A stretch of DNA of 64,000 nucleotides from Camelus dromedarius (Eukaryota), in assembly GCF_036321535.1 (NCBI RefSeq), contig NC_087436.1:76324001-76388000 (forward strand). The letters are read 5' to 3'. Below the pieces are notes generated by a model. The model was not told the DNA's origin. It did not search any database and saw nothing but the letters and a program-made list of their open reading frames with translations. Positions 1 to 64,000 of the stretch are shown piece after piece (the stretch's first letter is position 1; each line of letters begins with the position of its first letter). Position numbers and translations under genes: made by a program.

Positions 1-89
1 TTTCAAATTTCTTCCTTCCTCAAAAGTAATATCAATCTTGACTTGTATAATACTAACTATTCCTCATTGACATATGTCCTTAAATTACA

Positions 90-1530
90 TATTATTTAAC
101 TTTTCCTATTTTAATAATTTTATAAGTGAAGTCATAGTGTGTATACTTCTGTAATTTGCATTTTTTCTCAACATTTCTTTAAGATTCATCTATGTTAGTA
201 TAGTTTATTTAATTTTATCATGGTCTAGTATAGCATTGTATGACTATAATGAATTAATTTATTAATTCATTTGTCACTCATGGACATCTGGGTTATTTCA
301 AGGTTTTTGTTTTGTTTTGTCTTTTGCTTTTTGCTGTTACACACTGCATTTTTCTATTGCTGTGTAACAAATTACCAAAACCTTAGAGGCTTATAAAAGC
401 ACAAATTTGTTATAGTTTTGTGGGTCTGGAATCTGGATATAGCCTGGATCAGTTGGTTTTCTTTGCTTAGGATCTCATAAAGCCAAAATAAAGATATGGT
501 CAGAGCTGCAGTCTTCTGAGAGACCCAAGGTCCTCTCAGCTTCAGAAACCACCCACCTTTCCCTGGCATGTGAATATGCAATATGGCATTTTGCTCATTC
601 AAGGCCAAGAAAATAAATATCTTTAGTTTTGAATCTCTTCTACCTCTTTTCAAGGCCCTCTGATTAGGTCAGGCCCACCCAGAGTGGCATTCCTTTTGAT
701 TAACTCAAAGTCAATTAATCAGAGGCCTTAATTCCTTCTGCAGACTCCCTTCTGTCATATAATATAACATAATCATGAAAGTGATGGCTCATCATATTCA
801 CAAGTTCTTCTCACATTTAGGCTAAGGGCATTACACAGAATACCAGAAAGTGGAAATCTTCAGGGCAATTTTAGAATTCTACCTACCACACAAACAATTT
901 TATAAATGAATAATCTTGACTGTGTCTCTTGTTTATCTTCTTGTAATTGTAAGAGTTCTTTATATGTTTTTTAAGTCTTCTAAGTTTGGCTGAACTGTTT
1001 CAAGATGGTTTTACCATATGCAGCCATCATTAAGAGAATTTCTCTTGTATACATTCTCAGTAACAATTAGAATTTGTATTTTAATTAATTCGTATAATTT
1101 TCTTTATTAAAGTCTTATCCATCACTTGTTAGACCTATTCCTGGATCACTTATTTTTAATTGATATTTTAATTTTTGAATTACATTTATTAAATCTTTCT
1201 TGCTGAAAACTTTTATGTATTAATCATATTCAATGAACTCACTAGATTATCTTATTATTTTTAGTAATTTATTTGTAGGTCTTTAAAATCTTTCTGTGTG
1301 GACAAATGTGTCATTTAACTAATAAGGACAACTTTTTTCCCTTTTCTATCCTTCTATTTTGTATTGCCTTTTCAAATCTTATGAAGCTGGGCAGGTCCTC
1401 CATACAGTGTTGAGTAGAAATAGTAGTAAGCACCATCCTTATCTACTTTCTGATTTTAGAGGTAATGTTTTTATTGCTTAGCCATTGAATACAATGCTTA
1501 CTCTATGTTTTGGGTGGATATTCTTTATCA
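90..1530 (-). mobile_element. Old L1 (L1ME-like) fragment interrupted by a MaLR LTR
   Basis: Antisense L1 3'UTR/ORF2-like sequence on both sides of the LTR at 345-890. Confidence 0.65.
345..890 (-). mobile_element. MaLR solo LTR (MLT1 family)
   Basis: TG...CA ends, tattgctgtgtaacaaattacc...ttagaattctacctaccaca, 5-bp TSD CACAC/CAAAC. Confidence 0.8.
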
Positions 1531-1554
1531 TGTTCTTGTCCTTGTCTCCACAAA

Positions 1555-2430
1555 ATGAGGTAAAATTTCAAAAGAATTATAACTAAATCTCAATAGGGAC
1601 TTTAAAGAACTTGACAAGGTGATTTTAGAATGTATATGAAAGAGCAAAGGTTTCAGAATAACCAAGACACCACTGAAGAAAATGAAAAATATGTGGGAAC
1701 ATGACCTACTAGACACCAAAACTACTCATCAGAGTTAAAAAGAGGCATTTCATGATGATAAAAGATCAGTTCATCAACAGGGCAGAATTATTCCAGAGGT
1801 TTATACAGCTAATAACAGACTTCAAAATACATGAAGCAAAAACTGATAGAAGTGAAATAGTTTTCAATTACAGCTGGAGATTTTACTGTTTTTCTCTCAA
1901 TAACTGATAAAACATATAGGCAGCAAATCAGTAAGTATGTAGAACACTTGAACAGTACTATCAAACAACCTTCCCTTATTGAATTTATGTAACAGTTTAT
2001 CCCCAAACATCAGAATCTATAGTGCACATGGTGTAGTTACCAAAATAGACCATATTCTGGGCCATAAAACAGATCAATAAATGTAAGAAGATTTAAATTG
2101 TACAATGTGTATTCTCTGACCATAATGGAATTAAGTCAGAAATAAATAACAGAAGATCCTGGAACATACCCAAATATTTGGAAACTATACAGTGCATTTC
2201 CAAATATCTTATTGTTCAAAGAAGAAATCACAAGGGCAATTAGGCAGTATTTTGAATTGAATATATTAATACTTAAAAAAACAGTGATGTTAATAATATT
2301 TATATTGTTATCATTCTTAGATTGGGTGGTGGGTTCACAAGTGTTTGCTTTGTTATTATGCCCTAAGGCTCTAATATATGTTACATATATACTTCAGTGT
2401 ATTGAAAATACACAATTAAAAGATAAATGA
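1555..2430 (+). mobile_element. Old L1 ORF2 fragments and 3' end
   Basis: Degenerate endonuclease-region sequence (gaccatattctgggccataaaaca, attctctgaccataatggaattaag). Confidence 0.75.
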
Positions 2431-2980
2431 AAATTCATCTGAAAAAACACATGGAGGATACTCCCTGAAGAAAGACTGTATAGGCATAATCCAAAGTGAA
2501 TTTGGGCTAGATATAGCCATGTGATAAATTTCAAGTTTTAAATAAAAGATAACATTAAATCTTAGGCTACAGTACATGAAGTCACCTGGTTAACTGTTGC
2601 TGTTTTTACTTCTAAAAACATTTGACCTTGAATAACGCTTAAGAACATACCACATCCCATGCTTGTTGCAAGTTCAGGTTCTCTGTAGTCTTTCCAAAGA
2701 ATAGAAAAGGAACATATGTGCTCTGTGCAGTTGCTTGTATCATTAGGAAAAAAAAAAATCCACAGCATCTGCAACTCCTTGTTTAATTAGATCCTGAAGC
2801 AATGGCTGCAGCTGAGCCATTTATTGCTTCTGTAAACCAGAGCCAATAAAGGGAAGCTGTTTTTCCTAATGTCACTTTTGAAAGGGGAATTTGATGGTAA
2901 CAGCGTAGGTGGGACAACTCAGACTGAGGAACTTAGACTGACCTCTGATGTAGTGGAAACAACTAAAGAGAGGCAGTGTG

Positions 2981-3306
2981 TCCTCTTTGATTTCATCATT
3001 GATCCACTGGTTTTTTAGTAGCATGTTGTTTATTCTCTATGCAGTCATTTTTTTCTTTCTCTTTTTGTGGTTGATTTCTAGTTTCATGCCATTGTGGTCA
3101 GAAAATATGCTTGAAATAATTGCTATCCTCTTAAACAACAAGGTCCTACTGTATAGCACAGGGAACTATATTCAATATTTTTTATTCAATATCCTAAAAT
3201 GAAAAAGAATATATATGTATATGTATAACTGAATCACTTTGCTGTACACCAGAAACTAACACAACATTGTAAATAAACGAAACTTCAATTGAAAAAAAAA
3301 AGAGAG
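2981..3306 (+). mobile_element. 5'-inverted, truncated cetartiodactyl-type L1
   Basis: Antisense ORF2 piece joined to a sense 3' end (caacaaggtcctactgtatagcacagggaac) and poly(A); 14-bp TSD at 2967-2980/3307-3320. Confidence 0.85.
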
Positions 3307-4794
3307 AGAGAGGTAGCATGTTCAACATCTGGCAGCAAGGCACATGCGAGTGGGAAGAAAAACTTAACCATGACATAAATACAGGAAAAACTCGGATTTT
3401 ACTAGAGTCACCAACCAAAGGATAATTATCAGTAAAATGTCAGCTCCTAATTCAGTTTTTAATCTTAATAAAATGAGTAAATACCTTCATTTGTAAATTA
3501 TATTTTAATTCAAATGAGGTATTTTTGGAATTACGTGTATAAAATTTTTCCTGAGATATGCTCTTCAGTACAAACATAAATGCAATCATTGTTAATTTAT
3601 TAGATTTGTCTTTGAAATTAATGGATACTTTTTTTATTACTAGTAATTTTAAATGATTATTGGATAAAAATATAGTCTTCGAATAGCTGTAATTTCCTTA
3701 GACAACTATTTACCATAACAAAATGTTTGTTGCTCAAAATCATTAGGTGTTATTTTCCTAGTCCTTGAAGATTAAAGTGTAAATAATCCTTCCTTCCCAA
3801 TATTGACAAGCTTGATCTTTAGATTCAAAACTTGCTTTTTCAAAAGAATTATATCATAAAGATTGCATAGCATATTTTTGCTATTTGGCTATAAAATGCA
3901 TCTTTAAAAATTTTTGATATTCACTCTACTTCTGAAAAATGACATTTTCATAATATTAAATGGGACCAGAAAAGCATGTCAGATTTATAAAACTGTTTGT
4001 TCCTACAAAACTATAAGAGTGGAAGGCTTTTAAAAAGGGTTGGCTTGAGGCACTTCATTATTTTGAATGCCCGATTAATGTTCATAGTTTTCCATTGCTC
4101 ACTTTTATGTGGGGGTTGGTCTGAAACGCAGTATATTATGCAATGGTTTTGTCATGTATCAGTGATGATATTAACAGTCTAATGCTAAACAGGTTCTGAG
4201 GAAATGAAGAGGGAAAAAATGACTTACTATATTTACCCTGAAACAAGATTCAATCTGCCACTGTATTTAATGCTCTATTTTTCATTATCTCACAAGCATA
4301 TGTTGAAACCGCTACAGATGATGAAGTTAGCTGCTGGGCAGAGTTATCATCAATGCTTTCCATCTTTATTTTAATAAGAGGAACGAGCAAATTGTTTGTG
4401 ACCTTTGTCAAGGGCTTCCTGGAAGACAGGAAACCTAACCACAAAATCACTAGCCTGGAGCCCTACTGAATATTCAAAACCACCTTTCCAAGAATAAAAT
4501 GTCTTATAACAAAGCTATTGTTTCTGATAGAGCCTTGTCGTGAACAAAAGGTCCAGAAGCTAAAGATAAAATACATTTTCCTTTCTTCTCTTGAAAAAAA
4601 TATTCTATCTGTTGTATTCGTTAGTGATCATGTTGGGTCTATAGGGAAAATATGTTTCCTTAAGGTTAACACATCCTTAAAAATAATAATGCCTGCTACC
4701 ACTCAGGACACTGGAGTCTTAGTTAACCTTGACACATTTTTAAAACCAAGCCTCCTGGGTTAGAGGGATTCACCATATCTAAATAGCAATACAT

Positions 4795-5030
4795 AGTCGC
4801 ATCTATTGAGTGCTTACCACTGTTCATGTGCTAAGCTCTTTACTCAGTTATCTCATATAATCCTTACTCTGGAGATAAATCCTGTGATTATCTCTGTTTT
4901 ATAGATTGGTAAACTGGACAGAGAAGGACCTGAGTAATTTACCTAAGGTTACCCAGTTAGCGCTGGATTGGAGCTCAGATGATGAACCTCGGACCCAGGT
5001 CAACTGATTCTCAGAGCCTCATTACTCCAC
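4795..5030 (-). mobile_element. MIR SINE
   Basis: tattgagtgcttac...ttttatagattggtaaactg...aaggttacccag MIR core. Confidence 0.7.
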
Positions 5031-5332
5031 ACTGGAGGGATCCAGATTCCCAAATTGCTATCTTTGGAGATGATCTTAGTTATTATAAAAATAGTACATC
5101 TGGTATATCTGTCAATTAAAGGGATAAAGGAGTGTGAGAAGTCTTTAGTTCCTGTGGCACACACTCAATTATCCCACTAAATGGTAAGAACAATGGATAG
5201 CCTATGTTTTCCTGGAGGAAGATTGCACTTCCATCCCAGAGTGGTCATAACCCACCTCCATCTTGAAAATATTTTAGACATATATTTGGTCCTATCTAGA
5301 GACCAATATATTTTAGATGACATTGACTTTAT

Positions 5333-5706
5333 TGCTATGGACTAAATGTCTTTCTGCAAAATTTTTATCTTAAAACCCTAACCCCCAATGTGATGGTATT
5401 TGGAGGTGAGGCCTTTGGTAAGTAATTAGGTATGATGAGGTCCTGAGGGTAGAATCCTCATGATGAAATTAGTGCCCTTATAAGAAGAGACCAGAGAAGC
5501 ACCCCACTTTCTTTTTCTCTCTCTACCTTGTGAGGACACAGCAAGAGGGCAGGTGTCTGCAAACCTGAAAGATGACCCTCACCAGGCACTGAATCTGCTG
5601 GCACTTTGATTTTAGACTTCTCAGCCTTACAACTAGGAGAAATGACTGTTGTTTGAGCCCCACATCCTGTGTTATTCTGTTATAGCAGCCTGAACTGAAT
5701 AAGACA
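5333..5706 (+). mobile_element. MaLR solo LTR (MLT1A/B-like)
   Basis: tgctatggactaaatg...aacccccaatgtgatggtatttggagg...atagcagcctgaactgaataagaca. Confidence 0.85.
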
Positions 5707-7826
5707 GATGTCACTCACTTTATTGTCATCACACAGGCAAGAAAGTCTAAGCTGACATTAGCAAGTGTTTGCAGGTTAAAGCACCTCATTCCTAATGGAA
5801 AATGGCCACCTCTTCTTGACTTGTAACCCTAGGTATAGAATGGCCCAATAAACAATTGAAGAGAAAATGAACATTCACCATGTCCTGTGCCTATCAGTTA
5901 CAGGATGATTACGGAAGATAATAGAACATGCGGATTTTAGGTTGTTTGTACTCATTTTTTAAATTCTATTTTCCTACAGTTTTCTCCTAACAGTAGTATC
6001 TTTTTCTAAAACTCTCCTATAGTTATTTGCGTATGTGAAAATACAATTAGAGAAAACTTATTTCCCTGTTTTAAAGCCTTACTGTTTCTCACAGTGATTT
6101 TTAAATCTCGACTAGAAACAAATATTTAACAGTGATGATGCATTGAAATTATCTTTTTTTTTTTAAGGCAAGCACTGCATGGCAGGCCACTGGTGACAGT
6201 GGTGAAACAGTTTGTTACTAGTCCATCATGCTCTAGGGAGCTTGCCCCAGAATGGAAATCAACACATTGCTTCTTTTATTGAGAATGTCTTGTAATGGAA
6301 AAAAAAAAAAAAAAAAAAAGGTAGCTGAATCAAACAGTATGCTTCTGATGAAGTTGGTTTATATTCCTACAGGCACTTTGAGTAGGACTGCCATGTACCA
6401 CTTTCCAATTAAACATCAGTATTTCAGTCTATTTTCCTTATCAGATTTTCTTTGCTAGAAGCATTCACCTATTGCCTTTATTAAGGTCATATAGTCTCGT
6501 ATTTTCTCGAAATCTTGTTAAGAACACGAAACAAACTTCATGAATAGTTCTCCATGCTCTCATTTTTTTAATTAAGTAGTTGCTAATAGTTCTTGTATTT
6601 CTTAATTAGTAAACACATTATCAATTGAACTTTTAGCATGAAGAACTCTAGACTGGGAGTCCTAAGACATTGCTTGGTTTCTCCTTTCATTGAATAGTCA
6701 CGTATTGCTCACTAAAATCTTATGAAATGATTTCTTTAAAAAAAAAAAAGAAAATCCATTTTCATTTATAAGTAAATCATAGTAGTTTTTAAAATAGTCA
6801 CATAAAATATCTTTTTTAATACAATAGATATTTCCATATCATTACTTCATAGAAACTTGACTCTCTCATTATTAAATAGATATTTTAAGAGTTATATTAT
6901 GAACCAGTGCCTTGAATTTGCCCAAACTAAATGACTAAAGCCCCTGACACTGAATTTCAATCATATAATTTTATGTACGTGCATCTGTTAGTTGAAAAAT
7001 TGAACATACACTGTCAAAATTTTTTAAACTGAAAGCTGTTTTGTAACATATTTTAAATGGAAAAATGGAATACAGTGTTATTTTCTTAGCTTGTTTCATT
7101 CTTGTTTGTTTTTTTTTTTAGCTTCAGCAAAGAATTCTTGTCACAACATTAAAGAAATATGGACAGTCTTCAGCAATGAAATTGATAATGAACAAAAATG
7201 AAAATAAAACCATGGTTAATTACAAAAGACATAGTGAGAAGAGCAAATTAGGATTTGGAAGTGAGGAAAATCTATAAGTAGTCACTTATTTCAGAGTTAC
7301 ATAGTTGGAACAATCCTGTCCAGTCCAACTTGATAATTCTTTAAGCCATGACATACAAATGACACCCACTGATTCAGGTCCTCTTTACAGGGTTAGTCTT
7401 AAATGGGTTGACCTAATTTGAACATGACACCTCTTTTCAGCTATCTTAAATTTCTCAAATCCATTTTTACTGATCATTGTTCAGTTTTGATCTGGCCTAG
7501 CCTCTTACGGTCTACACATGAATCTTTCTACCAGTGACCTCACTCTCAGGAACATATTCATGGAAGAATAGGAAAAACAGCTGTCCTGATGTGCACTGGC
7601 TCCCAGGGTGGGATGCCCACATTCTTTGCCTTGGCCTCATGGTCAGGATTCAAACAGATGTGATGAGAAGTCTTATCAGTTAATGCTGATTGATTTAATA
7701 CTATGGTGGCTGAAATAAGAAGTTTGGAAAGGAAAATACGTGTCTTGATTGATACAGTTTAGACTTCCATAAAGAAATTTTGAGAGAAGGAATGTTACCT
7801 GAAAGTGGCCTCTTACTCATATGTCC

Positions 7827-8272
7827 TTTTTAAAAAAATTGAAGTATAGTTGACTTACAATATTAGTTGCAGTTTTACGAGTGATTCAATATTTTATAGA
7901 TTAGATATCATACAAAGTGATTACATTACTATTCACCATATTGCCTGTGCTGTACATTACATCCCCGTGACATACACCTTAACCCCCTTCACCTAGTTCT
8001 CTCATCCCCTGCCCCGTTCCCTCTGGTAACCACTAGTTTGTTCTCTGTGAGTCAGTTTCTATATTGCTATGTTTGCTCATTTGTTTTGTTTTATAGATTC
8101 CATGTGTAAGTGAAATCATACAATATTTGTCTTTCTCTCTTTTACTTATTTCACTAAGCATAATACCCTCCAGGTCCATTCATGTTGTTGCGAATGGCAA
8201 GATTTCATTCTTTTTTATGGCCAATATTCCATGGTGTATATATATGCCACAACTTTTGTATCCATTCATCTG
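7827..8272 (-). mobile_element. L1 3' end fragment
   Basis: aattgaagtatagttg...ctctggtaaccactagtttgttctc...tccattcatctg. Confidence 0.85.
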
Positions 8273-11200
8273 CCTTCTTGTGTTATCATACACTTAGCCA
8301 ACTCTGTCTTTTGCTGTCAGGATTGTAGTTTGTTTGTACTAAGGTAGAAACCATTATTAAAGAAATAAAAGTGATGTAAAAGAAAAGAAGTGGAATTTGG
8401 AGTCAGGAAAACTGATTTCAGAGTACCCACTGGGGTTGGGTACTGAGACATTTGTAGTCAGATGTCTGCAAAACAAAGCTATTAATTCCTACTTCATAAG
8501 GTAATTTTTAACATTAGAAAAAAATACCTTCAAAGACAGCATAGGTCCTAATAGACATTAAGTGATCAAATAATGCTTAAATATGTTTTCATCGAGAGGC
8601 AAACATTCTTGTTGCATAAATGTCATTCTGACTTTCTGTAACATACTGAAACCATTGCTAATCCTAATATGAGGGTCACACTTATTTACTCATTCATTCA
8701 CCTTGCATATTCAGTATATATGTGAACACACTGAAAAGTATGCATATAAACACCACATTTGCCTCTAAATTCAGATGCTTTTTGGACTCTCTGAAGGCCA
8801 TTTAGTTTTTTTCTCTATGTCCACAAATCCTAGTGTAAGACATTTTGATTCAAGCCTCTATTTCATGACATTTGTTTGGATGGTTAAATTGATATAGCAG
8901 CACTAATAATGCTATCTGCCAAATGGTTCTGCATTCCTTTGTCTTCTTTGATTATGCCACTGTTAGCTACAGAATCAGGGAAGAAACGTCTAAAATTTCA
9001 TTTTCTTTTGTCAAAGCTGATTGGCAGTATTCCAAGGGAGCAAAGCCAGATTGTCTTTGGAAATTGAAACTAAAACCCTGGACTTGAGATCAGAGACCTT
9101 AGTGCTACCATTCATTAATACTATTATGATATCCAGCTCTTGAAAAATACTCTGTGTGAACAATTGGGGAGTCTAGCAAAATAGTTTTGACATTTTGCTA
9201 ACATTAGTGCTTCAACACTGAACCATCTGCTAGAGAGTTCTGAGTCTGAATGAAAGGTGTAAACCTGGATTAGCATCGATATGGTTTTCTATCAAGTTTG
9301 GCTTATTCTCATCTCACTGGATGTTTTCCAGGTCCCTTTGGAAGCCAAGATTGCCACTGTAGAGTGTAATGCCATATGTTAAGATTCATATGACATATTA
9401 CCTAAAAGTCATGAATTACAATACCGTGTCTCTTTACGGAGCTGTGATTTAGAAATGTTTATGTAAATGCACCTCCAAAGAAAAATGGTACCCACTGTTA
9501 GGCAACACTATGCATGGTAGAAATGAAGAGATTCCCTGACTCAAGTGTATCTTGAAAACATCTAATCCTGGGATAATGAAAAATCAGTGCCTTTTCCTAA
9601 ATGTACTGATCTTAGAGGGGAGAGGACAGATCAGAAGCGTCATTACGAATAAGCTAGGAACTTCTCTGAAACAATAAAATCACCAAGATAGTGACTCTGA
9701 TGCCAAAAGCTAAGCTGTATGTCTAAGGGCAAGTCAAAAAATGGCAGAACGTATTATGTCACTAAAGAAAACAAAGATGAATGTTTTGTTCTGTTGAATA
9801 TTTCAAAATGTAATGTATATACACACACACACATATATTTAGCCACACATACAGACATACACATGGCATTTTCTAGTTGTTAATCAAAGATTCTGCAGGT
9901 TGTAATTGGAGCTTGACACTTTTCTCTAATGTTATTCAAGAAGTGGATAAATGGTGCTTATCTTGGGATCTAAAATATACAATATTTTGACTTTTAAAAG
10001 GCTTTGGAACTGCTGGCTCTCTATTTCTTTATGCACAAATAGAAGGTAAGTATGTTGAGCTACTATTCTAGCAGAAGCAATAGACTTGCACAGCCCCAGT
10101 TACATCTCTTATTCTAGTCCCCTGCTATGAAACAAGTTACAGATTAACACATAAGGATTAGCCTAACTCTGGGGAAAGTGAATGTTTCTATATTCTAACC
10201 AGTGTTCTGTATTCTATATTCCAACTAATTAATGTCCATAGACACTCACTGACAGATACACATTTTATACTTCTTTTGGAAGATCTGGAATAGGATAGTT
10301 TTAGATTAATACCAAAAGTTGAAAGAAAACACTAATCATTGTGAGAAACAGATGTAAGTCTTTGAGAACAAAACATCAGTGTGCTGGCTTGTTTGTCTTC
10401 TGGGTGTGTGACGTTAATTTGTTCTATACATGAATTAGTAATGAAAGATTAAGACCGGTAATGCTATAAATCACCTATAGGAGAGATATACATTTCTATA
10501 CATAACAATAAATAATTAATTTTGTCAGTAACATTTTCTATGTATATTTTAAATGACTAAATAAATATGGCATTCAAATGTAAGGAATGTTTCCACATTT
10601 AACTAGTCCAAATTATAAAGATTTCCAAATCTTTAGGAAGTTATATGGAAGTAAGATATTTTTATACATATATACATAAAAATATGTACATTGCATGTTG
10701 TTGCAAAATGAATAGCTGCACCCAAACTTGCTGGCCCATATTTTCTTAGCTCCAATCAGACTTAGTGGGCATATACTCAAGGTTCAGTGTCACTGTGGGA
10801 TCAGCATGATCGGCTGTCACTGGTTTCACTGACATCTGTCCCCACAGTGAGACAAGCTGCAGCATGAATTATTGAAGACATACACATGCAGATCTGTGTC
10901 ATGATTACGCCAAATAATACATGTTGCCACACTCAAAAGCTGAAAGAAGTCATGGCCGACATTGTCTTTAACCTTTTTGCTACTGTGTTACAGATTTAAA
11001 AGAGAAACATTTAAAAGAGAAACATACTGCTATTACATTTTGTGATTAGCTTTTGTTTCAGGTTAAAAAAAAATCATCTCCCCCCCTCCACCAAAGAGTT
11101 TTTATCTGCTCTCTTTAGCAGGTATTTGCCAAATGGTTTGAACATGCTCATTTTGTTAAATAGTTCTGTTTCATCAGATGATTAATATCCTACAGTTAAA

Positions 11201-12031
11201 TGACAAAAACAGAATTAGTCTCCTCATTTGTAAAGTGACTTAAATTTGGCAGATTAGTAGATGTTACCTCACTAAAAAAGTGTCTCTAATTGGGGGAGCT
11301 TGAAGCAGCTTACAAAAAATAATGTTTATACTGGTAACCTTTTCTAAAGTTATTGCAGAATTTAAATAAGAACTTCATCGATATTTTTATCAAAAATGTC
11401 AACTCAAGAGTCCATCATTTGAATATTGTATACTACTGTGAAGCAGTGCTATTATAATACAATCCCCCCAAACCTCACAAAATTGTATCTAACACTCAGT
11501 TTTTAATCTATTATTTTTATAGTTTTATGTTTATCTATTAAGGGTTGAATTATATATAAATATGTATACTTCTGTGGCAGATTATATTGCTATATTACTA
11601 ATGATGTTTGTATTTAATTGAATGATTCAAATATAACTCATGTGGTTATATTTGAACACATTGCTCGGCCTGTCTTCAGTTTTATTCTGCTATTAAATGC
11701 ACACTTGCCTGTCATGCAGAGTTATTGTATAGATAGAATAAACCAATAGATGTAAAAGTGCTTCACAAATTCAGAACACTGCTATTTAATATCTATAATA
11801 GCTGTTTCATAAGTGAGTAGCTGTTAAAATGACATTCTTCAAAAGACATTTATTTGCATTCTAACAAGAGGATCTAGGAAATTTCCCAATAATTCTAGCT
11901 CCCCTGTCTTATTTTCCACTCTATTCTAATTTCTGTTTCTAAGTTGATTGTCAGACACTCAGGGACTTGAATGGCATCTGTGGCTCTTAGAAGTAAATTT
12001 TTGGTAAGGTGCTTAGAAAAATGGAGTTGGA

Positions 12032-12471
12032 TGTTATTGAGATAAAATTCTTGGTTCTCTCATCTTTCTGCACATCTTGTGAGCAGAGGAACTGACTGCT
12101 GTTGTTCTGAACTGTTATTTCAAGGATGTTTCAATAGTGAACAGCCTTGGAAGATAGGATAGCATGCCAGAGCAAAGGGCATGCATGCTTACTGCCTAGT
12201 AGAAAAGATTTGGGTTTCCCAAGCTCAGAATTCCTATCTGTAATGCAACCCATTGCGTGTGCAGGTATCATCTGTCCCTTTTTGTGTGGCCCTTTGGAAT
12301 TGGGGCTCAGCACAAATGCCAGTTCTCTGACTATTGCTGTTGCTGTAATGAACCACCCTTTGTCTTTGACCCAGAAGTCTTATATCTTTTGCTAGAGTTC
12401 ATGAAACTGAGGTGGGCTAACTTGTTAGATTGCAGGGACAGTAAAATCTCATACTCTTCACAGTTCTTGAT
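12032..12471 (+). mobile_element. ERV1-class solo LTR (MER90-like)
   Basis: tctgcacatcttgtgagcagagg...aacagccttggaagata...ttcacagttcttga resembles the MER90 consensus as recalled. Confidence 0.7.
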
Positions 12472-13065
12472 AGATACTGCTAGAAAAATCCCCCACTATG
12501 TCTCTGTCCCAAAGTAGTTATCCCTTTTATGATGAGAGGCTTGGGAGCGGGGTGAGGCAAGCAAGGAAAGTGATTTTGAAATAAAGGAATTACAAAGCAA
12601 GAAAGAATGAATGGGAGGAGTATGACTTCACTACTCACTCCTGCTAATGCCAGGCTGTCAATAAATGAAGGCTGAAATGTAGTGCAAACCTGATGATATT
12701 GGTAATAGCAGTTTCTTGTGGATAGGTATGTGTTATAAACTCCTGAATTTGTACCTTTAACATGTCTTCACCCACCACACAACAAATGCTTTCTGACCAT
12801 AAATACCAAAACAGCTCCAATATAGTTCATAGCCATTGCCCAGAAAATTCCTTGTTGCCGTCCTGACTTGCTCTCATCTCCCAACCAGCTCCTAGATCTT
12901 GACATTATTACCTGGTTAATCCTCTGTGTCTTCCATTTGAACTCAGTGTTTTTCTGGCTATGAACATCAACCTTGGTTAAGAGGTGTCACTTCATTTCTT
13001 TTTTGGGTAGTGTGGTAGAAAATTGTTTGATAGCTCATATATATTTCTCTCTCGCTCTTTCTCTC

Positions 13066-13066
13066 T

Positions 13067-13137
<71 letters not shown>

Positions 13138-13140
13138 TTT
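13066..13140. repeat. (TTTA)n microsatellite
   Basis: Near-perfect tetranucleotide run. Confidence 0.95.
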
Positions 13141-14310
13141 TGCCTTTGGTAAAAATGCCACAAGCTTACTTTGGACAGATCATTCTTGCCTTATTCTCTA
13201 CCACATAGCTGGATCAGGTCAATTCCATTCCAAGCTCCATTGATGAGGTTATTAAGCATATCTTACCCCTCTCTTGACAGTGATTCCAAGATGGAGACAT
13301 AACTTAACCAATCCTTGGATCTCAGGTATTTTGCTAGTTGTTTTGAGTCAGATCTTGATAGATCTGCGTAAGGAGGCACAATTATGCAGCAGTCATAAAC
13401 AGAACTGACGGGATAGAGAAGACAAAGAAATAGAGAGAAATAGATTTCTGGTCACTAATTTTTCATTCTAGATCAAGGCTTTTTATCTGATGCTATTGGT
13501 GGACTTTTCATTCAGATAATACCATAACATTCTTTTTTTTTGGTTGGGTTTCCTGAGTTTTTTTCAATTTTAATTGTTATCTTTTATTATTTTACAATAT
13601 GTTTTTTAAAACGCCATTGTAGTTGCATTAACTGTTCCATGAGACCTGGAATCAAAGAACACTGAGAATTAGAGCGCACAAACCTCAAGCTGTAATACCT
13701 ACTTGTGCTGAAGCGGTGCTGCTGAAGGGATGACGTTCCTTTCGTAAGCATGTGTGTGGCAATGCAAAATAAAACACGGACGTGTTAGAACAGTAAACTT
13801 TGTTTCAGTGGCTATAGAAAGTGGTTTTATCTTTCTTAGGAAAGGTCCTAATTAATAAAGATAATTATTTTGATAATTGCACTGGATTCAGTCCTTTCAG
13901 ATTCAGTTCTTAGTGTTAGCAGAGTCGTTGTTCTGGTTGGGATTATACAGATCTTTTTAAAATGGTGTTTACAATATTCTTAAGAAAGCTTTTTTTTTTT
14001 TTTAAATAATAGAAATAGAAATAGAAAAAGTATAGGTAAAAAACCATTGTTTGGGACTGAAATTTGACCCAATCAATTCATATTGCCTCTGCTTGGCTTG
14101 AGTAAAATTTTGAAGCCAATAAAGTTGGTCCTGTGGATTCAGCCCTTTTTTAAAATCTGTCCTCTGTGTTTTTGTCTGTCAGAATTCTGGAACCTTTGTC
14201 TCCTTATATCTTTCTTAGTTGCCAGGCACCTTACAGCCTTTCTTTCCAGACCCCTGTCCAATCTAGTTCTCAAAGACTGCATTCACACTAAAGCATTGAT
14301 TTTTGGGGGG

Positions 14311-14348
14311 TGTGTGTGAGAGAGAGAGAGAGAGGGAGAGAGAGAGAG
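14311..14348. repeat. (TG)n(AG)n compound microsatellite
   Basis: Direct reading. Confidence 0.9.
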
Positions 14349-16789
14349 GGAGAACTCCCAGGAAAATATATCAAAAATCTATGCGTCCTTTTCCTCCAAA
14401 TAGTCACACAAATTTACATACAGTTTAAGAGGGTTTACTATTTACCTAATCTTGTCTATGATTCATGGGTCCCAGGTTAAGAGCCCATTCATTAAGTTAT
14501 AAATAACAAATAATAACTTTATGTGTTAACCCCTTAAGCAAATATGTTTATTTAAATAACAGTTAAAACCTTAAATGAAAGATACCATTCTGATTGTGTA
14601 ACTCTGTGTAGTATCCAGGGGTTGGTATAAGATAATTTGTATAAAGTCATCTTCCTGTGTTTCCTGAAACCTCACAGGTCAAGGTGTGACTTACTCTATT
14701 CTTACTGGCCTAGCATGTGAAACTGGGCATTAATGGGGATCAGGGAGCTAGTTCCTGGTCATTACATTAGAGTAGTAGTCTTCTGTAATAATGTGCTACA
14801 TTAATAATGTAATAATGTGGACCCTGTAGCGAGCAGATTTGACAGTTGTCTATATGAAGTAATTTTGTCATCGTGTTCCATTATCCCCCAGGCTAGTATG
14901 AGACCAGAATAAACATTGGAGAAGGTTAGTTTGCTTTTAGACTCAAAGAGTTGAAGGCACACAGTTAATTAAATTAAAAAAGATCATAATATACTTCTTG
15001 GTACTTGACTGGGATGTGTAAATTTCCACTATTGCATTAAGTATAAAGTTGTTTGGTGCCAGGATAAGAGAAAAAGATGGTGCTCTGCCTTACTCTGTAT
15101 GTCTTCATATGTCTCATAATCCAGAGTATGCATATGTAACTATAAAATTCCATTTTTGTCTATCATTTATGCTACACTTTAAATATTAATTGAACACAGC
15201 TGCAATATATTTTGTTTCTGAATATTGAAGCAATTTGGGTTACCTTTGGATGTACCCTGGCAGGGTACATTGGGAGGGAAAAATCTTCATAAAGAAGTCA
15301 TAGTCTTGTTTAAAAGGTGATTGAGAAACAAATTATCTTTCAAAAAATCTCTAGTTCTCTATTCTAAGCCAATTATAAAAAGGATATATGGAAAACACTT
15401 GCATTGTTTGCAGTTGATATACTTGTCCCCCCAATGTTAACTTATTTATGAGTATGCAAATTTTATGCAAAATTAGGATATTCCCCGGGGGTATAGCATT
15501 CTACTGTCAGCAAGATATTCCAAAAACAGATGTTTTAATAAAGTCTTTAGGATTTGATGAGGGAAATTATGAAGTGCTATGTGAAGTCAGTTTTTTGTAA
15601 TTTGAAAAAATTTCAAAAGCATATTGATGCAGTCTTCCTTAGAGTAGATATAGAAATCCTCTTTTACTAGTAGCCAGACACAAAAGGATTTAGTACAGCA
15701 AAAAATGGTAACAAAGATGTGGCATCTTAAAAGACTTTTCAGAATTCAGGCATTTCTTTCCTTTTATGATTATGATTATATTGTCTTTTGAGCGTTCTGT
15801 CTCAAAAACCTGAACTAATTTGAGCTTTGTGAGAATGGATTATTTATTAAAATATACTCCAAATAATAGTTTAGCTTGCATAAAGAAAGTTAGGATTACA
15901 GATTCTTCACGATTTTCAAAGATTGAGAGCCTGTATATAATTACTGGAAGTTTAACTATGGAATAAAATCACTTCTTTAAAATGGGACAGAAAAGCACAC
16001 TGATTTGATATCTCTTTCTCTAGACTTCATTTAATTTTGAAAATAAATGAAAAGCTTTCCTCATTTCATCTCACAGAAATTTGTGAGGTAGTGACTTGAC
16101 ATATGGAATGTCAGGTGTGAGGGACAGTAGCCACTTCACCTCCTATTCCCATTTCCCACCCATCCATCCCCTACCTCTCCAGTTAATTTCTTAAAAGGAC
16201 AGAAACATGTTTGTTCAATAAGGAGAATTAGGTCAAATACAACAAAATGGCTAATTTTGCGAGCATCTCCATCATGAAATATTTATTATACAAAGTTGTA
16301 TTGGTATCATTTGTAGCCATAAGCTCTGATTAAACAAAGGAGACTTTTTAAAAAAGCAACAGCATGTAGGGCAGTGAGAAGAACCTTTTTTCCCCAATGA
16401 TGGATTCCTGTTTAAAAAAAAAAATCTGGGCTTTTGGCTCTCAATACCAATTTGCATGCTGTTTTGCATATATTTACATATGACATTCCTGAGCCCCTAA
16501 TTCCAAATATGCAAAATAAAATAAAATTAATTAAATAGAGTACATGACTACAGGTGAATTCCAACCTGATGGGAAGGGCATGGCACACACAGACAAAATA
16601 CAGAACAGATTTGGAAACCAATCATTCTAATTGCATCCCAGATGAAGAGTCAGTAACTCTGAAGCTGAGGGTGGCTACGCCTCAGCTCTTGTCTGTAGAG
16701 GGCTTGCCAGGACTCCTTTGGCATAGCCTGCCTTTCCAGCTTTCCTAGTCACATCCATTAGAGGTCACATCATTGTCATCATTATCATC

Positions 16790-17030
16790 AGTCTGCATTT
16801 TTAAGATTTGTGCATCTACATACATGATCTCACTTGATTTTCTTATCAAATCTCTGAGGGAAAAAAATTATTTTCCTTAATTCAGAAATGAAGAACCTAA
16901 GGACAAGAGAGGTTAAATGATTTCCCACAAAATTATACTTACAGCAAGCCAGCAGAGTTGGGGGGAAAACCTGGGATAAGCTATAGTTTACTCCAAATTT
17001 AATGTTCTTTCCTCTACTTTAAGATGCTTC
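16790..17030 (-). mobile_element. MIR SINE
   Basis: atctcacttgatt...cagaaatgaagaacctaagg...agaggttaaatgattt. Confidence 0.6.
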
Positions 17031-17289
17031 CTATATCTCCTCCATCCTAGCTTTGTAAATTAGATAATGGCTGACAGTGTTTTTGTGTTTATTGCCCCTC
17101 GCCCCAGGGTTTTCTGGGGCTCCCTTATGTAACCTTTTTTCCTCCATCACTTCTGATTCTTAATATTTTTAAATTTTATCTCTGTTTCACTTTTTTGACT
17201 TGTTTTAAGAAAAATATCTTATAAACTCATTTGTGCTCTGATGTTTATGATTTAATGTATTACAAAATAATCTTACTTCAGCAAACCTA

Positions 17290-17770
17290 ATGAACATATG
17301 TTTATGAATTTATTGAGAATCTACTGTATGCCAAGCACTTCTCTAGATTATGGGTACAACAGTTAAAATACATTACTCTCATGGAACTTAAATTTTAAGG
17401 TCAGAGAAGTAGAGATAGGTAATAAATTAATTGCGAAGTATATTGAATGATTATAGTGCTGAAGAAAAAAGAAAGAAGAGAGATTGGTTCAATTTTAAAT
17501 AAGGTGTTCAAGAATGCCTTAAAGAGAAAGTGACGTTTGAGTGATGATATGAGGATGTAGGAAGTGAGCTCTCCAGATGCCTAGGGGAAGATTCTACTGG
17601 TCAGATGGAAGGGCAAACATGAAGTTTCTGAGACAGGAGTAAAACTAGCATATGCAAAGAGCAACAAGGAGACCATTGTGGCCATTGAGAGGGCTTGCAC
17701 TTTTACTCTGAATGAGATGGAAAGCTATTGGAGAATTGAATAAAGGAATGTAATGATTTGTCCCGCCATT
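17290..17770 (-). mobile_element. L2 fragment (resumes at ~19432-19500)
   Basis: tttattgagaatctactgtatgccaagcact...tactctgaatgagatggaaagctattggag. Confidence 0.7.
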
Positions 17771-19431
17771 TGTGGTAGATTGGAAAACCTGACCACAATA
17801 TGTTTAGTCCTCCTAGCAAGAAGTGGAATCTTATGTCATCAGGATCCAGTGAGGAGACAGAAATCGTATTAGTTACTTGAAAGAAGTGTTTATAACCAAA
17901 TATGAAAATGTAACAAATCAACTATACTTCAATAAAAAAGTAAAGATGAAAAAAAAACATACAACAAGGTTACTGAAAGGGTGAAGAAGAGGATTCTAAG
18001 TTACCACTGAGAGAGGGAGCATCTGCACCCCTTAGGGCTGGGGATAAGGGAAGAAGTTGGAACAGGTTAACTTACTGCTAAGCTAGAGAAGGTATAACAC
18101 GGAGCCGAAAAATAATCAGACCCCTGAGGAGAGAATATGGGCCAGCTTTTGTTAGTGCCTCTGAGGGATCCTGGCAAGCCTGATCTAGAAGTGTTGGGAA
18201 AACTACGAATTGGATTGGGTTCCTCTTATGGGAAAGAATGGCTTTGAGGGGTGAAAGTAGTGATTATGGGGTGATGATTACATGAACCACAAGCAGAGGA
18301 ACCAAATGGGGAGAAGCGGGTGCCTTCTTCCGCTGGCTTTGCAGTCTCCCTCTAGCAACCTCTCTCCCCTGTTGACCAAATTTAGTATCATCATCTGTTG
18401 TATCTCAGCCCCATCATCATAAAGTGGAGTGCAGAAGAGTGAGTTTAGATCTTAGAGAAAATTGCCAACCACCAACACAACTCTCTTTCTTCACCCTTCG
18501 AATCTGGGCTGGCTACACGACTTACCTGACCAATAGAATCTGGTAAATTATATTATTTGATTTTCAAGGGTAATCTCAAGAGGCAACTTTTACTTTTGCT
18601 CACTTTGGTTGCTACCATGAGATCACCATGTACTGAAGTCAGTCTAAAGTCTTGGAGGATAAGAAGCCACATGAAGGAGCACCCAGGCATCCCAGAGGCC
18701 ATCTTGGACCTATCAGTTCCCATTGGGAACTAGAAGCATGTGCTTAGCTATATTTCAGGATTGCTCAAATGAGGACTGCTGTGTGCTTTCTGTTATTATC
18801 CTTAAGAAGAGGAGTGTCTAATGCAATGCTCCCGTCTCTAGCTCACCATCATATACTGGGTGTATGAAAAACGTTATCTTAAAAATTTGAATAACTTGTC
18901 TTTTTAGTAAACAGATCTCTGGATCAAAAGATTCCTAAGCTAAGGAGTCATTTCTATACCTGGACTAGGTGCAGATTATAGAATAAATAGTGGGGTTTGA
19001 GCCTGATGCTATAATGGGATGAGTGTTGGAGGAGAGGGGCGTACAATTTTTTTGCATGTGTGAAGAATGGAAATAATTGTAATCAGAGGGTAGTTGTGAC
19101 AGACTGAAAAACATGGCTGCGTTATTTTGTATCTCCTTTCATCAACATGTGTGGTCTAGCTGATCTAGACTACTGGAGAATGAAAGGCTGTGTAGAAAAC
19201 TGAGGTTCCCTAGCCAATAGCCATACCAACTGTCAGACCTGTGAGTAAGGTTATCTTGGATCTTCCAGTCCAATTTAGCCTCCAGCTGAATGCAGCTGCA
19301 AGAGTCAGCCAGATGAAAGCATCAGAGGAACAGCCCAGTTAGCCCACAGAAACATGAGAAATAATCAATCATTGTTGTTTTAGGTCATTAAGTTTGGGGA
19401 TGGTTTGACTCACAATGGCAGCCAATAAGCA
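17771..19431 (+). mobile_element. Deleted MaLR (MLT1) provirus: 5' LTR, internal remnant, 3' LTR, with nested insertions
   Basis: Two LTR starts (tgtggtagattggaaaa at 17771; tgtgacagactgaaaa at ~19095 after PPT-like agagggtag); TSD CCATT/CTATT. Confidence 0.65.
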
Positions 19432-19749
19432 CTATTTTAATAGGATCACTTTAACTATTTTGTTCAAGGTTGTCTATAAGGGGCAAGAGTGGGGAAAGTA
19501 TGATAGGTCCTGGAGAAGTTAGAGAAGTACAAAGACAAATCAAACATAATCCCTTCCCTCAAGTTTAAACTATAAATTCAATTTTAAAAGACATACAAGA
19601 TTTAAAGCAAAGAAATGAATCTATGATGATGAAGATTAAGGCAACAAGAAATGAATAAGAAAAGGTGATTTTTAAGGCTAGGATTATTACCAATGCCTCT
19701 AAAATCATACAATGCATAAACTATGCATAAAATACTAACTGTAGTGTCT

Positions 19750-19970
19750 GGAATAATAGCATAATAATACACATCATTTAAATGTATTAACTCCTCTAAT
19801 CCTCACAATAACCCTATATGAAGGAGTATACTATTATCCCCATGTTACAGGTAAAGGAAGATGAGGGTAACTTACTCCCATTTGTGAGCCAGTAAGAATT
19901 GGAGCTGGAGTTCAAACCCAGGCAGACCTGAAATTCTAGAGTCTGTACTCAGAACCACTCACTATGCTAA
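19750..19970 (-). mobile_element. MIR SINE
   Basis: taatcctcacaataaccctat...tattatccccatgttacag...ggagttcaaacccaggcag. Confidence 0.8.
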
Positions 19971-20960
19971 ACTTCAAAGGCAAAAAAAGACCTTGGAGGA
20001 AGGTCTCAGGTAAGTACCTGACATTTACTGAATTTTAATTTTTATTGGATTCCAATTAAGCATATTATATTTTATTGGAAAATATTGTCCCATTTTATAC
20101 TTAAATCCGAGGCTCAGTCTATCTATGATAGCAGGTAGAAAAATGTGCAGGAAAATTTTCTAGAGCAGATGATACCTGAGTTAGGTATTATAGAAGGAAC
20201 AAGAAAAAAATATCTTTTAAATCTCTGTGCACATCCAAAGCCCAGCTAGCTTTCAAATCCCAATATAGAGACTATTGTTTCCTATAAAAGCAGCTCTGAT
20301 TTCTCCCACCCCAAAGTAATTGCTTTTCCTCTGAATTTACTGAACAATAAATATGTCTCTTAGAATATATTTTCTACCACGTCTGACATTGGCTTATAGA
20401 TATGCTGTATCTTCTTTCAGGTTTGTATTTATGTTTGTATTCCTGTTGTTGCCAATGGGATGAGTGGAGAGATGAGTGACTGAATGAATGTATGATTAGA
20501 AGGTGGATGGACGGATAAATGAACGAATTGCACGCCTTCGAATTAATTCACACCCTTAACCCATGTTTTCAAATTTTTAAGGGAATATTTTCTGTAAACA
20601 TGTTTTTCTGATGTGCTAAGATAAATGAATGGGAAGTTACTGAAACATGTCCCAAAATTGTGCAGGTAGGAGAGATATGCCATATTACTTGGCTTGATTA
20701 CCTACCTTTTCGTGGTAAGTACTTAATAATTATTCTCTTCCATCTAAAAGTTGTTATTACTTATCCTAGTAATATGTTTCTTTTATCAGTTCTTTTTTTG
20801 GCATCTGTTTGAGTGTACATTTGTGTGGCATGATTTTACTGAACTGCTAGGCCTTTTATTATTTCTAAACAGTCTCTCCTATCAAAATATAAGCTTATTT
20901 CCACTTAATTTCTAACTATGGAGACCACTTTAGATACTTAAAAAAGATAAATGAGTTAAC

Positions 20961-21130
20961 CTAGGACTATCACATAATTTGCAGGGCCTAGTGCAAAATG
21001 AGAATATGAGTTCCTTGTTCAAAAATTATGAAGACTTTCAAGATGGAAACAGGAGACCATTAAATCAAACTCAGGCCCTTCTGAGAGGGTGTATGAGGGC
21101 ATGGGTTACGTACCCCTGAAGTGGGCCCTG
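20961..21130 (-). mobile_element. MER45A-like hAT-Tip100 non-autonomous DNA transposon
   Basis: cataatttgcagggcctagtgcaaaatg...gaagtgggccctg; 8-bp TSD GAGTTAAC/GAGTTACC. Confidence 0.85.
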
Positions 21131-21339
21131 GAGTTACCCATGGCCTTTTCCTTCGTAGCCTCAACCAGTAGCTCTTTTACCAAATAGGCAGAGTGAAAGA
21201 ACTACCCACTCCTTTCCAGTGGAGGGGGGGACATGTGTTGTTAATCGCGAAGTGTCACTGCACATGCACACTGGGGATGGTTAGGTTATGTGTTTATTGG
21301 CTCTGGTTGTTGAGATACTAGGACTTCATCGAATCCATT

Positions 21340-21810
21340 TCTACTGGGTTTATGCCAAGGGCTACGTCATGGGTATGCAAATGTTCAGCTTTAATAGATA
21401 CTGTCAAAGAGTTTTCAAAGTTATACAAATTTACACTCACCAGCAGTGTATGAGAGTTCTGACTGCTCCACATCCTGCCACTTAATATAAAGCCTTTTCA
21501 TTTCAGCCATTCTGGTGTGTGTGTAGTGGTATCACATTGTGATTTTAATGTTCATTTCTTGGATGACTAATACAATTGAACACTTCTCCACATGTTTGTT
21601 GGACTTTTTGATGTCCTTTTTTGAAGTGTCTGTACAAGCCTTTTGACTATTTTTCTACTGGGTTGCCAATATTTTTCTTATTTATTTATAGGAATTCTTT
21701 GTGTATTCTGGAGATAGGGGTCCTTTGTTGAGTATATATGTTAATACCTCCTCCTTCTCTGTGGGTTGCCTTTTCAGTCTCTTAATGGTATTTTTTGATG
21801 AACATTGGTT
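21340..21810 (-). mobile_element. Old L1 fragment
   Basis: aatttacactcaccagcagtgtatgagagttc...tttcagccattctggtg. Confidence 0.8.
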
Positions 21811-22505
21811 GAATATTTTAAAAACACATCTCTTAATGGAACATTATAAGAAAAAAGAACTTCAAAGGACAAACAGACTGTCTATGAGAAGTAGGTATCA
21901 GCATTTGTGCGAATGATACTAACTTGATAATGATGAAGCTGAAAGTAATAGAAATGTATAGCTAAACAGCAAGAATAGCACTGATGATGCATTAAAAGCA
22001 AAATCAAAGAATTCTCCATGGAAACTGTGGGAATTCCAGCTATCTGCATGTGTATGCACAGTAGGAGCTTTGTGATACTGCCAAATGCTGTGTGGCAGCC
22101 AGACTTAGCAGAATACTAAGCATTCAGGAAGCATGCTATGAACACTAAAGTTTAATAACATTTCTTAATTAAGTGGATTATTGTTATTTAGTGTTTAGAT
22201 ATTTTTTATACTTAAAATAAGAGTCTTTAACACAGGTATGATTAATTCCAAATAATGAAACAAATACAGATTACTTGCTAGCTTTTACCTGCATTCAACT
22301 TTGCTTGTGGTCAACTATAATTTTCAGACTTTTTCCTTCTATGAAAACTTGTGTTAAGCAGTCTTCCCCAAATATATTTGTATTATTGCTTGTTGCTCCC
22401 CAACATAACACAAAATCACTTGTGATACACACCTTTCATAGACGTTTATATTTTGTCATCAAAGGTCATTATTTTGATTGCTGCTATTTGTGTTCATTCA
22501 TTCTC

Positions 22506-22701
22506 TTTTTTTTAATTTTATTTTTTGTTGAAGTATAGTTGATTTATAATGTTAGTTTCAGGTGCACAGCAAAGCAATTCAGTTATACATATACAAACAT
22601 ACATATTTTCTTTTCAGATTCTTTTCCATTATGTTATTATAAGAAATTGAATATGGTTCCCTGTGCTATACAGTAGGTCTTTGTTGTTCATCTATTTTAT
22701 A
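22506..22701 (-). mobile_element. Short cetartiodactyl-type L1 3' end inserted in an L2 tail
   Basis: ttgaagtatagttgattt...ttccctgtgctatacagtaggtc; flanked by tcattcattc on both sides. Confidence 0.85.
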
Positions 22702-22826
22702 TCATTCATTCATTTTTTCATCCATTAATTCATTTATATGTTCAATAAATATTAATTGTGCATCTTCTAGACACTAAGAAACAGCAGTGAACCAAATAGA
22801 CAAAAATCTCTGCTTACATGAAGCTG

Positions 22827-22887
<61 letters not shown>
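22827..22887. repeat. (TA)n(GA)n microsatellite inside an L2 remnant
   Basis: Direct reading. Confidence 0.95.
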
Positions 22888-22889
<2 letters not shown>

Positions 22890-25340
22890 TCAGATGGAAT
22901 GCAATATCATGGAGGAAAATAATTCAGGGGATGAAAGTGGAAAGTAGTAATCATTTGCAATTTTCATGATTGTGGTCAGAAAAGACCTCAGTGAGCAGAG
23001 ACCAGAGAGGTGAGGAAGGAGCCCTGGCTGCCTGCGGAAGAGCACTCCAAGCAGAGGGACTGAGAGCACACAGATCCTGAGGTAGGGCAGTGCTTTCATG
23101 GAGCTGACATCAGTGTTACTGGCACGTTGTTGTTATTGATGACTTCAAGCTGACACTTAGTTATAGCATCCTTGGAATCAAAGGCATAATTTGGCAATTA
23201 GCAGGCTTTACCTGGAACTTACACTGGAAATACCGAGGAACTTACACTGGAAATAGGTCTGAAACAAAATCATTTCCCTGAAAGATCTATTGTACATCTC
23301 TGATCATTAAAAATTAGAGACACTACATTTATCAGATGTTGAAAGAGTTCTATGACAATTTTGAGGCAATTTAAGATCACAGGCAAAGTTGTGACCTGTG
23401 ATCGGGAATGAGAGATAAATTATTTCTACCTTCTCACACATACACAAAAACTGAGGTGTTACTTTATTTCCTGGGCATTGATTTATTCATAGTTTAAAAT
23501 TGAGAAAGTAGTTGTGTCACAGTCTCTTAGGAATTCAGTGTGTGAGTATTGTAAAGTTCACAAAGGAGGCAAAAAGCCATGAGCTGATTGCGGTGCTTCA
23601 GCCATAGGCAAATAATTACCAGGGATGTTAGATTCCAAGATAACCTTCTTTAGTTTTCTTTTCCACATCTTTGCTATTCGGGTATATGGATAAACTTGTA
23701 ACAAAATTAGGCATGTATTCAATAGATATACTTGAGTGTGTTAATAAATGTGATAGTCGTAAAGAAGCAGGACTATAAACCTGTAAAAAACTTTTATCAC
23801 CTTGAAGGTGGGATTTTTGAAAATTTAATGTCCATATAATTGATAGTAATCTAGCTCAGATCAGCTTTTCACTATCCCTCTAAAAGGGTAATGATTTTCT
23901 GAAAATTCCAATAAAAATATTTTCATAAATGTTTGTAGAAGTGATTATGAAAAACATCAGAACTGCAGTGATCACCTGAATATTCCATGAATAAAATCAG
24001 TTTGCCAAAATTATTAGAACAATTTTTTAACCCAAGTGTCTAAACAGAAAGACAAGGCATCAGATTCATTGAAATCATTCTTTTGTTGTTGTTGAATTAA
24101 TTGAATATTGAACAAATTATACGTGCTATCATTTACTTGTGAAAGTATTTTTCTTACATCATCAATACACTTCCAGAGCCTCCCTTCCTTCCCTTTTTCC
24201 TTCTCTCCCTCCCTGTCTCCTTTCTCTTCTGCCTTTTTTTTCTGTCTGAGTTTCTATTTTTATCTTTGCAACACAACCTGTTTTGTCTAACCTTCAAGAA
24301 GGTAGCTACATGAACAACGATCTCTCATGACTGACATACACTGTAGCGTGTGCACATAGCAATATTTATATGATGCTGATACAGCAGTACCCCATAGGAG
24401 CTGGCCAGGCAATCATTACCCTTTAACCAATTGATCATCATGTGAGCAATACATTTTACCTTTCTACTTGGTCAAATTTGATAGCTTCCTTTAAGCTGCT
24501 ATAAACCTTCTCAAAATCAATATAGGTCTGAGTTTTGATGCTAAAGTATCTTGTTTGCAGAACATGACAAAATATCTTGCCAACTAGAATAATACTATTT
24601 GGTGGATGATGTTAACAGTTTTCAAAGTGATTTCTCTTTTAATGTTCTTATTTACATGCAATTGAATTATTTGAAGTTACTTTTGAAAATGGGATTGCTT
24701 TTCCATTATGTTTATTTGGTAAAATGGAATATCCCTAACACTTTAAATGGTGAAAAAAAAAAAAAAAACCAAACCAAACAAACAAACAAACAGGGATTTG
24801 GATGCTTGTATATTAATAGAATTCATGGAACACATTTTTATTGTGCACCTACAGACATGATTCTTGTTTTCCTTGAGCTTAGAATACACATGCAGAGACA
24901 GACTATTGTGATATGAGCAAAATTAAAAATATATAATCACAAATTGTGATGTGTAGTGTAAGGTACCATGAGAGAGAATGGACTGGAGAGGACTTACTTT
25001 AAATCAGATGGGTAACAAAGTCTCTGAAGAGCTGACATTTAATCTGAGACCTGAAGCCAGTCACTCCGAAGAATAGTCTAGGCAAAGGACCAGGAGGTGG
25101 AAGGGCCCCAAGGCAAGAAACTCTTACAGCCTTTTTTGCTTCATTTCCAAGGAAGGCTCACATTTCCATTTGTATTTCACCCATGATGTGAGACATAATC
25201 TGGAGTAGCTAAGGGACTAATTTGCCTTCATGAATCTTTTTCTCATGGCTTATCCTATTTAAAATGTCACTGTGGTCTCCAGTGTCAGGGACTCTAGCTC
25301 AGGACTCACTAGGTGATTTAGATATTTTCCACTGCTCATA

Positions 25341-25421
25341 TTAGGTTGAACTAAATGAAATCGCCATATTTTGTGGGTCAAGAATAGATGACTTCTGGCA
25401 ATTTCATTTGGTTCAGTCTGT
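25341..25421. mobile_element. MADE2-like mariner MITE
   Basis: ttaggttgaactaaatgaaatcgcc...ggcaatttcatttggttcag inverted termini, ~80 bp, TA flanks. Confidence 0.8.
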
Positions 25422-28400
25422 ATATTGCCATTAGTTCTGTGGATCCTGAAACAGTTGTAGTGCTAACTAGATCACTGGGATGTTTTTGGAGAGTAAATTA
25501 GAGAGCATAGGCTTATTTTAAATGTTATTCACCACCTCAAGTTCTGAAAGTACTGACGCTGCAGAGAAAATAGGGCCCTATGGAAATACTTTTACCTAAT
25601 TGTAGATCATCAAATTACAGAAAGGATTAATGCATATGTTTTACTTTTTATATTTTTGATACATGAATACATCAGAATTCTAACATTAACACATTTTAAA
25701 AACATGGTGTGTTTTGAAATATTTTAATGCCTTAGGGTATTACTTTTTGATGAAATGTAAAATATCTTTGAAGTTTTGTGGTATTGATTGGTTCAGAGTT
25801 ATTATTTTCCTTCATTTTTACTACATTTCTACTTTTTTGTTATTATTATTTCTTTACTTACACCCTAGAAACCTTGTCTCTGTGATTATACCATAATCAT
25901 ATAGGGAGTTATTGAAAGGTAGATTCTAAGTTCTAGTTTATATGTGATCAATACAATGATTAATAATTAATATAATAATTAATAATATAATAATATTAAT
26001 AATTAATTAATATAGTAATTAACACAAACTGAATCAGAATCTTTGGGCATCTGTGTTTTTACTAACCATCATAGGTAACGCTTACATACCTTGAAGTTTG
26101 AAAAAACTTCTTTAACAAAATAAACCATAGATAATTCTGTATTGGCTTTTCCTTGTTTAAGTACTGCAGCTGTGTCACTGAAGAATATATTCAGGTGAAG
26201 ATTAAATAGAATAACCACTATAGAGGACAGCACAAAAGCTTGCTTTGCCAGTTTAAAATGCAAAGATACGTGTGTGCATGTTTGCACTTATAAAAATAAA
26301 AATATGATATATGATGGCTTGTGTACTTCTGAAACTAAGTGCCTAAGAATGAAATTCTCAAAAAAGCAGGAATAATTCTTCCCAAACAGAAAGTCTCTGT
26401 AGTCAATTTTACTGTTCTATACCAACAATTAAAAAGAAAAACTGGAGTACTACTGAGACAACAATTGTAGTAGCTTGTACTGTATACTCTTTGCAGAATA
26501 CTTTCCTGTACATTATTGGGGTTCTTTCATTATTTACATTCAGTCTAATAATATTCCTTACTTGTATTCAGTTTCTTACTTGCTTGTAAAATCATTCATG
26601 GTTTTATTAAATTTGTGTTTCTATTAAATTTCATTGACTAACTTAGAGATAGTTAACCAGTGACCAAATCTCCACTGAGAAAATAAGTTTTGAGTCAAAG
26701 CAGAGAAACGTTGCTGTGATTTCTGCTTCTGATGCTTTCGGAAACTTTACTTTTATTTGTGATATCTGTGTTTGGCTGGAGAAAGCCATGTGGTCAATGA
26801 AAACATTCAGAAGTCACCTAAAATGAATCCCCAGAAACTGGTAAACTATTACTTTGGACTGTGATGGCCACATACTGCCTTTCTTCAGCCAAGAAAATCA
26901 CAGTAACCAAGATTTTAACAATGGTTAAAAAAAACTATAAATGCATGATTTTATCTTCTGTCAGGAAGTCCTGGTAGTAATACATGAATCATGGGTACAA
27001 ACATTGATTCATACTAAGAGGAATTCCACCTCACCAACTTTTTCCTAAGACAGTATCTTTCCCTTCATTTAGGAGGTCGTTTCTAGTGACAGTTGAATCA
27101 GCTGTGCAAGTCGGTCTTAACAATTCAGTTGATTCTGCAACGTTGAGATTTTATTTGAAAGGTCCCCAAGACTTTCATTGTCTTCCAAATGTCTTCTCCT
27201 CATTTTAGTTTCTTATTCTGTGGGCTATCTTAGTGACAGTGTCTCTTCTTTGTAATAGTTATTCACTTAAAAAGCCTTCAAAATATTAACCAGTCGCTGA
27301 AGGTTCTTTGAAGAAAAATATGACTGTTCGTGTAAACAATTAATGGTTGTTAAGCATGGCAGTGTATATTATGACAAACAACACATGCTACATTATGCCA
27401 GCTGGTGTAATGATGTGATAATGGCTGACTCATTAACTCTGGCACACAGTTTACGATGCCCTTCTATGACAGGATTAATTGATTCACACATACATTAAAA
27501 CAAAAATAACTACACTGAAATTCAGCTGGAAGTCTGGCTCCTCATTTGTCATAAACCTTGCCATTGGTGATAGCTGACAAAGACCCCAGTGCTGAATAGG
27601 TTGAGGTTCCCTTACTGACCTCACCTTTGTTTCTGACTGAGAACGGGAGCCTTGGAAACATACCAGGATGCTTTAAGGTACAGGATTTCCCTGGAGAAGA
27701 ATTCATATTGGAACAAAATATATACACACATATACTCCGAACAGTGGAATCGTTCAACATGCTTTTTCTGTAGCAAGTCCAGCAACAAAACAACCAGTGT
27801 TAAAGTGTGTTTTCTCTACCTGAAATACAGCTCAGATCCTTTTCCAAAATTATTAGATATTTAAGGAATTTCTTTCGGATAATCTAATCAAAGTCTTTCC
27901 AGAGAGCTTTTTGGAACTATAATGAATTCTGACTGGTATTAGGCAGTAATAAACAGAGCACCCACCAGGGTGCTAACTTTTCTCCTTTGCCTCAGCTGCC
28001 AGTTTTATCTCTTCATTGAATTGTGAGGATTGGTAATGCTTAAAATTGGGCGTAGGCAACTCTTCTTTACCCAAAACCTGGAAATGAATTAATAGTCTTA
28101 TTAAATTGGGAGGCTCAGTCATTTTAATATAAAATCTATACTTATTGTTATTCTAGGGTACTTTCAACTAAGAACTAAATTATTTCTTTTCTAAATGTTT
28201 CTTGTTTCAGTTAAGACCATATATACTGCATTTAATAATTTCTAATTGATTCATTAGATAAAAACTAAGTTGTATAATAAGATTTTCATTTAAAAAGTGC
28301 TTTAGACATACTGTATTTCTTATTAGTATTATTGGTATTGTTATTATTACTAGCGATTATGGCATAAATGTTGGAGGCTCTAGAAAACACAAGAGTTTAC

Positions 28401-30704
28401 CTAAGTATATTTCATTCAACCTGAAGTGTATTTCAGTTATTCAATAAAGATAAAATGTAATACAGCAAAAATGTGCTAATTTAAAAAATTATAATTCCTG
28501 TGATTATTGTCATTAATTTTATTCATTTAACCTTGTTTGTTTTCAGAATTTAAAGAGGCATGTCATGTCTCTTCTTTATGATGAGACTGACTATTCTTCT
28601 AGCTGGTCAAGAAACAAAGGGGTTGGTTAAGGTTAATGAGGATTAAATCCTAGAGAGAGGCTCAGGAGTCATCTTGGGAGTAAGTAATTTACCTTTCTTT
28701 TATCTTGCTAATTTCCATTACAGCATTAAGGCAGTAATTCCAAACTTTTTCATTACCAGGGGCTATTTTTCCACTTTTTCTTCTATAGATCACTTTTTAT
28801 AAAATTTTATTTGTCTTTATTATAAAACCCAACTTTTAATAGTTTTTTTATAAATAAAAACTCTAATGGAGACAACTTAGAAGATTCAATGAAAATGTAA
28901 AGAAGAAACTTAGAGCTCATCCTGTAATTGCACAACCTAGAAATAACCACTATTAACAGATAACGTATTTCTTGTCAGAGTTACTTTATGTATAGATTAT
29001 GTTTTTTTCCTAAAATTGAGATAATGTAAATATGATTTTGCATGTTTTTTTCTTATGATTATATGCTGAACATTTTATATTTTATTAAATGTTTCAAAAC
29101 CAGTATTTTTACTGATTACTTAACATTTACTTCAATACCTCAAAACTGCTGGACATCTGTATTGATTTAAAACTTTCATTTATTATAATAAGATGCACTG
29201 CAGTGAATATGGGTCTCATGTTTTGAAAAGTTTGGTCTATAAAATAAAATGAATTTGTCAACAAATAATTCAGATGCCATACCACTTAAAAGTTAATCAA
29301 AATCATAGTAACTGCCATCCAGATTTTCAAATCAACGTTAGGAATCAGTGTTGTCGCTCTGAGTTAGTAACATTTCATGTAAAGTGGAAAGGAAATGTTA
29401 TGTTTATTTGTTACTATGTAATTTGTCAGGAAAGCTCATGATCTACCTTCCATGTGTTGTCAAAAGAGAAGCAGCCCTGAGACCTACAAACTGACAGCTA
29501 CTATGCTAGCAGATGATACTTAGTCACACTTTACAAGGATCAGTAGAATTAATGGTTGCTATTACTCTCCCTACCTTAAGAAAAATAAAATGCGTTTTTC
29601 CAAAGAGGTGAGTGTGACTGTATAAACCACAGCAGTAAGGAGAGTAAGCACTGAGGAACTTTTTGAAAGATAGACAGATATGTAGATTACTGGATATGCC
29701 CTTCAGGATGGGACATTTATTGGTGGGAAGAACTGTGTCCTGCCCGAGGTCAGAACTATGACATGTTGCTCCTTTGTATGCTGCCTCTGTTTCCTGAAGC
29801 TTTCTCAGTGTTTGGTTGGTTTGCTTAATAGTTTGTGGTTTAGCATTGTGGTAGCTTCTTTGTTTTACTGAGATCAGTGCATTGTCTCTGTTTTTCATAC
29901 TTTTATTTTTTATTGTGTTGTATGTGTGTATATATGTGATTTACCTTTCTGTTTGTAACTTGTTTTTAGTGTTTCTAATAAGATTGAGCAAGTGTGTTAG
30001 TATATATTCCTTAAGACTTTTTAAAATGTAAATAATAAATTGGCTTATCATAGCTGGTATGGTTATAATGTCTATATATCTGGTCCTTATAGACACTTGA
30101 GTTTGCAATTCCTGGTTTAAGATGGAGCATGGTTGAGAAAAGAAGGGGGGCGTGCGTGGTGAATTTGCCACTGCGGGGTGCAAGAGAGTGAAGGGGGAAG
30201 AAGTGGTGAGGGCCGCGTTGCACTGGAAATAAAGTGCTTTTCTGTGTGCAACACTGGCTGTAAGAACACTGAGGGAGTCTGTTGCCACCTTCAGCTTACT
30301 CTGCAATTCCTTCATGGCCACAGTGCTTTACTCTCCTGTAAGTAACTTGACATATTCCTTCAAACTTGACTAATAATCAGAAAAAAATGTGGAAGAAGAA
30401 GGAGAAGGAAGAGATGGAGACGGAGAAGAATAAGAAATAAGAAGAAGAAGGAGAAGGAGGAGAAGGGGGAGGGGAGAATAGCATATGCAAAGCAAATGAA
30501 GCAGTTATATTAGATGAGATCATTAGCATAAAGGGCTTAGAAATGTGTCTGCAAATAGCAAACGTTCAATAAGTGTTAGACGTACATCACGAAAGTAATC
30601 ATCCAAAGAGACACAGATAATTATCTGACAAATAATTGTCTATACTCTCAAAGAAATTACAACTCTCTCTTAGACAGGTAGATAGACAGATGGACAGATG
30701 TTGC

Positions 30705-31030
30705 TGCTCTGGCTTGAATATTTGTGTTTCCCTCCAAATTCATGTGTTGAAATCCTAACGCCCAATGTGATGTATTAGGTATTAGGAGGCAGGACATTTG
30801 GGACCTTTTATTACTGCCCTTATAAAAGAGACCCCAGAGAACTCTGGCTCCTTCCCTTTCTGCCGTGTGAGGAAACAGTCTTGCAACCCAGAAGAGGAGC
30901 CTCATCTGACCATGTTGGCACCCTGATTTGGGACTTCCAGTTTCTGAAACGGTGAGAAATAAATTTCTGTTGTGTATAAGCTACCCAGTCTATGATTTTT
31001 TTTTAATAGCATCCTGAATAGACTAAGGTA
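30705..31030 (+). mobile_element. MaLR solo LTR (MLT1A-like)
   Basis: ccaaattcatgtgttgaaatcctaac...gagaaataaatttctgttg...aatagactaag. Confidence 0.85.
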
Positions 31031-31134
31031 TATATCTTATATATACATACCCACACAGAGAAACAGTTGAAAAAGGAGACACAATGATACAAAGAAAATT
31101 AAGTAGCAACAAAAAGAAACTAAAAGTTATGAGG

Positions 31135-31902
31135 CATTAGTGTCCTCTTTTTTCTCTTTTTCTTAGATTCCATGTGTAAGTAATATCATATGGTATTTTT
31201 CTTTCTCTTTCTGGCTTACTTCACTTAGAATAATCTCTAGGTCCATCCATGTTGCTGCAAATGGCATTATTTTATTCTTTTTTATGGTTGAGTACTATTA
31301 TCCCATTGTATATATATGTACCACAACTTCTTTCTCCAGTCATCCATTGATGACATTTAGGTTGCTTCCATGTCTTGGCTATTGTATATAGTGCTGCTCT
31401 GAACATTGGGGTGCTTGTATCTTTTTGAATTAGAGTTCCCTCCGGGTATATGACCAGGAGTGAAAAAAAGAAAAAAAGAGGACACTAATGAAATCATCTA
31501 CAAAACAGAAACAGACTTGCAGACATAGTAAACAATCTGATGGTTGCTGGGGCAAAGAGGGTGGGAAGGGGTAAAGTTGGAAGTTTGAGATTTGCAAATG
31601 TTAGCCACTATATATAAAAATAGATTAAAAAACAAATTTCTTCTGCATAGTACAAGGAACTATATTCAATATCTTGTAATAACAATTAATGAAAAAGAAT
31701 ATGAAAATGAATATATATGCATGACTAGGACACTGTACTGTACACTAGAAATTGACCCACTGTAACTGACTGTAATTCAATTTAAAAAAAAAAGTTAAAA
31801 TCAAAGTAAATATGATAAACATGGTAGTTTCTATTCTCAATACTCAAGGATGAAAGACTAAACAACAGAAAAGTAACATTAAAATTCACTAAATGCAAAA
31901 AA
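31135..31902 (+). mobile_element. Young camelid-type L1, 5'-inverted, with probable 3' transduction
   Basis: Antisense segment 31135-31462, sense 3'UTR 31463-31793, extra 103 bp, second poly(A), TSD AAAAGTTATGA. Confidence 0.85.
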
Positions 31903-31916
31903 AAAAGTTATGAAGG

Positions 31917-33130
31917 AGAGCTTAAAATAGAAATGGAAGTCAAAGTAAATGTGAGTAGAGACATGAATCTATGTTGGAAGCAACAAAAACTAGAATAAAT
32001 GTGACTTAAAGAAAGGTATGACACAAAGCATGGATGGGCTTGGAAGAACTCATTCAAAACAAAATTGAGACAAGAATTCTCTACTACCATGAGCTATACT
32101 GGAAGCACCGAAAGCTAAATAAACATTAATAAATAATGTCAGGGACACAAATAGGCTTGGAGGGAATAGGCGAGAGAAAATTACTCAAAACACACTAGGA
32201 AAGAATAAGAACATGAAAATGACTATCAAGTTGATAAAAGAAATAAAAATTCATCAGTAGGGATCCAACAAATGCATAGTTGGTACCCCAAAAGAACAAA
32301 ATAAATTAAATAAACAAATAATTTTCTTTTTTTTATGAAAAGAATTTAATTTGCAGATAAAACAGCATACAGTGCCCTTGGGACAAACTGATATCTAATG
32401 TTAAGTACCAAAATGTATTTTGGTGAGTTTAGTAACCTAAGTGAATAAAGAAAGAAGTCCTAAGAGCATCCTGGCAGGTGGGAAGTTACAAAGCAAATTA
32501 GACAAGACAAAAGAATATGATTGGTCTGAGACTCCACTCAATGCCCCATTCAGTGCCAGAAGACAAAGAAGCAAAAAGTTTAGAGGAAAAGAAATTATGA
32601 CTCAAGAACTTTATATCTAGCCCAATTGTCCTTCAAGTTTAAATGAGAAAAGAGATGTTATCAAGAATGCAAAAACTTAGAACAAGGAGCCTGTTATTAA
32701 AATTGAAAAAAAAAAAAACAACAGAAAAAGGAGTATGCTTCTATGCCAAAATTCAGCCAGCCAAAAGATAGATGAAAGAAATACTTCAGGAATGGAGATC
32801 CTGTGATCAATTCACTGATGAAAATTAAGGGAATTATGTACAAGCTATAAAATTTGGCAATGTAAAACTAATAATGCACCTAACAAACAGTTGGGATGAG
32901 ACTAGGAAGTGAAAAGCAGTTCTCTCCTAACACCGAGTCAAAAGATACTGCTTGAAGCTGAATCTTGTAGTTAAAACAAAACAAACATCAACTCTAATAA
33001 CCTCTTGCATAATAATCTCTGGAGAAATATTTTGGAAATTGAAGTAATTTGTTGTAGAGAAAGTAGAGAAACATCTGAATTTCATCAGTCTCTCCCATTT
33101 TGCTTAATTATTTTTCCTTTGCAATTCAAA
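31917..33130 (+). mobile_element. Old L1/HAL1 ORF1-like remnant (also ~31040-31134)
   Basis: A-rich sense ORF1-like sequence (cagtgccagaagacaa, aagaactttatatctagcc). Confidence 0.6.
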
Positions 33131-33147
33131 TAAAATGAATTTCATAC

Positions 33148-33994
33148 TGACCAAGTGCTCACAGTCACCCAGTTCTTACCCTCTGCTTTGTCTTGATTAA
33201 ACTTTATTCAGGCTTCTATCCTTCTTGTCAGTTCTGCTTATCTCCAAGCCTGAGCTAGCATGAAAACCAGGACCAGCTCCTGTGTCAGCTTATTCTAAGA
33301 CCCAGTTGACCACAGTGCGGTACTTTTCCTATCAGACCCCCTGGTCATTTCCCCTTGCTTGCCTAACTTCCTCTTAAAAGTTTCTGCTAAACTTTCCTTA
33401 CCTCTTGTATTCATTTCTTAGGCATGCCATAACAAATTACCATCAACTGTCTTACAACAACAGTGATTTATTCTCTTAGAGTTGTGGAGGCTCAAAGTTG
33501 GAAAGGTCTTGAAGATGTCAGCAATGCCTTGTTCCCTCTGAGACGCTGGGTACCATCCTTCCCTGCCTCTTCCTAGCTTCCAGGGATGGCCATTATCATT
33601 GGCATCTCTTGATTTATAGCTTCATCTCTCCATTCTCTGCCTGCACCTTCACTCTGCATTCTTCCCTCTTATCTTCACATGGTCTTTGTGTAGTCATACT
33701 GGATTGAGGATCCAGCCTACTCCAGTAAGACTTCAACTTAACTATTTGTGATGGTTCTATTTCCAAATAAGGTCACATTCAGAGGTACTGGGGATTTGGA
33801 TTTCAACATATCTTTTTGGGAGACACAATTCAACTCATAACACCTCTTCTTACCTTCCAAAAGAAAAGAATTTTTTCTGTTTGATGTTGAGATGCTTGAA
33901 GATTTCTGAGATTGAAAGATTCTCCCTATTTCAGTAGTCTTTCTTCTGAACAAAACTTCTCATTATCTAAATCCAGATTTGTTTTTATTTGACA
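33148..33994 (+). mobile_element. ERV LTR (MER110-like) interrupted by MLT1
   Basis: Ends ttctccctatt...atccagatttgtttttatttgaca; TSD-like ATAC/ATAT. Confidence 0.6.
33406..33842 (-). mobile_element. MaLR solo LTR (MLT1C/D-like)
   Basis: TG...CA ends, ccaaataaggtcacattcagaggtactgggg, perfect 5-bp TSD CCTCT. Confidence 0.9.
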
Positions 33995-35749
33995 ATATTT
34001 TATGATAATATAGTATGGTTCCATGTTTAAGTAAAAATTTCTCTATCACCTTTCTGTTAATCCACATAGGATTCATGCTCAGTAAAAGTTGATGATTTGG
34101 GAAGTTTTTCTGTTTTCACTGATGCCATGTGTCATTTTTACAGAAAACATAAAAGTTATTTTTTGGAATAAAACTTTCATGAAAAAACAAGTATTTTTTT
34201 CTCTTTCTTACATAAAAGACACAAAGAAAGACAGCTGGTGGAGAAATGCTTAGCAAGTAACTGGCAATATAAAACTGGAGCCTACATCTTAATTGGCTAA
34301 TTCAGACAGGGCTGACTTTAAAATTAGACACTATTCATATGAAAATTAAAAATTCAGCCAATCATCCCTATGATTGACTTTGGTTTAATAACACCAAACC
34401 AAAATCTGTGAGTCTACTAATCTACACTGATAGAAGGCATAAGAATATTTTACTCTTTGTCCAAATATTAGTTATTATATAAGCTTTTGGTTTTAAAATG
34501 ATTTCCTTTAGAATTTATAATATATTGTGAGAAGTCAAGTTAGAATACAGAAAACTTGATGAGTAGCCCAGAAATAAGCCTTTAACATACAGTATTTAGA
34601 ATGAGGTTATATTAAACATATCATTAAAACACAGGTCACTGAAGGTGTGCAGGATTATTTTACAGCCAACAATTTTGATGAAACCAGAATCCTCAAATTT
34701 CAACATTTTCTATTCAGATAAATGACAACAAATTTCAAAAGTGAAAGAATTGAAGCCAATAATTGATCTTCAATGAATCATCCTATTCAGAGAATGGTAG
34801 AAATGAAGATAATGAAGCCACTGAGATAGCACTGAAATAAATTAAATTCTATACCTAGAGTTAGGGGTAACTTGGAGTAACATGAGTAACTGTTGGAGTA
34901 ACAAGAGTTTAATATCATGGAAATCTCTATAGATAAGAAATACCTATGGTGGTTATTGAGAAGGAGAAATAATGAGAAGGAGAGCTCTGCAATTAATCAC
35001 AAGAAATCAGGGGATGCGTTTAGAGTCAGACAAATACCATATCTGCCCCTTAATATTTGTGTAACCTCCCTGGCTGTTTCCTAACAGTAAACTGCAGATA
35101 ATGACAAGTAATCCTCCAGGTTGTTGTAAGGACTAAGAAAGAGATAGCATATATTACATCCTTAGTACATTGTTTAATTCATAGTAGATATTAATCTTTC
35201 TCTAATTTCCTCTCCTCCATACAATTGAGTTTCTATCCACTGGATCATAGGTTAGATTGACTTGATTAAATTACAACTCCAAGTTCAGAATCAATTCAGC
35301 AATCTCATTCAGAAAACAGCCTGAACTACATATTTGTTTTAAAATTGTAGTCTTTCAAAGAAATTGCTATTGAAGTTATTTTTACTCTCAAATGCATCTG
35401 TGCCTTTCTCAGTCAAAATGTGGGTTTTTCTACACGTATGAATTTATTATTTAACATCTTCGCATAAAGATATTTCCTCTGGATTAAACCTATGAATGAA
35501 CAATACTTTAATTAATGCATATTTTAAAAAGTAGCCTTTGTATTCCTAACCATAGTGCAGATGACTATCTCTTGTCATGCAAATCAAAGAGCTAGTACTT
35601 TGAGTTGTAACCTGAGTTTTTTACATATTATGCAATGGTGATGACTAGTGGCTTATTTATGAAGAAAACAACTTAAAATGTGTGTTTTGCATGATAGAGC
35701 AAGAATTCTAGTACTTATCTGCCCAGAATGACATTATCTTGCAACATTA

Positions 35750-36380
35750 TACTTCATTCATTCATGCATTCATTCACTCATCTGCACAATCACCATATTT
35801 ATTGCCTACTACTCTGTGCCTCATGCTGTGCTAGACATCGGTCCCAACACACAGTTCCACACTCTAGACAAATGTCATGTTCAAGACACTGAAGGAAGGT
35901 TGTACGTCTAGAAGACAGAGAACAGGGGCTCTAAGTGGGAGATGAGGCAGGACCGGATCATGTTAAGCTTTGAAGGTCATGTTGAAAATGTTGGTATTTA
36001 TCCTGAGAACAGTGAAAAAGAAGTGAAGAGAAATGATTAAATTTGAATTTTAACATGCGTATCACTCTGGTTCTAAAGTGATGACCAAGGATAAGAGGAT
36101 CATAGTTATGATGCTATTGAAGTAAGTATCTGGTGAGAAACAGTGGTAGTTCCAAGTAGGGTACTGGTAGCAGAGCTGGAAAAAATGTGAATGGATTTAA
36201 GAAGTGTTTATGGTATAAGATGGGCAAGATTTTGTGAAAATATGGGTATAATCTAGCCAGCAGTGAGATTCATGGTAAAATGAGGGAGATATGTCAAATA
36301 AGATTGTTAGATTTCTGGATTCCAAAACTACATAGTGACACCACTGACAGTGATGGAAAACATTGCAAAAGGATAATGTT
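35750..36380 (-). mobile_element. L2 fragment
   Basis: (ttca)n tail, atttattgcctactactctgtgcc, ggtatttatcctgagaacagtg. Confidence 0.65.
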
Positions 36381-39300
36381 AGGGAATAAAGCTATTGGAT
36401 TGGGTACAATCCGTTTATTTGTCTTTCTCCCATACCCAAAGTTTGTAATACTTTGTTGCTTCAATCATTTTTTGCTAGATTTTTGACCTATTATAAAAAT
36501 AATCTAGTCCATTGCTGTAACAAAAGGAAAGAAAGAGAAATATAGGAAAAAAATTATTTTTTATCAATTTAAATAAAACAATTATAAAAAATGTTGGCTA
36601 GATGGCATATGAATAGTTTACTTGAGATTTAAGTTCTTATGAGAGTATATTTGTTTTTAATCTAACTTTTTGAAAGGAGTCTAAAGTGTAAATCAAGGAT
36701 AAATTTAAGATGTAACTGCTAAAAGTTAGAAAAAATTCTAGTTAACCTTAGCATTGCAAGAAATCATTATATTAGAATTTTCCAGTCAATTGGAGCAAAG
36801 AGGGCCTAACCTGACTTATCTTCAGAGCTTCCCTATTTATTCAAGTTTATGAGTCACATCATATATGAATGCAGCAGGCATTCTGAGAGGTTGTTGTGAT
36901 TGTTTCAGGAGAGTGATGACATAGTGGGACACACAAAGATATTTTTCTAGGTTATGTAACATGAGACAATTTACCCTTTGGGAGTTTAAGTGGCAGACAA
37001 GACCCCTGCTAATATTTCACTGTTTAATAGCTCCAGCTTTATTGGGTAATACTGAGCTTTCCAAATAAGATACTTTATACACAGTGGTTCTTAATGTAAT
37101 CACAAAATATGTCATTAAGGAAATGTGCTGTGTCTTGAATAAAGGAAATTCAGACAAAAATACAGATGAAACAAATCATATAATCAGCTTTCTTCTGTTT
37201 TATGGCTGACCAGAGTTTGAGTAATTTGATTGATCCTTTAGCTATAAATAAAGACTAACAGAAAATGGATTCAGTGATAGGTATAATTCTTCAAAACATG
37301 CAATGTTTGCAGTGGTTAAAGTTAGTGCCTTCAGAATTCTAGACTTAGATTCTTTTTCTCTGTGTCTCATACCTGACTTAAAATATGGCCAACTTTCTGA
37401 CAGGTATTCAGTTCTAGAATGTGGTACAGGGCATAGGAGGTGGGATAGCTATGTGTTACTTCAGATCCACTGTTGATATGCTGAGCAATATTAATATTAT
37501 TTTTAAAAATTTAAATTAGAAGAGTTTCTTAGGAGCCATTTTAGAATCTCAGATATTATTTCTGTTGAAGAATGAATATACAAACTTTAAATATGAGGAA
37601 AATATTCATTTTTCACTCATCCATCATTTTTCTTTTAATTGAACACCTATTCTTTGCCAAACTCTACTCTAAGGGAACAAAAAGGAAAAAATGGGAGCGA
37701 TCCTACCTTAAAGAAGCTTATAGTCTAGTAGACAAAAGAGACAATCAAACACATAATTATGCTGTAATTTATTGATTGCCCTTGAAGACATGTACAACAT
37801 TTTATGGCCACGCCAAAGAAGTAGCCCCAAATTCAGCCTGGGGGGTAGCATATATTAGCTACAGTTGCATGTGATAGTATTCCAACTCAGGCTTAGCCAA
37901 ACCTGGGTATCTTTGCTCACACAACTGAGCAACTGCCCTTGCTCTACTTGGGACGGAGGACTTCTGTCAAGTACTGGAAACTGTGGGGAGATGGAGATGG
38001 GATAATGCCTTCTATATTAGAGGACTTGAAGGACCAGAATGTCTCACCTCAGTCATTTTCTTCGCCTGCTGAGAATCAGTTTTAGAGCCCAGAAGCAAGA
38101 GATGGAAAGGCCAAGAGCCAGAAGTCCCTTCGAGGAGCTGAGGCTCGAGACGCTGCGCTGACTGTGCCCTGGCTTGGGTGGTCGAATCAAAGAGGTTATG
38201 AGAGCCGGCACTCAGGCAGACAGCTCTCAAATCTGGCTGCAGGTAAGAGTCATTTTCATAATTTAAAAAAGTCAACAAATTAAATCAAACTTTTTGGTGA
38301 TGGAGCTCCAGTTTGGATATTTCAAAGTGTTCTTTGGATGTGGAAAGGAAAAGAAATCTTGTGGTTTTTCTAGTCCCCAGTGGTGCAAGGACTACTTGCC
38401 TACAGAGAAAAGGGTACAAGAGAGATGGTGTAAAGAACAGGGAGCAAAGCAAATGGCATTCCTGTGAATCGACCACTCCTCATCATTTTTGCTATAAGTC
38501 AGTGACCTCAGCATGAAGGCTGGAGCAACCAGGCAATGACCAGAGGCGAAGGGCTTGGGGAGATGGTATTTCATGAGACACCTTTAAGAAATAACATTGA
38601 TTATTCTGTTGCCTTTGGTTATATCCCCAGTCTGATGTAGCCCCAGGGAGAGTAGCTGTCACAGTTTTACATTTGTTTGCTTATACTGCACGATAGTGCA
38701 TTCTCCAAAGTTAAAGTGTCTCATACATCTTTGTCATCCCACTGCCTAGTGGACACAATACCTGGCACATACTGGACATTCAGTAAATGACAGCTGGATT
38801 AATGAGTCTAGTGAGGTCATAGCACTGTCTCAGGTTTTCTATCTTGTAGTTATTTGGATCTATTGGAAAACCGGTAGTATTTTCTATTTGTGAAAATGGA
38901 AGTACTTATCAAAAACTGTACTTCTGTAATATTTCTGCTTTAAGACGCAGCAACTCAGTAGCAAGTTATAACTCAAGATTGACCAGAAAATCTCTGGGAA
39001 TAAAAACAATAAAATTAATGTCTATGCTTATTCATTTAAAGAAGCAAACCAAAAAACCTCCAGCTCAACAAATTTTTCTGTTGCTTTTTAAAAAATTGGC
39101 CCTGTGATTACATTCTAGAGGAGAATAAACAGGAATGATGTCTTTTCATATCGTTTATAGATTCTGGTTAAAACATGCATGAAAAATAATAACCTCTGAA
39201 ATACCAGCACATTAGGAGGTCAAGTTTAAAATGTCATATTTGTTGGATATTTGACATGTTTTGTTTTCTGTCAGCTGGTATTTATATTTTAAAATGTCTG

Positions 39301-40637
39301 TTTTTATAGCAGGTCTAACATTGAATGCATTGTTTCTTGCTGAGTGTTCCACATTTTCTCCTGTAATAAAGGTTCTGGATGCAGACAAGGGCAATTCTTT
39401 TGAGGACACATAAGGCATAGCTTGTGATACAGTTACTTGTCCAAAGAGTTCTTGGCTCTGTAGTGTTGACAATAACAGAAATGGATTTGGACATCCCAAA
39501 CCCAGTCAGATATGACTAGGGAGACAATGAAAGGAACAGATGGGTATCTTTACAAAGCAACAGTTTCAGAGCCACACTTGGGGTCGTGCCCATTTTTTCG
39601 GAAGATGTGAGAAAGGGAATAGACAAGGGTCAGGGAGAAGGACTTAAATCTCTCTCTGATGAAAAACTCTCACTTAAGAGTCCTAAAGATTCTGGAAATG
39701 GAAATGCATATTATTCAGGTTTATTATGCAAGGAATATTGAAAATTTAAACTATTGCTTTATGGATAATATACCTCATTGAAAGACATACAAACTAACTA
39801 GCTTTCGAGAGTATATTGCAGTACATAAAATGCAAGTTCTTCATCATTAGGGTATGTTTTCCTAGAAACGAAGACGAGAATAATTGAAGCAGCATAGTGA
39901 ACCCTGTGTCCTAAGACTTCTTTGGGGACGTTCTAATGAGAATCCTACCGTGGGTCATTCAGTCTCTCCCCTTTGTTTTTCTCCTCTGTTGTTCTCTGAT
40001 TGTTCCTAATCAGCCAGATTTTCATTTCAATGCAGCTAAACGAGTATGCCATTATAACTGAGGCGTGGTGAGTGAATTTCACTTGGTCTATAGTTTACTG
40101 GTTTCAAACATTTTCAGGGTAGCAAATGTTACCATGTTTCTAGGGAAGTATTTTTTTAAGTTGCCTGTTGAAAACAAAATACCTCTGAACCTTGTTCTTT
40201 GAGGAATAGGACATTTTAATAAAAATCAGAAGGGATATATAGATCTGGAGAAGAGCAAACAAACTATTTAGAAATTGTCAATATAAGGACCATTTGTAAG
40301 TTATATGTTACATAAGAAGTGTGATCCAGGACGTGGTACTGGAAGTTACTTAAATCAGCTCTGGGCAGTTGATAACCATAAAAAAGGAAAATTAAAAAAA
40401 AAATTTATTGTGGTAAAATACACATAATGTTAAATTTCCCATTTTAACTATTTTTAAGTGTACAATCAGTGGCATTAAGTACATTCACATAATTGTACAA
40501 CTGTCATTACTGTACATTTCCAGAACTTTTAGCCTTTTCTGTATACAACTTACTACCACTACTAGATTATAAAGTCTTGGAAGGGAGGTACCATGTAGTT
40601 CCCACTTTTATATTTCCCATGGTGCCTACCATAGGGG

Positions 40638-41115
40638 TATTGACTAAAATAAATGCGCAGCCTAAAAGTTAAGAGTTATGTTTTATTTGGCGGGAGGACT
40701 CAAGCCAGGATGACAGCCTCTCAGATTGCTCTGAGGGACTGCTTCTAAGAGGTAGGGAAGGAGCTAGGATATATAGGAGCTTTACAACAAAGACCAGGTA
40801 ATTGGAACAATAAAGATCACTTGTTATCTAAAGAAAACCAGGCATCTCAAGTTAAAAAATTTAGTGCTTTTCTATGTATGGGAGGAAGCAAACATTTGGG
40901 CTCATTGAATTCATTCCTTTGACAAGCACCTAGCTATCTAGGGCCAGTATCCTGTCCTTTCTTATTCTGAGTCCCCTCAGAGTGCACCATTGTGAGTGGC
41001 TGCAGAGGCTGGGCTGCAGGCTTGTCTTTACTGGGGGGTGGCGGCAGCCACTGATGACTTGATGGTTTCAGCATTCATTGTCCACCGATATGGTCTGCAG
41101 TATTTTTCGTTCACA
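40638..41115 (-). mobile_element. Young ERV1-class solo LTR (MER41-related, lineage-specific) inserted in an L2 tail
   Basis: 478 bp, T(A)TTGAC...TTCACA termini, 4-bp TSD GGGG, minus-strand AATAAA at ~40682 and TATA-like element at ~40769. Confidence 0.8.
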
Positions 41116-41959
41116 GGGGGAATTTAACAAATATTATGGATTGATTCATTGATAAGTTTTATTATATGACCAGACTAAGGCTGGTAATCTGATTTTTATG
41201 AGAGATTATTACTACAAGGATAAACCCTCTTTATTCAGAAATTTTTCTTGTGGTCAGTGAGAAGAAACTAAAGGTTAGAAAAGAAAACTCACATATGAAT
41301 TAGCTATTGTAAACTGAACTAAGCATGAAACTAGAAAAAAAGACAAAGGGTAACTAAAAATTGATTTTGGAATAAATGGTAGGCATTATGGACTGGATAT
41401 AAGGGCTTTTAAAAATAAGGAAATTTGATAAATATGACTGAGGTACAGTTATTTTTAGAATGCAGTAGGGTTAAGTGAAGGAAACTAATGAAAAGCTATG
41501 CATAGAACGAGAAATACTAAAAACCGAAGTAAGTAGTTATTATACTTTCTGAAAAATTATAACGCAGTAACTGATTTCTAAGACAGGTTAATGACATACT
41601 TCTCAGACCTTTAAATCTCACCAAGAATCCCATTTATCACCCCTAACTAGTGAAGATAACATCTGCTTTTTAAGACGAAAGAATGATATTCATCCTGTGA
41701 AAGGGGAAAACACCATAAACATAGTCGTATTTTACATCTCTAATTTTGTCTGCCTAGAAAAAGTGTAGAGATCCTTTGACAGCTCCTAGGAAGACCTAGC
41801 AGCCCGGTGGGTGAAAAGATCACCAGACAAGAGAAGGGAATCCAGTAGAACGGGTCCAAGACAGACTATAGGTGTTCGGACCTTAAATGCCACGCTACTT
41901 AGCGTATCTGTGAAATGGTGCAATTAGCACATCTAAAGCGGTAAGGTGAAATGGTCAGA

Positions 41960-42680
41960 TCTTTGTTTTCAGGAGGGCTGTCGGGTCAGAGCGCGAAGCC
42001 CTGAAGGCGACGAAGGTGGGAGCGGCTGCGTGGCCCCTGCTGGCCACCGTAGGGCGCCGCACCGAGGCGGCTTCGCGTTCTAGTCCGTCTCGGGCGCTGG
42101 CCCAGGGTTGTGTCTGTCTACACGCCCAGCCGCGGGGCGGGGGAGGCTTCTCCTCCTCCTCCCGCGCCGCTCCAGGACCGCCAGAACATCTCAGGAACAG
42201 GAGCGTTGACATGTAGGAATAGACTCTGGTCTTTGGAGATGCGAAAAGGAACACGTGGCTGAAAGTCAGGCCCGAGCAGCTGGTGAACAGGGTCGCGGCC
42301 GACCTGAAGACCCCAGCATCCTGGAGGCCCCAGTCGTTGCCTTGACTGCCCGCATCCGCAGGTAATTAAGAACCCGTGTAGTAAGATCAAAAGGTCAGAG
42401 CTCATAAACATTCTCTGTTGTGGAGCAGCGACTAGAGGAAGAAGCCCAAAGAACGTTCATGAAAACCACCAGCAGGGCTTGGAGAGAACGAGGAGGTGGA
42501 GATCGGCCCCTCTTGCCCTCCTGTGCCTCTCAACAGCTCCTGCAGCTGAAAGACCGAGAAGGCTCTGCCTGGAGGTAAGAAGGCCCGGAGGCCCGCAATC
42601 CCACGGGCTCCTTATGAGGGCAGCGATGACGGGGTGGGGGTGGCGGCGGGGAGGCATTCCAACGGGTCTGGGGTGCTGGA
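41960..42680. promoter_or_regulatory. Orphan CpG island, probable promoter
   Basis: Dense CpGs in an otherwise CpG-depleted window; GC box GGGGCGGGG 42134-42142; E-box CACGTG 42252-42257; followed by splice donors. Confidence 0.75.
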
Positions 42681-45600
42681 AAAGAAACAATAAATTATGT
42701 AAAGTCAGAGACAGAGATGGGAAGGGAACAGGAAGGGAGGGAGAACCATGGTGGAAATGTAGACGATGAATCTGAGAGATGGGAAGGAAAAGTTTGGTGA
42801 CTGTAGTGTATCAGGCACCATTAATGATGATGCTTGAACTAAGAGTGTGAATGAAGGGGAAGAAACAGAGTAGAGACCTTTTAAAATCAGTTCCTCCAGG
42901 ATGGTTCCCAGGAACTTAATTCTGAATGTTAAGGAGAAAATCCTGTGCAATTGCCACAGCATTTCTAAATATCTCTAAATCTCATCTTAGCGAAAATCAG
43001 CAGTTTTTGTTTTTAAAAGTGAAATCTTCAAAGAAAATTTGGCATATTTAGAGAAGAACCCCCCCCCCCCCAGCCCAGGTTCTAATCCGAGCATTTCCAG
43101 GCACAAAACAGCTCAGAGACCTTGGACCATCTCTTCCTTTGGACCCCAGTTTCTAAATGTTTAGAAGAAGTGGCCTGACATGTAAGATCTCTAATTTCTT
43201 GCTAAAATTTATTAGGGATCTGTTTTAAATTTAAAGTTTTGTCTTTCTAAGTCTTATGTTATCTTCTAGCAGTGTCTAACAGATGGAAAATGTAAAGTGA
43301 ATGTTTCCATTCTCCAATTACATGGCAAAATGAGACAAGAGGAGATGCTATAGAAACTATTTTGTTAAAGATTTATTATGCCCCTTTTGTCCATGTTCTT
43401 TTTATTTGGAGGCATTGTATGATTCTCATAATATACACTGAGGCTGGTATGAGGTGAAACTAGTCAACTCACAGAAACAAATGGGAGAGGAACATATATG
43501 TAAACAGGCAAAGAAAGTATTGACAGCAGTAGCACTGGAATGTGGAAGCTGTGAGGGGATGAAATGAAAGATAAATGATCTTCCAAGTACTTATCTAGGC
43601 AAACATTTGGTACATAATTTGTTTTTGATACAATTGTAATGAAAGTCATTCTTCTCTATGGGACAACATGCCAGATCTTTAGCACATTGCTGCTTGGTGC
43701 CCAGTGGGCAGTGAGTGCCTGATTGCCAATGCTGCTTTTTAGTGCATGTTCATCTGCAGGATATTAAACAGATTGCCGTTCTTTTGATGTCTGTGAATAC
43801 GAGTAGTAAATACCATACGATATGACTCAATGGATTTGTTTCAGGAAAAAGAAAAAGACAAAGAGGAGGACGAAGAGAGGAAGAGGAGGTGGAGGAAGAA
43901 GAAATTTCTGTCTCTCCCTGAACTGAAGGGATGAACAGGTAAGTCTCAAAGGATATCATTTTTTAGGAGATGGGTAGCAAGCCCTGGATGTAGAAAGGAA
44001 TAGTACATCTACCAGTTCACCCCCAATTTTCTCCCATGTTTTATGATTAAGGAAATGGCTCCCCAAAGAGTCTGTAAACATTTTTTTCAGGACTAGAAAA
44101 TCACTGGAGAACAGAAAATGATTCTATTATAGTTCAGAATCTTCCAGAATGTGTCTAAGTTATAGGGGCCATAAACATCGTATGTGTGTACGATCTGTGA
44201 GTGTGCACCAAATTATTTGTTGGCCAAGACATAATTCTGACTTTCGTAAGAAATTCATAAGTTATTATTGCGTTTACTTTCATCTTGTAAAAAGTCATAA
44301 CAGAGTTCTTTGAGGTAGACAAAGTTCAAGAAGAGCTTTACCAGTTGGATGAAGCTAAGGGAATGTTAGAAGATAAAAACTTAGATTTTATTCTTGCTCC
44401 CAACATGTTTTTATGACATCTAGTTAATTATTTAAAATTTTCATTTCTTTTGTATTAGAAGATGTTGAGCTAGGTGTTCTGTCAAGCCCCATCCTCCTAC
44501 AGGCTCTTCTTTCATTGTGAAAGCGGTCTTGGAGTTTTCGTTGAGAACATTGTTCTCGAAAATACTAAATTCTAGGCAAGTAATCATATTCTCCAGATGA
44601 ATCATCTTTTAAATTCTAAAGCTATACCCTTTTTGGATCGGGAAGGTGATTTTCTTGTTCTTTCCCTCATTGTTCTCAACTGTGAAACTGAGCTAATGGT
44701 AGATAACCGTGGCCTGTTTGAAAGAGAACTGGGAAGTAGTGGTCAGTTTACTCAGTAAAATACAAACCTTACAACCAGAGAGAAAGAGAGAGAGGCTCCC
44801 CCTAATCAAAGCTTCCTGCTCCAAGGTGTCTACTCATCCTCTGCTCTGGTCACTTCGCTAAGGCCATACAAAGGTGGAAACAGGGACATGTAATTAAGCA
44901 TGTTGCCTCTTTCAGTTCAGAGTGAAAGCTGTACAGATCTGTGTTATCCTTATTTGCAATCATTAGAAAATTTTTTATCTTGGTTTTTGCCTAGCTCTCT
45001 CTTGAAGCTACTAGTGTCGACATAAACTCAGTGTCTTCTCACTGGTTTTGGTTTTGCAAATGTTTTTCGAACTTGGATTTCCTATGATAATTGAAAAACA
45101 TCCTTTAGTAACTGAATATAAGAAAGAATTGTGGATTGTTTACAATGAACTGAATTTCATAGTTTAATATAAGATAATTAATAGTCTTATCACCCTTTAC
45201 TTTTTTCCTACCAAAGGTCAAGGCCTTCTTTTCTTTTCATTTTGTAAAATAAATCAGTTTATTAAGGGCTGATATGATAATGAACTGTAATGTATGCTAA
45301 ACACATAGAGGACAAAGATCACATGCAATTTCTCCAAGGCTCAAATAAATCGAACTGTAAAGGTTGTTGATGGAAACTATGGGGGGATATTTAAATGTTA
45401 AGTTTATTCATTTTGTTTTGATTGAAACAATCAGAATAGACCATAGAGCTGTGGGTGACTGAGATGGTATTGTATTTACTCTAGACTTTGCTGTAAGATT
45501 GCCCTAGGGGATCTTATTAGTTCACATGATTTAAAAAAAGGCTTGAAAACAAATTTTCCATATCTAACAGTCATAGAGTAGATTCATAATGTTCCAACTA

Positions 45601-46045
45601 AATGGGGATTGTTTACTATAATGTTTATACTTATGTGTTGGGAACAAGGGCTTACCAGAGAGTGAATCAATAGCTTCCCTGTGAGCTTATGGGTATTAAT
45701 ATCAAAATGATAATATAAGCACCAGAAATAAGGCACAAACATAATAATTTAGGATTCTCTCGGTAAGGAGGGGAAGTCGCTTACCCTTCAAGTCTGGTGT
45801 ATACTGTTGCCACTCCTAGAGCTGCTTCTATGTGGATACCACATAGGATGTCTTTAATTAGATTTACTAATACAGCTTGTTTTTCTTTGGGTACCTCTAA
45901 CATTCCTTTCCTTACATGGCTTTGGTTTCCTCTCTCTCCCCCTCCTTACTGACCCCCTCCCCTCACAGCCATAACTTACTTGTTTTAGTTAGCAAACTGC
46001 ATCTTTGGAAACTAGTCTCAGAATTAGCTGCTGTTCATTCTCCTG
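42100..46045 (+). ncRNA. Putative spliced lncRNA (exons ~42100-42361, 42537-42574, 43845-43938, 45969-46045)
   Basis: Paired consensus acceptors and donors downstream of the CpG island, with no ATG-initiated ORF across them. Start coordinate is approximate. Confidence 0.45.
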
Positions 46046-46709
46046 GTAAGTGTTCGAGCTTGTGCTCTCTCACTCACATATGCCTGATGTTAAATGATGA
46101 CTTGCTGTTTCATAACATGTGTGTGGTGAGACCCCATCATCATAATTTAACCATGTAGTTCTGCTTAGTGGCAATATAGAGAAATTATTAATTAGCTAAT
46201 TTTATAATAGAATATACAGAAGCTCCTTTATAGCCTTGGGGCAGAGTACTGTAATTTACCAATATCATATATGTTAAATTATGAAAATGAGACTTATAAA
46301 GGCAAAGATATAAAAAAAAGGGACAGCTGTAATCACAGGAGTATAATATTGAAGAAATGAGAATGAGATACTGAGTTTGAGGACTTTTAGCTTGATTTTC
46401 TTATGACATCTTTGTTTGTGACTCTTCATAAGGTCATTTGCAATGGGTGCCAGACTGAGAATTATGAACAGATAAATGAAATGGGAAATTAATTTGTTTT
46501 AAATGATACTAGACATTATCATGTATTTCTCCAGCCTAATCACACAAATGACTTCAAGCTCATAGACCTAGTGACAGGAACTGGCACACCCCATGCTAGC
46601 AGACCATAGAAGCAGAGGATACATCAGTATGCATGACAGAGAAAGGATTAACCAACTTGAGCAAACTTTGGTTATAATCCTTCAGAGTTTGAGATAATTT
46701 TTTCTTTTT

Positions 46710-49454
46710 TAAATGTTTTTTGGAGGTATAATATATATATAATATATATAATCTAATAAACTGCCACATATTTAAAGTGTTCAATTTGATTAATTTTGAC
46801 AAATATATTCACCCTTGAAACATCACCTAATTAGTATAATGAACATATTCATCCCTCCCAGTTTTCTTTGTGCCCCTTTGTAATCATGCCTCCTTCTCCT
46901 TCCTGCCCACTCCTCATTCCCATCCCTCTGACACTCCCCCAGTTTTCCAGTAGCCGCTGATCTGCTCTCTGACATTAAATAATAGTTTGCATTTTCTGCA
47001 ATTGCATATGAATGGAATCAAACACTATGTATATACTCCTTTTTGTCTGGCTTATTTCTCTCAACTTAATTATTTTAAAAGTCATCTATGTTGTGTGTAT
47101 CAGTAGTTGCTGGGTAGCCTTCCGTTGTATGGACATCCCATGGTTTATCTGTTTACCTGCTGGCGGACACTTGAGTTATGTCCAGTTTTTGGCTATAACA
47201 AGTAAAGTGCTATGAACAAATCTTTGTATAGACATGTGTTTTAATTTCTCTGGGGTAAATACCTAGGATAATGTGATAGATGTTTATTTAGTTCTTTAAG
47301 AAACTACTAAACTGTTCTCTAAAATGTTTGTAATCATTTTACATTTTCAGTAGAATCATATGGGAGATTCAGTTCCTCTTAAGTCTTTACCAAACTTGAT
47401 ATGTTTTTTCTTTTTAATTTTAAGCATTCTAATCAGTGTGTAGTTATATCGCATGCAGTTTTTCTTTCTTAATATGGTGAAGTATATTAAGACATAATCA
47501 CACTGATTCATTATCCTAGCTTTACATTCCTCCCTGTTGGTCATAATGTCTTATCCTTTTTAGGTATTTTTAGATTAATTTGGTAAAAATTTTGTAAAGA
47601 ATATTGACCTGCAGATTTTTGTTTTTTTTTGGTAATCTTTGGTGTTTGTATCGGAATAATGCTGTCATCTTGGCCACATAGAATGATTTTGGAAGTGTTT
47701 CTTCCTTTCCAGTTTTCTGGAAGAGTTCCTGTAGGATGGGTGTTTTTTCTTCATCATTTGAGCCATTTGGGCTTGTAGTTTTCTGTGAGAAGATTTTAAA
47801 TTAGAAATTCAATATGTCTTATAGATATAAAGTCATTCAAGTTATCTGTTTTTTCTTGAGTTTTGGAAGGTTGTGTTTTCAAAGGAATTTGTTCATTTCA
47901 TCTAAGTTGTCAATTTACTGGCATGAAGTTTTCACAATATTTCTGTATGTTTCAGTATCTTTAGGAGCTATAGTGATATCACTATCATTTCTGATAGTGA
48001 TAATTTTTGTCATCCTTCTGTTTTCTCTAGTCCAGTCTAGGCTTAAAGTTAATCAATTTTTTATTTATACAAAAACCAACTTTTGGTTATATTGATTTTT
48101 GTTATTGTTTTTCTATTTTTATATCATTGATTATTGTGTTCCTCACTATTAATTTTCTTCTACTTACTTTGTGTTTAATTTGCTATACTGTTTCCAGTTT
48201 CTTAGGATAGAAGTTGAGGTTGAAACCTTGTCTCTCTTCTAATATAGGCCTTTCGTCCCAGAAATTTCTAAGTGCTGCTTTTGTAGTATCTCACAAATTT
48301 TGATATGTTGTATTTTCATTCCAAATATTTTCTATTTCTTTTTATATCTTCAACTCATGGATTATTTAAAAACTTATTTACTTTCCAAATATTTGGGGAT
48401 TTCTAGAAACCTTTTATTGATTTATAATTCTAAAGTGCTCAGACAGCATACTTTATATGAAATCCTTTTAAATTCATTGAGACTTGGTTGATGGCCTAAA
48501 TGAGGTCTACTTTGGTGAATGTTTCATAATGCATTTGAAAAGAATATGTATTCTCCTATTGTTGGGTGGTATGTTATATGTTAAGTTGGTAGTATTGTTC
48601 AAATCTATATCTTATTAGTCTATATATTCTATTAAATGTGGAGGAGATGTTGAAATCTCTTAGTATAATTGTAGATTTATCTCCTTTTTCTTTCGGTTCT
48701 GTCAGATTTTACTTTATATATTTTGCTACTCACTATAAAAAAAAAACCGAAGGGCAGAATGGAGAAGCTCTGTTATTAGCTGTATAAATATTTAGGATTG
48801 TTATGTTTCTTTAATGAATTGATGCTAATTTATTATTGCAAAATGACCTTGTCTATCACTGATAACATTCTTTGCTCTGAAATTCGCTTTCTGATATTAA
48901 CATAGCCACTTCAGCTTTCTTTCCATTAGTAAGAGTATGGTATATCTTTTTTTAATCCTTTTTCTTTTTGACTATTTTTTTTTCTGAAACATGTTCCTTG
49001 GAGGCAGTATATAGTTGAGTCTTTTTGATCTAATGTGACAATCTTGCCTTTTGAGGTATTTAGACCATTTATATTTAATGTGCTTACTGGTGTTGTTAGG
49101 TTTAAATATATTTTCCTACTATTGTTTTCCATTCTCCTATCTATTTTTTTTTTCCTTTTTCATCTGTTTCCTGCCTTCTTTTGGATCAAATGGATATTTT
49201 TATAGTTCTGGCTTATGTACCTCATTTTGCTTATCAATTTTAACTTTTTGTTTTGTTTTTTTAGTATTTAAAGTATTTAATTAGCAGTAATTCAAATGAT
49301 ATTATACCACTTCCCATATAGTATATGAACCTTACAATATTACACTCCCATTTATCTACTTTCAACTTTTTTTTTTGCTATTTTTGTTTTCTTTTACATA
49401 TGCTTAAACTCCATACTATATTATTAGTTTTGTTTGAGCAACCAGTTCTCTTTT
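46710..49454 (-). mobile_element. Ancient L1 (L1MC/L1MD-like): 3' end, ORF2 remnants and inter-ORF region; left half of the element hosting GK2
   Basis: Antisense L1 3'UTR at ~46710-47450. The ORF at 48926-49132 gives TLNINGLN..IYCLQ, the start of the ORF2 endonuclease. Confidence 0.8.
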
Positions 49455-50364
49455 CCTGCTTGAAAATAGTGCTTACTGTAGTATTCCACAGCTTTTTCCT
49501 TTTTTTCCCCCAGCATATATCCAGCTAAAGCAATTAAATAAAAACGTTAAGGTGTAAGAAATTTAGTTGAAATCATAACACACTTTTTTTTACCAACATA
49601 AACTATACTTAAACTTTAAATGCCACCTCTTTTTAAAAAAAGTTTCTTCTGATAAATAGTATGCATACTCATTGCTCTAAAATATGTATAAATGTTTACC
49701 CTAAAATATTTGTGTATGTAGTGGTCCAGCTAACACTACCCTTCATATAACTTACTTTATAAATAGACTACTCTGTATGAAGTATATAAGCATATATGTT
49801 AGACATACCAAGTAAAGTACATAAAATGGAAAGATGAAAAGAAAAAAAAACAAAGGAAAACACGTCCTTCTCAGTATAGGATCTACACAGCAAATCAGTG
49901 TAATTAAAATGTAAAATGTATGAAGAATTTTACTTGACAAATATGTTCCTGGAAAATATCTAACCTATGAGAAAACTAAGTTTCTACTGTAAAAAAAAAA
50001 AATTATGTTTCCATTATACATTCAATGATGGTATTGTGGTTTTCCTAATATGTACAAAGGAGGACTTTGGGGTCCATTAAAAATGATGACAACTGTAACA
50101 AGATGGCCTTCAGTTTTAGCAGGTTAGTCACACCTCTTAATCAAGAGTGTGTAGCAGAAAACCAAATCCTGGTCCGTAAGTGTTAGAAAATGTTTGATGA
50201 AGAATTCCACAGGCAGAATATGAATATTCTACATTTTAGAGGGCGTGGAGCAGGAGGATTTCATGACCGTGGAGAGGGTTAACTCCCAGTGGCTGACCCG
50301 ACTTTAACTGCCCATGTTAAAAAAACACATCAAATGTTTCTAGAGTGCTTTCTGTTGTAATTTG

Positions 50365-50370
50365 TTTATT
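50365..50370 (-). terminator. GK2: Candidate proximal polyadenylation signal (AATAAA) of GK2
   Basis: TTTATT on the + strand ~165 nt downstream of the stop codon. Confidence 0.55.
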
Positions 50371-50533
50371 TCTAGCCACAGGTCTACTTGTAGGGTTTTC
50401 ATAAGTCACACAGCAATTGGTTTATAAATAAAATCAGAGTCTGTGATAGCGTCATCACATTAAGAGACAGAATTGCTGGATTTTTTTCATTTTGTGAAAA
50501 GCTCACTTCTTGGGAATCCAGGCTTGGTTGTTA

Positions 50534-52195
50534 TTATGGTATACCTGAGATGTATCTTGCTCCAATTAACATTATTATGCTACTCACTATAAAAAAACCC
50601 AAGGGCAAAGTGGAGAACATAGTGGGTTCATTACTTTCAGGAGACTGAGCTGTAACCCAACCCATTGACTTCATCACGGCTTTCTTCCATGTAGAATAAC
50701 GAATTTCACTTTCTGTGGCCTTGATCTGTGGTTCAAACCGTTCCATCATGACAGTTGACAAATCCTCAGGTTTAAGACTCCAAACGTTCACCCCTTCTGC
50801 AGCCCCTGCTGCCATGGCAGCTCCCAGTGCAGATGTTTCAGGCATAGAGGCTTTTATTACTGGAATATGCAGAATGTCTGCTTGCAGTTGCATAAGAACT
50901 TTGTTGTTGGTCATTCCTCCATCCACTTGCAAATGACTGAGTGGAATTCCACAGTCACGGTTTATGGCATCCAAAATCTCTCGGGTTTGGAAACAAATAG
51001 CTTCTAATGCTGCAAAAGCAATATGGCTTTTATTGGTGAACTGAGTGAGACCACAGATTATCCCTCTTGCACTGGGCTCCCAATAAGGTGCGTATAACCC
51101 CGAAAAGGCTGGGATGAAGTAGCAGCCGTAAGAAGTACCTACTTCTTTAGCAAGTTTTTCACTTTCTTCTGAGGTCTTTATAATTCCAAGATTGTCTCTT
51201 AGCCAGCGAATAACAGCACCAGCTATAGCAACAGAACCTTCCAATGCATAACATGCTGGCTTGTCTTTGCCTAGTTTGTAAGCCACTGTGGTCAGAAGGC
51301 CATGTTCAGAAAACACACACTTGCGACCTGTATTACATAGTAAGAAACAGCCAGTTCCATATGTGTTTTTGGCTTGTCCTTCATGGAAGCACATTTGTCC
51401 TACTAATGCAGCGGACTGGTCCCCCAAACACCCAGATATTGGCACACCTTCTAAGGTCCCAGTTTTCATTTGGCCATAGATCTCAGAAGAGCTCCAGACA
51501 CTTGGAAGAATGTCCATTGGAATTTCAAAAAAGTCACACAGTTCTTTATCCCATTGCAAAGAATGGATGTTGAAGAGCATTGTCCTACTTGCATTTGTTA
51601 CATCTGTACAATGAACGCCTCCATTAACTCCTCCCGTCAGACTCCAGATAAGCCATGAATCAATGGTACCGAAAAGAGCTCTACCTTCTTCAACAGCTTT
51701 TTGAACTTCTCTCACATTATCAAGAATCCACCGAAGTTTCACTGCACTGAAGTAAGTGCTAAGTGGAAGGCCTGTCTTGGACTTGACGAAGTTATTATTT
51801 CCTGGAATTTTTTTACTAAGATTCTCAACAGTAGACTGGGTTCTTAGATCAAGCCACGCCACAGCATTGTAGAGCGGCTCCCCAGTTAATTTATCCCAGA
51901 TCACGGTGGTTTCCCTCTGATTGCTGACACCAATAGCTTTTATGTTGGATTTATCAATATTCAGCTCTTGAAGCTTCTGGCATGTTTTCTCTATACATTC
52001 ATAAACAGACTGAAGAATTTCCTTAGGGTCTTGTTCTACCCATCCTTCTTTTGGAAACTCTTGTGTTAATTCCACTTGATGGTGACTAAGTAGTTCCGCT
52101 GTTTTTGAATTGAAAACCAGAAAATGAGTGGAGTTAGTACTCTGGACCACTGCCCCCACCAACGGCCCCACAACTGCCTGCTTCGGAGCTGCCAT
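50534..52195 (-). CDS. GK2: Glycerol kinase 2, testis-type intronless retrogene (553 aa) with C-terminal hydrophobic tail
   Basis: Uninterrupted single-exon ORF with FGGY kinase motifs ([35 protein letters not shown]). The N-terminus [15 protein letters not shown] matches mammalian GK2 rather than X-linked GK (AVDQGT). Confidence 0.97.
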
Positions 52196-52412
52196 GAAAC
52201 CAGTCCGGCAGCTCAGCCTCTCTGGTGCCGTTTCCCGGGTGATGAGGTGTTGGTGGGGGAGGGGTGCGCAGGACGTCAGTCGGAGCGTCTGGAGCAGAAG
52301 GCGCAGGCGCAGTGACTGCGGCAGAACCTGGAGCCACTTGGGGCAACCTTTGCCGTTTAACTGGCGCTGCGTCTTCTCACTCCACCCCTCCTTTGGCCCA
52401 GACTCTGCCTCC
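52196..52412 (-). promoter_or_regulatory. GK2: CpG-rich GK2 5'UTR and proximal promoter
   Basis: Local GC/CpG enrichment; CRE-like GGACGTCA 52271-52278; NRF1-like GCGCAGGCGCA 52301-52311; MYB-like TAACTG 52358-52363. Confidence 0.7.
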
Positions 52413-54125
52413 AGCCACTCAAGTGTCTTTTAAGGCGGTTTAAGCTTTAAAAAAATCACGTATTTATTCACATAAATAGAGTTGCTTGTACTCTTCATGC
52501 TATTGTGAGGATCGATATTTTCTTACCATGTTCTTTCTGCCTGTAAGATTTCCCTCAATATTTATGATACTGTGGGTCTGTTGGAAATGAATTCTTACAA
52601 CTTTTGAACATCTGAAAAGTATTTCATCTACTACTTAAAGATGTTTTCTCTGTGTATAGAATTCTTACTTTTTTTCCTTAAAAATCAGCGCCTTGAAACT
52701 TGCTCCACCGTCTTTTGGGTTGTTCCAGGTGTGAAGTTCACTGTCAAACTTATAAGACGTCTTTATAAGTTTTTTCTCTTAATCAGTGGTTTTGTCAGTT
52801 TTATGATGCTATTACTTGGTGTAGTTTTCTTCTTTTCTGTGCTTGGAGCTGAATGAGCTGCTTAGATCTCTGGGTTTATGGATTTCATCAAATTTGGAAA
52901 GCTTTGAGCCATTATTTCTGTAAATATGTTTTATTTTCTCTCTCTCCTTTGCTTTAGGGACTCCAATTAAGTACATTGGAGTTATCCCATAGTTCACTGA
53001 TTCTCTACTCATTATAATTATAATTATCTTCTTTTTCTGTGGTTCATTTTAGTTTCCATTGCTGTATCTTCATCTACTAATGTTTTCTCCTTTGTCTAAT
53101 CTGCTATTAATTTATCTAGTGTATTTTTCAACTCGTACATTGTAGTTTTCATCCCTAGAAGTTCCATTGGATTTTTAAAAATATTTAGCTTTTTGAACAC
53201 ACGGAATGGAATACACTTAATATAACTTTTAATTTCATTTTCTGCTAATTCTAACATCTGTGGCAGTTCTGGTTCAATATTGACTGATTAATTTTCTCCT
53301 TATTATGGCTTGTATTTTTCTGCTTGCCTGATAATTTTTGATTAGGTGCCAAACATTGTGAATTTTACCTGATTGGATTGCTGGTTATTTTTGTGTTCCT
53401 ATAAACCTTGAGCATTGTTTTGGGATGCAGTTAAGTTTCATGGAAACAATTTGATTCTTTTGGGTCTTGCCTTTAAGATTTGTTAGATGAAACAAGATGG
53501 TTTTTAATCTGGGGCTAATTATTCCCCTTACCTGTGATGAAATCCTTCAATGTACTCTACCCAAGGCCCATGAAAAATGAGATTTTTATAGCTAGTGGAA
53601 ATAGTCCCTGTTCCCAATTGTATGTAAATAGTGGATACTGTTAATCTTTAGTTTTTTCATTTGCTTCTCTTCCCAGCCACGTGTAGTTTCCTCACGCATA
53701 TGCACTGATCAGTATTCAACTGAATACTTAAAGGGGACTCTAAAGCTCTCCTGAGTTCTCTTCCTATGCAACTCTTTCCTTTCTAGTACCACGTCCTATA
53801 GAATCTAGCTGCCTTTGTCTCTCTGGATGCTCAGCTTCATCTCCTCACTACAGGGTTTCCACTGGGCTCCACCTGGGTTTCCCCTCCCAGGGCCATGGCC
53901 TCAAACTCACTCATGGCAATAGGCTGGGGAAGTCATAGTATTCATGCTATTTGTCTCTTGTCTCTTAGAGATCACTGTTCTTCATTGCCTGCTATCCAGC
54001 ATCTTGTAAACTGTTACATATTTTTTGACTTATGTGAACTGTTTCATGTATTTTGTCCATTTTTTAATTGTTTCAAATGAGGATAAATCTAATCTCTGTA
54101 CTCCATCTTTGCAAGAGTGGAAATC
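52413..54125 (-). mobile_element. Ancient L1 ORF1 and 5' portion; right half of the element hosting GK2
   Basis: Antisense L1 ORF1-like sequence (gggtctgttggaaatgaattc, ttcatcaaatttggaaagctttgagccattatttc). The ORF at 52812-53012 has an ORF1-like LIGVPK..ERE segment. Confidence 0.75.
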
Positions 54126-57100
54126 TACTGAATAGAAGTTTAAATTTTCAGATTGGTTGTAAAGTTGGTGAATAAATATTTATGAAATGTCCACTCAGTG
54201 AATGGCAGTTTTCTGCATTAGGCCATAGACTATATTTTTAAGGTATCTCAAGGATGAAGCTCGTTTATCCTTAGTGAAACTGACAGAACAAGATAGTACC
54301 ATAAAAATCAACAATAATATTGTTATTTTACTGTTTTAACTGGATCATATTTTCCTTTTAAGTAAGCCCTTTTAAGGAATTTTATGAAGTTAGAAAAGCA
54401 AAATTAGCAACCAGACTTAATTTGAATAGTAGGGGATTGAAATCATCAGAAGGTGGTAGTTTTTCCAAATAATATCTTTGTTAAATTTTAAAAATTTAGC
54501 CAGAGATTTTCTAAGCAAAAATTTAGAGGCAGCACTTACCAGTATGCCTGTATATCATACTGTGTTTTAATTTACATGGAACAGATTTAAAATTTTTTTA
54601 ATATTTTTTTTCTTCCCAAGTATTTGGCAGTAGTAAACATTCTATGTATAGATTAATCTACTCAAGAAAAAGATTTGACCCAAAGTTTTTTTTCTACTTC
54701 CCCTCTCCCCTACCACCCTAGTATATGCACACAAATGTTCCCAATCACATTAGTTTTTGAACCTAGGGATACTTTAAGCATTTTGTCGTTAATACAAATA
54801 ACATATATATAGTCATTAGTTCTGTTTATAAAGAACTGGTTTACAGATTACGTCCACTGTTAATAAGTTATAGCCACTAAATAATCAGATAATAAGTGTC
54901 TCTGTTTAGTTTAGAAAGAAAAGTTGACCAAATTTATTTAACTGTCTTAGAGTAATTACAAACTGTTGATGGATTTAACCGAAGCTGACTAAGTTTGTTT
55001 GTTTAAACTAAGGTTAAACTAACTCCACTATTTTTTCATTAAAAAAATTGAAAACATAAAATCTTTTGATTGTTAGTCTATAATAGCCTCACTGTATTTT
55101 AATTTAAGCACATCTGAAATAATCATTGAAACTACCTTACTTTTTAAGACATTATACTTTACAAGGAAGTTGCTTTATTTGTATTATATTCCACACAAAT
55201 GCAAATTTGTTAATTCAGTAGTTAGACAAATATACATGGGCTCTATTTTAGGCAATAATATAGCGATGCATAAAACATTCTTCCTACTGTTACATCTAAG
55301 AACAATCCTGACTAAGTTTACTTGTGTATATTGACATATCTTCCTTTGCACATCTTGTTTTAGAGAGCCATTCATTTAATTATTATTTTTCTCCTGTCAA
55401 GCCCACCAAATTATAAGTTCAATGAGGGCAGGTATTTTGGCTGTATTATTCAATCTTGTACCTTCAGCATTTAGAACCATGCCTGACCCTAAGCAGAAAC
55501 TCAAGAAATATTTATTGAATGAGTTAATGAACACCATTATATATGATTCTCACTTTAATTATCATAAAGTCAAGTTAATTTTAATTTTGATTGTTGAATG
55601 CACTATTGGTTGTTCATTTTACAATCTAATATGTTAAGGTAGATTGATGAATAGATAAAAGGATGGATAAATGAAAAACTATATGATAAAATTAGTATAG
55701 TAAAATATTAATTGTAGAATCTGTAGAATCCGTGTGATGGATAAAATGGTGTTGTTCTTTTAACTTTTCTCTAGTTTGCAAATTTTTATAACAAGATACT
55801 GAGAAAATGTAATGCAAATAAAAAGCTGCAAAACAGTTAGTAGAGATCTATTTCATACAGTTTCTTTTGTTTGGAGGGATAGTTAAAAAGAATAAAGGCG
55901 TCAATAACAAATTTATGTTAATTTGAGAGATTCTGTGGTGGCATAATCTACCTAGAGTTGTTCTCCTGAAGAAAACCATTCATTGTGAATCATTATTGTA
56001 GGAAATTTTTTTCCTGCCTTTTATAAAACTTGTACATCTTAGAAAGCCAACTGCAGGTTTAACTCCTTGGCTTTTAACAAGAAATATCAGGCATTGAAGA
56101 ATGCTGTTACTCTTTTCAATCTCTGATGAGTGGGGATCAGTTTTAGAAGTTTTGATTTCACCAAATTTATACATATCTTGTCTTGAATTTGAGAGTGTGT
56201 ACCCTGATGGTAAGGGCATTGAATTATATAGTTTGTGACTAGGAAATTTAACATTTTTTAGATTGTGTCATGACCAATGTATCATCACAGTTGGTAATCT
56301 TCAAAACAGTGATGCATTTTTCTACATGCTGTTCCCAAATGTGCTGGACCAGCTGTTGAGAGCCATGCCATCCAATCGCCTGGAAGACCTCTTCGTAGAC
56401 CACAAATCACCTAACGTACTATCCCTCTTTGTTCTAATAAAGAATGGAGAAATTAAAGCAAGCTACCGTGGTTTATTGCTCATGTTTTCTCTGTTAAGCA
56501 TGGGCTGTGGGAGTCACTGCATCCGCATTAGGAGGCCTTGGCATTCTAGGCAAGCACTCATAACAGACGAGCCAATGAGTTTAATATTCACAGCCATGAA
56601 AGTGATTGTTTGCTTGAATGCTTGAATCTTGAAATTTTTGATTGTGTATGTGTGTATGTGTGCGTTCTTTGTCATTTTCCCAGTGAAAATTGCCCTGACA
56701 CTGATCTCAATGTTAATGTATTCCTGCTTACATTTGACTTTGGAATATGTTATGGCTAATTATCATTACACAGGATGAAAGATCAGAGCCCTGAGTGAGG
56801 TGCTTGGGTTTAGGAACAAAGGGAGGCCAATTCAGCATCCTGGCTCTAGGCCCAACAATTGTAATCCAGCATCTTGAAACTGGTGGGGTCTTTGCGTCTA
56901 TTTTTTTTTTTTCCTTTTTCTCCCTCACTTTTTGAAAGGGGGTAGGGGAAGGGGGTTAAGGGTTTGAAGGGGCTGAAATTTCCCCTTGAACATGATGTCA
57001 ATATGTTGGCATGTCTCCTTTTATTAAGATGCCATCCAACTGATAACAAGTCCTGCTGTGTTTTACCAACATAAAAAATTAGACTGGAGACCGAGGAGCG

Positions 57101-57368
57101 GCAGGTGGCTTTTGGCACCAAGAAATAATCACACTTGATGTGGAAAGTAAAGTAAAAGGAGCCATCTGTTCACTGCAGGAGGACGTGAAAAATCACATTA
57201 ACATATTGTCACTAACATCATGAAATACACAGTTAATAATAAATTTAGTTATCATGGCAAGTCGTGTTGGATACTTACTCTGAAAATGCGGAATATGAAA
57301 GATGCTCTGTCTTGCCCACCCCTATCCTTTTTTTTAAAAAAAATATACGGACATTAAATCTTTCCTTG

Positions 57369-57370
<2 letters not shown>

Positions 57371-57402
<32 letters not shown>
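57371..57402. repeat. (GT)16 microsatellite
   Basis: Direct reading. Confidence 0.97.
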
Positions 57403-57404
<2 letters not shown>

Positions 57405-60400
57405 GAGTTGGGGGGAAGAAAGTGTTTAATTTTAAAGCCTGGCTGTCGTTCATTGTTGCTGACTAAGTGAGCAAAAGAATCTCTCTTGAAGATGGAATTA
57501 ATAACTTATTTGATTCTGTCCACTTACCATCCACCATATTCCTCTATTGCTTGTTACCTGGATGGAGAAAAAGAGATCTGGGAGAGAAATAGGTTATTTT
57601 GATCATGTCTCTTGCACAAGACCCAGAGCTTGCAAACCCTTCTGTGAAAGGCTTGGTTGTGGCAGATCTCTGCCTGAGAGGAGAATCAGAGTCTGTGGCT
57701 TGCTCTTGAGAGTCTAATGGGCATCTGAATCTGGCTTTAGTCAATAAAGTGTTCTGCTGCATATTGTCCTAGTGGATTTTGGGTGAGATGCCTGCACATA
57801 CTTTACAAGAGACCAAACACATTAAAGCAACTTAATGGGAAGGGTTCTTGCACTTTTTTGATATGTGTATGTTATTTACTTATGTCAACAAAATAAAGAA
57901 CCTGCGGAGGCTGGAGGTCAAACTAAACTTGGAAAAATGAGGGTTATTGCTGCTGAGTCATCATTAGAGCCATGTTTACACACCTTTTGCTGTAACCGTG
58001 TGCTGCCTAGTTTCTTGAAGTCACTGTTCACTAACACTGCAAATTTGTGACTCAAATCCACATTAGTAGTAGTATCAATATCAAAATCTCAGCCTCACTA
58101 TTTACAAAATTACAGTTATCATATACTAGAATTCTAATAAATAACTTGACCAAGAGTTATTCTCCAATTATGATCGTTGGTCTATATCTAGTCATTATCA
58201 CATTTGCCAGAGAGCAGCAATATATAGATAATTTTAAGAATACCTGTATGCAATCATGTGAGGAAAACTAGAATAAAAATCAGGATTTTAGTTTCAGCTC
58301 TGACTCTAACTAGCTTTATGATCTTTAGCAAGTCAAATTACTTCCCAGGCTCTTTTTTTCTCAGGGGTACAATTTAGGTACTCTCTAAAGGAACTTGCCC
58401 CTTTCTAACATTTATAGATTTAAGAAAATGTTGTTCAGTGAAACTTGATTTTTATTTTAAGTCAGTGGAAGAGAAATGATGTGCAAGGAGCAGTCATTTC
58501 AGTCGTATATATTTACTTATAAAATCTGATTGACCCTGGAAGGTAATATATGAATTAGGGTTGCCAGCTTTCATTCTTTAGGGTGTGATTGCATTTGGGG
58601 AGAGCTCTGTTTTGTTGGGAGTGAGATGGTGGTGGACTTTTCCTCTGTTACATATGTGACATTCTATCACTAAGGTGAACATTACTATGTATTCCTTACT
58701 TCGGTGTATACTCTGCCACCTCACTCCAGTCATCATTAAGTCTCATGAACAGAGACTTACTTTTTTTTTTTTTTTTAACTCTTTAGAAATGTTTCTTAAA
58801 AATGATACACTTCTGTTATTTCAGTTAGATGATCTAGACACAGAATCCACTTAATTTTCTCCACTAGTCTTGGATCATATCCTGGTTCATCTTCTGGACA
58901 TTCTTCCTTCTCTCCTATATCATTTCTTTTCCAAGGTAATGTCAGCTCATTTTCCTTCTTTAAGGAAACTTTTCCTGACCCTTTAACCTTAGTTTGTACT
59001 TTGTACTTACCTTTTTCAGGCAGTCACTACACTTGAGTTAATTGTTCAGTGTATGTCATCTCCGCTGGACTCATGAAAGCAGCCCCCACTTCTCTGTCAT
59101 GGTCACCAATAATACTAGGCAAACAGAGCACTTAATAAATATAATTTTATTGATAGTTGGTCACTCCAGCCAACTGTCAGGTTTTATCAGGTTTCAGAGA
59201 AAATGGAATATGTCTTTGGCATTGGCATCATCCTACATTTATGCTCAAAGTCTCAGATGAACTTTAAGACACTGTTTCGGAGGTTATCATTCCTATTGGA
59301 GGCACAGGTAGAACTGGTCACTATTTTAGGGTTCCTCTGGAGCAATTAGAATGTCTAACAGAAATCCTAGCATGGGCATCAAAACAGTTTATGGCTCTTC
59401 CAAGGCTCTTGGATTCATTTTTATAATGGTCTGAAAATATATTTCCAAAAAGTTGAACAGTGTACTTACTAAATTCTCAGTTGGTCCTGGGGCTGATCCA
59501 ATAGTCTGAATCTACCAAAGCATTTAAGTCTTACCTGGACAAACTATTCAGTAGACAGGAATCCATCATTTTACCAAATTTCATTCAGCCTGGGGGAGAC
59601 ATGTAAGTTTAATTTTATGGAGATGAAAACTGGCAGAGAAATATGTTTTATAATCCCAAGTAAGGGCTATATATCTCTTCATGTGTTACCTTGCAGTAGT
59701 GTTTAGAATGAAGAGAATTTGCCGAGTGATTACGATTTGAAATGATGAAATGAGTTACTGGTGTTCTCCCAAAAGTTATCGTCAGAACTGTTGTATGGTC
59801 ACATATATTACATGGAAACCACATGATTAACTCATTGTATGTTTAGTATTTTAATACATATTTACTGAAACATGTTTATTAGTAATAAATTATCCAGTAA
59901 TGGGAGACATACTTATTGCTCTATTGTTTTATTAACTGAAAATCTACTAGAAAACAGCCACCAGGAATGAAAATGTCTGTGATAATTACCTAAAAAGGTA
60001 GATAAAACTAGGAAATCATCATAGTGAATGATAATTATACTCTATAGGAAGTTGCCAAATGTTTACACTTAGGTTGGGAATATTTTGCCACAACGCATTA
60101 AAAATCACCTCAGACCCTTAGAGGCAGCTGTACAAACTGACAAGCATTTTCAGAATTGACAGTCCCCCTTACCCAGTAGATATTTCATTCCCTGCATGCT
60201 GGGCTTCTTTGCAGTTGTTGAAAACCAGGGCAGATGGGCACTCCATTCAGCCTGAGGGGACAGGAATAACACACTTCAGAGCACCGGGTGCCACGAGATT
60301 CCTCCTTTTCATCAGACGGCCTAATAGACCCATGGAGGCCAGGAATTCAGTCATATCCTAGAAGGTCTTGCAGGTGGTCATCATTGAAGTGCCTGGTAGA

Positions 60401-60574
60401 CTTCCTGCGGACCCCTGGGTTCACAGAGAGTGCTGAAAGTGTGGCTCTTTCACTGTGACAGCCAGGCTTTGACATGAAATAGCATATTAGAGAAACTGAT
60501 GTTCTGCAGTATGGAAAACATTCAGAGGTTGATGTCGACGAAGAATCCTGGTGTTTTTCTTTTCTCTCTTTCTG

Positions 60575-60860
60575 TCTTTATTGTGGCAAGAACACCTAAC
60601 ATGCTATCTACCTTCAGAACAGATTTTTAAGTTTGTAATACAGTATTGTTATCTTTAGGCACAATGTTGTTCCTTAGATCTCTAGAACTTACTCATCTTA
60701 AATGACTGAAATTTTGTACAGGCTGATTAGCACCTCTCCATTTTCCTCTCCCTGCAGTTCCTGGCAACCACCTTTCTATTCTTTGCTTCTGTGAGTTTGA
60801 TTGTATTTGATAACTCATACAGCTGGAATCATGCAGTATTTGTCCTTCTGTGACTGGCTG
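60575..60860 (-). mobile_element. L1 3' end fragment (L1MA-like)
   Basis: agatctctagaacttactcatctt...cctggcaaccacc...ggaatcatgcagtatttgtccttctgtgactggct. Confidence 0.85.
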
Positions 60861-61976
60861 CTTTTGCCTCTTTGTTGGCTATCTCTGCATATCCTCAGTA
60901 ATTGCATCTATCAGTAAGTACTCTTTCCTCTTTTCCCCTGAACTTTGGAGGCACGCAGTGGCTCTTGATTCAGCACTATCAATTCCTTTCTAATACCCTG
61001 CAACCTTTTTTCTCTGATTACAGTGTAAGCTACCTAAGGAGACAAGATTGCTTCAGGCATTTTATAGTCTTAGTAGTGCCTTGCACATGCGAATAATAGT
61101 CTGTAGTTTTGCTCTTCTCCTTTTACCTTCCTTCCTTCATTCATTTAAGAAATATTTACCAAGTATCAATATTTAATAATTGCTAGGATAACCTTTGGGA
61201 AACAACTGTGAACTAAACAAACACAATCCTTGTCCTTGTGAGGTTCATGGTGGATCCAACAAAAACTGAGTAAATAAAGGTAAATGGATTGCAAAGTGTA
61301 TTAAGTGTTAAAAGGGAATATAAGTCTGAGTATTACTGGGGATGTGAGAGGTGCCTGGTTTTTCTCTGTCCTGCAATTTTTCTTTCTCATTTTTATCTTA
61401 GCTATCTACTGTCCCAAGTCAAATATTCCAAATCTCTTCTTTCAGTTGGGTGTATGTCCACAGAATAAGAACTATGAAAGTTAACCACTGTTATTATTAT
61501 TTTCTCTTTCCAGTACCCCTCTCCTGTGTGTGTGTAAGCAGATTGCTTGCAAGTAAGGGAGGGGGGCATGGCTTTTCAGTGGCGAGATGCAGTATGCCTT
61601 ACCAAGTACCACACATTCAACAGATACTATGTGTAGAATAATTTTGATTAGAATTCAGAATAAGTGGGTTATATATGCCATTAGGCACCCTCCTACATAA
61701 TTTCATACATAGTTTTACATGGGAAATAAATAGACACACAGGCTTATTATGTGAATTAAGCTGAAAAAATGCATATATTACAATTGATAAGAAATTAAAT
61801 ATGGCATATGTGTTTATGGCTCAATGAGGGAACGTGATTCTTGACTCTGTATAATTACCAGTAGATCCATCAAATAATCTGCCTTTACATTTTGCAAAAG
61901 GTAGACCCTCAAGAGAACTATGTTGACAAACTGAACTTCAAAAATTAAGAGGGATGAAGAATTTACAAAGAGTTAG

Positions 61977-62149
61977 TGTGTTAGTTTGCTTAGGGCTGCC
62001 TGTGCCAAGGACTGGGTGGCTTAAACAACAGAAATTTGTTTTCTCACAGTTATGAGTCTAAGATTAAGGTATTGGCAGGGTTATTTCCTCCAAGGACTCT
62101 CTTCTTGGCTTGTAAATGGCTGTGTTCTCCTCTTTGTCTTCACGTGGTG
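61977..62149 (-). mobile_element. Partial MLT1 LTR truncated by L1
   Basis: ttagtttgcttagggctgcc...ctgggtggcttaaacaacagaaattt...tgtcttcacgtggt. Confidence 0.8.
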
Positions 62150-63771
62150 AATCACATTGATTGATTTGCAGGTATTAAAAAACCCTTGCATCCCTGAGAT
62201 AAATCCCACATGACCAAAGTGTATGACCCTTTTAATGTATTGTTGAATTCGGTTTGCTGATATTTTGTTGAGGGTTTTTGCATCTATATTCATCAGTGAC
62301 ATTGGCTTGTGATTTTTATTTTTTGTAGTGTCTTTGTCTTGTTTTAATATCAGGGTGATGCAGGCCTCATAGAATGTGTTCAGAAGTGTTCTTTCCTCTG
62401 CAAATTTAACAAGTAGTTTGAGAAGGATAGGAATTAACTCTTCTCTAAACGAATGAAATTAGAACATTCTCCAACACCATATAGAAAAATAAACTCCAAT
62501 ATAAATTATAGCAATATTTATTTGCATCTGTTTCCTAAAAAAAGTAAATAAAAGCAAAAATAAACAAATGGGACCTAATTAGACTTAAAAGCTTTCACAC
62601 AGCAAAGGAAATAATCAACAAAATGAAAATACAGCCTACTGAATGGAAGAAAATATTTGTAAATGATATGACTGATGAAGGGTTAATGTCCAACATATAT
62701 AAAACAGCTCATACAACTCAACATCAAGAAAACAAACAACCTGATTAAAAGATGAGTGGGAGAACTGGATAGACATGTTTCCAAAGAGGAAATGCAGATG
62801 GCCAACAGGCACATAAGATGCTCAACATTGCTAATCATCAGGGAAATGCAAATCAGAACCACAATGAATTATCACCTCACACCTGTCAGAATGGCTATAA
62901 TCAAAAAGAAAAGAAATAATAAACATTGGCAAGGATGTGGAGAAAAGGGAACCCTTGTACATCATTGGTGGGAATATAAATTGGTGCTGCCACTGTGTGA
63001 AACAGCACTGAGGTTTCTTAAAAAACTAAAAATAGAGCTACAATATGATCCAGCAATTCCACTTCTGGCTATATATCTGAAAAAACAAAAACAAAAACAA
63101 AAACAAAAACACTAATTCAAAAAGATACATGTACCCCAGTGTTCACAGAAGCATTATTTACAAAAGCCCAGATATTGAAACAACCTTAGTATCCATCAAC
63201 AGATGAATGGATAAAGATGATGTGGTATATAGGTATATATGTATGTATGTATATAGGTGTATGTGTGTGTGTGTATATATATACACACACATACACATAT
63301 ACACAATGAAATACTACTCAGCCATAAAAAGGAATGGAATTTTGCCATTTGCAGCAGCATTGATGAACTTGGAGGGCATTATGCTAAGTGAAGTAAGTCA
63401 GACAGAGAAAGACAATGTATGATGTCACTTATATGTGGAATGTAAAAAATACAACAAACTAGTGAATAAAATGAAAAGGAAGCAGACTCACAGATACAGA
63501 GAACAAGCTAGTGGTTACTAGTGGGGAGAGGAAATGGGAGGGGTGAGATGGGGTAAGGGAGTAACAGGTAGACACTATTAGGTATAAAATAAACTACAAG
63601 GACATATTATACAACATGGGGAATATAGCTCATATTTAATAATAACTATAAATGGAGTATAACCTTTAAAAGTTGTGAATCACTATATTATTGTACATCT
63701 GTAACTTATACAATATTGGACATCAACTATACTTCAGTTAAAAAAATAATAAGTAAATAAATTTGAAAAAA
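62150..63771 (+). mobile_element. 5'-inverted L1 (antisense RT piece 62150-62450; sense ORF2 C-terminus, 3'UTR and A-rich tail)
   Basis: ORFs give [21 protein letters not shown] (RT) and [12 protein letters not shown]...[13 protein letters not shown] (ORF2 C-terminus). Confidence 0.93.
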
Positions 63772-64000
63772 GTAGGAAACTCCTTAGAAGCCAACTGTAG
63801 AGGGACAGAAGGAAGAAGTAGTAGTAGCAGGGACAGGGATGGGATTACCTAGTGGAAGCTGGAACCATCCAGGGCCTGGAAACACTGAAGCCTCACAAGA
63901 AACACAGGGGCTGCCAGAGGTAATGCTCGAGGCAGAGAGAGAGGCGAGAATGCTCTAGTCTCTCCCCTCCTCTTAACTCTCTATTTTTCTTCCAGGGCCC

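What the first reader, a model, noticed from the sequence alone, without database searches (positions are those of the whole stretch)
48724..48766. A ~40-bp copy of GK2 coding sequence patched into the neighbouring L1 (templated insertion)
Seen: 48724-48766 (tgctactcactat-A10-ccgaagggcagaatggagaa) matches GK2 CDS 50578-50617 (tgctactcactat-A7-cccaagggcaaagtggagaa) at 37/40 positions plus a 3-nt A-tract expansion. It is in the same orientation, ~1.85 kb away, and covers the codons for the hydrophobic tail ([13 protein letters not shown]). It splits the L1 phrase tatattttg|aagctctgttattag, with short junction microhomologies (tg left, gaa right) and no poly(A) tail or long TSD. Inference: a germline break repaired by microhomology-mediated templated synthesis from the nearby GK2 DNA or its testis mRNA/cDNA. 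It would be a neutrally evolving snapshot of an older GK2 allele.
Basis: partly seen in the sequence, partly recalled or inferred. Interest (0 to 1): 0.72.

Follow-up and report, generated by a model that had tools for sequence, protein, structure and literature searches.

The report
GK2 patch inside old L1
In a camelid genome, 39 bases copied from the end of the sperm gene GK2 were pasted into a dead LINE-1 element 1.85 kb away; this is a real but ordinary scar of error-prone DNA repair or replication, with no sign of function.

Summary
48724-48766 matches the GK2 coding tail (50578-50617) at 37 of 40 bases plus three extra A, far above chance. It is a net 39-nt insertion: a paralogous L1 in the window lacks exactly this stretch, and so does an independent L1-like endonuclease protein. 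Twenty public runs hold 0.99-1.00 of the region's words, so an assembly artefact is unlikely. The junctions carry TG (6 of 7) and GAA microhomology, with no target duplication and no poly(A).

Best reading (0.75): a DNA end primed on the GK2 strand exposed about 1.85 kb away, copied about 36 nt and switched back. This is a templated insertion of the MMBIR/template-switch kind, longer and more distant than typical Pol-theta insertions.

The 'older allele snapshot' mostly fails: two of the three substitutions give residues absent from 113 GK/GK2 tails, so they arose in the insert. An RNA template in cis cannot be excluded (about 0.13). Age and presence in other species were not determined. The scan noted a similar patch before on other DNA (e1-611815). 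Ordinary.

The parts
48726..48764 (+). Net 39-nt insertion: copy of the GK2 coding tail with 3 substitutions and an A7-to-A10 expansion
   Evidence: 39-nt gap against the paralogous L1; 13-residue gap against P0129; score 48 vs null max 37
48719..48725 (+). Left junction: L1 flank that matches the donor's left flank at 6 of 7 bases, last 2 (TG) perfect; proposed priming end
48764..48766 (+). Right junction: 3-nt microhomology GAA; its G is the same base as the G of the left TG in the empty site, so the break position is ambiguous by one base
50580..50615 (+). Donor segment (36 nt) in the GK2 coding tail, codons about 527-539; intact
50534..52195 (-). GK2, single uninterrupted 553-aa ORF (FGGY_N and FGGY_C); clusters with Camelus ferus and Vicugna pacos GK2
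46710..49430 (-). Host: decayed L1, ORF2 side; the insert interrupts the endonuclease frame. Ends are approximate, set by eye
   Evidence: translation, alignment to paralog, P0129; ends from reading
52420..54130 (-). Probable continuation of the same L1 (ORF1 side) beyond the 5' end of GK2. Ends approximate
   Evidence: Transposase_22 E 0.0098 and Tnp_22_dsRBD E 0.015 at 52451-53098(-), both below cut-off; ends from reading
1548..2265 (+). Paralogous decayed L1 fragment that shows the empty site (near 1823); used as the comparison
   Evidence: 69% identity over 332 columns

Best explanation
A one-off germline repair or replication accident. Shown: a 39-nt direct copy of the GK2 tail sits in an old L1 1.85 kb away, with short microhomology at both junctions, no loss of host sequence relative to a paralog, no target duplication and an intact donor. 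Inferred: a break or stalled strand at 48725 left a + strand 3' end; the minus strand to its right was exposed as single-stranded DNA (resection or an uncoupled fork); the 3' end annealed 1.85 kb away through 6 of 7 bases, copied about 36 nt, let go, and re-annealed at the break through its new GAA end. The A-tract slipped during or after copying, and the copy has since decayed neutrally. Had the first annealing been completed instead, 48726-50579 would have been deleted, removing the GK2 stop codon and 3' UTR. The patch has no function.
For: Insertion in this copy, not a consensus feature. Junction matches above chance: 0.37% of 3550 positions on the right arm match the left junction as well, 1.9% match the right, and 1 of 3550, the donor itself, matches both at this length (criteria set after seeing the junctions). 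The geometry is the one resection predicts: donor to the right, direct orientation, longer match at the left end. PMC7615360 (passages) gives 1-2 kb of single-stranded DNA per side of a meiotic break, on the reverse strand to its right, and an excess of structural variants within about 2 kb. PMC7165422 (passages) describes direct-repeat insertions made by one end copying from the other resected end. PMC8421209 (passages) finds about 100 such germline insertions of 25 bp or more per person, with microhomeology tolerated. Insert-side decay.
Against: The microhomology does not explain the choice of donor: 9 sites nearer the break match the priming end as well or better. Length and distance are atypical of Pol-theta insertions, whose templates are typically within 30 bp and whose tracts are rarely over 10 bp. 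The strand copied is also the mRNA-sense strand, and the empty site has a TTTT followed by GA, which resembles a LINE-1 endonuclease target (motif variants recalled; 16 such sites in 2721 nt of host), so an RNA template fits the same geometry. The empty state is known from a paralog and an unrelated L1-like protein, not from the orthologous locus.
Confidence: 0.75

Rival explanations
1. RNA-templated patch in cis. A nick or break just downstream of GK2, possibly made by LINE-1 endonuclease, was extended by a reverse transcriptase activity (LINE-1 ORF2p, Pol zeta or Pol theta) on the nascent or tethered GK2 transcript, primed internally, and closed by the GAA microhomology.
For: The new + strand is the cDNA strand of GK2 mRNA and the priming end is at the left, as this model needs. 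The empty site resembles an L1 target (0.6% of host positions; motif variants recalled). The site lies 0.7-1.6 kb past the likely 3' end (AATAAA on the minus strand at 50365). GK2 is testis-specific in mouse (PMC6473107, passages). RNA-templated break repair exists in human cells (PMC12065846, abstract only), and reverse-transcribed patches are described (PMC5110952, parts 1-2 of 4).
Against: No target-site duplication and no poly(A). GK2 has no intron, so nothing marks an RNA intermediate. DNA templating explains everything with a commoner process. The L1-target resemblance was noticed after the fact, on a T-rich strand (126 TTTT in 2721 nt).
Confidence: 0.13
2. By-product of the original GK2 retroposition, or a later free cDNA fragment: a piece of GK/GK2 cDNA was captured at a second break in the same L1.
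For: GK2 itself appears to have landed inside this L1, between its ORF1 and ORF2 parts and on the same strand, which would explain proximity if both arose in one event.
Against: GK2 proteins are found in elephant, armadillo, aardvark and human, so the retrogene is old, while the insert has only 3 substitutions. If as old as the host L1, 7-8 would be expected on the insert side alone (P of 3 or fewer = 0.04-0.07; weak, and biased because only well-kept copies get noticed). The insert has Ser at 528 like GK2, not Cys like the X-linked GK proteins shown. Its ATT codon at 529 is one transition from the camelid Thr codon; pig, hippo and whale GK2 have Ser there. A later free cDNA would not be expected to land so near its source.
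Confidence: 0.08
3. Chance similarity, an L1 consensus feature, or an assembly artefact.
For: The segment includes a low-complexity A-tract in AT-rich DNA. No read-level alignment was obtained.
Against: 0 of 300 A-tract-preserving shuffles reach the score. The match ends exactly where the gap against the paralog ends. None of the 69 31-mers over the insert occurs elsewhere in the window; if they were missing from a run its share would be about 0.97 (assuming random sampling of words), whereas 13 of 24 listed runs show 1.00 and 7 show 0.99; the 6 not flagged as possible sources (two studies) show 1.00 five times and 0.99 once. A misassembly would not carry three substitutions.
Confidence: 0.02

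Closest known systems
Germline templated insertions from microhomology-mediated template switching (MMB-TI; MMBIR/FoSTeS; PMC8421209, passages)
   Same: Insertion copied from an intact nearby template, short microhomology or microhomeology at both junctions, return to the original template, neutral germline variant.
   Different: That study searched for templates within about 100 bp; here the donor is 1.85 kb away and is coding sequence of an intact gene; the event is old enough to have decayed.
Pol-theta locally templated insertions (TINS, direct-repeat class; PMC7165422, passages)
   Same: Direct-repeat geometry of one end copying from the other end's exposed strand; short first microhomology, new microhomology at the return.
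   Different: TINS are 3-30 bp, templates typically within 30 bp, tracts rarely over 10 bp; here 36 nt from 1.85 kb.
Class 2 templated sequence insertion polymorphisms (TSIPs; PMC5110952, parts 1-2 of 4)
   Same: Patch without target duplication or poly(A), microhomology at junctions, donor intact, germline origin.
   Different: TSIP donors are distant and the experimental inserts were 73-414 bp; this donor is adjacent, the patch is 39 nt, and no polymorphism was shown.
Earlier scan note e1-611815 (54-bp patch copied from 1.3 kb away into an old L1, another genome)
   Same: Same size class, distance class and kind of host, by its note.
   Different: Donor there was a SINE; here a protein-coding retrogene. 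An unchecked AI note, not evidence.

Membership tests
Templated insertion by template switching (MMB-TI/FoSTeS type) | Inserted sequence copies an existing, intact genomic template | tested here: met
   GK2 ORF intact
Templated insertion by template switching (MMB-TI/FoSTeS type) | Microhomology or microhomeology at the junctions | tested here: met
   TG (6 of 7) left, GAA right; 1 of 3550 positions matches both
Templated insertion by template switching (MMB-TI/FoSTeS type) | It is an insertion into the host, with return to the original template | tested here: met
   39-nt gap vs paralog, 13-residue gap vs P0129; orthologous empty site not seen
Templated insertion by template switching (MMB-TI/FoSTeS type) | Made by a DNA polymerase on a DNA template | not testable with these tools
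   intronless donor; DNA and RNA templates give the same product
Pol-theta TINS | 3-30 bp, template typically within about 30 bp of the break | tested here: not met
   36 nt copied from 1.85 kb against the ranges
Pol-theta TINS | Direct or inverted repeat of flanking DNA primed at short microhomology | tested here: met
   direct orientation
Pol-theta TINS | Dependence on POLQ | not testable with these tools
   historical event
Class 1 TSIP / LINE-1 target-primed retrocopy | Target-site duplication of at least 5 bp | tested here: not met
   0 or 1 nt duplicated
Class 1 TSIP / LINE-1 target-primed retrocopy | Poly(A) tail after a polyadenylation signal | tested here: not met
   the A-tract is internal and corresponds to the donor's Phe-Phe codons
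Class 1 TSIP / LINE-1 target-primed retrocopy | Insertion at a TTTT/A endonuclease site | tested here: inconclusive
   site is TTTT followed by GA, a recalled variant; 16 such motifs in 2721 nt of host
Class 2 TSIP | No target duplication or poly(A); junction microhomology | tested here: met
Class 2 TSIP | Donor in a distant genomic region | tested here: not met
   donor 1.85 kb away; the rest of the genome could not be searched for a better donor
Class 2 TSIP | Polymorphic in the population | tested here: inconclusive
   20 of 24 listed runs hold 0.99-1.00 of the words; contigs show presence, not absence of an empty allele

The most novel reading that the evidence does not exclude
The patch is a fixed germline product of RNA-templated repair in cis: LINE-1 endonuclease (or another nick) cut at a TTTT/GA site just downstream of a testis-expressed gene, and the freed end was extended on that gene's own nascent transcript by internal priming, then closed by microhomology. 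It would be a natural fossil of transcript-templated break repair next to the source gene, and would suggest a class of short sense-biased patches downstream of germline-expressed genes.
Probability: 0.13. Interest if true: 0.55.

Novelty: new member of a known kind. Interest (0 to 1): 0.2.

Why it matters
Little on its own: short templated insertions are a known and common class of germline scar, and this one sits in dead L1 sequence. Its modest uses: a clean example with a donor at meiotic-resection distance (about 2 kb) rather than the usual tens of bases; a low-homoplasy marker for camelid phylogeny once dated; and a case where an aborted annealing, if completed, would have truncated a gene needed for male fertility in mouse. 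It would matter more only if a genome-wide set of such patches showed a bias to transcribed donors and cDNA orientation, pointing to RNA-templated repair in the germline.

Tried and rejected
No whole genome is held for this window, so other L1 copies and a possibly better donor could not be searched genome-wide. Pattern scans of viral contigs found nothing. The metagenome scan gave 10 loci, all short matches of 19-31 nt with no GK homology by tblastn, judged chance. No read-level alignment of public runs was obtained, so zygosity and A-tract length variation are open; all 24 listed runs are one organism, so one search does not date the event, and its 4 rows at 0.00 are small runs and no evidence. 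The endonuclease frame gave no Pfam family and no L1 structure in PDB (2 irrelevant weak hits). Of 7 hits in the representative search, 6 were large unrelated repeat or surface proteins and were dropped; only P0129 was used, and its cluster has no names. A target duplication around the GK2 retrocopy was sought and not found. X-linked GK as donor was rejected on the Ser/Cys position. A functional reading of the in-frame +3 A expansion was rejected: the insert has no start or promoter context and carries Phe at an invariant Leu. A paper recalled as reporting donor sites 2-6 kb from deletion breakpoints (Abyzov 2015) was not held and is not relied on. No paper held the three terms Camelus, GK2 and insertion; that is the only search for a prior report of this event, and supplements were not searched.

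Full report
Observation. The 43 bases at 48724-48766 match 50578-50617 at 37 of 40 positions plus three extra A, on the same strand and about 1.85 kb apart. The alignment runs 5 bases further left with one mismatch (E = 3e-7 in a self-search of the window). The 39-nt core scores 48 against the donor and 28 against the next-best site; 0 of 300 shuffles that keep the A10 tract reach 48. The donor lies in the tail of an intact, uninterrupted 553-aa ORF at 50534-52195(-) with both FGGY domains, which clusters with proteins named glycerol kinase 2 from Camelus ferus and Vicugna pacos. The window is therefore camelid.

It is an insertion in this L1 copy. A second decayed L1 fragment in the window (about 1548-2265, opposite orientation, 69% identical over 332 columns) spans the same position and shows a 39-nt gap exactly at the insert (MAFFT gives 40 columns because the paralog also lacks one adjacent base). 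On the minus strand the insert adds 13 codons, two of them stops, in a frame that otherwise reads like L1 endonuclease (motif recalled). An unnamed protein with a weak endonuclease-reverse transcriptase domain hit (P0129, E 0.0019, below cut-off) aligns across the site with a gap of exactly 13 residues. The direct evidence for 'L1' is weak: this frame gave no Pfam or PDB hit, 6 of 7 hits were irrelevant, and the ORF1 hits on the far side of GK2 are below cut-off. The subfamily was not determined.

Not an artefact. Of 24 listed runs, all one organism, 13 hold 1.00 and 7 hold 0.99 of 255 sampled words of 48300-50750; 14 of these 20 are flagged as possible sources, and the other 6, from two studies, show 1.00 five times and 0.99 once. 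None of the 69 words over the insert occurs elsewhere in the window, and losing them would lower the share to about 0.97 if words are sampled at random. This is indirect; no read-level alignment was obtained, so zygosity and A-tract variation remain open.

Junctions. The left flank matches the donor's flank at 6 of 7 bases, the last two (TG) perfectly; the right has GAA, whose G is the same base as the G of TG in the empty site. No host sequence is lost relative to the paralog, at most one base is duplicated, and there is no poly(A): the A-tract is the donor's Phe-Phe codons read on the other strand. Among 3550 positions on the right arm, 0.37% match the left junction as well, 1.9% match the right, and only the donor matches both at this length (criteria chosen after the fact). 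Against a simple microhomology scan, 9 equally good or better priming sites lie nearer the break, so why this donor was used is unexplained.

Donor and direction of change. Of 122 proteins in hand, 113 tails could be parsed. Position 531 is Leu in 113 of 113; the insert has TTC (Phe). Position 529 is Ser in 107, Thr in 5, Cys in 1, never Ile; the insert has ATT (Ile). Both changes therefore arose in the insert. Thr529 is found in the three camelid proteins, a bat and aardvark, while pig, hippo and whale have Ser; ATT is one transition from the camelid ACT, a mild hint that the copy postdates that change. Position 528 is Ser as in this GK2, not Cys as in the X-linked GK proteins shown. The third difference (CTG vs TTG) is synonymous and could lie on either side. 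So the 'older allele snapshot' holds for at most one base.

Age. Two or three substitutions in 36 sites give 0.056-0.083 per site with wide limits (0.007-0.24), against about 0.20 per lineage for the L1 pair; if the insert were as old as the host, 3 or fewer has P = 0.04-0.07. At the rate used in PMC8605555 (passage: 2.5e-8 per five-year generation) that is roughly 11-17 million years (my arithmetic), older at slower rates and younger if the repair synthesis itself made errors. Camels split from other even-toed ungulates 55-60 million years ago (PMC3514880, search listing). The insert is probably tylopod-specific, but this was not shown.

Mechanism. With a break at 48725, resection exposes the minus strand to the right (PMC7615360, passages: 1-2 kb per side in meiosis). 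The left 3' end can anneal there, copy, release and rejoin, giving a direct copy of sequence from the right, primed at the left. That is what is seen, including the longer match at the left. The same geometry is described for direct-repeat Pol-theta insertions, but those are shorter and closer (PMC7165422, passages), so I file this as a template-switch insertion of the MMBIR/FoSTeS kind (PMC8421209, passages) and not as a typical Pol-theta product. A stalled fork would give the same result. Shown: copy, direction, junctions, decay. Inferred: the lesion, the exposed strand, the enzyme. Confidence 0.75.

Rivals. The exposed strand is also the mRNA-sense strand, the empty site resembles an L1 endonuclease target (recalled variant; 0.6% of host positions), and mouse Gk2 is testis-specific, single-exon and needed for fertility (PMC6473107, passages). 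RNA templating in cis is thus possible (PMC12065846, abstract; PMC5110952, parts 1-2 of 4), but there is no target duplication or poly(A), and an intronless donor leaves no RNA mark (0.13). GK2 seems to have landed inside this same L1, so a by-product of that event is conceivable, but GK2 is pan-placental and the insert looks younger (0.08). Artefact or chance 0.02.

Novelty. One search for Camelus, GK2 and insertion found no paper; supplements were not searched. The class is well known, with about 100 germline cases per person in one study, and this scan noted a similar patch in another genome (e1-611815, unchecked). Verdict: real, correctly spotted, ordinary. Interest 0.2.

Noticed in passing
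window 46710-54130: The GK2 retrogene appears to sit inside one old L1, on the same strand, between the ORF1 part (beyond 52420) and the start of ORF2 (near 49100). No target duplication was found at its ends.
   Followed up: partly
window 52130-52165 (GK2 residues 14-25): The N-terminal motif reads GAVVQST where X-linked GK has GAVDQGT. The Asp-to-Val change is in all GK2 proteins printed; the Gly-to-Ser change only in the two camelid ones printed. It fits the reported lack of kinase activity of mouse GK2.
   Followed up: partly
window 50610-50615 (GK2 codon 528): C. ferus/C. bactrianus GK2 (P0002) has Tyr where this window and alpaca have Ser; the codon lies inside the copied segment, which gives a dating test.
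   Followed up: no
window 3131-3302, 8019-8270, 22516-22702, 31159-31437, 31612-31794, 63108-63525: Dispersed repeats of 100-230 bp at 72-81% identity to one another; probably old SINE or LINE pieces, not identified.
   Followed up: no
window 52180-52380: GC- and CpG-rich stretch at the 5' end of GK2 in otherwise AT-rich DNA, probably the 5' UTR and promoter carried from the parent gene.
   Followed up: no
window 48748-48749: One of the insert-side substitutions created a CpG that is still intact, in a host with 9 CpG in 2721 nt; a faint hint that this change is recent.
   Followed up: no
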